Below are positions 1 through 64,000 of a stretch of DNA of 64,000 nucleotides, piece after piece. Positions within the stretch are counted from its first letter, which is position 1, and each line of letters opens with the position of its first letter. This stretch comes from Podarcis erhardii (taxonomy: Eukaryota): the NCBI GenBank assembly GCA_964252035.1, contig OZ176210.1; one strand, 5' to 3'. The notes under the pieces were generated by a model. The model was not told the origin of the DNA and did no database searches. It saw nothing but the letters and a program-made list of their open reading frames with translations. Position numbers and translations under genes: made by a program.

Positions 1-1130
1 AAAAAAGCTCATGAGACCGAGCTTTTTTATTTTCCTTAGCCAAAACAAGTGAAGATCTGCACATAGCTGATACCTTTTAAGTGTACCTGGCTGAAATTGC
101 TTGATAGTTTTATAGAAGAAAGGAAGTAAGCTGATTATATTAATTTATTTGAGAGATGTAGCTATTAATTTGTTGCAGCAAATACAGTGTTTGGATTAAT
201 TAGTAAACTGTTATTAAAGAAATTCTGGAATAATTATAATTCAGAGAGATGGTAAATTGAAGCAATGCACTTCATAATTACAATTTGGGAAACAATAAAG
301 GAAGCATCACTCAGTTGATTTTAAATTTCACCAGATATGCAATGTTTGATGAGAAAATGTGTAAAATTAATGAGAGAAGTTTCAATTTTTCATTTTCATT
401 TTTATTTATGAGGACACAAAGGTTTTATTACAAATAAGAAATGAAAAACAATAATATCTACTAAAAGTGCCTGTATGTGCCCAAGTTACATTCCCCAAGA
501 ATGCTTCAAACACTTCTGTTGACAAAGAGTTCCCTAAAGCCAAGCAATACTAAGTCACCAAACAGGAATGTATGACAACTGAGATATCATTTATATACTG
601 CCTCATATGAAAAAGAATGCAAAAATTCTGACACACCTCTAGCAGCAAAGCGCTGGCAAAATAACTTGTCAAACCAGATAGAGATTGGGGGGAGAAAGGA
701 TAGCTTGGCTTTACTTCAGAGAAGTGCTTTAAGCTGATAACTATTTTAGGATCTAAAAATGCCAAAATGGAACAACATTTAAATATCTACTTTCCTGACA
801 CATATGTCATAGCATATCTAATCTGTAATTCCTCAGTTATACCAAGGTAGGATGAATCCTTGGTCCTTTTGTTTCACTAAACAAGGGCACAATGTTTTTA
901 TGAATATACAATATGCAAGCTTAAATAGGCCATCATTTATTCATAGTATATCATTAGCATATGCTCACCTGGAAACTAGGTTGAGAGGTGAGGTAAAAAT
1001 TTATATTAAATAATATTGTTTGTTTTCTATGAATCAGTGTCTGCGTTAACAAGAAGGAAGTTTTGCCTTAACAATAACATACCAGCCTGCTGTTAATTAG
1101 ATACCATATTTCAACATAGTTGTTACTTCT

Positions 1131-1440
1131 CATAGAATCATAGGGTTGGGAGAGATCCTGGAGGTCATGCAGCTCAACCTGCTACTCAGTGCAGGATCCA
1201 AAATGCAGGATGTAACTACAGCAGCCTTGACAGATGGTTGTCTAATCTAGCTTCTGTTTAAATACCGCTGGCAGAGTAAGTCCACCACCCCTTGAAGATG
1301 TCTGATCCATTGTTGAACTCCCCTTACCAAATAAAGTTTCCCCTATTATTTAGCTGAAATACGCTTCTGTGCAGTTTGGACCCTTGGTTCTAGCCCTAGT
1401 TGTAAACAACAGAGAACAAATCTCTTCCATCTTCTTTAGC
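1131..1440 (-). mobile_element. Old CR1-type LINE 3' fragment
   Basis: Begins catagaatcatag, the reverse of the CR1 TTCTATGATTCT tail, followed by degenerate CR1-like 3' sequence. Confidence 0.5.
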
Positions 1441-1676
1441 AAACCCATCACCTCCCAAGTTGCAAGGGTTAGTGTTTTCCATTGTGACAGTGCTGGGAAG
1501 CAAAGTGATATGAAGATATCCATGTCAAAATCTGTCACCTCAATTATAAGAACTATTGTTGAAGAATGGGAGACTGGGAGATTCATCTAAAAAGCAGTGC
1601 TGAAAGGGTAAAATGTTATTGCTTCTTTCTGGAAAGTTAATGGGGAAATGGCCTGGACATTTTAGTTTATAGAATA

Positions 1677-1888
1677 CAGTGGTACCTCGGGTTACAGATA
1701 CTTCAGGTTACAGACTCCGCTAACCCAGAAATAGTACCTTGGGTTAAGAACTTTGCTTCAGGATGAGAACAGAAACTGTGTGGCGGCGGGAAGCCCCATT
1801 AGCTAAAGCGGTACCTCAGGTTAACAACAGTTTCAGGTTAAGAACGGACCTCCCAAACAAATTAAGTTCTTAACCCGAGGTACCACTG
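1677..1888. mobile_element. Tc1/mariner (pogo/Tigger-like) MITE, family A
   Basis: Perfect 18-bp TIR CAGTGGTACCTCGGGTTA / TAACCCGAGGTACCACTG; TA on both sides. Confidence 0.9.
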
Positions 1889-2486
1889 TACTAGAGTAGT
1901 AAAGTTCAACCTTTTCAAACTCAGGACCCACCTAGTGTTTTGGGACCCATTTATTGCAATTTTTTACCATATGTTTGTATGGTGATAGTACTGCTGTTAT
2001 GACCCACCTTGGATAAAGGTTAGGGATAAGACCCAAACCCATGACCAGATAGTGGGTCCCAACCAGTGCTAGAGTAATGTTTTCATAGTTAACCTTGGTC
2101 AATCCTTTCTTTTATGAATGAGTTACATTTCCATTTTAAAATAAATGTACCCAGCAGCTATTACATAATACATATTGTGTGGTTTGTGGCATTTCCCTCA
2201 GTTCCTGATTTACTGTTTGGAGGACCAGCTTCCAGTTGTGGTTACTTGCTAAATTACTTAATTCTGTTTTGTTTTTGGAATAAGTATTCTGTTCTAGTGA
2301 AATTATAGCATTAGTCCATAATCTAGAGTGTCCTGGTGCAGTCTTTCCTATTTATTTTATAGGGCAAATATATGTGCACATAACTGGACATGATTGTTGG
2401 AATGGGATACTTCTATTCTTGTAGGAAAGGGAAGTAGAGATTCATTGGCTAGTGAGGTTCTCCATCATTTCATTAAAATATAACCT

Positions 2487-2752
2487 TGGTAAAAAGGTAA
2501 TGGACCCCTGGACAGTTGAGTCCAGTCAGAGGCGACTATGGGGTGCGATGCTAATCTTGCTTCAGGCCGAGGGAAGCTTTTGTCCACAGACAGTTTTCCA
2601 GGTCATGCTGGTATGCTTTTGAACTGCTAGGTTGGCAGAAGCTGGGACAAAGCAACAGGAGCTCACCCTTGCACGGATTCGAACCTCTGACCTTCTGATT
2701 GGCAAGCCCAAGAGGCTCAGTGGTTTAGGCCACAGCTCCACCCACGTCCCAG
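2487..2752 (-). mobile_element. Sauria-type SINE (internally deleted)
   Basis: tRNA-like head with B box (ggattcgaacc on +), ACCTTT-type tail; 10-bp TSD AATATAACCT at 2477-2486 and 2753-2762. Confidence 0.85.
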
Positions 2753-3147
2753 AATATAACCTGCTATTATATGATTCACAGTTGACAGGAGTCTCCTTAT
2801 TAAGCAAACTCACTTTGTTTCTCTTTACCAATGTAATTCTCAGGACTAATTCTCATTTTCCCTTTTATATTTGCATAAGTGAATCTGGGAACAACCCTCA
2901 AAATAGCCTTTGGGTGTTTTGAAAAATTATATTTCCAAAAACACTTGGAAAGCACACCATGGCAGGGGCCATCAGTACCTGCTATGGTGCCCATGAAATG
3001 ACAATATCCCCTCAAAATCCCCCCCCTTTTTTTTTTGTCTTCCTGCTCAGTTCCTGTTTGCACTGGCCCAGCTTCTCCCACATTGAACACCCCTCTCTGA
3101 AATATGCTTGTTGATGGAGTGGCATGCCAACATCATTTTATGTTCTT

Positions 3148-4871
3148 ATTTCATAGGATAACTATGAAAAATGCTGGTCTGAAATTAAGAGAGACTTGGA
3201 CAGTTGGACAAAATTGAAGCTTTCTTTGTTAGGCCGAATTGCTGCTATTAAGATGAATGTATTGCCAAAAATGTTGTTTTTGTTTCAAACATTACAGATT
3301 GTGGACAAGACGGAGTGCTTCCGGAAGTGGCAGAAAGATATCTCTAAATTTGTCTGGCAGGGCAAAAAGCCCAGAATTAAGTTTAAGATATTAACTGATG
3401 CGAAAGAAAGAGGGGGTTTTGCCCTGCCAGACTTAAAGTTGTACTATGAAGCCGCAGCTTTCTGCTGGCTAAAAGACTGGCTACTTCTCGAAGACACTGA
3501 TGTACTGGATTTGGAAGGTTTTAACAATGCTTTTGGTTGGCATGCATACTTATGGTATGACAAGGTTAAGATCAATAAGGCCTTTAAGAACCATATTGTC
3601 AGGAAAGCAGTATTTAATGTCTGGACAAAATACAAAGACTTATTGGAAAACAAAACTCCAAGGTGGCTTTCACCTATGGAAGCTAAGGCCCGAAAAAGAC
3701 CCAATATGGAGGCCAAATGGACAAAATATTGGGAAATATTAGAAAAAGATGGAGACAATTGGAAATTGCAGAGTTTGGATAAAATGAAGGACAAAGTGCG
3801 AGACTGGTTACATTATGCTCAGATTAAAGAAGTCTTTAAAAATGACAAAAAGCTAGGGTTTCAGGTGGAGAAATCGAAATTGGAAACAGAATTGTTGGAA
3901 CCAAAAACTAAGGTACTTTCAAGAATGTATAACTTGCTGTTAAAATGGAATACACAAGATGAAATGGTTAAATCAGCTATGATAAGGTGGGCACAGGACA
4001 TTGGGTATAATATTATGTTTGAGGACTGGGAAAGGTTGTGGACCACTGGGCTGAACTTCACTGCATGTAATGCTTTGAAGGAAAATGTAATGAAGATGAT
4101 ATATAGATGGTACATGACCCCAGTTAAACTTGCCAAGATATACCATTTGTCTGATAATAAATGTTGGAAATGTAAAGAAAATGAAGGAACATTCTTTCAC
4201 CTCTGGTGGACCTGCCCTAAGGTGAAGGCCTTCTGGGAAATGATATATAATGAGCTGAAAAAGGTATTTAAGTATACCTTTACCAAGAAACCAGAGGCCT
4301 TCCTTCTGGGCATTGTCGGCCAGAAGGTGTTAAAGAAGGACAGAACATTTTTTATGTATGCAACAACGGCAGCAAGGATACTCATCGGTAAGAATTGGAA
4401 AACCCAAGAACTACCCACACTGGAAGAGTGGCAGATGCAACTGATGGACTATATGGAACTAGCTGAGATGACTGGCAGAATCCGAGACCTGGGAGAGGAG
4501 AGGGTCGAAGAAGATTGGAAGAAATTCAAGATTTATTTTAAAAAATACTGTAATTTGGTTGAATGTTAAGAAAGGATGCTAGATCATAAATAATTGTGCA
4601 CCACTAAAATAGAAGGAATTAAGATGATAAGTAAATTTGAGGAAAAATTATAAACCTATTGGAGAATTTATAGATTATATTTAAATGAATTTGACACAAG
4701 AGTGTAAACAAGATGATAAATTGCTGGCAAGAATTGAAAATGATGCAAATGAGAGCGGGAGGTGTGAGGGAGTCCATAGATGTCAAGAAAAGATGTTATG
4801 ATATATGTTATGCTGTTTTTATTTTTGCATTTATGTTTAAAACCCAAATAAAATATATTTAAAAAAAACAA
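3148..4871 (+). mobile_element. 5'-truncated L1-clade LINE (ORF2 C-terminal half, 3'UTR, A-rich tail)
   Basis: Open frame 3157-4569 with L1 ORF2 motifs (LSLLGRIAAIKMNVLPK, GGFALPDLKLYY, CWKC...HLWWTC zinc knuckle); AATAAA 4847-4852 and A/AAC tail; identical 20-bp flanks CAACATCATTTTATGTTCTT at 3128-3147 and 4872-4891. Confidence 0.93.
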
Positions 4872-5387
4872 CAACATCATTTTATGTTCTTGTCTCTTTT
4901 TCTGCTCTTTTAAATAGGGCAGCCATTACTCCTGTTCTCACAGCAGTCATTTTGTGTTATCCCACTGTAGCCATTTTTTCCCCAATGACATATCCCCACA
5001 AAAGCCATTTTGTAACTGGCACTCATGGCACTTTTTCAAAATTCCAGGTGTGTCCCTAGGTCCAGAAAGGTTGGCAACCCCTGCACTAGGGCATAACCCA
5101 TTGCTGTGTAAACACAGGATTACAATTGACAGCTGCTTTAACTGGAGATGGTCTTATAATCTTCTGATGTTTCAAGGACCAGCAAGCTTTTATCTTGTCA
5201 GGCAGATGAGTCTTCATATGGTGAACACTGCTTAGGGCTTTTAAACTGCTGAGCGTGTTTTAATATCTGCTGAGCTGGTTTTTATATTGCTCGGTTTTAT
5301 ATGGTTGTTTTATTAGGGAAGTGGTAGTTTCATTGTTGTAAGATGCTCTGAATAATGCAAATACACGAGAAAGGAGAGATATAAATC

Positions 5388-5388
<1 letters not shown>

Positions 5389-5430
<42 letters not shown>
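5389..5430 (+). repeat. (GAAA)n microsatellite
   Basis: Direct reading. Confidence 0.95.
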
Positions 5431-5431
<1 letters not shown>

Positions 5432-5548
5432 CTGTATGTGCTTCAGTTGCATAAGCTGCAGGGCGGTATCTGGGAGAGGTTTGTTAATACTTGCAACTAA
5501 TAACACTATGCATTAGAGCCTGGACTGCTAAGTAGCCAAGGCATCTGC

Positions 5549-6305
5549 TTGGAACTCAGTATGCAGTCTGTTTTGGAGCACAGTGTTATACACATGCTGA
5601 TGACACACAGCTCTGTTTTTCCTCTAACATCTGAACCAGGAGGTGTTGAGCAAGTTCTGAACCACTGCCTGAACTCAGTAATGGGCTGGATAAAAGCCAA
5701 TAAACTCAAGCTGAAGTTTAGCAAAATGGAGGCCCTGTGGGTGAGTGACTGCCAGGTCTGGGAAAATGGTCTGTTGCCTGCTTTGGATGGGGTTTCACTC
5801 CCTCTGAAAGAACAGGTGCATAGCTTAGGGGAACTCCTTTGGGGGGGGTACGACTCAGGTGTCTTCAATGTCTTTGAATGTCTTTTGTCAGCTTTGGCTG
5901 GTGTGCCAGCTACAATTGCTCCTGGACAGGGATTGCTTGGATACTGTGGTGCATGCATTAGAAACTAGATTAATTAATAGACTTGATTATTGTAATACAC
6001 TTTATTTGGGGTTGCCCTTGAATTTGGTCTGGAAGCTGCAGCTTGTAGGAGCATAGCAGGGGCAGGGGCCCTGGGTGCAAAATTTCAAAAAAAAGGAAAG
6101 AAAGAAGTCATAATAAATCATTATAATAATTAGTAATTATATCTTTTAGGAGACATCTGAAGGCAGCACTGTATAGGGAAGCTTTTAAGGTTTAATGTTT
6201 TACTATGTTTTTATATATGCTCAAAGCCACCCAGAGTAGCTGGGGCAACCCAGTCAGATGGGTGGGGTATAAATACCGTAATTTATCATCATCATCATCA
6301 ATTAA
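5549..6305 (+). mobile_element. Decayed L2 LINE fragment and 3' end
   Basis: Frameshifted L2 RT peptides (WIKANKLKL, LPLKEQVHSLG, RLDYCNTLYLGLPL); 6145-6305 resembles the 3' end of the L2 copies at 37425 and 62880. Confidence 0.7.
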
Positions 6306-6833
6306 TTAATTAAATACAAATTAGTGTGCCTTCCCCCTTGCACAGAAAATCTCCCAATGTTTGCATGGGCAGACTGAAGAGTGAATTTGGGCAACAGCTG
6401 GTTGCTAGGGTGCCCTCTACATGGGCTTTAGAAATATACCTGCTCTCTGCCACGCTCGGTGCTCACTGGGCACTACGCCTGCCACTCATGTAGGTTGCCA
6501 AGCTATTGCCCATTTGTTCCATCTACTGGCAGGAGGTGGAGAGCATACTTGCCTTGCCCGGGCACTGGCAACCCATGCTACACCACTTGCAGCTTGTGCA
6601 GAAAACTGCTGTGTGATTGTTCACCAGGGCAACCTACTAGCAACATGCAACACGTGTGTTGAAAATATTGTATCGGCTGCCAATTTGCTAATGGGCTAGA
6701 TTCAAGGCATTCAAAATTTCTATTTCAATCCAAGCCTGCAGATATGGGAGAAACAAGACACTTTTGGGGTGTTCATGCTGTGAACTCCTCCACTGTAGGC
6801 TCACGTTGTATACCTGTGTTAATAAACCATACA

Positions 6834-7045
6834 CAGTGGTACCACTGGTTATGAACTTAATTCATTCTGGAGGTCCGTTCTTAACCTGAAACCGTTCTTA
6901 ACCTGAGGTACCACTTTAGCTAATGAGGCGTCCTGCTGCCGCCGCACCGCTGTTCTCATCCTGGGGCAAAGTTCTTAACCCGAGGTACCACTTCCGGGTT
7001 AGCAGAGTCTGTAACCCGAGGTGTTTGTAATCTGAGGTACCACTG
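6834..7045. mobile_element. MITE family A, opposite orientation, nested in an LTR-like repeat (~6740-7150)
   Basis: Reverse complement of the 1677 copy; CAGTGGTACC...GGTACCACTG ends. The LTR-like host call is weak. Confidence 0.85.
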
Positions 7046-7439
7046 TATAATAAAGACATCACAGTCTCTGCTGTACCTCATTCCAAAAAGCAGCACAAAG
7101 CTGGGTAAGCACCTGGAACCCTGGAATCTTGGGCCGCTTGGAGATTGGTGTGGCTGCTACAATATATTCCAGGATCAGAGACAGGCATTTTTGTGCTGGA
7201 AGTACCAAACAGCTTTTACAGACTAAACCAGCTCAAAATTAAGTCCTCCTGATTTCCAGGGGCATCAGAGATGTCCTTTCTGACCACCTGACCAGTAGCA
7301 CATGAATGCCCATTTGTGTTGTTGCACACATCTCCTTCCCAAAGCGTTTGGATATTAACAAAGACTCGTTTGAAATGAATAGAGTTAATTTAGGAATATA
7401 GACATTTACAATGAATAAAATACCACCCATCCCCTCCGA

Positions 7440-9520
7440 ATAACACACCCACCGTCAACATTCATACTAGCGAAAGCTGGCGTGTCCTGGTGAGGCGCAA
7501 AGCGGTTGTGAAATGCAGCTGTCGGGAGAGCCTCCAGCAGCTGGGCTACCATATTTATTCGCACACACCAAGTCCACGACTCGCCATTGCTTTTCCATAG
7601 GCACAAGGGCCGTGGCGACGGGTATTGTTATTTTGGGAGGACGGTGAGGTTATTGTGCTTTTCGGGTACGGTGCAAGTCCCTCAGCGAGGGAGGAGCAGG
7701 AGGCTAAGCCTGACGTGCGCTGCCTGCGTGGCTTGAATAATAGGAACATTGTTTGAGGGAGAGGGATAATGAAGGCGCTCCTGGCAGGCGGGAGAGGGAG
7801 AAACTGGAGAAAGGAGGCAACCTGGTCGGGCCGGAGACAACAGGAAGGGGGAGGGAAGGACTGTGCAAACGGCTCCGGCAGCCCCCCCCCCCGCTCCGTC
7901 GCCTCCCCATACCCAGGGCTGGCGTCGGAGAGGAGGAGTCGCCGTCTGTGCCGGGGCGCAGTGTATGTGTGTGTCGTGAGGGGGGGAGAAGAGAGTCCTG
8001 GAGGCGGGGCAAGAGCTGAGCATCCGGAACGCAGCTGCCGCCTCCTCCTCCTCCTCGTCGTCGTTGTCGTCGCCGCCGCAGCGGCTTGTAAACAGATCCG
8101 GGGCCTCCACGTGACCGCCTCAAGTACCTGTGTGAGGGGACTGTATTGACTTGCCTCTCGTATTGTCTCCGGCAGGCAAGCAGCAGCAGCAGCAGCAGCA
8201 GCAAGAGGAGCCGCCGCCGCCGCCGCCGGGCTCATGACAACAAAGCCGCGCGAGGGGAGCGCGCGCTGCGGCGGCAGCTGCAGCAGCTGCAGTTGCTGAC
8301 GACTCTCTGGCGCCTTCTTAGCCTATCCCCCTCGTCGTCCCTTCCCCTCGCATCCCACCCGGCCCCGCCAGTAGCGCATCCTTCCCTTCACGTTCCCTCC
8401 CTCCCTGCCCGCCGCCGCCGCCGCCGCCGCCGCCGCTAAAATGGCTGAGGCTGCTGGGCAGTGACTTGAGCGCCCTCCCGGTTTGGTGGTCGTGAGGAAG
8501 CAAAGGAGCCGGGCGGCGGCGGGCAGCGGCTGCCCCCCCCCCCCGGCCACCATGAGCACCTTCGCCTTGGAGGAGACCCTGGAGGCGGACTGGGTGGCCG
8601 TGAGGCCTCACGCCTTCCACGAACGGGAGAAGCACAAGTTCGTCTTCATCGTGGCCTGGAATGAGATCGAGGGCAAGTTCGCCATCACCTGCCACAACCG
8701 GACGGCGCAGAGGCAGCGCAGCGGCTCCAGGGAGATCCGCCGCGGGGGGAGCCCCGGCCTCGAGCACCAGCGAGCCGCCGCCGCCGCCGCCTCTTCCTCC
8801 AAGGTGCCCGGGAGCCCCACCGTACGCAGGAGCAGCCCGGCCTGGGGCACGGCTGAGCCTGGCCAAGCCAGGAGCTCGCCGGTTTCTCCCGCCCGAGCCG
8901 AGCCGTTGCCTAGGAGCCCCGGCAGCCGAGTGGCGGAGGCGCCGCCGCCGCCGCAGAGGAGCCCGGCCCGGGCGCGGAGCAGCCCTGCCCGGAGGCCTCA
9001 GCCTGCTGCGAAGGCGCCGCTCAGCCCCGCGGCCTGTGCGGCCGAGGACATCGAGGTGCTGGAGCTGGGCAAAGACGAGCCTGCGGGAGGCGCCGCTTTC
9101 CTGCTGCCGTCCCCGCTCGCCGGGCCTGCGGCCGCCTCGGAGACCGAGGCGCCGTCGGGCGAGGAGTGCAGCTGGGCCGGCCTCTTCTCTTTCCAGGACC
9201 TGCGGGCCGTGCATCAGCAGCTGTGCTCGGTGAGCTCCGAGCTGGAGCCCTGCTTGCCGGTCCTTCCCGAGGAGCCGTCGGGCATGTGGACGGTCCTCTT
9301 CGGAGCTCCGGAGATGTCGGAGGAGGAGATGGACGCTTTGTGCTGCCGGCTGCAGGTCTACCTGGGCCACTGCCTGGACACCTGCGGGTGGAAGATCCTC
9401 TCCCAGGTGCTCTTCACCGAAACGGACGACCCGGAGGAGTATTACGAGAGCCTGAGCGAGCTGCGGCAAAAGGGTTACGAGGAAGTGCTGCAGCGGGCCC
9501 GCAAGCGCATCCAGGAGGTG
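7440..9520. promoter_or_regulatory. CpG island / JMY promoter and first exon
   Basis: Sharp rise in GC and unmutated CpG dinucleotides against the AT-rich flanks; spans the JMY start codon; contains an E-box (8107-8116) and a YY1-like AAAATGGC (8438-8445). Confidence 0.85.
8552..9517 (+). CDS. JMY: JMY coding exon 1 (junction-mediating and regulatory protein; p53 cofactor / actin nucleator)
   Basis: gccaccATG Kozak at 8552. Translates MSTFALEETLEADWVAVRPHAFHEREKHKFVFIVAWNEIEGKFAITCHNRTAQRQRSGSRE...YEEVLQRARKRIQE, matching the vertebrate JMY N-terminus including the DWVAV LIR-type motif. Donor GAG|GTGAGA at 9518; 966 nt, phase 0. Confidence 0.97.
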
Positions 9521-11276
9521 AGAAAGGCCCCCAGTGCTGATAAAATAGAAACCCTTCAACCCCATCCTGAGCATGCTTACCTGGAAGCAAGTTCCCCTGA
9601 GTCCCATGCAACTTACTCTCAGTTTAAGCTTTCGTTGGATTTCTGTCTCCAACTCTGCTGCTGACCTGACTATATTTTCATGTAGTGTCTTTATGGGGGA
9701 AAATAAGACTTTGGAGAAGGGCAGAAAGATGCTAAAGGCTGAATCCAATGCATTATATATATATATATAGCCAGTCACATGTGCTTCCAAGTAAACTTCC
9801 AGAGGATCTGGCTTTCTGTATCTAAGGCCCTTTTTGTATCTTTCCAAAACTGGTGTATTCTTATACAGTACTTACTGGTATCTTGACTTTTTAAGGAGGA
9901 GCCATATGTTTTTATTTTAACTGGCTGGGTCAGTGGGGTGGGTGGGTACTGGACTTGACCATGTTTACTCTGGTACTTGGATATGTTTGCCAGTTATTCT
10001 GCTAGCTAGGCACTATTCCTAATACAAGGAAATGGATTGTAATAAAATCAGTCAGAACTAAATTGTCCTGTCAGATTTACATCTAAGATCAGCACCAGTG
10101 TGAGTCAATATCTTCTGTTCACCTTGTGCATTCTTGATTTATAGTTGGTGGTCGATACATCAAACAATACTTCACATTTTTTTTAACTGGGCAAAAATTA
10201 CATGCATCATTTTGCAACAGATACTGATTTTTTAATATATATTTCCATTTAGGATGAAATCATATTATTAGTGAACTTAATGAGGAATATAATTAGTGAA
10301 TGATGTTTCCAACATTGTCAGTTTTGAAACAGAGGGCCAACATTTTGCCCACAGTATTTTGACTCTGAGTTTGATCTTTGTTATCCTGTTGTGTGAATAC
10401 CTCACGAGTCTGTCTAGTTGTGCTTTTCATGAAGATATATATTTACAGTATTTGGAATAAGAGGTTGGGTAAGGACCAAAAATAGTCTCACTCATTTCCC
10501 AAGTAACTAATTACTCTTGTTTGCCCAACATGCTTGTCAAGTGAAACTTTGCAGCATGATGTGAAGGCCATGCTTGGCTTGAATTAAGTGTGATTCTAGA
10601 GCCATTGGCTTGGCTTGGCTGCTTCAGAGTTCTCCTGATGATTATATGCCTTTTATTGTATGGTGGCATTTGTAGGAAATGCTGGTTGTGGTTATTTTTA
10701 GAAAAGGTGTGATTTGATTCATTTATTTTTTAATAATCTGCATGGATTGAAGGCTTCTAACTTTAGTGAAAATCTGTTGTATTTGTGATTTAGTGTTAAT
10801 TGGTGTTCATTTTACATTTAGTTGACCTGGGAATGCTGTTGCCAGGGTAATGAATAGTTACTAGTTTAGGTCAAAATTCAATGCCTTCTGTGTTTCCTCT
10901 TTCTTTTTTGGTTTTTAGGGCCATATACAACTGTTCAGCTTCTCAAAACAGAGTTGCCACAGGTATATTCTTTTGGCATGAATATATGCAAAACTTCACT
11001 TCTGACTTTTTTTTAAAAAAAAAAGGATGGTGGAAGACACCTGGTTGCCTAAGTGCCTAAAAACTTTGACACTGAAAGCTAGGAAAGAGTAATTGTTATC
11101 ACCCGTAGTAACAAGCAAGCAACTTCAGTAAAATTTCAGTTCCTCTACTGTAGTTCTGTGGGACAAATACATTCTGGAGAAAGAGAAAATGTGAGGCAGA
11201 TACATGAATAGGTGAGATGCTAAGAACCAAAGACAAATGTGTGGAACCTTCCAAAATAATGTGAAGTAACCTGTAG

Positions 11277-11642
11277 GTTAAAAAAAGGTGAAGGATCCCT
11301 GGACGGTTAGTCCAGTCAAATGTGATTATGGAGTTGCAGCGCTCATCTCGCTTTCAGGCCGAGAGAGCCGATGTTTGTCCACAGACAGCTTTCCAGGTCA
11401 TGTGGTCAGCATGACTAAACCACTTCTGGCGCAACAGAACACCGTGACGGGAACCAGAGTGCACGGAAACGCTGTTTACTTTCCTGCTGCATCAGTACCT
11501 GTTTATCTACTTGCACGGGCGTGCTTTCAAACTGCTAGGTTGGCAGGAGCTGGGACGGAGCAGTGCGGGGATTCGAACCGCCAACCTTCTGATCGGGAAG
11601 CCCAAGAGGCTCAGTGGTTTAGACCACAGTGCCACCCACCAC
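11277..11642 (-). mobile_element. Sauria-type SINE
   Basis: Near full length; B box ggattcgaacc 11569-11579; 9-bp TSD AACCTGTAG at 11268-11276 and 11643-11651. Confidence 0.88.
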
Positions 11643-12974
11643 AACCTGTAGTGTAGACATGATCCAACTGGGTAGGATATTGTGTTTAATTGCAAGGCAG
11701 CTCTCTTGTCTCTTGGTGACTCAATTAATTTAACCCAGTGAATATTAATCTATATCTGGTGTCAGTATCTCTGTTAGCGTATGTATGTGGTGTAAATTGA
11801 CCCACCTTTAATTAAAATGTGCTTCATATTTAAGAAAGAAGATCATTTAGGTAGCTCTCTGTCCTTCTGCTCTCAGGTTTCTACTGTCTGTTACACGCTT
11901 GATAGTGGCTTTCTTTGAAACAAGAAGCTCATATCTCATTTGGCTAAGTTATTCCATGATAATGGAACAATAGATGACAGCCATTTAATATTAATGTGTA
12001 ATTCTGATGCAGTGCTTTTCCATACTTCAGGATGAGACTCTGTTCTCTTCCTGAAATATGAACCTAACCAAGCTCATATATATTTTCTTCCACGTTACTT
12101 TTGCCACCTGCACTTTGAAAGTAGCTTTCAAGAGACTAGAGATGCAGATAGAGATACTGGATTCTGGCATTTGTGTGATTAAAAAGCTAGTAGAACTTTC
12201 AGGAAAATGTGGTCTTAGTTTCAAAGGGAAACTATAAAAGTTGACATTGTTCATAAAATGATATATTGTGAACTGCCTTGTGATCTTTTGATGAAGGGCA
12301 TTGTACAAATTTAATAAATAATAATGGAAGATAATATTTTATTAGCATAAAACAAATGAAGAACATTACAGAAAACAAAGATATTCAAAAATGTGTGATG
12401 TTATTAGACTTATGCTAAAACTCTTTCTAACTGACAGATTCTACTGTATCTATGACTCAACTTGTTTGAACAAAATTCTTATTGTTTTAGAGTGCTAACA
12501 CTGCCAGTCCTTTGTTCAGTTGGTTAATATATCATTTAGTTTAACTCTGCAACATTTAAACTTGTTCTGATCAGTACTGTACTAGATTTATTTGCTAAAT
12601 TCTAAATCTTTCTAAATTATACAATGCTTTTTAATGAGGCAGTGCATTAGAATCCAGGTTGGAAAGATCAAAATTGTAAACAAATAAAATATGAGGACTT
12701 CACCGTAAATGTTCTTCTAGGCATGAAAATAAAAGAATGGCTATGATTTGTTCTAAAAGGAAGTATAGTAATTTTAAAAAAGGCCAGTCACACAGAGGGA
12801 GCGGAATTCTGGTCTGTCTTCCCACACAGGAGATTTATGTTTAAAAAGAAAGCATCGTTTACTTAAATTCTTCACTATGAAGTCAAACCACTGGAAAATC
12901 ACAGTGCCCTCTGTGGCTGCAGAGTCTGGTAACTCATAACTGCTGCCTCCCACATGGTTTTCACTGTGTTCACA

Positions 12975-13265
12975 GTGACCTCTTTGGGGCACAAGCCTGG
13001 GCAGTGTGTTGGAGGTCGTGGACTGCCCAGATGACAAGTCCTCCCTCTTGGCCTTGCTGAAGTGGTCCAAAGGAAAGCACAGCAATACATTTGCCACCAG
13101 CTTTACTGCAGGAGTTGCCGGAAGGAGGCATACAAGGCGCCATCCATCTGTATTCTACTCCAGATTTGTGTAGGGTTTATTCCTTAGTCTTTTTTTTCTC
13201 CCAAAGGTGTCACACAAGGAATCAGTTACAGATTTTTCATTGGGGTTTACTCCCAAAGCCTTTCT
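12975..13265. mobile_element. RTE/BovB-like LINE fragment
   Basis: caagcctgggcagtgtgt...ctgcccagatgacaag...ccaaaggaaagcacagcaata is shared with 62726-62822. Family assignment from recall only. Confidence 0.5.
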
Positions 13266-15694
13266 CATGAATGCACAAGGCAGCAGAAGTTTAGGATCAG
13301 AGTTTTCCTTCCCCTACCTTCTCAGGTTGACGAGCCCCATCTTCCCCTACTATACATGCCCAAGGGATCAAGATGGACAGCTCAGTAGCCAAGTGATTTC
13401 CTCTACCTGTGATTTTAACAATGCAAGCCTATACATGTCTACTCAGCAGTAAGTCCCATTGTTCTCAATAGGTATAAATTTGTATACAGTTGTAGATCAA
13501 GGTGCTTTTAAAAAAACCTAGTAAATGTAACTCCGGGCTTTTCATCCTTATCTATCCTTCTGCAGCTTTAATCACAATGTAATAAGTAAGTGAAGAGCAG
13601 TCATTTCATTTTATATAACAACTGTAATGCTTTATCTTTATTAAAATACTTTATTAGAGGATCAATAATTTGAATGGGCATTAATGACTGCATTTGTACT
13701 TTAGAAGAGATAAAACTTCTGCTCAATTAAGCCCAGAGTAATCTAGAATCCGAATTGGTAAAGACTGTGGCATGTGTTGTGTGTGGGCGGTAGGCCTTAA
13801 AATGCTTTGCTTACTTCTTATCTTCATCTGAAATGTTTTAAACTGAGCTTAGGTTGTAATAGTCTACTGCTCCAACGTATCTGTCATAAATTCTCACTTC
13901 TGTGTAAGTTAAAAGAGTAGTTTTTTCAGAAGCAATGAAACTTCCATGTGCATCATGTGGGGTGCTACTGCCATGTGATTCTCCATGCCCTCATATCATG
14001 TTACTGGTGGCTTTTAGTACAGATGTGGAGACTCTCAGTGCTATGGTGGCATTCCACATATTGAGTACTTCAAAATGTTATCCAGAACTCACTAAGGGGG
14101 TTGACATTTTTGGTGGCATCTCCATAGTTGTCATAACGTATGCACTATGGCTTAGATATCTTTCAAAATTAATGAAGGTTACCTCTTACCATTTGTTTTG
14201 ACATCTATATGGAATCACAGTATTCAAAAGGAGCAAACTGCTAATTACCACATAGAGAAAAATAATAGGGGATGGTTATGCTTTTTGTACTTTGCATGTG
14301 AGCTTCCCAGACACATTAGAATAGCTTCTGTTGGAAGATGTGTTAGGCTATGGGTGCCTAGATCTGATACAGCAAGCCTGTTCTCACAAAACATCTGTGT
14401 TGGGTTTAGAACGGTATACTTCTAAGAAGATGAAGAGATTTATTAATAGCTGATGTAATAATAATAATAATAATAAATAATAATTTATTATTTATACTCC
14501 ACCCATCTGCTGGGTTCCTATAGTTCTAGCACTTTGTGTCCTTTTAATCTAAATAATTCTCTTCCTATAAAGTGTTACTGCTTGAACCCTTTCCTGGGAT
14601 AAACATAGATTCTCTTATAATAGTGTTCCATAATTTTTCATTCCAATGATCATTGAGTTTTTCCAAGATGTCATCTGCTGCTGCTGACACATGAGCCTAG
14701 GTTTAGGCTCTGGCTTGTTACAACTGCTCCCATGACATGGAGAATCATCCTTCATGTGTGTGCGGGTCAGTGGTTATGGGCCTAGTGGCAGGTCTGTGCG
14801 GAGGAGCAGGGCAGCTGGATACACTTGCCTTGGGCCTCAGACGGCTAAGCTGGTTGGGGAACACTGCCAGGGACTGGCTGCTTTTTTGTTTGAGTTTATA
14901 GCTTTATTCTAACTAGACTCCCATCCTGGGCCTCAGACAAGTCCTGCACAGGCCTGCCTAAGGTGGTAGTGAGGGTAGTGACCTTGGTCAGAAAATAGTA
15001 TTGTAGGCTAGGGACTAACGTTGCTCACCCAGTTTTACTCTAAAATTTATTTATTACAGTATGTATGGCTTTCCATTTCTAACAGCTACATGTCTTCTTG
15101 TAGATAAGTGACTTTATTTCTTTAAAGAAATAATGAACTGTCATTCAGACAAAACAAAATGCCCCAATATTATGTACAATTTCAGCCTTGGGCATCCTGA
15201 CCCTATTAGCTGCATTTTTTACTTTTATTGTTGACAATGTTGGCTATGTTTTTAAAAATACTAAGGTTTCTGACTGCAGCTTTTTCTTAATTGAGCATCC
15301 ATAACACTAACTATGAAAGTAAACTCCTCACAGAGGAGTGGCATTTTTAAAAATACAGTAAAAGAGTAATTCTTTGAGCTAGTAATCTTTTTTGGGATTT
15401 TCTTTTGCAAGCAGGGCTGTTGAAATCCATTTGTAAGTTTGGAATTGTAAACAGTAAGTTTTTGGATTTTTTTTTTTGTGGAAAGATGTTTAAGAATGCC
15501 ACTTAATATTTGTTACAAGATAAAAATTTGTGCAAAGTCAATGCCTTTTTATCCAGGATGAAATGTACTTTGAAAAGATGCATGTGTATCAGTCACCCTT
15601 GCAAGTTTTCTGTGCCTTGGACAGTGGCTGAACAGACAGCAGCATATTAGGTTCAGTGTCACTCATGGCTCCAGCACCAGCTCTATTCTTAGGA

Positions 15695-16129
15695 TCATAG
15701 AATCGTACCGTTGGAAGGTACCACGAGGGTCATCTAATCCAACTCCATGCAATGCAGGAATCTTTTGCAATGTGGAGCTTGAATCCATGACCCTGAGGTT
15801 AAGCATGCTACAGTGGTGCCCTGCAAGACGAATGCCTCGCAAGACGGAAAACCCGCTAGACGAAAGAGTTTTCCGTTTTGGAGGTGCTTCGCAAAACGAA
15901 TTTCCTATGGGCTTGCTTCGCAAGACGAAAATGTCTTGCGAGTTCCTGCGGGTCCCCCCCCCCTTTCTAAGCCGCTAAGCCGCTAAAAGCCGCTAATAGC
16001 GCTAAGCCGCTAAGCCGTCAATGGGCTTGCTTCGCAAGACGAAAAAAACGCTAGACGAAGAGAATCGCGGAACGGATTCTTTTCGTCTTGCGAGGCACCA
16101 CTGTACTAGGCTCTACCACCTGAGCTATC
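15695..16129 (-). mobile_element. tRNA-headed SINE with CR1-like tail, interrupted by a MITE
   Basis: Removing 15811-16103 rejoins, on -, gatagctcaggtggtagagc...ggattcaagctccac (A/B boxes) and a ttctatgat tail. Confidence 0.6.
15811..16103. mobile_element. MITE family D
   Basis: CAGTGGTGCCCTGCAAGACGAA / TTCGTCTTGCGAGGCACCACTG; TA TSD; internal AAGCCGCT repeats. Confidence 0.9.
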
Positions 16130-16785
16130 TCAGGAACGCCATTGGTAGGAACAACTTTGCCTGTTGAGCTTGCTAAGATATAGGAGGAATAACTGGAGGA
16201 GGAATAACTGGAACATCCTGGTCACTGTTGTTGGTCATGGTGTAGATCTCGTTTGGGACCTGCATAGAACAGGGTGTAAAATTCATCCTGTAGCTGTGGG
16301 GGAGATTGTGAAGAACAAAGGGAGAGACATGGAGAATGAGCAATAGACCTCAGCCGGCGCTCATCGTTCCTGAATCTAGATACTCAGTGGCTGTACGTGG
16401 GTGGGAGCAGAGGGAGTGGTGCCACCTGTATGTTTAGACAGCACTTATGCCTCAGGCTCCCCTCTCTCATGTGGGAAGGAGAGGAATGCAGTGACTGTGT
16501 GTGTGTGTGTGTGTATCTATATATCTCTATATCTATATCCACCCCTTTGGGGTTGTCCTGGAATCCAGAACTTGCATGCAGTTGTTCCTCTAAAGCAAAA
16601 TGCTGATGAGTATTTGGCCAGCAGTATTGATGGTTGGGGGCAGAATGCCTGGCTTTTGCCAACTGGAAGCTTAACTGCATGGGAATAAGTGCCTCTCCTC
16701 TACTTGAAAGACACTGCTTCCTGCTGTTGATAGTAGGGAGCAGCATTAGAGCAGTACATTTCAGACAAGATTTGATATTCATATA

Positions 16786-17027
16786 CAGTGGTACCTCGGG
16801 TTACATATGCTTCAGGTTACATACGCTTCAGGTTACAGACTCCGCTAACCCAGAAATATCATCTCGGGTTAAGAATTTTGCTTCAGGATGAGAACAGAAA
16901 TCGTGTAGTGGCGGTGCAACGGCAGCAGGAGGCCCCATTAGCTAAAGTGGTGCTTCAGGTTAAGAACAGTTTCAGGTTAAGAACAGACCTCCAGAATGAA
17001 TTAAGTTCTTAACCCGAGGTACCACTG
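16786..17027. mobile_element. MITE family A
   Basis: Same TIRs and body as 1677-1888; TA TSD. Confidence 0.9.
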
Positions 17028-17557
17028 TATGGCAAAAGGGGTAGGTAGGAGACAAGGGAGAGGATACTGAAGTTATAGTTCTGCTTAGCCTGGTTGTGGA
17101 GTGGGGTGTTGGCTGTTTGTGTCGAGAGAGTCCTGAGGCAGGAGTACTTCTCAGGGTTCTAGGTAGAGAAGTGTTTATAATGTCCCAGAATAGTCTGAGG
17201 ACAGTTTTGTGCAAAGTTCTCCTTTGCAGCTCTAAATAGTGTAACACAGGGACAGAGAGTTGTACTCCGTGTCATATGTCTTATTTGAATTATGGTCTTC
17301 CTGTTGGAGGTTTGGTGTGCTGTGATTTGGTGCTAACGTTATATCCCATGTTTGGTGGTCCTCAATATAGTGGGGATTTTTAATACCCCCCTCATTGGAA
17401 ATCAAATGGAGGGAAATTTCTTGCATCATATCTAGCTGTGCTGTCAGAAGTGGGATAGCTCTGATCTGGAGGGTTACAGGGTATGGTTTAAGTGTGTACA
17501 TCCCTTGCTTTATTTTATGATGCAAGTTTGTGATCTCACAGTTTTAGTTACCATATA

Positions 17558-17809
17558 CAGTAGTACCTTGGTTTACAAACTTAATCTTTTCCGGAAGTCT
17601 GTTCTTAAACCAAAGCGTTCTTAAACCAAGGTTTGCTTTCCCATAGCAGCAGGGGACTCAGTTTACAAATGGAACACACCCAACAGCAAGCAGAACATGT
17701 TCTGCTTCCAAGGCAAAGTTCACAAACCAAAACACCTACTTCCAGGTTTGCAGCATTCTTAATCTAAGTTGTTCATAAACTAAGCTGTTCTTCAACCAAG
17801 GTACCACTG
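17558..17809. mobile_element. MITE family B (related TIR, different body)
   Basis: CAGTAGTACCTTGGTT / AACCAAGGTACCACTG; TA TSD. Confidence 0.85.
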
Positions 17810-19975
17810 TATGTCTACTTTTTGCTACTAGTGAAAAATAATTGATATTTACAAATAGTAATATAATAGAGTATTTGAGAGCATAGTATAGTCTACATTC
17901 TGTCTACCTAGGCAAGGTGGTCAAATCAAGTGGCAAATATGTTAACAGTGGGTAATAAGTAGGGTTGGAACGTATAAAATCCAGGTTAAAATATTTATTC
18001 AGGTATTAAACTTACAGTGTGGCCTCAGACATGTCTGTGTTCCTCTGCCTTGATTTTTGTGAGGGTAGAAAGCCACTCTTAAGTTCCATGGAGGGATGGA
18101 TGATGGATGGGATAAAAAGTAATGAATAATGTCTCAGGAGTGTTGCTGCCGTGTGGGTCAGACAGATGTCATATTAAACAAAATGTGTGCTGGTCTGACA
18201 AATTTGCTTTGCATATTTTAGAGAAGTTCTTTATGCCTTGTCTTTCGTTTTAAAACTTGGTACTGCAGCATATAATAGCCTAAGGCCATAACTTGCTGGT
18301 GTAACAATTTTCTTTATTCAGTGGGTACAACTGTGGAGGGTTTGTGTACACAGCACACTTTTGCCTAATTCCCACTCCCTTGTCCCAATTTCCCTCTACC
18401 TTTACACCACATTGCAAGCTGTTTATAAACTCTACTTAACTTCACAAGTAGTATGTCATAAGATGCTGGGTACTTCTGCTTCGGGGAGGAGCCAAAAGAC
18501 AAAAGCCCTGCTGTGTGAGCAGAGCTAGCCAGGCAGTTCTGTCAGTCAAAGCCTTAGTTTTATTGAGATTTCTTTGAAGAATATAAAAGAAATATTGTGC
18601 AAATAATAAATGCAAGTATCTTCTTGCATCTTTTATCTTGGAATATATATTCTATCCCATCAGATGCTTATCTTGGCATCATTTAGCTTAATGACTGTCC
18701 AGAAAAGATTTCCACCATAAGCATTTATGAAAGTTCTTTAAGTTTTGTATATTGATTACATATTGTAAAAACATTAAAAAGCAACCAGGGGCATGGACAT
18801 TGTTTTCCCCTTATACCTACACTTTCCACTTTACTTTTAAATAAGTAACATCAAGGCATAGCATTACAGAGTTTTTATACTTCAATTGGTAGATAAAACA
18901 GCATGAGAAGTTGTATTCCAGTTTTGTCTTGATATGAACTATGCATTTCTTAGTATGGGCAGTTAAATGCTCTGATCAGCTGTTTCCTGTTCAGGGTTTT
19001 AGAATATGGTTTGCGCTATTCATTGTTGTTTGAGTCACTTGATTAAAAGATAAGAACAAGGATATGGAGGAACAAAGATAAAGAGCTCTTGTCCTTTGAC
19101 CAAGCAGGATTTTGGGCATACTTTGCATTCAAGGACCTAACACTTCAGGTTTTGGTACCATGAGATGGGGGTAAGCGGTACAGTATATACTTGCTTACAT
19201 AGTGTTGGAGAATATCTGCTGTAGTACATCTCCTGACTGAGACGCCTGGATGCAGAGTCTACTGAGCTGGGTAGACCTGGCCTCTGAAAAACGGGGGCTG
19301 CATACATACCATACATTTAAAGCCGCCTGCCCCTCCAAAAGAAATCCTGGTAGCTGTAATATACCACTAACAGTTCACAGAACTACAGTCCTGGGATTCT
19401 TGGGAAGGTGGGAAATGTGCTTTCAATGTGCTTTCAATTTTCTTCCTGATTATAATCTAAAAGTATGATCCACCTCTTCATGAGCACAGCTGCAGGCGCA
19501 CAAATAGGTCAGCATGGGACTCAGTGGAGCCCCGTTCCCTGCTTCTTCCCCTCCCCCACATTGCAATCTGCCAAGCCATTACTGGGAATGGGAGGCTTCT
19601 GTGCGCCTCCCACAGCTTGCCTGGTACAAATTACTCATGTTTAGTGTACTTCATGTGGCAAATCTGTCCGCACCCACAAGGTGATGGGAGTGCGAACAGC
19701 GCACTGTGTTAAGATTTGTGGCAGTCCCTCTGTGCATGGGCAGCTGTACCTTCTTGGGAGTAGATCGTGCTATGTGTTTTTATATTTTACTACTTGTTTA
19801 ACAGTGAGGTATTTCAACGTCTTAAATATTTACAGATAATATTATATAGGATATTATATACAATGCTTCTACATAAAATTAGTTTGCAGAGGTTTCTAAA
19901 GCAGGATGGATTATTATTATTATTATTATTATTATTAGTATTACAGAAAGAACAAAATCTTAGTGCAATGTAGAA

Positions 19976-20233
19976 ATGGTATAAAAAGTACAGGGACCCC
20001 TTTAGGTCCAGTCGCAAACGACTCTGGGGTTGCGACGCTCATTTCTCTTTACTGGCCAAGGGAGCTGGCGTACAGCTTCATGGTCATGTGGCCAGCATAA
20101 CTAAGCCGCTTCTGGAGAACCAGAGCAGTGCATGGAAATGCCGTTTACCTTCCCGCCAGAGCGGTACCTATTTATCTACTTGCACTGGTGTGCTTTTGAA
20201 CTGCTAGGTTGGTAGGAGCAGGGACCGAGCAAC
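19976..20233 (-). mobile_element. Sauria-type SINE, second subfamily, lacking the tRNA head
   Basis: Shares the gtacctatttatctacttgcac...ctgctaggttgg core with the other copies. Confidence 0.8.
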
Positions 20234-21025
20234 CCATGCCCCTAATGGTATGTCTTTTGCTAAATGACAAAAAAAAATCTTAAAGATAGAATTGTAAGTA
20301 ATATACGGGCATAACAGTCCAAAGGAAGCCAGTGTAATTTACACTGGGATAAATTATGCTGGTGTAACTTACTCCTATTTCAGAAACCATTTAGGAGTGA
20401 AGCTTCTGCTGGCTGAGCCAGCCCAAGCCTGACAGAGGGGAACAAAGCCTTTAAAGTAGAATATGACTTACTCTACCCTTTTTGCCATTGTAACTTCCAC
20501 TGGGTTGCTAGGTCACATGTGTTTGGAAGTGTTTGGAATAGGAGTAAGTCTCCCCTTGTGCCACCAGACCCCTTTTAGGGGGCTTATGCCAGCGTATTTT
20601 TTGACTTGGACAGGATGAGGGACTTCAGGCGCTGTAACCCAGACTGAGCCCAGCCAGAGATTTCCTTGTTTCAGACTCCTCTCATTTTGTCAGACCATGA
20701 TTTTGATTGCCTCCCTAACATTGTGTACTTCCTACATGCTTGACATAAAATTGGAGATCAAATATTTTAGGTTGCAATCCTAACCACACTTATCTAGCCT
20801 CATTGAATTTAGTCTGGCTTACTTTTAAGTTGGATTGCCCTGTTAACCCTTTTTTAGTTTTATAACTTTTTGCAAAAGAGAAAGAGTAGGATTAAGTGAT
20901 ACTGGTGCTCTTCACCGAGGTATCAGAATACAAAACTTGAAAATGTTAGTCATTATATCTGGTTGCATTTTGATAGCAGGAAAATGTGTTTATTCTTTGA
21001 CGTATTATTATTTCTCTTTACTTAG

Positions 21026-21199
21026 CTCCTAGAGAAACACAAGAATACAGAAAGCATGGTAGAGCTGCTTGAACTATATCAAATGGAAGATGAAGCATAT
21101 AGCATTCTTGCTGAAGCAACTACAGAACTTTATCAGTACTTACTGCAGCCATTCCGAGATATGAGGGAGCTTGCAATGCTCAGAAGACAGCAGATAAAG
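21026..21199 (+). CDS. JMY: JMY coding exon 2
   Basis: cttag|CTC acceptor; LLEKHKNTESMVELLELYQMEDEAYSILAEATTELYQYLLQPFRDMRELAMLRRQQIK; AAG|gtacac donor; 174 nt. Confidence 0.96.
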
Positions 21200-21801
21200 G
21201 TACACATTAACATAAATCTTATAATTTAAATTTATTTATTTTGAAAAATAACAAAGATAAAATGAATATAAATCTTAAAAGGTGTTACATGTGTTTATGC
21301 ATAATCTGTTTTTGTCTTTTAGAAATTTTGGTCATTTTCAAATCACCTTGTGATGGTTCTGTTTGAAATTCTTGAAAGTTTGAGTTCTGTATTTACTTGT
21401 ATGTTCTGCCTGTCTTATCTATCTGATCTATAATTAGGGCATGGATTTGGAGAGTTTGGAATTTTTATTTGGAATTCCATATTTTTATTGCTTTTATTGA
21501 TTGATCTAAATTCTGTGCTGCTTTCCTGTTAAAATATCCAGAGTGACTTAGAATAAAAATGGGCTCAGTTAAAACAATAAAAACAGTACAGGTAGCAGCA
21601 GCCATATGCAGCAGAATAGAGATCTAGTAAAAGTCAGGTGAACATCTGAAAATGGCAGAACCACAGGCCAGTGACTAGAAGTCTTGAAGAATAAAAAGCC
21701 ACTGACCTGCTGTGTAAAAAAATAGTTGTGTTTGGGTGCCAAATCAGAATGGGTCCAGATAGTTAATGGTGCTTATAAAAGCTAAAATTGATCCTCTACC
21801 A

Positions 21802-22010
21802 CAGAGCTTTCCAAACTTTTCATGTTATGTTGGTGACACACTTTTTAGACATGCATCATTTCATGACACATTAATTCAGTTTTACTAGCAAATCAGAGGT
21901 TAAACTAACCCCTTTCCAGTCCCCGGAGTAGTGCGGGAAGCGTTCGCGTGACACACCTACACACTGCAGCCGACACACTAATGTGTTGCAACACAGTTTG
22001 GAAAGCTCTG
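21802..22010. mobile_element. hAT-type MITE
   Basis: 16-bp TIR CAGAGCTTTCCAAACT / AGTTTGGAAAGCTCTG; perfect 8-bp TSD CTCTACCA. Confidence 0.9.
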
Positions 22011-22854
22011 CTCTACCACCTGTGGAATCCCCAAATATCCCCCAAAGGGAAAACTTGTGACTGGCTGATAGTTGTTGATATTTATAGTTGTTACAATAGT
22101 CTGCATCGAAGGAGGGCTTCTGATGTTGTTAGAGTTGATCTAATGACTGCCTCCCTCAAGGTGGCAGGGACCACTCTTCTTATAATGAAGCATTAACCAT
22201 CTGAGGTGTTACTGAAGTGCTTTGTCCTAATGTCATTCTGAGCGCCTTGACACAAGACGCTTCATGCTGTAGGTGACTGTTTAGAGCAAAGACTTATGCA
22301 AGGCAGGGCAAGGGGCTGAGCAGTGAAGTATCTCTCCCCCCCCCCCACCTTTCTCTTTTGAGTTAGGTTTACCCTCATTGCCTCAGATATGAGAACTCTT
22401 GATATATGCAAATGTTTCACTCTGCACCTGACCGCTTTTGCATACAGCCACTACAGGCAAACGCCTCTAAGGACATAAGAACAGGATCAGGCCATTGGCC
22501 CATCTCATACAACATCCTGTTTTCACAGTGGTCAACTAGATGCCTATGGAAAGCCCACAAGCAGGATCTGAGTGTCGATTCCACTTCAGCAGAGCCTGTT
22601 CTTTGTTCTTCAATATGCTTGCCTATTTTATCTTTCAAAAAGTTTCCAAGGGACATATGGAACACACCTCTAGCTCTACCTTTCAACTATGGGTTTTGAG
22701 TCTTTAGCACAGGGATAGCCAATACAGTGCTATCCAAATGTTGGACTACAACTCCCATCATTCCTAATTGCTGGTCACGCTGACTGTGGCTAATGGGGGT
22801 AATAGTCAAACAACATCTGGAGGGTACTGTGCTTTAGTAGCTAATCACCTACAT

Positions 22855-23366
22855 CAGAGGTTTTCAACCTTTTTGAGTCTACAGCTCCCTTGACCAACTA
22901 CATTCTTTCTGCGGCACCCCTGTGGGACTCAGGAACCCACTTATTTCACCCCTTGCTTGCAGAGCTGGCAGCCTCTCACTCTTTTTTGAACACCCTCCCA
23001 TTTGGAGTGTTCCCTCAGCCTCCTCTCCTCTCCCCTTTCCTTGGGTGTCCTCTGAGCCGCTGCAGCTGCCACCCTGGTCTTTGAGCCTCCCCCCCCCCGC
23101 CCCAAAGAGAGGTTCCTCCTCACATTGCCCCACAGGGGCCTGGGAAGCACCCCCTGGCCAGCCCCAGAGGCAACATTTGCCTAGGGAGCTTGTAGCCAGG
23201 GCTGCTGCAATAAACAGCCGTGCAAGCCTTTGGGAGGCAGAGAGGCAGGAGGGCATTAGAAGAGGGAGAGGAGGAAAGAGGGTCAGAGGCTGGTGCTGCC
23301 CATGGCACCCCTGACTATCATTCAGGGCACCCCAGGTTGCCATGGCACACTGGTTTAAAACCACTG
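22855..23366. mobile_element. hAT-type non-autonomous element
   Basis: CAGAGGTTTTCAACC / GGTTTAAAACCACTG imperfect TIR; 8-bp TSD ACCTACAT/GCCTACAT (7/8). Confidence 0.75.
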
Positions 23367-24547
23367 GCCTACATGTTTCAAAATATTTTCCTACAGTTGC
23401 CTCTTTCTTTGAACAAAGGCTGGAATCATGTAGGAGACACCAGAGTCCATTTTAGAAGTTGGATTTAAATTTTAATAGTCATGCAAGCACATTTCATATA
23501 GAAAATCCTGAAGCAATACTAAGATCCTTTAAAAGACAGTTCCGTGGATGTACTTTGTGAACCAGCCAATCAGATTTTCCGTAGTGCGAATTCATCTACC
23601 AGTGTAATAAAATCTTTGTTAAAGCAAAGATAAGTTCATGTTTCATTTTGCTCTTGTCCTTTGTACAAGGAATAGTTAAAAATTTAGGCACTCTAAGATT
23701 TTTATAGTGTTCTAAGGATAGGGAACACAGGGTATAATTGTGTTTAATGAGTAAGATTGCTTTCCTAATACGCCTTTTTATAAATCTCTTCAAACCAAAT
23801 CAGTTAGATCATTTAAGGGGTAGAGATTGGGAGATATGCCAAAATATGCTTTTAATATATGAATGGCATGTTATCCATAGTAACATACTAATCATTTTCA
23901 TTTGTGAGGGAAAACAGCCCAAGTTAAGCATGCTCTCCCCACAGAAAAGTGATATATTACAATTGCAGACCCCTGCAAAAGCTTTTCATTAGAAGTAGGG
24001 TGAGAGTTTTGTGCAACTGCTCATGTGATACTTGATTTGCAGAGTGCCTCTCAGTACAAATTATGTCTTGGAAATTTCTCCTTCCAGACAGTAGCATTCT
24101 GTGGGAGCTTTGATTGCTTGTGAATTCTCAGCAAGAAGCTGTATTCACCTTTCCAAACCTTTATCTCAAGGATGGCTCTCATCCTATTACCTGAGTCCTT
24201 CCATTGGTAGACAACAGATGTCCAAGTAAATGAGTGTTCTGTGACTGAGCTTGTCACTTCAAAAAGTCCCTTTCTCATACTTGGATCCAATGCAAATTTA
24301 TGAAGATTTACCCATGCTGTAATGCTTACTCAGATTAGTAGCTAAGAGCAAATAATTTAGGAAACATTTGCTCATGAGATTTATGAGTTATTTCTTAGCA
24401 GTTCCGGAAAGCACATGATCATTCATCTGTCCTTCCCAGTTAAATTATTTCATCTATATTATAATTGTTAAACAGTTTAACTTTTTGAAGTTTTCTATCT
24501 AGCCTTTAAGCTTTGATGGTGGATATAATGGACTGATCTATTTTCAG

Positions 24548-24698
24548 ATATCCATAGAGAATGATTACCTGGGACCTAGAAGAATTGAGAGTCTACAGAA
24601 AGAAGATGCAGACTGGCAGCGGAAGGCCCACATGGCTGTGCTTTCTATTCAAGACCTCACTGTTAAATATTTTGAAATAACAGCAAAAGCACAGAAAG
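24548..24698 (+). CDS. JMY: JMY coding exon 3
   Basis: ttttcag|ATA acceptor; ISIENDYLGPRRIESLQKEDADWQRKAHMAVLSIQDLTVKYFEITAKAQK; AAG|gtattg donor; 151 nt. Confidence 0.96.
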
Positions 24699-25733
24699 GT
24701 ATTGGAGTTTTACTACTTCATGTTTTGCAATAAAGGCCTTTTAAGAACTAGAAAGTCTTATTTACATGATCCAAGGTCTTATAGCTGCACCTTCTTCCTT
24801 TGTCTCAAATCACTGTCATTGCTTTTTTATGAATTGCTAGTAGAGATGGACAAATAAGACTTCATCTGGTTTGTGCCACTTTTCACATGTATTCATCTGT
24901 AGATTAAATCTGCTCTTCCATGTGGATTATAAAAATCAGTACAGGTTTAGCACATTCTTTTCATTAAGTACTTACAATATGAAGTCTAACATTACATCAT
25001 CATCATCATCATCATCATTATTATTATTATTATTATTATCCCACATACTAGCTGAGTGGGATGGCCAGAAAAAATGCATTAAAATGGGTCCAGTGTTGCC
25101 CATGCTAGCAATGGAACATGATTTTGTTTAAGGAAAGAAGGCAAGAGAGTGAGAGAGATGGTATTGTACCCAGGGAGGCAGCCATATCTTTTCCTTGCAT
25201 TGTAACGGAGAATATCCCAGAACATTGTATGGAAAAAGATGGCGGGCTGCCTCCATGGAGACAGTCATGCTGCTTTTGTACAAAGTCCATTGTACAATAA
25301 GGACAATGTGGATTGATGCAATGGTTCTTGGCTCTTGAAGCTTAATCTTTTTGGAAAAGTGAGAATCTTACAGTGTTTCCTTCCTTCCTCAAAGTCTTCA
25401 AAAACATTTACATGATGGTTCATAGCAGTAGGGAAAGGGGCTGTCATAGGCTTTAATTGAGTCATTTCCTTCCTCCTCACCTCTTCTTTCTCCCCCTCCC
25501 TCCTAGGATAGGATTTCTATGCCTTATAGTGCCTTATAGCCACTTCTCAGATTGGAAGGCCCTGATATTCACTTGTGCACCCTTCTGTCCTATTCCTTAT
25601 TGTGTTCATAGCCTCCCAATTACTCAACTCTTTCTCAGTCTTGAGGTATTGAGATTTCACACTAAATTTGGAGAAATCCCTTAGATTTTTAAAAAAACAT
25701 GCTTGGTTTGTGATTCGATTTGTAAACTAAGTA

Positions 25734-26069
25734 CAGTGGTGCCCCGCAAGACGAATGCCTCGCAAGACAGAAAACTCGCTAGACGAAAGAGTTTTCCATT
25801 TTGGAGGTGCTTTGCAAAACGAATTTCCTATGGGCTTGCTTCGCAAGATGAAAATGTCTTGGGAGTTCCTGCGGGTTTTTTCCCCTCCCCCCCCTTTTTC
25901 TAAGCTGCTTATCCGCTAAGCCGATAAGCCACTAAAAGGTGCTAAAAGCTGCTAAACCGCTAATAGCGCTAATCCGCTAAGCCGTCAATGGGCTTGCTTC
26001 ACAAGACGAAAAAACCGCTAGACGAAGAGACTCGCGGAACGGATTCTTTTCGTCTTGCGAGCACCACTG
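25734..26069. mobile_element. MITE family D
   Basis: Same TIRs and body as 15811; TA TSD; longer internal array. Confidence 0.9.
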
Positions 26070-26953
26070 TACTTGTATGTTCAGACTGAAAATGATATCG
26101 ATGTTGAAAGATCTTGACATTACTGCTGCTATACGCTGCTAACAAAGTGAAAAGGGATTTTGTAAACTTCTAACATATATGTTAGTCTGTTCCTGTTAAT
26201 TAATGTTCCTGTGAATTAATTAATTAATTAATTAATTGTTCTTGTGAATTAATTAACTTGTAGAATGATGCAGTATAAGAAGCAGTGTAATAGCTCATTC
26301 ACAAGTAAAACCTTTGTGAAATGTATCCTTGTTCTCAGGATCTGTCACTAAACAGCAAAACAGGTTATCTGAAAATACTTATTCAAAATTTGCTAGACAC
26401 GTGAAACATTGTGCCGTTTCAGTCCTCCATCTTGATTCAAAATGGCATCCAAATGGTGACAAAGTTTGCTGCCCTCAGGAACCCTGTGCTGTGTTTGGTG
26501 ATGTTATGTTGAGATGCGCCTGAACCTATACCAAAAAGGTTCAACCAAATTCATGTTTTGGCCACCATCTTGATTCAGAATGGCATCTGGCATCCAAACA
26601 TTGACAAAGAGTGCCACCCTCACCTCGGAAACTCTTGTGCCAAGGTGTCCGAATGTATAGCGAACAAATGGACAGACATACAAATCATTTTCCAAAATAT
26701 ATAGTAGCTTTTGGATATACCATACCTTTACTTTAGGAGGCAGTAAATTAATTTATGTCCATACCTGCCCAACCTTAGTCCCTGTAAAAGTTCTCTGTCT
26801 AATCCTGTGTAGGATTATGCCCTTGGCTAAGCAATAAAGATTTTGTTTTATTTCTGTACACAAACATATGCTTAAGTCCAAGCTTTGTAATGAAATATGA
26901 AGCATTTCCATATATGACAAATCTGCTGTTTTCTAAAAAATCATTTTTTACAG

Positions 26954-27123
26954 CTGTATATGATCGAATGCGAGCAGACCAGAAAAAGTTTGGTAAGGCA
27001 GCTTGGGCAGCAGCAGTGGAACGAATGGAAAAGCTTCAGTATGCAGTGTCTAAGGAGACTTTGCAGCTTATGAGAGCAAAAGAAATCTGTTTGGAACAGA
27101 AGAAACATGCTTTAAAAGAAGAG
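26954..27123 (+). CDS. JMY: JMY coding exon 4
   Basis: tttttacag|CT acceptor; (A)VYDRMRADQKKFGKAAWAAAVERMEKLQYAVSKETLQLMRAKEICLEQKKHALKEE; GAG|gtaatt donor; 170 nt, phase consistent with exon 3. Confidence 0.96.
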
Positions 27124-30100
27124 GTAATTTTTTTAGAGAAATTAAATTTTTAAAAGACAAAAATAAATTGGTTTGTTACCTCAAACTGCTTTGAAAACAA
27201 TATTAAATCCGCTACTACATTGACTTATTGGAGAGACTGGATTTTTTTTTTTTAACATAAATGTATTTATCTTTCAAGAATGCAGGAGCTAATTGTGATT
27301 TACTTTCTATGAAAATTTGAATGGCAAGATAGTATGAATATTTCCCCCCACTTGCATAGAAAAAAATCACTTCAAAATATGGAGTGCCCCATTTGTGATT
27401 AGAATATTGTGACACTCACCACATTTTCTTTCTTCCTTTTCTTCCCACTGTCTCCATGTTGTCAAAATGCAGCTTATAAGCTCTTGAGTCAGGAGCAATC
27501 TTTTTGATTATAAAACTCTGTGAAGTGGCCATACACATTGATGGCATCATTTAAAACTGTAGTCTCCATTTGCAGCCAGTATAGAAAAATATTGAGCATT
27601 TTCTGTTTTTCCCCAGAGCTCCATTTTAAAAGGAATAACATGAACTGATTTGTACAACTGACTCACTGCAAAATCTGACTTATGTCTCTCTCACTTAATT
27701 GATTCTGATTCTCTTGAACATTTTGAGGGACATTTATCAAAGAAAGTGCTTATTCATGTTGAAATTTATTACCAGACATGCATTACTGCAAAAACTAGCC
27801 CTGAAAGTAAATACTACTTCAGTAATTCATTGGAAGTTTGAAGCACACAAGTTGTTTCAACATGCTTGTCGTGAATTAGTGCATTAGTTATTTTAAATAA
27901 ATGTGCATGCTATTATATGCATAGATTCTATGGGTGACAAGCTAGAGGCCTTCAGTATAACCATGGATTAAGGCTGCTGTTAATAAAACAAGTCAGATGA
28001 TAGAAAAGTAAAAACTGCTGTTTCAGCTCTATTCCCAGTTCTTTTCCCTGCCTCTGCTTTCCTTTTTACTTTTCCATTCCTTGTTTCCTTTCCACCAATG
28101 GTTTTAACTGAGGACAGATTGATGAGGCAGCAAATCTAAGTGGGGAAAAGAGAAGATTTTCCTGATGTCTTGTTTGATCAGCAAAGTCAACAAACACCAC
28201 CTTAGCTTCAGGATTTGATTGTGGTACCCTCCGTCAATTACCAAAGAGGCAGCGCTCTTCAGGTAGCAGAAACCTAATCTTCCTGTCCATGATTATTGCC
28301 ATAGAATTTGCAAAAATACCCCTTTCTGGATCAAGGCTGATTCATTAGACCATGGGTGCCAACTCCCTGGGTGCCCGGGCACCCACAAAATTCCCCATGA
28401 AGGGACCAGGCACCCACAAATTTTGGTGCACCTATGGTCACGGGGCCAAATTAGCACTTCTGCATTAGGCTGTCCTTCCTTCCTAAGGCCAAAGGACAGA
28501 TTTATTTGCCTTTCATTTTCACCCTCTCAGGAGGCTAGATTGTTAAGCCACCATGGGCAGCACACACTTTTTCTGCAGATTAAGGATGGTCTTTCCCACC
28601 TGTCTAAACAAGTAGTTAAACCACATTGTAAAAGAAAGGTGGTAACCCAAATGTCAACAGTTTCCATTTTCCCGTGCCTCTTGGCTATGGCTTACTGTCC
28701 AGGAAGGACTTTGATCGGGGTTGTCACCAGTTCTTTTTTGGACCGGTGGGTACATTTTGAATTTTAAGAGAGTGCTGGGGGCATCAGTCACAAAATTGTT
28801 GCCCGGGGGAGTGGTATAACACAACAAGGTTGTCATGGGGGGCATGCTGTAACAGAAAATTAAGAGAGAGTACTGTCATGGTGAAGCTTTGCCCCTAACT
28901 GTATTTCTATCCTAGAAAATGCTTAACCTATTGAATTTATGCCCACCATACAGCTGCCAAAGGTACAAGAACCCTGTTCCTGCCCCGCAGTGCCAAACCT
29001 AAACCAAAGCCTAGGCTGCCATCCTATACCCACTTAACTGCAAAGAGACTTTTATCTAATTAGACTGTACTGTGGATCCTTAAAGAGTGCCTGGCCTTTA
29101 GCTCTTACACAGCAGGAGACATGCTTATGCTACTTTGCAAAGTTTTAACATCTGCCTTCTGGGAGAGGGGGATTCTTTAACATACACCCATCCTTATTGT
29201 GTAATAGTATTTGCTGAAAATAAATTCTAGGGACTTTCAATTCAAAGCCCAACCCTTCAGTGTTGCTTCACTGCCCAGAGTCTTCACAAAGATAATGATG
29301 GTAAAGGTGTTGCATCAAGTCTGCAAGGTATTCACATTTATTCCTATCTAGACAACCTGTTGGTCAGGTCCCCTTTGTTGCTTCAAGCGAGGGAGGAACT
29401 TGTTACAACACAGTTTGGGGATGGAATTGGATAGTAAACCTCGAGCAACAGCATTGCTATGTGTGTGTGTCAAAGTGATCAGGCCTGAAAAACAGATAGC
29501 TCAGGATATTTCTTTGCACAGGGAATGCAAAGATAGTATCCTGTGGTCTTCCTTTGCAAGGGAATACAAGGACAAACAACCAGACCAGAAATGAAGGCCC
29601 AAAGCTTTATTATTTAAAAATACTTACCCAGTGAGGTGTTCTCTCCCTTGTGAAGATTGACTCTGGAAGAAAAGGTAAATAGAAGCTGGAGTGAAGATAC
29701 TACCCTTCCCAGCACACTAACCCTAAATTCACTCACAGAGGATGGAGTACACCCACACCCCAAGGACCCGAGCTAGAGATCCTGTAAGAAAAAAATAGGA
29801 AAAACATGAGACCTGCGGATACCTGCTGCCTCTTTGGATTTCTGCAGTTTTAAATCTTCTCTGAATTATAATCCTTTATTCAAATTGTAATTCATTGGCT
29901 TCTTCCAACTGGCCTTCTCAGTTCTACCTGATCTTCTCCACCATTGGTTTCTCTGCTCCATATTTCCTTCTCTGAGTTGATATTAAGAGAGAACTGTTTT
30001 TATAGTCATGTGTTGTGGCATACAAAAGTTCTTTCCCATAGAATCTATAATTTCAATTGGCTTGTGAAAACATCATTCTTCTCTGCCAAGATCCAGGTTT

Positions 30101-30480
30101 GAATTGTTTAAATATTGTTCTCTTCGCTTGCATAGGAACATCTTCCATTTGTTTATAGCAAAGTCCACATTGCCAGCTCGCTCATCTGCTAGGCTACATC
30201 TGTTTCTTTGCTTCTTAGCCCTCTTTAAGGGAAATCATTCTCATAAAAACACATATGTAACTCCTGGTTTCCATGAAGTCACTAAGGTTTGTATTATTTC
30301 TTATCAAAGTTGTTACATTCTGTTCTGCAAAGTTCACAAACAAATTTTCAGTCCAACTGGGTTGAAAATGCAACTTTAACTTTCAAAATGATATAATAAG
30401 AATAAAGAGATAAGATGCATGTTCTTAAAAGCAATATAAGTAATGCTTGAACATAAATTTATCTAACTAAGTCAGTTCTT

Positions 30481-30520
30481 GGTATGAGCTTTCGTGTGCA
30501 TGCACACTTCTTCAGATACC
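30481..30520 (-). ncRNA. Minimal type-I hammerhead motif, inverted copy
   Basis: Exact reverse complement of 30522-30561. Confidence 0.75.
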
Positions 30521-30521
30521 A

Positions 30522-30561
30522 GGTATCTGAAGAAGTGTGCATGCACACGAAAGCTCATACC
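30522..30561 (+). ncRNA. Minimal type-I hammerhead ribozyme motif, copy 1 (intact core)
   Basis: GGUAU-CUGAAGA-A-GUGUG(CAUG)CACAC-GAAA-GCUC-AUACC: 5-bp stem I, stem II, conserved core, palindromic AGCU stem III, CUC triplet ending at 30556. Confidence 0.8.
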
Positions 30562-30599
30562 AAGAACTGACTTAGTTGGTCTTTAAGGTGCTACTGGAA

Positions 30600-30639
30600 G
30601 GTATCTGAAGAAGTGTGCATGCACAGGAAAGCTCATACC
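30600..30639 (+). ncRNA. Minimal type-I hammerhead motif, copy 2 (C11.1->G at 30626)
   Basis: Identical to copy 1 except that the stem II closing pair becomes G-G. Confidence 0.7.
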
Positions 30640-32812
30640 AAGAACTGACTTAGTTGGTCTTTAAGGTGCTACTGGAAGGAATTTGTTTTGTTTTGACTAT
30701 GGCAGACCAACACGGCTACCTATCTGTAACATAAATTTATCTAACAAACATGTACTTACAAGGTTGCCAGATACACAAGTTGGGCTCTAGTGCTTCTGCT
30801 TACTGCAGTTGCCAACTGACTAATACAATGTTTAAAGATACAAGATGCATTTTAATTATGACAGTCTAGCCAACAAAATGTGCTTGGTCTCCTGATTTCC
30901 AGCATCAAAGTTGTGCTGTGGGCCAAGTTCCACTCTCGTCACATCCACTGGCTGCCCTGATTGTTTTAGATTCAATATTGCCCCTAGGGGCTCTGGAAAA
31001 GACCATCTAGTTTCCCCTCCAGTCATTTGGCAGCCTCTTTTGCCTTCACTCCATGTTAGCCTATGGACAATACATCAGATCAGCTGAGGAAGGTGTAGGG
31101 GAGAATGAACTAGGCCTCCACAGGGAGTCCAAGCTCCTGTCCCACAAGACTGAGCACATTATGGGAACTCAGAACAAACAGGAGGATTTTTTGAGGTCCT
31201 GTCCAATAGTTTTTGGTGGGTAGGATGTTTTGTTTTGTTTTTGCATTTTTCATTTGGATTCAGTATTTTCGCCAACTGAGCCTCCCTTCCTTCCTAAAGT
31301 GAACTCCTCATTTCACTGTTTGCAGGGAAAATTGCTCTCTTCCTTTTGCCTAAACTCTCTCATTAGAGTGGCCAGGGCATTAACCAGATGTTTGAAGGGC
31401 TCTCACAATATATCTCTAAATAACTTAGCTAATTCAGTAATCTGACTTTCTGTTCATCTTTCATTCCATATCTTTGGGTAAAAAGATGTCCTTCTCTACA
31501 TGGTCTAGATGAATCTAGGTGGTTCAGTGCCTGAATCACTACAGCATATGAGGCTTAGTATCTCCCTTCACCCCTTAATGTTACTGCTCTTTTTACTAGG
31601 GCTGCAGCTACCTCTGCTGCCTGTTCAGATAATGCCTCTTCATTGGAAATGTGCAAGGTCTATATGGGCTACTCCAACCACTTTTACCAAGCATAAAACT
31701 GACAGTGGTTTAGCTGAGGCAATGTTTGGGGGAAAGGTACTTTAAAAGGTTATTCCTGCTTCCTGGTTTTCATGGGTAGATAAGTGTTTCCCGTCCTCAA
31801 GGGCTGAGCTTTGGCACGTCCCATGGTGGCACTGGAGAACTCCTAGACATTATCCAGAGAATGGATCATTGGATATTTGCTATGAATGCTCCTTCTAAAA
31901 TAACTTTGGGAAGACTCCAGGCCCACCTTGGATCTGCCTCTGTTGGCAGCCTTTACCTGCCTCTTTATTTCTGGTCCTGGATATTTTCTCTGGTTCTTGA
32001 ACATCAGGTTTGTGTCATGCCCTATTTAGGGAACTGATGCTTCTCTGACATCTCTTCCTTCTCTGTGTTACACTTTGCAATCTTGCCATAGTGTCCTATA
32101 TGCTGTCATTTTAAAAAAAATGTTTTCAGTGTGCTTTTCTTTTGCTAGATAATTCTGCTTTAACTATTTGTGCTTAAAATTTGGGTCCCTTCTTTGAAAA
32201 TGGCATACTGAAATAACGTTGACTATTGTTGTAGTTCTATCACTCATAAAAGTTGTTAATAACATAATTAGGGATATTTTTGTCCCTTGATTGCATTATT
32301 TAGCAGTCCCTGCTGGATTTTGGGTCCTAATTTGACAATGCGGATGAAGACTTGATGCAAGGAAAGAAAACAAGACTGAGTTTCTATTTTACTTGATACC
32401 AAATACATTTAAACTATTTTTTTAAACCCATGAACACAGTTAGTTTCTTCCTTTAAGCACTTGTATATAAATACATGAGAATATGGGTAGTTATAGTGTG
32501 AAAGGAACAGTGAAGAGTTTTCTTGGAGGCATACCAGATCCTGTTTTGCAGTTCAGCTGCCAGGCCTTGTCTTTGTGATGACAGCTAGAAATGCCAAATC
32601 ATCAAGTAGTCTTTGTAGTTCTCTAAATGTGTAAAACAGCATAGGTACCTAGAATAGAATATTAGGACATTGCATTAAGGGCTAAACTGCATGTTCACAG
32701 GCAAACATTTTCCACTTACTGTAAAAATAGGGCTTTTTTTGGTAACCCAAAAAATTCTTCAATAGATTTCTCCAAAGCTTACCTTTTCAGAGAGCTTCAC
32801 AGCAGGTTTGGC

Positions 32813-32853
32813 TCCTCCTCCTCCTCCTCCTCCTCCTCCTCCTCCTCCTCCTC
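32813..32853 (+). repeat. (TCC)n microsatellite
   Basis: Direct reading. Confidence 0.95.
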
Positions 32854-33780
32854 TTCTTCTTCTTTAAAAACATAGCTTCCTTGTTTGCTCTAGTCAGGTT
32901 TGGTTGTGCGACAATATTAGCAAGGGGAAATGAAAATAATTATGGGGCAGTGTCACTGGTTTACTTGGGAGATTTTCTTTTTGCCATAATTGGTACCAGA
33001 GCAGCAGCCTTTGGGGGCTGTGAAGAGCCCGTTCTGTGATGTCATTGCTGCCTGAAATTCAAGTGCCAAGGGAACATCATGTGCATCGGGGCACCTGAAT
33101 GTGTGCCAGGGAGACTTCCCTCTATACAAATACTGTTGTTCCCATTTCTGCAGTCTGAAAAATTGCCAAAAATGAGGGTGTATTTCATGGGGCAGAAGAG
33201 AAAAAGTGTCCTGTTTTTCTTCAGCCCTTGTTTTATTCCAATAAGCTTTTCGGTGTGAAAATTAATTTCTGTGTGGCTGTCTTTAGTTTTATAAAACAAT
33301 AGTTACACTTAGCATTTTTACAGCTCACACCAAGGGTTCAGTGTGATTATGTACATTTCGGTCATTCCAAAAGGCTTGCAATATAGGCCAATATTATTAT
33401 CCTCATATTGGAGATATAAGTCCCTTTGAATAAAGTGGGGAGAGTTAGATGATGCATATGAAGCTACGGTTTATGTAGCATTAGTATACTTTTTCATTTA
33501 AAATGCCTTTAAATAGTTTTGTTTTTATTTTATTGATGGATTGATTTGAATTTATATTCCGCCCTATAACCAGAGGTCTCAGGGCGGTTCACAGAATAAA
33601 ATCAAATTATAAAACCACAAAGACGTAATTAAAATAAAAACAAACAAACCAATAACCTCCCTACACATAAAGCTCAATAACTTCACAATACTTCTTGATA
33701 GGAGGCTTTGTAAACGTTTTGTGACAGAGTTAAGATTTAATAGGTCATCTTGTTGTAACTATTATATACTTCCTGTTCAG

Positions 33781-33946
33781 ATGCAGAGTTTACAAGGTGG
33801 CACAGAAGCCATAGCCCATTTGGATCAACTTGAATCTGATTATTATGACCTGCAACTTCAGTTGTATGAAGTACAGTTTGAAATTTTGAAGTGTGAAGAA
33901 CTGCTGCTGACAGCACAACTTGAAAGCATCAAAAGACTTATTTCAG
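33781..33946 (+). CDS. JMY: JMY coding exon 5
   Basis: cctgttcag|ATG acceptor; MQSLQGGTEAIAHLDQLESDYYDLQLQLYEVQFEILKCEELLLTAQLESIKRLIS; CAG|gtgaca donor; 166 nt. Confidence 0.96.
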
Positions 33947-34620
33947 GTGACATACATTCATTTTACATGTATATTATTTATAACAATATGCCATAGGCAG
34001 CTGTAGTACAAGTTGGTTATTGAAATTATCCTGTGGCTGCAAATTTCCCACTCCAGTTCTTATGCATATTTACTCAGAAGTGAATCTAACTGTATTCAGT
34101 AGGGCTCACTTCCAGGCAAGTGTGCACAGAACTGTGGCCTTAACTGTTTGGCTTTTGATTTCTTTCTCCTTCTGAGGTATCAAAGATTGTCCCAGCTAGA
34201 GTCAAAATGTTGGATAAATTGAATTTATTATTGAGGGTGATGAGAGATGTAACTTCTGTGTTGAGTGGAGTTTGCCACACTTGGAGTCTGTTTGAGCACC
34301 ACAATCCTTATATCTGTTTGGGAGAAAATACCCCTGTAGCCTTGGTCCCAGTCACCTGTAATTCAATTTCCATTAGTTGCTCCTGTTTCCTGCTCTGGTC
34401 ACACTATAGTTGTGATTTTGTGTGGTATTAGATCAGTGTTGGTGTGTGACTATAACCCTCAAGCCCTTCTGGCTCTGTGACCCATTCCAATATCATTAAA
34501 CAACTTATTTCTACATAATTCTGTTTATCACAACTGAAGGTTGATCTAGATTCTATTGCATTGTGTAGTTTGTGTGTGTGCATGTTTAAAATTATTAAAA
34601 TTGTTAGTATTTTCTAACAG

Positions 34621-34808
34621 AGAAAAGAGATGAAGTAGTGTATTATGATACCTATGAAAGTATGGAAGCTATGCTCGAAAAAGAAGATATGGCAGCATCT
34701 ATACACTTGCAAAGAGAAGAGCTACAGAAATTGCAACAGAAAGTCCGCCAGCTAGAAGCAAGGCGTGGGCGCATTTCAGCCAAGAAAGCCTACCTCAGAA
34801 ATAAAAAG
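34621..34808 (+). CDS. JMY: JMY coding exon 6
   Basis: ttctaacag|AG acceptor; (E)KRDEVVYYDTYESMEAMLEKEDMAASIHLQREELQKLQQKVRQLEARRGRISAKKAYLRNKK; AAG|gtaaaa donor; 188 nt. Confidence 0.96.
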
Positions 34809-34962
34809 GTAAAACACTAATTCATTCACTACTCAGCAAAGAGTTCCTTGCCTGTTTGGCACAGGAACATAGGAGGCTGCCTTATATCAGATCAGACCAT
34901 TGGTCGTGTGCGCTTTCTTCTTAGTTGATCAGTTCATATGGGGTGAGGTAGAGGGTTAATGC

Positions 34963-35354
34963 AGGTAAAAAGGTAATAGGTAAAGCACCCCTGGATAGTT
35001 AAGTCCAGTCAAAGGCAACTATGGGGTGTGGCGCTCATCTCCATTCAGGCCGAGGGAGCCGGCGTTTGTTCACAGACAGCTTTCTGGGTCATTTGGCCAG
35101 CATGACTAAACTGCTTCTCATGCAACTGAACACCATGACGGAAGCCAGAGTGCACAGAAACGTTGTTTGCCTTCCCACTGCAGCTGTACCTATTTATCTG
35201 CTTGCAATGGTGTGCTGTCGAACTGCTAGGTTGGCAGAAGCTTGGAGACAGGGCAATGGGAGCTCACCACCATCAAATGGATTCGAACAGCCAACTTTCT
35301 AATCAGCAAATCCAAGAAGCTCAGTGGTTTAGACCACAGCACCACCTGTGTCCC
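34963..35354 (-). mobile_element. Sauria-type SINE
   Basis: Same core, B box and tail as the 11277 copy; more diverged. Confidence 0.85.
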
Positions 35355-37422
35355 TGCATTCTTGTCAGGGACGTTTAAACCTCTTAGCTCACCCCAGCAC
35401 TGTAATGACAGTAATTTTTGTTTTGTTTTGGTAATAATGAAAAGTACGTTGCACAAAGGGAAGAGTCTTGTCACTTCAGCCTACTGGTGATGTGTGTGTT
35501 ACATATTTTGGTGTTTTCCTTTGCTTTGTTGCATGTATAAAGTTAGCATAGAGTATCAAGAACAAACTAGGCTAAACTCCTTGTCCCTAATGTGGAGGAA
35601 CCTATTTCTTTTTACTTACAGCAAAGTGTTGTGTTAAACACATAGGGAAAAAAGGTAATAAAGATTTGGGGGCAGCAGAAGTTAAATGGATAAAACATGA
35701 AATTTAGAATAGGAGGCGGCTGGGAAAGAAAATACCTGGGAGTAGTAGAAGGGAAGGGAGGCCACTAGCAGCAGGGTGTCAAAAATGGTATTTCCAAATG
35801 TAGTATTACTGGGAAGCATATTGATTCACAACATGCTACTTTCAAACATTAGGGCTGAAATTGTGGGGCTGTGGGTGGGAGTGGGGAAAGCCCTTACCAT
35901 GGTAAAACCATTTCCTACAGCATCTCTAGAGTGGCCATCGCCTGCAGTTTAAAATAAATGTTTTATTTTAAAATACGTTGAGATGTACACAAAATAATGC
36001 TAGTTGTAAGTACTTGCTTTCTTGCCGTAAGCTGCATTATAGAAGCGATATTATTGTTCCCTGAATTGACTATGAGTTTTAGCTAATATATTGCCGTTTT
36101 GATCAGCTGTAAGCAAAGTCATGGACATAATTTAACAGCCTTTTCTTCCAAAGAAACTAATCATTAGATTTTAAAGTTAAGGGAGTAAATTCTAGATTTT
36201 CACACATGGATTGCCTTTTTAATTTTTCACCCACTTTCCTCTGTAAGCTGTGTGCTGTGGAGAGAGGAGGGATATTTTGTTCAGTTTTTTTTTTTAGGGG
36301 GTGCACCATCAAAGTGGTGATTTGGTGTTACTATACACAGTGGGCATGTATCCTGTTCCTACATGCAGAGATCTCAGGTTCATGTTCATAGTGTGGAGAC
36401 TAGAAATTCCTTCATAGGTGGTGTCTGTTTTGCTATGGTTAGAGATTGTGTGTGTGTGTATTTGTGTATTTATTTGGATAATGTAATTCTTTTCATAGTA
36501 CCTTTATAACAACTACTTATACGTAATGTTACCTTCCTGACAATGTCTTGATAGCAGGTTGATATGGGATCACTGTGGAAACAGTTTCCTATTATCCCGG
36601 TGCTACCACCTGCTGGCTAAGCACTGGTAGTCTTGGTTTATTGTATCAAGCAACTGTTGGTGTTAGGAAAGCCAGTTTTGAAATAAATTGGTAATAGGAG
36701 ATAAATGCTGAAATTGTACACACTGTTTGGCAGAATATTTTAGTACTGACTGAGGTTTTCCTGTAGTAAACTAAATCAGCACAGCAGCCAGTGGATATAT
36801 GTGTTCTGAAATAAATGCTGTATTTGTCTTTGAATTCACAATAATGGATGTTGCAAACTTCTTAAACTATTAAGCAAACAGGCACATACACACACACTGG
36901 ATTGTTTCTATAAACTCACTGACACCTTTAAGGCTGTCAAGCTGGGGCTACAGATTCCACAAACACAGACCCACTTTACAAAAAGATACAGAAAACTGCA
37001 CAAGTTTCCAAAGCCACACAATTGCCCATTTGCTCCTAGTTGTGACTTTGCTGTGTTGAAATCTCCTTTGCAACAAACTCACTGAAATGCATAAACTTGG
37101 ATAAGGTTTCACACTCTTTTCCAGGGCATGATTAATTGTTATTATGTATTCCATTTACAAAATCCTTTACGAAGCATATCTAGTTCCTTTCCTATCCTGA
37201 CAGTGGCTTTCATTTAGTCTAGATGTTTACTTTTGTGTCCATCTACACCTTACCAGTGACTGCTTTTCTGGGTTTTTAAAAAACAAACATACAGAAAATA
37301 CTTAAAGCATATTTTTAAAACAAACCTCACATTTGTTGCTGTGTTTAGACTGAAATTATTTTGTGCTACTCATTTTATACTTTCTTAGCTTGATTACTGT
37401 TGATCATTTCAAGTGAACCAGA

Positions 37423-37666
37423 CAGAGGGCCTTCTCAGTAGTGGCGCCTGCCCTGCGGAATGCCCTCCCTTCAGATGTGAAGGAAATAAGTACCATAGCT
37501 ATCATATCTTTAAAAGACATCTGAAGGCAGCCCTGTTTAGGGAAGTTTTTAATATTTAATGCTGTATTGTTTTAACACTCGATTGGAAGCTGCCAAGAGT
37601 GGCTGGGGAAACTCAGCCAGATGGGTGGGGTATAAATAATAAGTTGTTGTTGTTGTTGTTGTTATT
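37423..37666 (+). mobile_element. L2 3'-end fragment with (GTT)n tail in JMY intron 6
   Basis: Matches the reverse complement of the L2 3' end at 62880-63090 (agggccttctc...gacatctgaaggcagccctgtt...ccagatgggtggggtataaataa). Confidence 0.8.
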
Positions 37667-37698
37667 TATATCTTATACAGTGTCTTGTGTATTGACAG

Positions 37699-37779
37699 GA
37701 GATCTGCATTGCAAAACATCATGAAAAATTCTTGCAGCACTTTCAGAGTGAAGAAGAGTCACAGCATACAGCACAGTTT
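37699..37779 (+). CDS. JMY: JMY coding exon 7
   Basis: attgacag|GAG acceptor; EICIAKHHEKFLQHFQSEEESQHTAQF; TTT|gtgagt donor; 81 nt, phase 0/0. Confidence 0.92.
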
Positions 37780-39680
37780 GTGAGTTTTATCTTGGTTAAT
37801 ATTAAAATAAGCCTCCAGCTCAAGGTTTTCCCCCAACTTAAGCAAATTTAAATCCCCCCGCCTTGCTTTTGAATGTTACTGTATACTGAGCAATATACAA
37901 TAGGACAGTAATAGGACATTAACACTACAATCCTATGCACATCTCCTCAGAAGTAGGTCACTTTGAATTCAGTGACACTTCGTCCAAGGTAAGTGGATAA
38001 ATAACTGTATCTTAAATGACCAAGAGCTGACAAGAATATTATTTTATTGATTTCATTTTTCATGTTACTAACCACAATTCTGTTTTTTAAAAATTGCTAT
38101 ATTTTTTATAAAGCTGCACAATAACATTGTACTCTGGAAGCTCACATATAAAATCATTCTAATAAGATACAATTAAAATACAGCATCAGAAAAATAACAG
38201 TTTGTAGCATAATTTCTCATCATCGTCATCTTATGCTCTACATTAGTTTATCTGCACTAATTACTATCTACAGATTCCTAGGCAGCATCACTAACATAGA
38301 TTAGAATCCCAATTTCTTCTAAAAGCATGAAGGAGTCTAAATATGCAGGTTATGCCTCTTTCTAAGTCATGATGCAGCTGAGGCACGTTCACCTATAATT
38401 TTGGTATCTGGTGGTATCCTAGTTTGCATCTATGACTGGTCTGGTCCTGCTCTTGTTCCAAAGCAATGAATGCTGTATTTGATAATTACTGCCATTTTAA
38501 AAATAAAAATGGCTGCAACCCTACAGCTAGCTAGAAGCTAACTGACAGATGTTATGAAGTATACAGTTTGCCTGTAAGCTTGTAGTTCTCACATGCAACC
38601 TTGACAAGCCATTTCTGATCTTTTGACATTGAGACCGGAACATGTCCCATACCTGGCAGTTTATGGAGTCAAAGAATACCACAGGGTATCATTCAAACAA
38701 TTTATTACAGTAAAAGGGAATCAGCATGTTCATTAAAAAGGGGTTGATTGGAATCAATTAATACAGACTGGGGCCTAGGGCCAGTTGCTTTAGAAGAGAT
38801 GGGGAAATTGTCAAGAAGATGGAGGTTGGTATATTGTTTTTGGAAGGCTTTGGGAAGGGGTTAGGGCAAGAATTGGAAGAAAGCAATTGGATGACTTTGG
38901 GACATGTTTTGAAATAAGTTCCATTTTTGTAAAGGAGCAGAACTACTAAGGAAGAATAAAAGGGCTTGGCAAAGAGCAGATCACCTCAAGAAAGCAGAAA
39001 TGCGGGTGGGGAGAAGGAGAAAGAAAGACAGAGAAAGACAAAGCAGTAGGATGTCTGGGGACATGAAAAAGGGGAGGGGAGGGATGGAAGGATGGAGGGG
39101 GAGGGGAAGAGGGAGAGGGGAAGAAGGTAGATGACTGGAGTCCTGTGGAGGGGGTGGGGAAGAACATGGTCAGCTGAGGTACTTGCCAGGAGAGGGGAGA
39201 GAGATTTAGTACCTGTCCTTATTTTGCAAAGCTGGACTTCGATGGGTGGTTGGTGTGGAGATCTCTTCTGCACTGGAGTGAGAAGAGGCAGAGGGCAGAA
39301 GAGAAAAGAAAAAAAGAAAAGAAAAGAGAAAGCTGTCCACAAGAAGTGGTGTTGTGTGGAAGTAGTGAAGTTTCTTCAAGGGGTTCCAAAGATTTATGGT
39401 TACTAAGGCAAAAAGCAACTCTTTTTACACTTAATATTGAGCTCCTGGTGATTAAAATGAAAACAAAGATTAACAATCCCATTTTCCTGTCTCATCAAAG
39501 ACAAGCTGTGTATGATGCCTGGATTAAGAGGTTTTGGTTTAAAACCTCTAACGAAAGGAAGAAAAAAGTTAACTTTAACTGGGACTAAGCAGTAGTGGGT
39601 GAAAGTTATTCCATCCAAATTCGTCCTCCCAGCCTGGTGTTTCTAACCCCCGACTTTCATCTTTTTGTTTTCATTCTTAG

Positions 39681-39776
39681 AAGAGGGAGCAGTTGCAAGC
39701 TGAAGAAGAAAGAAAAAGCTCATGGGTTACTCAGGAACGACAGATAACACTGGACAGACTTCGAACATTTAAACAG
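39681..39776 (+). CDS. JMY: JMY coding exon 8
   Basis: tcattcttag|AAG acceptor; KREQLQAEEERKSSWVTQERQITLDRLRTFKQ; CAG|gtaaat donor; 96 nt. Confidence 0.95.
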
Positions 39777-40349
39777 GTAAATGGAAGAAGGGAGACATTC
39801 TACTGATGCTTCGTAAGTTACACACATACACATACACATACACATACATATACATATACATAGATTGCCCACCAATAATAGCGCCTTTGACACAAGTACT
39901 TGTTCCAGAGAGCATGCATTAGCTATGGCTTTGTGTTGTTTGTATATGTGATGGCAACCATAAATCATTGCTATATAATGTGTGAAACAAGCCTTCTTAA
40001 TTATTAAACTATATTCATATTCACAAGAAAATAGAAAAGAACATTGGAATTATTCTTAGGAAAAAAATGTGCTATACTTCTCTTCATATTAATTAATTCC
40101 CATGTTTATGTTTCTCAATTTACAAGTTAACCTGACAATTTTGAAAGGGTTGAATCATAATTATATGTGAGCAGTTGAGGTTAGCAGTAATAAGTCTCTT
40201 GGCCTGCAATCCTAACCCCACTCACCTGGGAGTAAGTTCCATTGAATTCAGTAGGACTTAATTCTGAGTTTACAGGGTTAAAATTGTGCTGTTAGTCACC
40301 ATGCTTTTGATGCTTGCCTAATTTTTAACTCATTTCCCCCCCTCCTAAG

Positions 40350-40881
40350 CGCTATCCTGGACAGGTAATACTCAAATCAACCAGACTTCGACTGGCCCAT
40401 GCAAGAAGAAAAAGTACAGCCAGTTCAACTTCATGTGCTGATCATCGTCTGTCGCTACCTGTAACTACACAGACTGATGTGGTGGGGCAAGAAAAAAGAA
40501 TACAACCTTTACAAATCCAGGAGTCTAGAAATTTAGGACCACTTGAAGATACTTCACCTCCCTGTGGCGTTATCTCTGAATTTTCTCAGATTCCTTCTCC
40601 TCCTGCTCTTCTCAGTAATGAACTTCAGCCCAATATAGTTAATGAGGCCCCAATGCCTCCTCCTCTTCCACCGCCACCGCCACCACCTCTGCCCACCAAG
40701 GAAGAGTCTACTCAGTGCTCTGAGAAGAGCAGTAGCCCTGTGAAACAACCCAGCATTGAGAAGCCAGCACTGCTGACCACTATAGCACCATCAGCTCATT
40801 TCTTTGATAGCAGCCAGTTGGTCAGTGCCAAGAAGAAACTAAAGAAAATGGGCGATATGGAAGGCTTGCAGAGGAGAAGAG
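40350..40881 (+). CDS. JMY: JMY coding exon 9 (polyproline tract, first WH2 region)
   Basis: cctcctaag|CGC (AAG acceptor); RYPGQVILKSTRLRLAHARRK...PPPLPPPPPPPLP...SAHFFDSSQLVSAKKKLKKMGDMEGLQRRR; GAG|gtaact donor; 532 nt. Confidence 0.93.
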
Positions 40882-42050
40882 GTAACTTCATTTCTCTTGA
40901 ATGTGATTCAGGGAAAAGAAAAAGTAGTTTTCCTTACCTTGAGTAATAAAATTAAAGGGTCTCTACCCCCCCAAGAGAGCATGGCTTTGTGATTTTTGAA
41001 CATGATCTCCCCAAATCATGTTTGAAACTGGGGTGTGTGTGTTTCTTTTAATAGCATTTTGTGATGTTTCCCAGGGGAGGGGGTGTTGGTGGCTTTGAGG
41101 GGGGAAAAAAAGTTTTTACACCTGAAGTAGAACTCTGGATTCCAGCTGGTGGAATTAATGAAAACTCTTGATAACTCTGTTGATGTTTTTATCCAAATTT
41201 TGATTTCTGTTTTGTCAACATTGAACAATGGGAAAGGTGGCGTTGGTATATTTTAATTAATAAATGATGACATTTTCAGTGTCTTGAGTACAGGGTGTTA
41301 GTTCACAGCTCAGAGTACTTATTTTGTACTACTACCAAAAGTTGTTTTTTTTAAACAGAACTTTTAAGAACAAGGTTCCACACCTCTGCCGATAGGAAGT
41401 GGTGTATCTTAGCAGATCTGTGGTTTTTAAATGAATAAACATGATACAGTGGATCTTAAAAATTAAAGGCACAGTCCAATCCATTCCCTAGGTGGACATG
41501 CATGTGTGGTCAGGTAGACCAGGAGGTGTCCAGGTTTGGTTGTTGCCCCTGTACACAAGGGCAGTTGGGTATGTAGAGGTATTGGGTTGGCTGTCTAAGG
41601 AATAGCAGCCTCCTTCAATACCAGCTACATTATCCTAACATAGAAAGTTGAGCCAGATACTTACCGGACATTTTGTGAGAACCAGAGACAACAGTGGGGG
41701 CTCATCTCTTGATGCAGTAGCTTCATTTCACCTTTTGAACTACATAATCCTCCAATTGTTTTGATCTTCTTTCTTATGGGCTTGATTATTGTGATCTGAA
41801 AATAATGTAATTTTTTTTCAGAATTGTAGAAACAATGCATTAGAAATATATAGCAGGGTTTTTTTTAACCTTCCATGTAGGAAATGTGCTTTGTGGGTTG
41901 GGGAACCCAATGGAGTGGAGGTGGAGCCGCAAGGAGGAGGAGAGGAAAATGAGATTTCAGACATTGTTGGCTTTTGTGAATGTCTTGTTGAAATTTCATA
42001 GCATAAAATATGAAAAGTTGCAATGCTTACTGAACTCTGATTTTCTGCAG

Positions 42051-42358
42051 TGAGTTCCCCAATGGATGAGGTGTTGGCTTCCTTGAAACGTGGTAGCTTC
42101 CACCTGAGGAAAGTTGAGCAGAGAAATCTCCCGCCTTTCCCTGATGAAGACGACAGCAATAACATTTTGGCACAGATAAGAAAAGGTGTGAAACTGAAGA
42201 AAGTGCAAAAGGACCTTATGAGAGAATCATTCACAATTCTACCTGATGATGACCCTTTGACACGCAGCATCCATGAAGCACTACGGCGAATTAAGGAAGC
42301 ATCACCAGAGTCTGAAGATGAAGAGGAGAACCTGCCTTGCACAGACTGGGAAAATTAA
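42051..42358 (+). CDS. JMY: JMY coding exon 10 (WH2, connector and acidic WCA end; stop codon)
   Basis: ttttctgcag|TG acceptor; (V)SSPMDEVLASLKRGSFHLRKVEQ...ILAQIRKGVKLKKVQK...EDEEENLPCTDWEN*; acidic tail with terminal Trp typical of Arp2/3 activators. Confidence 0.97.
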
Positions 42359-43479
42359 GGAGTAATGTTTCTTCTTTTGGTATATATCTGGTTTCCTTAA
42401 ATAGTAGTAGCACCTATAATAGAAGATCCTTGTTAGGAATGTGCCTAAGTTCGCCTATGTTTACACAAGAGAAGTGCATGTGTGGCTTAAGATCTGCAGC
42501 CACTGTATAAGCGGCGGGGGGGGGGGAGCGTATGGGAAAAGAAAGTTGGAGCTTCTCACAAGATACTTCTCTGAAGGAAACTTGCTTTGTCAGAATGGAT
42601 ATAGTTTCCTTACTTCTGACTGACAGATGCCTCTGCTGCTTCCATTTTTACCAAAGTGTGTCTTAGCTAGTACTCCTAGAGTTATATGGCGTGGCCTCCT
42701 TTCTAGTCATTGATTTGGGAGGAGTTTTCCTAATTCAGAGATCTGTTGCCCATTTTTTCTGGGTTGTTGAGCTGCCTGGCTAGGGGTGTTATATTCCACT
42801 GTTCTAATCGGAGAAGAGAGATGCACACTATATTCCTCCCTAAATCTTTTAAAACATCTAAATTACAGTTTGATGATATGGAATTTTGGAATATATTGAT
42901 GCTAGTGCTTATTTGAACAAAAGCTCTAGACATTTTTTTTTTTAAGAAAAGCAAGATCTTTCCCCATTTATAGCATCTTTCTTAAATGGTGATACGTTTT
43001 CAGGATGCTGGAAACGTGGAAAGGCAGTATTTGCAAGCAAACCTTACTGTTTGAATCAAAAGTATGAACAAAGTGGGGAAGATTGTGATCATGGAGGGGG
43101 GTTAAGACTTAGGGAAAATTTGTGTGAAAACCTTAATCTGATTTCTGGGTTGCAGGTGGAAACATATGTTGCATTAGTGGAATGTAAGATTTGTCTCATC
43201 ACGGTTGTTATCAATTTGACGGAGGTGACCCTACTGGATTAATGTGTGAATTGGCATGCCAATAACTAATTGCAATATATTTAATCAAAATTAAGGTCAC
43301 TTCCAAAGTCTGCAAGGCAAGTTTTCCCGTAAAGGGGGAATCGATTTAAAGGATGAAATTACTAATTTACTCTGTAAATCAATCTGCAGTGGAAAAATCT
43401 CTATAAAAAGTAAAGCATACATAAATTAAAGCTACAAATGTTCCACTCATCCACAGATCTTCACGTACAGTAGTTAGAC

Positions 43480-43618
43480 CAGGCATAGGCAAACTCAGCC
43501 CTCCAGATGTTTTGGGACTACAACTCCCTTCATCCCTGAGCCCTGAGCACATCCCTAGCTAGGGATGATGGGAGTTGTAGTCCCAAAACATCTGGAGGGC
43601 CGAGTTTGCCTATGCCTG
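43480..43618. mobile_element. hAT-type fold-back MITE
   Basis: 58-bp arms (56/58 complementary) around a 23-nt loop; 8-bp TSD AGTTAGAC/AGTTAAAC. Confidence 0.88.
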
Positions 43619-46527
43619 AGTTAAACAATGCTGCCTTACAGTGAGTCGGCTCATGAGTCCCTTTAGCCCAGTATAGGTGACTTGGACTGGCAGCAACTCT
43701 TCTCAGGTTCTCAGAAAGGAGATTCTCTGCCAGCCCTGGTATATAACTGGAGATTACATTAACTGAAGGCGCTGGGATATTGAAAATGGAACTGTGGATA
43801 AGCAAAGCAGGTACTGCTGTGGTATCTGTGTTTTCATATGCACACCTGCAAAACAGTATTGACATTGAGTTTTTACACTAGCACTCTTGTTGTGGGCAGA
43901 GGAGGAAAGGGTCCTCTTGATTCAGTATTCCAAGCAGGTGATGAGGGGAGGGAAAGACTAATCATATTAATGAGCTGTTGGGAGAGCTAAGCCTCTCCTT
44001 TTCTTCTACTAATTTTGTTTCTGTCGTATCTTCAGCTAGAGCAGCCTGTCACAGAACATGGCCTGCAGATTCAGATGCCAAGGAGGAATAGGTGCTTGAA
44101 AAGCACATTTTGATGTGGCCTCTAAAGGAATAGAATTTGATTTAAAAAGCAACTTTACAGTTTGTCCTTCAGCTGTTTTTTTTGTTTGTTTAAACAGGTG
44201 GTGAGGATTCCACAGAATAATGATTTTCCTTTCACTTCTGAACATCCATAGTCAACAGTTTGATCACCACCTTCTGTCTGGGAAAGGCGTCACCTGACAA
44301 ACAATTTGATATGTGCAGAAGAGCTTAAAATGCATTTTTTTAAATTATGGTACAAAATTCTGATGGGATCAAAAACTACCTTATTAGATGTGTATTTTGC
44401 AGAACACTGAGGAGAACGAACCATTCAAGATATTTCTGGTTCTTCACTCACTTTTTACAATCGTGTGAAACACTAAATCAGCACCTATTGCAGCAGAGCT
44501 TCTTCCCAACATAATTTATCAGGACAGGTATGCAATCTGACCTTTGGTTCACTGAAGACTTCACTGTTTAATCAACAAATTGCTACTTTCACATCAGCTT
44601 CTATTACAGCAACAGGAATTCTCCTAAAGGTCTTTATTTCTCACTATATTTGTCATGTAGGAAGTGGATTTCAGAGATATAATGCATTTTAACTATTCAT
44701 TGTACAAAATACAAGTTATTTTGAAAATGGGAACAAATGGCTCTACAGAATAACAGGAAGCCCCCTAAGAGTGGAATACCTATACTTAAGAATGTATTGT
44801 TTACAGCCTAGTACATTTAAAATGGCATATAGCAAAACCCTTTAGAAGGCCATGTATACTGTGTACATCTTGTATTTTTAAATTAGAATTTCCCATGCTC
44901 GTATAAATAGAAACATTTTAATTGCAGGACTGAGTGATAGATAATAAAGTTACATAAAATTTTATTTATAGAAGCAATATTTTGTAATGAGAATACTTAA
45001 AATTATTTTTGTCTATTAGTTTGACTGTTCTTTGATGACTCTAAGGAACCTTTATTTAAAGAAAATTCAAAACTGAAATCCAATTTTACTGTTAAGTTGT
45101 GGAAGTTATAATTTTTTTCCAGTTTTCATTATTCCTGTCATTGTTAAAATATTTGAATTATGTAACAGCCTACTTATTTGAAAAACACTTCATTTTTAAC
45201 CCTGGTTGTATAATGGTCTAAAGGAGGCACAGCCTTTGGTACAGTGAATATCTAAAGCAACGTAATCCCAAACAGCATGACTAATAGCTGCAGGCAGCTC
45301 ATTTTTTAATAACAGAGTACTGTACGGAATAGTATTTCTGCACCAGGGCTAATCTTACCCTTATTAAAATGCTCTCAAATGAAAATTTCTGCTTGTAGGA
45401 GAATCTTGTGCTTGACAAACTATGATCCCTTATGATAGGAAATATCCATTTTAAAATGATTTACTATATTCACTGCCTGTTGTAAGTAGATGCATATTGG
45501 ATGGAATGCATTTAGTAAGCCCACTCACCTTTCATAGTAAGAGGTTAAATGTCTTGCTCTTTTTCCTTTTAAAAATATTTGGGAGTACCCTGAATACTTG
45601 ACAATACATGTAACAGTCCAGCTCAACTCTTGGAAATATTTGGGTGTGCAAAAGTTACTACCTAGGCCAGTAATAATAATGAGAAATATTTTATCAGGAT
45701 ACCTGCCATTCTGGTTTCTTTTTTAAAAAAAGCTTAATGCCTTATATAGTCTGAAATGCTGTCCTTTCCCAAAGGTAAGCTTGAGAATAGCATGAGTTCA
45801 ATTATTGTGAGAACGCCTTCTGTTGGGGAGACAAAGAACTGTATTAGGAACTGAACATTAATTTTCTGAAAAACAAGACAACCCATTTCCTTTCCAAGTT
45901 ACTGCATATTAACCAAAATTGCATTATGCACTGTGTGGTTACAGTCACAGGTAATGCAAAATTTGGTGGTGGCAATAATTAAATAGCTGCAAAATATAAC
46001 TGTTGACCTTTAGCATAAACCATAATATATGTAGTTGGTGTGCCTTTGCCATTTAGTCACCTCCATTTAGTCACCCTCCAAATTTCCACTGTATAATATA
46101 TTGTGTTTGAAATTTTAGTTGTAGCCCAAAACACGAACTTATAAAAATTAGGATGAGATGGATCATGTAAAGCTTTACACAATCAGTTGCAGCAGGAGCT
46201 TTGAATGGCAAATTTTGCTAGACAATTCACGTAATCAAGGAGACATAACTTATTGAAAATTGAGAGTAACACTCCTTATGCTAACACTCTTTTGCAACTA
46301 TAAATTTTAAATTCATATGGAAAGTTTATAAAGCTCTCAAGATGATTGTGAAATGTTCAGGCTGTATATATGGAATCTTTGCCTTGAAAGCTCTAGTTTG
46401 TTTTTGTTTTTTTTTTTAAAAAACTATTACTGACAGTTTAATTAATGCAAAAAAATAAAACCGGCTTTTGGCGCTATAAAAATGGCTGTTTCAGAGGAAC
46501 ATATTTTATACATACTTGGCTGCTGTA

Positions 46528-46733
46528 CAGTGGAACCTCAGGTTGCGAATGTGATCCATGTGGGAGGCACATTTGCAACCCACAGCGCCGCGTCTGCACA
46601 CACGCGGGTTGTGTTTCTGCGCATGCGCAAGCGCCGAAACCCGGAAGTAACCCATTCTGGTACTTTTGGGTTCGGCGCGGTGCGCAACCCGAAAACGCAT
46701 AACCTGAAGCGTCTGTAACCCGAGGTACCACTG
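46528..46733. mobile_element. MITE family C, CpG-rich, inside the putative JMY 3'UTR
   Basis: CAGTGGAACCTCAGGTT / AACCCGAGGTACCACTG; TA TSD. Confidence 0.85.
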
Positions 46734-48495
46734 TACTGTGGCTGATCTCCTATCCAGAGTTTTCCTTTAGACCGAGTATAGTTTTTTCCCATAATCTGTT
46801 AGGAAGAAGAGATTAATCTGGGTGCCAGTAGTGCCTGGATAGCATTTTACACAAATTTGTCAAGTTAGGACCTTGTCCATCTTATCTATGTGCAATTCCT
46901 TATAATTATATTCCCACATGTTTTGCTTTTGCTTTTAATTAATAGTGATTCCTAATTTTATTTCTTGAAGCCATTGCATACCAGCTGAGAACTCACAGTA
47001 CTCTAGTCTAGTACATTTATTGCAGCAGACTTAGCAAATATATGGACATTTAAGAAAAGTTATTGATGAATGCTGCTTGAACTGGCATTCACACCTAAAT
47101 CTATGCAGCTGACAAGTATGCATGAAAAAATGCATTCCAGTATTTCGTATGCTGTAGACTGACTGCGGTACATGGTTGTACTGCAGCCGTTGTTCTCAAT
47201 TTATTGTCCACAATGCATTCTGTCAAGAAACGTAGTGATCTACCTGGATGCCCCTGAACTGGTGGTAGACTAGCTCAAGGAACTATAAATGCCAGGAGGT
47301 GATGAGTCGTGTGTTTGGCAGTTTGGCAGCAAGGGGGCCAAGGTGTTTTATTTCCACTAGAAAAACAAATTATGCTGCACAGCAACATTTATTAAAGTGG
47401 TTTTATCTTCTGCAGCATGATCCCATAAGTCTTTTAGTTGCTTGGTTTATTTGTATACTGACTATATTCTTTAGTATAGATAGTTTTGCTTCTTATTTCA
47501 ACCATTTTCTTGTAAAGCTTTTCAGAGTAGAGCAGCTTATATTATAAAATTGCTAACCACAAAAACAAATTAACAGCACTAAATTATGTCTTGCTGGTGC
47601 ATTCCAAGTTTTTGCTTTTGAGTTGTGTTTCATGTAGACACTGTCTTCAGAGAATCATGTGCATTTTTGTCACAGTCTAGTGAAAAGGGGGGAAACTTTC
47701 ACTCAAAGTCAATGTTCTCTTTTTATTTGCACTGACTTTAAAGAGCGAACTGTAAAACTATTTGGTTTTATGAGCATTCTTTTATTTTCGCTGTAATGCT
47801 TTTGTAATTTGGTTACCTGTGTTACTCATAACGAACCCAGAAGCATGAAACAAGATATATCTAGTGTTGGTGAACTGTTAACAAGCAAATAAGCTTATTG
47901 AAAAGGAGGCCTAAGAGATGCTTGTTGCAAGAGATGTAAGCACCTTATTGAGAGGATGTGGAATTTTAAAATGCTACTAGAGTCAAGTGTCAGTAGTTGT
48001 GTGCTATCAATATTGACCCTAATCTATTAGCAATCTATTCATGGAAGCAGATGGCAGCACCAACCACCATGAAAGGGGACATCCAGATTCAATATGGTGT
48101 CCTGCTCTTCTGACTGCTTCGGTCATGCCTTAGGCAGGCTGATGCTCTGTGGTGAAGCAGAAGCCACACAGCCTTTTGCTGCACTCTCATTTCCCTGGAT
48201 TGGGGCCAAGTGTTCTTTAGTAGAGAAAAGCACATTGTTTTGTTACTGTGTGTGATGGTTTGAAAAATAAAGCACTAGCGGTTTTATCCTATAACTCATT
48301 TGAAAGCTTCCAACAAAAAATAACGTATATTAATTGCTACATGAAATCTTACGTAATTAAAATCTAATTTGGGCCATGGTGAATGTTCTATTTTGCAAAG
48401 CTGTTTTCTAATGTTTTGCACAACCTTTTCTGCTATTTAAGACCATTTCCTGGGAATTCTTAGCTTTGAGCATAAAAATCAACTGCAAGCAGATA

Positions 48496-48640
48496 AACAT
48501 AAGAAGAGCCTGCTGGATCAGGCCAATGTCACATCTATGCCAACATCCTGTTCTCAGTGGCCAACCAGTTGCCCATGAGAAGCATGGAAGCAGGACCTGA
48601 GCACAGCAGCAGTCTACCCATTCCTGGACCTGGAACATGG
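48496..48640 (-). repeat. Squamate CR1-like 3' repeat; related copies near 22471-22600, 34865-34905, 62205-62260
   Basis: aacataaga...gcctgctggatcaggcc...catcctgttctcagtggccaaccag shared among the copies. Confidence 0.5.
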
Positions 48641-51263
48641 TCAATGTGGCTAGCAGCCTGTTATACCTGGCCTTTATTGGTCTATGTACTCTCTAGACCT
48701 GGGCACCAGCATTTTATTTATTCTGTTTTCTAGTATGGGTGTTCACACTATCTTTGATTAAGAGTCCAATTCAGAAAATACTTTCTTCGTGGCATTATTC
48801 CCAGGAGGAGCTGAAGAGTGGGCTGCAGATTAGTGTGTTCCTCCCCACCATTAATTGTAGGTAAAGCAGAACCTCTGGTCACTCAGCTTGAACATGTGAG
48901 GTCAAAAAGAGGGGGGCAGGGGTGTACATGGTGGGCTCACCCCCTCCAATACCTTGCCAGGTTGAGCGGGGAGCTTCTAAGCCTGTTCAACATGCCGATA
49001 AGCACCCTCATGGTTGAGATTGGGCTCCTGGTTGCAGAGAGATTTTGGGGCACTTTGAGACTTCCTTCAGGACTTGATGCTAAACATGCAAATGGCTGAA
49101 GTGGAAGCAGGACTAGTATATGTGTCCCCAGCCTCCTACACATCTTTTGCCCTCATATATTTGGGCTGAATATCTGAAAAGGGCTAACTGAGCCACAATC
49201 ACTAGTGGCATTCATAAATAAATTCTAGCCAATGGGAGAAAGCCTTTTGTACGCCCCACCATAAAAACAATGTTGTTGTTTTTTAAAAAAAAGCTGTCAG
49301 TAACAGCAAGGGACCAAGGGCCGGTTTGAATGTAACACTAAGCCATAGCTTAATGTTACAGAAATGAGCTGCAAACCTTGGGCTTACACTCCTATATATT
49401 CACTGTCTAGTTTAAACAAATCACTGTTCATTGGTAGGTCTGAAGTAGTGGTTAGTTTTAAAGTATGGCTTATTGAAACAAACCAGGATTAAACTCTTAA
49501 GCAGGCTTGTTCACGTGACACTGGCTAAACCGTGGTTTAGTATTATATCTGAGCCAGGCACAAAGTGCCTCTTTCCAAATGTACCAGCCATTATCTTGAA
49601 TTTGGAAATGGCAGCAGTGGCGTGGGTTGGAAGGGAAGCACCCTTCCCTGTAGGAAAAATGATTGCAAGCCCAGCTAAGACATCACTGATCTCACTGATC
49701 AACAACAATCTCCTGCAATGAGGGGGCATGTCAACCTGACTTCACATTGGGTATAATCCTAGAAGTCGTCTCATTCCCTGAACAGACCCAAGCTTGTATG
49801 ATTTGGCATGTGGTGCTGTGAAGGGTACTTAGCTGGTATGAGCATATAATAGTTGGCTGTGTTGCACATAGTAGAGTGGTGGCTAACCTGTGGCCCTCTA
49901 GGTGTTGCTGGATTACAACTCCCATCAACTCCCGTGAACATGGACAATTGTTAGGTATGACAAGAGTTGTAGTCAAACTGATTTCTCCACTCCATTGTCC
50001 TATTCCCCACTCCTCCTTTGGAAATGTGAGTATATTACTTTCAGAGCTGATTCAGATATACAGACAGATACGGCAGATTACAAGTGAGAATGTTCTCTGC
50101 TAGGAGATGGGGAGGCCCCTAGACTAATGTGATTGTTCCTTGTATGTGGGGAGTTTTAAAAAATCTTACAGGAAGCAATCATCCTCATGTACTCAGAAAT
50201 CATACAGTCTAGGAATGACTATCACATGCGGTGTCTACACACTTGATGTAGAACTTCAACCTCAACAAGGCAGGACATTAGAACTAGGACCAGATCTTGC
50301 AAAGTTCTTTTAAAAGGTGAAAGCATCCACAAGGTTCCCATATAGGAGTTGGACTGTGATGCATTTTTGGTAACCCTTTCCCTGCTGCTCTATTTTGCTG
50401 ATTTGAATTGCCCCCTGAAACTGTATGTTTCCTCAGTGAAGTAAATGACAATTTCAAAGGGAGAGGAGATTTAAATAGGGGAAATAATAAATTAGAAATG
50501 AGATAAAAGCAAAGCAGCATTATGGCCCAAATTAATTCTCTCCCTCACTGATTGCTTTTAGTCCCCCCCCACTTTCTGTTTTTTTAAAAACAAACCTCAG
50601 GGGAGCCTGTCATGGATCTCCCACTACCACATCTTAACTTTGGGTCTTTAGTCTTACATTCGTATGGCTACAGCCCACTTGTTGTTTGTCATTTTATGAG
50701 TTGCCAAGAGCAGAGCTGTGTTAACATATTTGCTGAAATGTAGAAGGCTGTTGATTATGTTGCATGGATAAAGCTTGTTAAACATTAATGGAACGCCTCA
50801 TTTTTGAACAGCTAAAAAATTAAAAAGAAAACCAATTCACCATTCACTAACTTAGTGCAAAAAGAATGAAAATCGGTGTGTTGTGCTGCACTTCTTTAAA
50901 ACAATTGTATTTAATGGACATTTGTAAATGGACATTGCATTTCTGAAATGCTCCAGCAAACTTGCAATACCTTTATAATGCTCAGTGTTCCAAAGTATTA
51001 AGCACGAAGTATAAACGAAAAGAGCATTCTTAGCAATATTTTGAAAACTAAAAGTTTTAAATGTTTGCCCTTTTGCTTTTTCCCCCTTTAAGTGCAGCCT
51101 TCCTGCAACTTTATTGTACTGCTTTGTACTTCATGTTTTTTACTATCATGGCTTCGAAATTCAAACCTATACCCAAAGTCCTGAATGACTTGTCTCGTGT
51201 ACATGCAATGTAACAACATACTTAAAAATTTTGGTGCTTAAAAGTTGTTCCTTTTTTTTCTTT

Positions 51264-51269
51264 AATAAA
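51264..51269 (+). terminator. Candidate JMY polyadenylation signal
   Basis: AATAAA preceded by U-rich and TGTA motifs (51100-51230) and followed by T-rich sequence. Confidence 0.55.
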
Positions 51270-52551
51270 GGATATTTATTTGAACACAGTTTCTTTCACA
51301 TTCATTTAAAGGACTTGTGGAGCTCTGAAGCAGACATGCTAGTATAATATTGTACGGTTATGTTAAGCATAAGCAATCCTTATCAACTCTCTGTACATTC
51401 TTATACTGATGTGTCAGAAGATGGTTTTTTCATTGCAATTGAAGGATCACAGGTAGTTCTGGCCCTCTCATTCCACCACGCAAGATTTCCTTAATGAGAC
51501 GTAAAACTCTGAAAACAAAGGATTTCATTTTGGATAAATTAAAAATGGTGGGAAACCACTAAAGATAGGAACCACACTTGAGTTCCATTCACACTGGCTG
51601 CAGAGTTGATGGGGAGAGCAGCAAATGTGTTGCAGCCACTCCTGTGCCATCAAGGAAAAAATAATGTGGCTATAGTGGAGTAGCAGGGGTTTTGTCTGTT
51701 TGTTGAGGACTCATCAGGGCACCACAAGACCCCCTGAAGTCTGGTTCCAGTCCTGGATAGTCCTCTTTGGAGGCAGCTGGCTGACCAGGGATGCTGCAAC
51801 CTTTTGTGTTGTGGGCCTCTTTGTTGGCAATGAGGCAAGTCTGAAGGTTGAGAAGGTGGTGTGTCACTAGAACCCTCCTCATCATTGCAGCGGCAGAAAG
51901 CTCTGCTGCTGTCACTCCACTGATGGTACTCTGGCAGGGAATGAAAAGGACTACCTTGGGGGAAGTCTTGGATCTGCATGATTCCAATCCCTGCCCCCCA
52001 GTCCCCTGACATACCTCAAACAAACTATGTCAATGGGAGAAATAATAAAAAGACCAAGTTCAAAAAGAAGAGGGGGAAGCACATTCCATCTTTTGTGGCT
52101 CATGTGAACCGGATCAGGCTTAAGAAGTGGTGGCTCCTCTGTCATAGACTGTCCCTAGGATTACTCTTGGTAAGTCTGTTCTTTTCCCCCAAGTGTAAGT
52201 GTAAATTGGTACATCTGATTTAACACAAGAGAATACATTTGTTAGTCTGCACATTCAAGTGCACAGGTGCCACTTCACAGATTATTTTCCAGATTTGTAA
52301 GAGCCTGTTTACAACAAGAGCAAACATAAGTCAAGACACCAATATGTATTTTGCTTTCTTTATTCCAAGGCTATGTCTTCAGAGCTTGAAAACGCTGCTA
52401 TGATCACATGTACAGAACTAGTAGTCTCTCAGCAATGCTTCCTTTTTCCTGGTAGCAAAACCAAATTTCAAGCGCTTTTTGTGCCGTTGAGACCAAACTT
52501 AAGAACTATGAACAAGCCCTGCAGATTGCTATGAGTTCCAACATGTAATTA

Positions 52552-52869
52552 CAGTGGTGCCCCGCAAGACGAACGCCTCGCAAGACGGAAAACCCGCTAG
52601 ACGAAAGGGTTTTCCGTTTTGGAGGTGCTTCGCAAAACGAATTTCCCTATGGGCTTGCTTTGCAAGACGAAAATGTCTTGCGAGTTCCTGCGGCTTTCCC
52701 CCCCTTTTCCTAAGCCCTAAGCCGCTTATCAGCTGATCCGCTAAAAGCCGCTAAACCACTAATAGCGCTAATCCGCTAAGCCGTCAATGGGCTTGCTTCG
52801 CAAGACGAAAAAACCGCTATATGATGAGCCTCACGGAACGGATTAATTTCGTCTTGCGAGGCACCACTG
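52552..52869. mobile_element. MITE family D (between JMY and HOMER1)
   Basis: Same TIRs and body; TA TSD. Confidence 0.9.
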
Positions 52870-53819
52870 TAATCAGATCCTGTGCAACTGGTTAGTCACC
52901 CACCTACCCAGACTACTCACATGAAAGACCTGCTTGCTACAAAGTTGCTATGAAGTTTTAAACTCTGGCAGTATTCTATGTGAGTCTCCCTAACCATTAC
53001 CCCTTCTTCTCTGCCAGGATCAGAAAATCTATCGGAAATTGTCCAATAATACTGCCATTTTGGCACAAAAATCAAAGAACCAGTACAGTGTGGAAATGAA
53101 TTTTTCTACTTACGTTTTCCAAAAGGAACCTTGATTTTGTGGGGAGCTGGCTTGCAACAAAGGATGGGAAAAGCTAATTTGCTGTCTAGTTCCATACATG
53201 TTTTGTTGAAAGTAATTCACACTGAATTAATTGAGGCTGTTCAAGTGTAGGTGTCCTTCGAACTACATCCTTATTAACTTTAATGAATTATATTATCTAT
53301 TCTCACGTAAGAATTTTAGAGAGTTATTTTGGCTTGGGTTCCTATGAGCAGAATTCCGTTCCCAGGATGTTCTTATGGAAGTAGTGGGTGGTGCCTCTCC
53401 AAAGCAGCCGCCTTCTTGTTGCTATTGGCTCTTGTGCCCAGTGCAGGGTTTGCCATTTGCCACAAGGCAAGAAGTTGAAATGGAGCTCAAGGTGGAGGCC
53501 CTACCTCCTGCAGATGATACGTAGGCGACTGCTTCTCAAGCCCAGACATTGAGAGTGCAGCCTTTTCCAAAGAAGCTGGTCTCTTGCACCAGAGGGGAGA
53601 ACAGGGCGGGAGGTGGCTTGGGGGTGGTGATGATGATGCAAGAAGAAAGGGGCATCTTGGGAGCATTCACTGGATTGTCATCCCTTCTATTTATCAAAGG
53701 GCAACTCTGGATCCAACCTTACATTTACAATCAGATCTCACAGCTCTCACAAAGCCGCAAGGAGGAAATTGGCCACAGTAAACTCCAGATTGCTTGTCAA
53801 TTGGTTTCTTGGAGACCTG

Positions 53820-53821
<2 letters not shown>

Positions 53822-53853
<32 letters not shown>
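53822..53853 (+). repeat. (CAAT)n microsatellite
   Basis: Direct reading. Confidence 0.9.
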
Positions 53854-53855
<2 letters not shown>

Positions 53856-54779
53856 GACTTTCTGTTATGCTCCATCTTGCTTACTAAGGCTCCATACATG
53901 TGCTGTAGTTAAGGTACTGTTGGGATGGAACCAGACTTGGTCATTATTACACTAGACCCACAGAAACCAATTAGAGTTATGTTACTCATGATTAATAATT
54001 CCCATTGATTTCAAAGCATCTAACTTCAGTCACATTTCTTTCAATGGATCTACTTGAATCCAGACTAGGTGTTGGGGGAAATATTGGAATATTCTGGAGT
54101 AGAGTTATGAGAAAGAGGCTCCAATAACCAACTTCCAGACGGGGATGTACTTATAAAACCTTTTTATGTCAAAGTCAGAATTTCACAACATGACACTCTA
54201 ATTCAAAATCCAGTAGCACCTGAAGGATTAAGGTAAATGCTGCCATCCATTGAACAGTTTGTAATACTTAAAAAGAGCTGAAGAAGAAAAAATTGAGTAA
54301 AGTACATTCTCCAGAACAGCAATTGTATTTCAAAATAAAAACTGTATTTGTTGGGTTTTAAAAGAATGGTTTTTTTAAAAAACAAGTCTCCATAATTGTC
54401 ATATGACAAGTACACAGGGTAATTGTTCTCCTATGTAATTTCTTGTTTGTTTGTTTGTCCACAGTACCCAACATTTTCTGGCATATATATTCCCACAATT
54501 TCTCTTAAGATAGATACAATATGTAATACCAGTCTCTGGGGAAAACACGACTTTGTCCATTATGCCAATTATTACCTTAATAATACAGAAGTGTAGTGAC
54601 TAAAATAGGTATGATCACCTAATTAGGAATTTCAGAATACAGTTTCTAGAATACAATTTCTAAACACCCACCTACCATAAATGAACATTAAAATATTCTT
54701 AACAATAGGATTTTATTTATATGTGCACTTAATTCCACTTATCCCATATACATATTGGATGACTTTTGGGAGTTCAATG

Positions 54780-57077
54780 GTGCAGCCCTCATAGATTTTA
54801 TTTTTACAAACAAAAGAACCCAAAGTCAAGCATCTTAATATACATGAGAAAAGAAATTCTCAAATATTGATTTCCAATTTTCAAATTTAATTTCAATAGG
54901 AAAATATTAAAAATGTGCACATTTAAATTTTTCCATGTACTGTATATACATGTGTGTGTATGTGTACATATACAAATAAATTTCTTGTACCACACATATA
55001 CACAGCATTTCAGTGGAAATATTTTGTAAACTATTTTCCCACATGTAAATGTCATTGTATTAAAAATTTTGATCTCATTAAAAATAATGTTACATTTTTT
55101 GCCATCAAATTTCTGTTCTAACTTGTTATAATTAATAACACTCATGAACATACTTCATTCCTCCTACAATTACACCAATTTTATACTTTTCTGAAGATGT
55201 TTCCAATTGACACTCATATAGCAAGAGAATCAGGTACAAACTTCTCCAGGTAAATTAAAATCAGGTAATCACTACTGTCCTGGACCTGATAAAGTTACAC
55301 ATCGTTAACATCTAGCTATTTAAAAAAAAATCACCATAGAAAGCTTTTACCTATGAATGCAATGAACAAATATTTTCTCCAGTAATAAATAAAATAAGTG
55401 GCAGAATACTCTAAAATATGGATGAAACTCAAATGATGTGTACAGTACATACAGTATAATACATGATAATTTACTGTTAGCTAAACAGTAATCCTGACAT
55501 TTCAGGAGACACCTGTTATATTACAGATAAAGAAAATGGCATTTTATAAATTAACCCACCATGTATTTCTCCCACTTTGAATACAAATTAGAATGTGTGT
55601 ATTATACAGTATATACATACAGTACACACATAAAAAACCCGACTTATATTATCTAGTTTTGAATAGCAGTCCTTAAGTGGAAAAAAAATTCTATTGTACA
55701 GAGTTTATATTCAAGCTGGATTTTGCATTTAACATTCAAATTAATTTGGGTGTAAAGAAAAGGTCAGTGCATCTTTGTGTTTGATTCCCCCCCCCCCATT
55801 CATTTTAAAAATCCTCTCCAATATTAGACAATTTACAGCAAGATTGTCCCATAATACAACTCCCATTCAGTAAGCAGACATTTGACACTTGGCTTACCTT
55901 TCATTTTTCCCCCTTTAAAATAAAAAATATTATATAAAGAAATACATGTTTGGCAAAAGTCTTTGTAAATCACATCAAAACAACTTAAAAACATGTTCAC
56001 TGAGGATAACTGAATTCAATTCCTGTTTTGAAATTCAGAATATTGCCTGGTGTGGTTCTGCTAAACATGTGATGTGAAGGTTCAAAGAGGAGGGGAAAAG
56101 ATCTCCAATTTCCTGTGATTATACAGTTTCTTTGAATGAGCAATGTCAACGTAAACACCCTGGCAATTGCTGTATATCCACAGTATATCTATAACAAGCT
56201 GCACTGGTTACTCTGAAGAAGTTTTGGTTAAAAGAATTATTAAAACATATGTTGGTAACAGTGAATATTAAACATATGTGGTATTAATAAATAAGACTAG
56301 ATGGATACTTATCTGTATATAGCAGATTTGAAATTACTTTTCAGGGACTCACCTGTCTTCATAGATAGGCTTCAAAATGGAACACAGAACTTCTACATAC
56401 ATGAACTTAAATAGAGAAAAGTAAACCATACACTGGACAATATTAGTGAACACCAGAGTGAACATCGTAAATAAATACAGTATCTTCCAGTATAAAAAAG
56501 GGAAGAACTCTATACAAGCAGTTACTCACTAGGTATGAATTAAAGATGCAACTCTCTCTCACTCCTGGCAAGAATTAATTAGTAATGCACAATTTCTTAA
56601 CAGTGCAAAATATCCTGAGAAATTATTAAGATTACAACAAAAGAGAGGGCTGTCATCGCAAAGTTCTTGCACAAAACACAGCAATTGAGTGTCTTAACCA
56701 ACAAAATAAAAACAAAATAAGACAGATCATCTACAATGTGTCTAACACTAAAAGGGATGCCATATGGGGCACTTCTCATTATTTCACTGGCTAATAATAG
56801 AAAAGGATTGCATTCAATTACTGTTAATATCTTTCGAGTTATCTATGGCCAATTATATACAAGGAGGTAATTTGTAGTTCAAGTTATTATTTTTTCCCAA
56901 CTAGCTACAAGCTGAATTCTAAAATTTTACACTGAAATATATTGTTGGAAATTTAAAACAGGCCCTCCTGGAGGAGCGTTTTCCTAATTTTGTGCAACTT
57001 TGATGCAGAGCCCAACAAAGTCCTATGAAGAGAGACAGTGCATCTTTAAGAAGGTTGGCACTGAAATCCCGTTTTCT
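54780..57077 (-). other. HOMER1: HOMER1 3'UTR with candidate poly(A) signal
   Basis: AT-rich, repeat-free tract after the stop; AATAAA on - at 54797-54802 (a second at 54712-54717). End point uncertain. Confidence 0.55.
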
Positions 57078-57266
57078 TTAGCTGCATTCTATTAGCTTGG
57101 CCAGGTTATCTCGTAGTTCTGTTAGTTCAAAGATTTTGCCATCAAGAATTTCTAAAAGTGTTTTCAAGTTATTGCGAAAAGCTTCTTGTTCATTCTGACT
57201 TTTCTCCAGACGCTGCTCTAGGTCAGACAGTTGTCCTTCTAGGTCCTTGTTTCGAACTTCCACTTC
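57078..57266 (-). CDS. HOMER1: HOMER1 last coding exon (leucine-zipper C-terminus)
   Basis: On -: cttctttttttaag|GAA...EVEVRNKDLEGQLSDLEQRLEKSQNEQEAFRNNLKTLLEILDGKIFELTELRDNLAKLIECS*, matching the long HOMER1 C-terminus. Confidence 0.97.
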   Translation of the reverse strand, partial: EVEVRNKDLEGQLSDLEQRLEKSQNEQEAFRNNLKTLLEILDGKIFELTELRDNLAKLIECS

Positions 57267-57451
57267 CTTAAAAAAAGAAGAAGCAGCAATATATGTCATT
57301 TGTAAATGCAGTATTATCTTTATCAGTTTTCTATACAGTTAACATGGAGCTGGAATGATCATCAGGCTCAACAGGGTTATCTCTTACTCACAAGTAGGGA
57401 GTGAGGCTCACATTCCTAAATGGAGGTATCTACGTAGGATAGCATCTTCAT

Positions 57452-57710
57452 CAGGGCTGTCCAACTTTTCATACCAAGTGGGCTGCAACACAACTTTGAC
57501 CCAGAAGCTGTAGGCTCCACACTGCTTTGTTGGTTGGGGAGCAGAGGCGAGGCCAAAATTTGACACACAGAGACCCTGGCAGGGTCCTAGAGCCCTCCCA
57601 CCCCCTCCCCAAAGCTGGGAAAGAGCTAACTAGGCTTTGGGATGGAGGAAGGAGGAGTCTAGGACCCCATCAGAGTGCTCACAAAAATGGCCTGGAGGGC
57701 CGCATGCTAT
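57452..57710. repeat. hAT-like repeat fragment; related segment at ~59165-59395
   Basis: CAGGGCTGTCCAAC end; shares cagccctcccacc...ccaaagctgggaaag.gctaactagg with 59188-59232. Confidence 0.45.
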
Positions 57711-59820
57711 ATACCATGATTAGCATGGACAGAAGTGTGCCTCACATACAATTAGGAAGGGAAAGGAGGATAGATAGAGATGCATGGACTAGCCTACACA
57801 ATATGATTTAGCATCTTAGTAAATATATATTTTAGTCATTTAAGCATCATTTAATTACAAATGGATTTAAAAGGAAAACTTTGTTTTTGGTAGTGTCAGG
57901 AGCCAGGTTAACAGGATTTTAAATAGTAGTTAAGACCCCCCCCCCCACTTACAGATAACTCACATTGTTAACCTGGCTCACATCTTTCACAAGCGTTCAG
58001 TTCTGTGAGTCCACGCATATATGCAAAAATGTGTAAAGCCAGAAGCCCCTGAAACCAGCCCCACCCAAGTTGTAAGGCTGCCTACCTGGCTGTGGGAGGG
58101 TGGAAGGGCTCTGCCAGTGTGCAAGAGCGCCTTCCTAAAGTTAGCACTGGCCTGGCTTTGGGAAGGCAGTGCAAGGGCTCTGGGATGCTGCCAAAGTGCT
58201 CACACCACCTTCCCAAAGCCATGTAAGTCCACAACCACAGCTTTGCATGGGGGTGTGTGGGTGTGGATTTCCTCTGCTCCTTATTTATTTATCCTTCCCC
58301 AGGCCCCACACAAAGCTGTGTTCACGTAAATAAAATAAGCATAAGATACGAGTTACCTGTAGGAAAGAACATGTAACCACGTAAAATTGTTTTGCAAAGG
58401 ATTCTTTTGTTGCACTTATTTAAGATTTTTTTTTAAAGTTTGTCAAGGGCATAGATTCCACTGAGTGTGTATATAATCTTGCTGCTATCTCCAAGTAACT
58501 TGACCAGTCAGTTTAGAGAACACAGAATCTACAGGCAATCAAGATCTAAAACATACACTCATTTGAAGAGATGAAAGACATCAAGGCCTGCAGCAATTTG
58601 TTAAGGAATGCCGCTTCAAAAGCTATGAACTCTAAAATTCCCAGCATAAATTGCAACACATATGTAAGAGGAAGTGTTTGTGTTCTAGCAGAAATTACTC
58701 CTACCTGCTTATCAAAGTTTGATTGTTTGCCATTCAATAGAAATATAAAATGCAGTCCAAATTTCCAGATACTAATTTCAGCATTTTTACCTGCTCAGGA
58801 AAGCATCAGCATAAGGCTTTATTTTGGCCCTCCAGATGTTGATGGACTCCAACGCCCATTAGCTTCAGCCAGCATGGCTAATGGTCAGGGATGATGGCGG
58901 TCAGAGCGCAACTATGTTCAAATGCCCACATGTTCCCCAACCCTCCCTGCTCTAGACAGCCCTCTTCTGCTTCTTCCCAAGAAAATACATTGCCGTGTTC
59001 CCGACCATCAAATATCCCCAAGTAACCCAAGGGGCAATATATTGCATCTGAGCATGAGATGGGAGGATTATCTTTGAACAGCTTGTGCTCGTGGGCTTGT
59101 AATTCTTTGCTGATCTTGGAGTGATCTGGAAATTCAACTCTAAGGGCCTTTCTTTGGAAAAGAGGCATAAAGCTCTGGCAGGATCCTACAGCCCTCCCAC
59201 CTCCTCCCCAAAGCTGGGAAAGTGCTAACTAGGAAGGAGGCAGGGGGACTCCAGAAGCCTATCAGAGCCCTCACACCTCCTTCTCAAAGCCCAGCACCTT
59301 GCTTACCCAGCTTTGGGAAGGCAAAGTGAGGGCTGTACAGGGACATCAAATGTTGCTGAAAGCCGCCAAAATAGGGCCACACATTGGACCACCCTGGAAC
59401 TCTAGGAATACTTACCGGTATGTAACCTTATATTAAGAAAAGGAAGTCTGAAAGGGAATTCACATACCCACACCAGAGCACATCACTTCTTTTATTTGTT
59501 TGCTCCCCCCTTGAAAGATGTACAGTCCTTCTCTTCAGCACTAGGACACTCATCCTCATGATTTGTTTGTTTGTTTAACGTGAACGGGCTTTCCCTGCGC
59601 AGTGACAAAGCTTCCCTTCTTCCATCACACTTGTACAATGTTCACACAAACACTGCAGGAACACAGTTAGCCCCATCAAAGTAGTAAGGAGGTGGGGGCT
59701 ATTCTGCACCCCCAAACTGTCTGTCTGTACAAGTCTTCAAGATCCAAAATTATCCAACTTCTTTCCTCTTTTTTAGTGTTACCTACAAGCAGATACAACC
59801 CTATTCGCTCTGTAACTTAC

Positions 59821-59901
59821 TTGTAACTTCTGAGTTAAAGAGTCCCTCTGTGCCTGAAGCTCTCTGGCATTGTCAATTTCTTGTCTCAATTTTTCTATTT
59901 C
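59821..59901 (-). CDS. HOMER1: HOMER1 penultimate coding exon
   Basis: On -: ctttag|GAA...EIEKLRQEIDNARELQAQRDSLTQKLQ|gtaagt; 81 nt. Confidence 0.95.
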
Positions 59902-61225
59902 CTAAAGGGGATAAAACAGCATATTATCCAAAGTCAACCTAACTTTCATCCTGGACAAATCCTCCTCATCCAATCAGGACATACAAGACAGGGTTGCCAA
60001 TGCTGCAGAACCCATTGGTACTTCTCACAGGTACTTATGCAGTGAAACTAGAATTGGAGAGTGGGCCAAACTGTATCACCCTGAGAGCCATCTGGCCAGC
60101 CCTAGAGCTTTGAACTTCAGCATGCTTCTCAAAACATGCACAGTTCCCAGTAGGAAGCATCATTTGTGCTTCAGGTTCATAAGCATAGAAATCTGCTAAT
60201 GATTATGCAGCAATAGCTGAAATTGAGTCATAAGAATCGGCTGCCAGAGAGCCAGTTTCTCAGGGCTAAAGACACCAGGGAGGGAACGCTGCAAAGAACA
60301 AAGTTGAAATTTCAGTTACAAGGGACTGTGAACAACTGTCTATTTTATAGCAAGAAGAAAGCCAGAGGAATCGTAATGAAATATATGCAACAATTCATGA
60401 CCAAGTCTAAAACAACACTGGAATCATTTAGTCAGGCTAGATACTAATAATGTTGGCTTAGAGCCTAACTTGCCTTCTGTGAAGAGAATGATTTCAAGAA
60501 TTAAAGTAGACATCTGTGGAAGTAGTGAACAACTCAACACTTCTTTGTGCAATAAAAGTCTACCAGTTAGGTGACTAGGAAGAAACTTCCCCGAAGGCAT
60601 GCTATTTCGGAACTGCAGTGAGATATCTTGAACTGTCCTCTGAAACATCTGGCGCCAATTACTGACAGCGAAATAATAGCGTGCTTCTAGGACTAGAGAA
60701 GTGATATAAAAAGCAATCCCTACCTATTATTCACTCTTTGGGGAAGTGAGTGTGCTTTGCCAAAGGCAACAAAGACGCTTTTTGAACTTCCCACCAATGC
60801 ATGGCCTCATACTGCAGGGGTCAGTCTGCCGATCATCATCACTAGAGGAAGTACTTTTAATTCTAATACACCTGACTCTTCAGGCACTTTGAACCAGTAT
60901 ATAAAAGCCATCTTTTAGAAATGAGTTATGGCCTGTTTGTCAGCCTGCTTTCACACTTCTAGGAAGGACAGAGGAAAGCTACTGACTTTTGAAAGAAATG
61001 TGTGTTTTTTGGGAGAAACAACCCATATTTATCTAAATGGTTTTCCCTGTGCAAAGAATTTTGCATCTCATTCTAGATGTTAGTCAACAGAATAAAAAAA
61101 CAACAAATTAGACAACTTATTTTTGTAACCCGTATTTTGATACAAGCTAATGCAATACTATGAATGGTGTATGAGATAAATAATCAGGGCTATTAAAAAG
61201 TCAATTAACAAATGCAAGCAAGTAC

Positions 61226-61336
61226 CTCTTCTTTTTTCTTCAACGTTGCCTCTAATTCTTGTATTGTCTGGTTTAATTCTGTTTTATGTGTGTGGACCGC
61301 ACTTGCTTGACTACTAACACACTCCAGCTCAGTCAC
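61226..61336 (-). CDS. HOMER1: HOMER1 third-from-last coding exon (coiled coil)
   Basis: On -: ttttacag|GTG...VTELECVSSQASAVHTHKTELNQTIQELEATLKKKEE|gtactt; 111 nt. Confidence 0.95.
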
Positions 61337-61693
61337 CTGTAAAAATAAATACAAATGATAAATATACAATTATAGGACCATATGGGACATTTCTGCTTTA
61401 CTAAGCATCTGTATCACAGCATTAACACTTATTGCAATGGTTTCATTAGCTTTGCACAGTATTTTATGAAATGATGGTGGAGCACTGTTTAAGTTCTGTG
61501 CCTGATGCTAGTTCTTCTAAAAGTGGCAAAGTTTGAATCAAATAATGGGTTGGTTGGGAATTAAAGTGATAAATATAAACCTAAGAATGGCTTATTTAAT
61601 TATGAAGACTGTTCTCCTTCAAACTCCACTCTTCTAGTTGACACTATATAGTAGAATGATGTGTAACTAGTTTGCTAAAATGATTCACACAAA

Positions 61694-61825
61694 NNNNNNN
61701 NNNNNNNNNNNNNNNNNNNNNNNNNNNNNNNNNNNNNNNNNNNNNNNNNNNNNNNNNNNNNNNNNNNNNNNNNNNNNNNNNNNNNNNNNNNNNNNNNNNN
61801 NNNNNNNNNNNNNNNNNNNNNNNNN
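61694..61825. other. Assembly gap (132 N)
   Basis: Run of n in a HOMER1 intron. Confidence 0.99.
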
Positions 61826-62709
61826 ACTTTAGTAATTCATAAACCTTTACCATCCAAAGACTTCCCCAAAATTCTAATTAACCTCTGTATTTTTCCACCA
61901 GCACTGTACAACAAAACCAATGGACGCTTAAAACACTGTGATTTAAACATCAATACTAACAATTCTACAGACCATGTGCATGTTGTCACTCAGGTGCTTG
62001 TAGAAAACATTAATAGAATTGAAGTATGCTTAACTTTCTCTAGATTGCGCCATTCAGTGGGACCTAACTGTACAATTAAATACTAATGTAGCACTAAGTT
62101 CAACAACTCATAAGCATGCTTAACTTTCTCTGGATTATGCCCAATGCTAATTTTTATTTAACGGCAGCCAAATCCTCTGAATGTGACTTGAGGGCATTAA
62201 AACATAAGCACAAAGGAAAAACTCTGCTGGATAAGAGGGCTCATCTAATCCAGCACTGTTTTGACCAGCCAAAGGCCTGCAGAAAACCCACTAGCAGGCC
62301 ATGAAAGAAACACACCTCTTCCATTGATTATTGCCAACATCTAGTATTCAGAGGCATACTGCTTTTAACTTCAAAGGTCTCATTTAACTATCATCATTCC
62401 ACATAATAGCAAGCTCAGGTGTTTGAGCGCCTATCATTTTGGAAGCAAAATGGGGCCACTCAAATACAAGGCTGTGATTTCTGCATGCTTTGGGACTCCC
62501 TAGGTACTCAGAAGTATAGAGGTTTGTAAAGAAAGAGAAAATGGAAATTAATAAAAACAGCTCAACCACAACATGTGAGCTCACAGAATGCGGTGGGGAG
62601 TTGAACCTTTAAAAAAGAAGAGGGAAACTAGAAGTCAGGCAGACTGTATCCCTTTTCATAGAGAAGAAACTCTCTGTGATTAAAGCAAAGTAGGGTCATG
62701 CCACCAAAT

Positions 62710-62818
62710 TGACCTCCCTGGGATGCAAGCCTGGGCAGTGTGTATGGAGATCCTGGGCTGCCCAGACGACAAGATCCTTCTCTTGGTCTCACTGATGTGG
62801 AGCAAAGGAAAACACAGC

Positions 62819-62822
<4 letters not shown>
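62710..62822. mobile_element. RTE/BovB-like fragment truncated by the L2 insertion
   Basis: Homologous to 12978-13088; breaks at gcaata into the L2 (TAA)n tail. Confidence 0.55.
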
Positions 62823-62872
<50 letters not shown>

Positions 62873-64000
62873 TTATTATTTATACCCCGCCCATCTGGCT
62901 GGGCCTCCCCAGCCACTCTGGGCGGCTTCCATAGAAAGCAAAAATACAGTAAAATATCACACGTTAAAAACTTCCCTGAACAGGGCTGCCTTAAGATGTC
63001 TTCTGAATGTCAGGTAGTTGTTTATCGCTTTGACATCTGCTGGAAGGGCATTCCACAGGGCGGGCGCCACCACCGAGAAGGCCCTCTGCCTGGTTCCCTG
63101 TAGCTTTGCTTCTCGCAATGAGGGAACCGCCAGAAGGCCCTCGGCGCTGGACCTCAGCGTACGGGCAGAATGATGGGGGTGGAGACGCTCCTTCAGGTAT
63201 ACTGGACCGAGGCCGTTTAGGGCTTTAAAGGTCAGCACCAACACTTTGAATTGTGCTCGGAAACGTACTGGGAGCCAATGTAGGTCTTTCAAGACCGGTG
63301 TTATATGGTCTCGGCGGCCGCCCCCAGTCACCAGTCTAGCTGCTGCATTCTGGATTAGTTGTAGTTTCCGAGTCACCTTCAAAGGTAGCCCCACGTAGAG
63401 TGAATTGCAGTAGTCCAAGCGGGAGATAACCAGAGCATGCACCACTCTGGCGAGACAGTCCGCAGGCAGATAGGGTCTCAGCCTACGTACCAGATGGAGC
63501 TGGTAAACAGCTGCCCTGGATACAGATTTGACCTGTGCCTCCATGGACTGCTGTGAGTCCAAAATGACTCCCAGGCTGCGCACCTGGTCCTTCAGGGGCA
63601 CAGTTACCGCATTCAGGACCAGGGAATCCTCCACACCTGCCCGCCTCCTGTCCCCCAAAAACAGTACTTCTGTCTTGTCAGGATTCAACCTCAATCTGTT
63701 AGCCGCCATCCATCCTCCAACCGCCTCCAGACACTCACACAGGACCTTCACCGCCTTCACTGGTTCTGATTTAAAAGAGAGGTAGAGCTGGGTATCATCC
63801 GCATACTGATGAACACCCAGCCCAAACCTCCTGATGATCTCTCCCAGCGGCTGCATGTAAATGTTGAAAAGCATGGGGGAGAGGACGGAACCCTGAGGCA
63901 CCCCACAAGTGAGAGCCCAGGGGTCTGAACACTCATCCCCCACCACCACTTTCTGAACACGGCCCAGGAGGAAGGAGCGGAACCACTGTATGACAGTGCC
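62819..64000 (-). mobile_element. L2-clade LINE, 3' part with intact reverse transcriptase frame, in a HOMER1 intron
   Basis: ORF 62957-63949 stays open to the window edge; RT motifs GVPQGSVLSPMLFNIY, HQYADDTQLY, SRLDYCNSL, HWLPVRFR; 3' tail of (TTA)n at 62819-62883. Confidence 0.92.

Follow-up and report, generated by a model that had tools for sequence, protein, structure and literature searches.

Two minimal hammerhead ribozymes that lie in tandem within an intron, sense to the host gene, could act on the host transcript or could have been carried there as part of something else, and which of the two applies is the question raised by positions 30481-30639 of a 64,000-nt stretch of Podarcis erhardii contig OZ176210.1 (hereafter "the window", meaning the whole stretch analyzed). 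The preliminary description of the locus read the tandem pair as an intramolecular double hammerhead that would cleave the JMY pre-mRNA asymmetrically and thus form a self-cleaving switch in a p53-cofactor gene. The reading that we prefer, with a probability of roughly 85%, is that the ribozyme-bearing terminal module of an abundant Penelope-like element (PLE) was recently inserted, in miniature form, into JMY intron 4, and that the hammerhead motifs are cargo with negligible cleavage.

Three minimal type-I hammerhead motifs are present in 30481-30639, all of them copies of one 40-nt sequence:

30481-30520, minus strand (read from 30520 to 30481): exact motif copy, found by descriptor match
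30522-30561, plus strand: exact motif copy, predicted cut after C30556
30600-30639, plus strand: variant motif copy carrying C30626G, predicted cut after C30634

From 5' to 3', each motif is composed of GGTAT / CTGAAGA / A / GTGTG-CATG-CACAC / GAAA / GC / TC / ATACC, that is, a 5-bp helix I, a CUGANGA box (C3-A9), an extra unpaired A before G10.1, a 5-bp helix II closed by a 4-nt loop and the GAAA box (G12-A15.1), with a palindromic AGCU in the place of helix III and the cut site at C17. Position 30626 corresponds to C11.1, and its change from C to G produces a G10.1-G11.1 mismatch at the base of helix II in the 30600-30639 copy. The preliminary description had recognized this mismatch, along with two plus-strand motifs 78 nt apart and a third on the minus strand, and the sequence bears it out on each point: the offset between the plus-strand copies is 78 nt (TRF: period 78, 2.0 copies, 98% match). 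A search with the core-box pattern returned 3 matches against 0.02 expected, and a strict stem-plus-core descriptor found both intact copies, with no match in 200 random sequences; the 30600-30639 copy fails this descriptor. A chance origin of the motifs is thus ruled out, and the three represent a single insertion event, not three independent occurrences. The helix II strands and loop together form a perfect 14-nt palindrome in each motif (30535-30548, 30494-30507 and 30613-30626), through which the copies can pair with each other.

Metazoan PLEs carry minimal hammerheads (min-HHRs) in which helix I is short, helix II exceeds the canonical 4 bp, a base between positions 9 and 10.1 is unpaired, G10.1 pairs with C11.1, positions 15.2-16.2 are palindromic and a real helix III is missing; they occur mostly in truncated copies, often as opposite-strand pairs, have been reported in reptiles and are expected to act as dimers (PMC4209133). 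At the present locus, 3/3 copies have the CUGANGA box, the GAAA box and, after them, a UH cut site, helices I and II are both 5 bp long, and the extra A lies between positions 9 and 10.1. There is no stable helix III but an AGCU palindrome, and a dimer can be drawn with standard pairs. The G10.1-C11.1 pair is present in the copies starting at 30522 (plus) and 30520 (minus) and is lost in the one starting at 30600 (plus). Judged by these sequence features, the motifs are PLE minimal type-I hammerheads, and the class proposed in the preliminary description holds, with all of the published features present save the G10.1-C11.1 pair in the 30600-30639 copy. The Rfam hammerhead search that had been suggested as a check came back empty: models of types I, II and III, HH9 and HH10 gave no match at the gathering score over the window, nor at E <= 10 on 30350-30800 and 30590-30690. 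Such an outcome is expected of min-HHRs, since they have no helix III hairpin and these models call for one. Metagenomes were scanned for the exact core and for a degenerate stem-II pattern, neither of which produced a match, and no paper containing the motif string was found in the searchable literature.

The host gene was delineated from an ORF at 8483-9664 (plus strand) that matches PF15920 (WHAMM-JMY_N) and has a JMY-type N-terminus at its start, and from tblastn of full-length JMY relatives found by library search, so that the exon limits are approximate:

8552-9517, plus strand: JMY coding exon 1, PF15920
~21032-21202, plus strand: JMY coding exon (tblastn)
~24542-24703, plus strand: JMY coding exon (tblastn)
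~26953-27138, plus strand: JMY coding exon 4, upstream of the insert (tblastn)
~33763-33936, plus strand: JMY coding exon 5, downstream of the insert (tblastn)
~34611-34808, plus strand: JMY coding exon (tblastn)
~39690-39776, plus strand: JMY coding exon (tblastn)
~40347-40880, plus strand: JMY coding exon (tblastn)
42050-42355, plus strand: JMY coding exon (tblastn)

The insert that contains the motifs lies within intron 4, with exon 4 ~3.3 kb upstream and exon 5 ~3.0 kb downstream, and orthologue exons on either side, all on the plus strand, confirm that the two plus-strand motifs are sense to the JMY pre-mRNA, as had been claimed. The exon at 24542-24703 aligns to relatives P0004, P0007 and P0009 and is skipped in the best full-length relative, P0001; it may be alternatively used, or the P0001 gene model may have a gap. 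Each sense unit of the insert starts with a splice-donor-like (C/A)AG + GTATCT (30518-30527 and 30596-30605), which would add two weak cryptic splice-donor candidates to intron 4. About 4 kb upstream of exon 1, a 457-aa open frame (3196-4569, plus strand) lacks any Pfam match, even at E <= 1, and may be repeat-derived or a chance frame.

The insert itself is 260 bp long (30468-30727) and is bracketed by an exact 18-nt direct repeat. Its parts are the following:

30450-30467: left target-site duplication, 18 bp, AACATAAATTTATCTAAC; direct repeat, of which the organism B contig holds one copy only
30468-30520, minus strand: inverted 5'-truncated arm, module positions 1 to ~53-56 (inverted repeat, descriptor match)
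30521: single A separating the two head-to-head element 5' ends
30522-30599, plus strand: tandem unit 1, 78 nt, with the intact motif 30522-30561 (TRF, repeat comparison)
30600-30676, plus strand: tandem unit 2, with the motif carrying C11.1->G (TRF, repeat comparison)
30677-30727, plus strand: non-repeated 3' tail, 51 nt, outside the tandem, with no second copy in the window
30728-30745: right target-site duplication, 18 bp (direct repeat, organism B contig)

The last 3 nt of the inverted arm (AAC, 30465-30467) overlap the left target-site duplication as microhomology, and the inverted repeat, counted with them, pairs 30465-30520 with 30522-30577 over 56 nt at 100% complementarity, with 1 nt between the arms. 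A 5'-truncated partial tandem, an adjoining inverted truncated copy, a tail and a target-site duplication are thus all present, and PLEs typically show extensive 5'-truncation, partial tandems, an adjoining inverted 5'-truncated copy and a tail (PMC8557442). BLAST of the unit and of the tail revealed no further family copies in the 64-kb window, and no parent autonomous element was found there, the sole reverse transcriptase (RT) ORF being without a GIY-YIG match. This ORF (62957-63949, minus strand; 330 aa, RVT_1 E 1.4e-17) is cut by the end of the window, and an N run lies at 61694-61825. It was considered as the parent and rejected, since it matches generic RVT_1 only, lacks a GIY-YIG match downstream and has chordate RT look-alikes; these matches mark it as a probable LINE fragment, with nothing to tie it to the hammerhead element.

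Age and abundance were assessed by aligning contigs of four public sequencing runs to 30250-30950; such contigs show neither RNA ends nor strand, and none of the runs recorded as RNA contained the stretch. In organism B, a sister species, a 4700-nt contig runs unbroken from 30449 to 30728 with one 18-mer only and flanks that differ from the window by ~2.5%. This is an empty site, which proves that the 260 bp were inserted, and the insertion is therefore recent and lineage-specific. Contigs of organism A, which is probably the source of this DNA, do not branch at the outer junctions, and no empty allele is visible in that sample. As to the number of genomic copies, which the preliminary description recommended counting, 8,724-10,664 contigs per DNA run cover the insert, and the summed word depth, which is not a copy number, is ~1-2 million on the insert against ~25 on its flanks. 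These figures point to a family with a very large number of copies, of which the insert is one and which organisms H and I also carry. The 3' end of the family lies at ~30730, behind which 74-98 contigs per DNA run diverge (76 in X15 and 13 in X16, the RNA label of both being a guess), and the tail is among the most deeply covered parts of the insert.

The family varies within the ribozyme itself: G12 (30549) is A in ~12% of the family contigs, and T replaces the cut-site C (30556) in 9-46% of them, the share differing between organisms. Variability in the hammerhead part is only a little below that in the linker. At 30569/30647, the insert differs from the family majority (A), and at 30685, T is common, being the majority in organisms B and I and accounting for ~30% in A. 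Just downstream of the insert, the contig depth over 30802-30873 is 2-9 fold above that of single-copy flanks in organisms A and B (and ~230 in X15, with the RNA label again a guess), which suggests a second, moderately repeated element.

The joints within the insert record how it could have been assembled. Unit 2 and the tail together make a complete module of ~130 nt whose first base is the initial G of helix I; this G is also where unit 1 begins, which extends to module position ~78; and the inverted arm has one end at this G, whereas its other end joins the left duplication over AAC. The tail abuts the right-hand duplication, as priming of a first cDNA there would give, and the AGG that follows the end of unit 1 is common to the module start and the tail start. 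Probably, the insertion proceeded by target-primed reverse transcription at a staggered break, leaving the 18-bp duplication. A first cDNA would have been primed at the tail of the element and run to the 5' end of its template RNA; it would then have switched, across the AGG microhomology, to a second template at position ~78 and run off once more, which would have yielded the 78-nt partial tandem; and the other DNA end would have primed a third cDNA internally, over 3 nt of microhomology, resulting in the inverted arm. The AGG fits a microhomology template switch, and the AAC join fits priming from the second DNA end, which has been observed in vitro for PAc, a lizard PLE (PMC11167929). The hammerhead motifs would have been carried along as cargo.

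The same joints bear on whether the template RNAs had been cleaved. Every one of the three copies has as its first base the initial G of stem I, which precedes the cut site by 35 nt, and no copy starts at the cut site itself. Because three run-offs share this one base, the template RNAs seem to have carried an uncleaved hammerhead. The family contigs agree with this suggestion only in part, as far as the loose-end piles listed are concerned: among these loose ends, the match of many contigs breaks off at 30521-30523 and that of no contig at the cut site, and fewer stop behind 30684-30688 than at 30521-30523 or behind 30730. The order of priming and template switching is what we infer, as is the absence of cleavage in vivo, whereas the analysis directly established the anatomy and duplication of the insert, its empty site in the sister species, the abundance of its family, its intron and strand, and the folding energies.

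To evaluate the fold on which a host switch would depend, the double hammerhead was modelled with helix I strands exchanged between the copies, so that the 5' strand of copy 1 pairs with the 3' strand of copy 2, and the 5' strand of copy 2 with the 3' strand of copy 1, while the two AGCU tetramers make up helix III and each copy folds its own helix II. The resulting structure is fully nested and sterically coherent, with 23/23 designed pairs standard. In this topology, core 1 cuts at C30634 and core 2 at C30556, as the preliminary description had assigned them; a supposed swap of the two copies in that description is ruled out by the same model.

The predicted energies are a different matter. 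Between the inverted arm and copy 1, the pairing gives a perfect 56-bp hairpin of -100.9 kcal/mol, which the preliminary description did not weigh although it listed the minus-strand copy. In the native context (30440-30760), the free fold has -146.1 kcal/mol and the forced double hammerhead -71.5 kcal/mol, for an ensemble fraction of ~3e-52; for the tandem alone (30522-30680), the respective values are -45.2 and -24.1 kcal/mol, with a fraction of ~2e-16. The double-hammerhead fold is thus disfavoured by ~73 kcal/mol in the native context and by ~22 kcal/mol in the isolated tandem, where the predicted ground state has the two palindromic helix-II segments paired with each other. Hence, while the nested topology and the standard pairs of the intramolecular double hammerhead stand up, its predicted occupancy is minute.

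In the JMY pre-mRNA, the inverted arm and copy 1 would zip into the 56-bp hairpin: since the arm is transcribed first in the sense RNA, copy 1 would be captured as it emerges, and copy 2 would therefore be left alone, partnerless and with its helix II damaged by the broken G10.1-C11.1 pair. The minus-strand motif, on the other strand, would be masked by the hairpin likewise. Nearest-neighbour energies ignore tertiary contacts, co-transcriptional kinetics, helicases, unwinding by ADAR and any chaperone effect of the PLE protein, and these modelled values argue strongly against cleavage while falling short of a proof of its absence. Ribozyme cleavage of the host transcript is, on this modelling, expected to be negligible.

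The hairpin could itself be the feature that matters to the host, whether as a substrate for ADAR editing, as a source of small RNAs matching thousands of copies across the family or as a disturbance of intron 4 splicing. The perfection of the 56-bp stem and its predicted stability speak for such a role, as do generic miRNA-precursor models that score on it (e.g. MIR1222, 69.8 bits), but every miRNA match is below the gathering score and reflects shape only, the best being to a plant family, and the insert is of recent origin, organism B having no counterpart of it. We consider a host role of the hairpin unlikely; it is compatible with the explanation of the locus as a PLE mini-insertion. The sub-threshold miRNA-precursor families of Rfam were rejected as annotations of the insert, their scores reflecting only the 56-bp fold-back.

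A second alternative is that the locus is a true non-LTR retrozyme, in which a 78-nt unit is excised through the two hammerheads, circularised by tRNA ligase and reverse-transcribed by the PLE enzymes in rolling-circle fashion. An "active non-LTR retrozyme" has been defined operationally by at least 2 tandem units, each with a complete type-I hammerhead motif whose minimum free energy (MFE) is below -5 kcal/mol, and the reported unit lengths range from 51 to 972 bp (bioRxiv 10.64898/2026.07.22.740005), so that the two tandem hammerhead units found here, with motif MFEs of -10.1 and -7.0 kcal/mol, come within the definition. Against it, the 51-nt tail and the inverted arm lie outside the repeat, and a circle bounded by cut sites cannot supply the tail; the units are bounded not by the cut sites but by a discrete RNA 5' end that lies 35 nt farther upstream; and there are 2.0 units only, with no joint that goes back 78 nt among the joints listed. 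A retrozyme origin is, in our view, very unlikely.

It is highly improbable, too, that the inverted-plus-tandem arrangement is an assembly artefact hiding a simpler, single-copy locus. PLE structures of such layout are known to trouble assemblies (PMC8557442), and the short-read contigs break at 30492 and 30711, with none spanning the internal arrangement, but both outer junctions are crossed by independent organism A contigs of single-copy depth (the left one up to 30492, the right one from 30711), the arrangement matches the canonical PLE pattern, and a one-base difference between the units together with an exactly shared start base would be unusual for a collapse or a mis-join.

What is known of the activity of related ribozymes adds to the energetic argument. 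The single min-HHR motif of a Schistosoma mansoni PLE was not cleaved, and its dimers and trimers cleaved at a low level and mostly at non-physiological Mg2+; a Drosophila virilis variant with an extended helix III showed similarly low cleavage (PMC4209133). The hammerhead of the Anolis PLE PAc was cleaved only with the PLE protein, catalytic mutants left insertion in vitro unaffected, and no public RNA-seq reads begin or end at its site (PMC11167929). Amphibian type-I hammerheads cleave much better as dimers (PMC7229834), and among predicted Xenopus retrozyme dimers, 8/9 gave no product at 6 mM Mg2+, while ~43% of the Xenopus retrozyme copies are intronic (bioRxiv 10.64898/2026.07.22.740005). 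Given these results for PAc, S. mansoni, D. virilis and Xenopus, sense intronic tandem mini-hammerheads are common and, in tests so far, mostly inert.

The switch put forward in the preliminary description, with tandem sense copies forming an intramolecular double hammerhead that cuts the JMY pre-mRNA asymmetrically, is hardly credible, even with an intact core 1, a nested topology of standard pairs, the dimer action expected of min-HHRs (PMC4209133) and the better dimer cleavage in amphibians (PMC7229834) on its side, because copy 1 is sequestered in the hairpin, core 2 lacks G10.1-C11.1, the predicted equilibrium fraction is vanishingly small in context and in isolation, intronic copies are abundant and most dimers assayed inert in Xenopus, and the sister species lacks the insert, which therefore is not a conserved regulator. 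A broader conjecture, prompted by the cleavage of the PAc hammerhead only with PLE protein, is that intronic sense mini-hammerheads are silent by default and cleave host pre-mRNAs when PLE protein is expressed and that, separately, the fold-back feeds anti-family small RNAs; we give it scant credence, but if true, many host transcripts, that of JMY included, would be cut during bursts of retrotransposon activity.

With the mini-insertion as the preferred explanation, the locus is of little consequence for JMY biology, being a recent passenger that is missing in the sister species and whose predicted structure works against cleavage of the host RNA. Its value, modest as it is, lies in a clean and datable example of PLE insertion, with an 18-bp duplication and probable two-end priming and template switching at microhomology. 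The three run-offs at the first base of the hammerhead suggest that the mobilised RNA was uncleaved, which bears on the purpose of hammerheads in PLEs. The operational rule for active retrozymes will, moreover, also catch insertion by-products of this kind.

Among known systems, the HH9 and HH10 intronic hammerheads of amniotes have a helix III that is stable, are recognized by Rfam models and show conservation at orthologous sites. The locus described here has in common with them a hammerhead in sense orientation in a host intron, whereas a stable helix III, an Rfam match and conservation are absent, the orthologous site in organism B being empty. Animal non-LTR retrozymes (PMC7229834; bioRxiv 10.64898/2026.07.22.740005) likewise consist of tandem type-I hammerhead units derived from PLE termini and are often intronic, but the present insert has two units only, an unrepeated tail, an inverted arm and unit boundaries that do not fall on the cut sites.

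PAc, a Poseidon PLE of Anolis carolinensis, is similar in being a lizard PLE whose hammerhead lies close to the start of the module. The inverted arm observed here fits the extension of both DNA strands by the PAc enzyme, which starts reverse transcription internally (PMC11167929), ~90 nt downstream of the cut site; in the present family, the cut site is 93-96 nt from the 3' end. The PAc ORF reportedly begins at stem II and has its ATG 26 bp ahead of the cut site, whereas in the present motif the ATG belongs to loop II and precedes the cut site by 16 nt. Judged by this difference from the published spacing, the family described here is not that of PAc.

The min-HHRs of Cervera and de la Pena 2014 (PMC4209133) share with the present motifs the 5-bp helix I, the boxes, the palindrome and the pairing of copies on opposite strands, and differ in that 1/3 copies here has lost G10.1-C11.1. 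In its architecture, the insert displays the 5'-truncation, partial tandem, inverted truncated neighbour copy and one-end tail that are canonical for PLEs (PMC8557442; Evgen'ev and Arkhipova 2005), although as a miniature of 260 bp without an ORF and with a tail of 51 nt versus the 30-40 nt usually quoted. The insert is one more example of an already known kind of PLE insertion.
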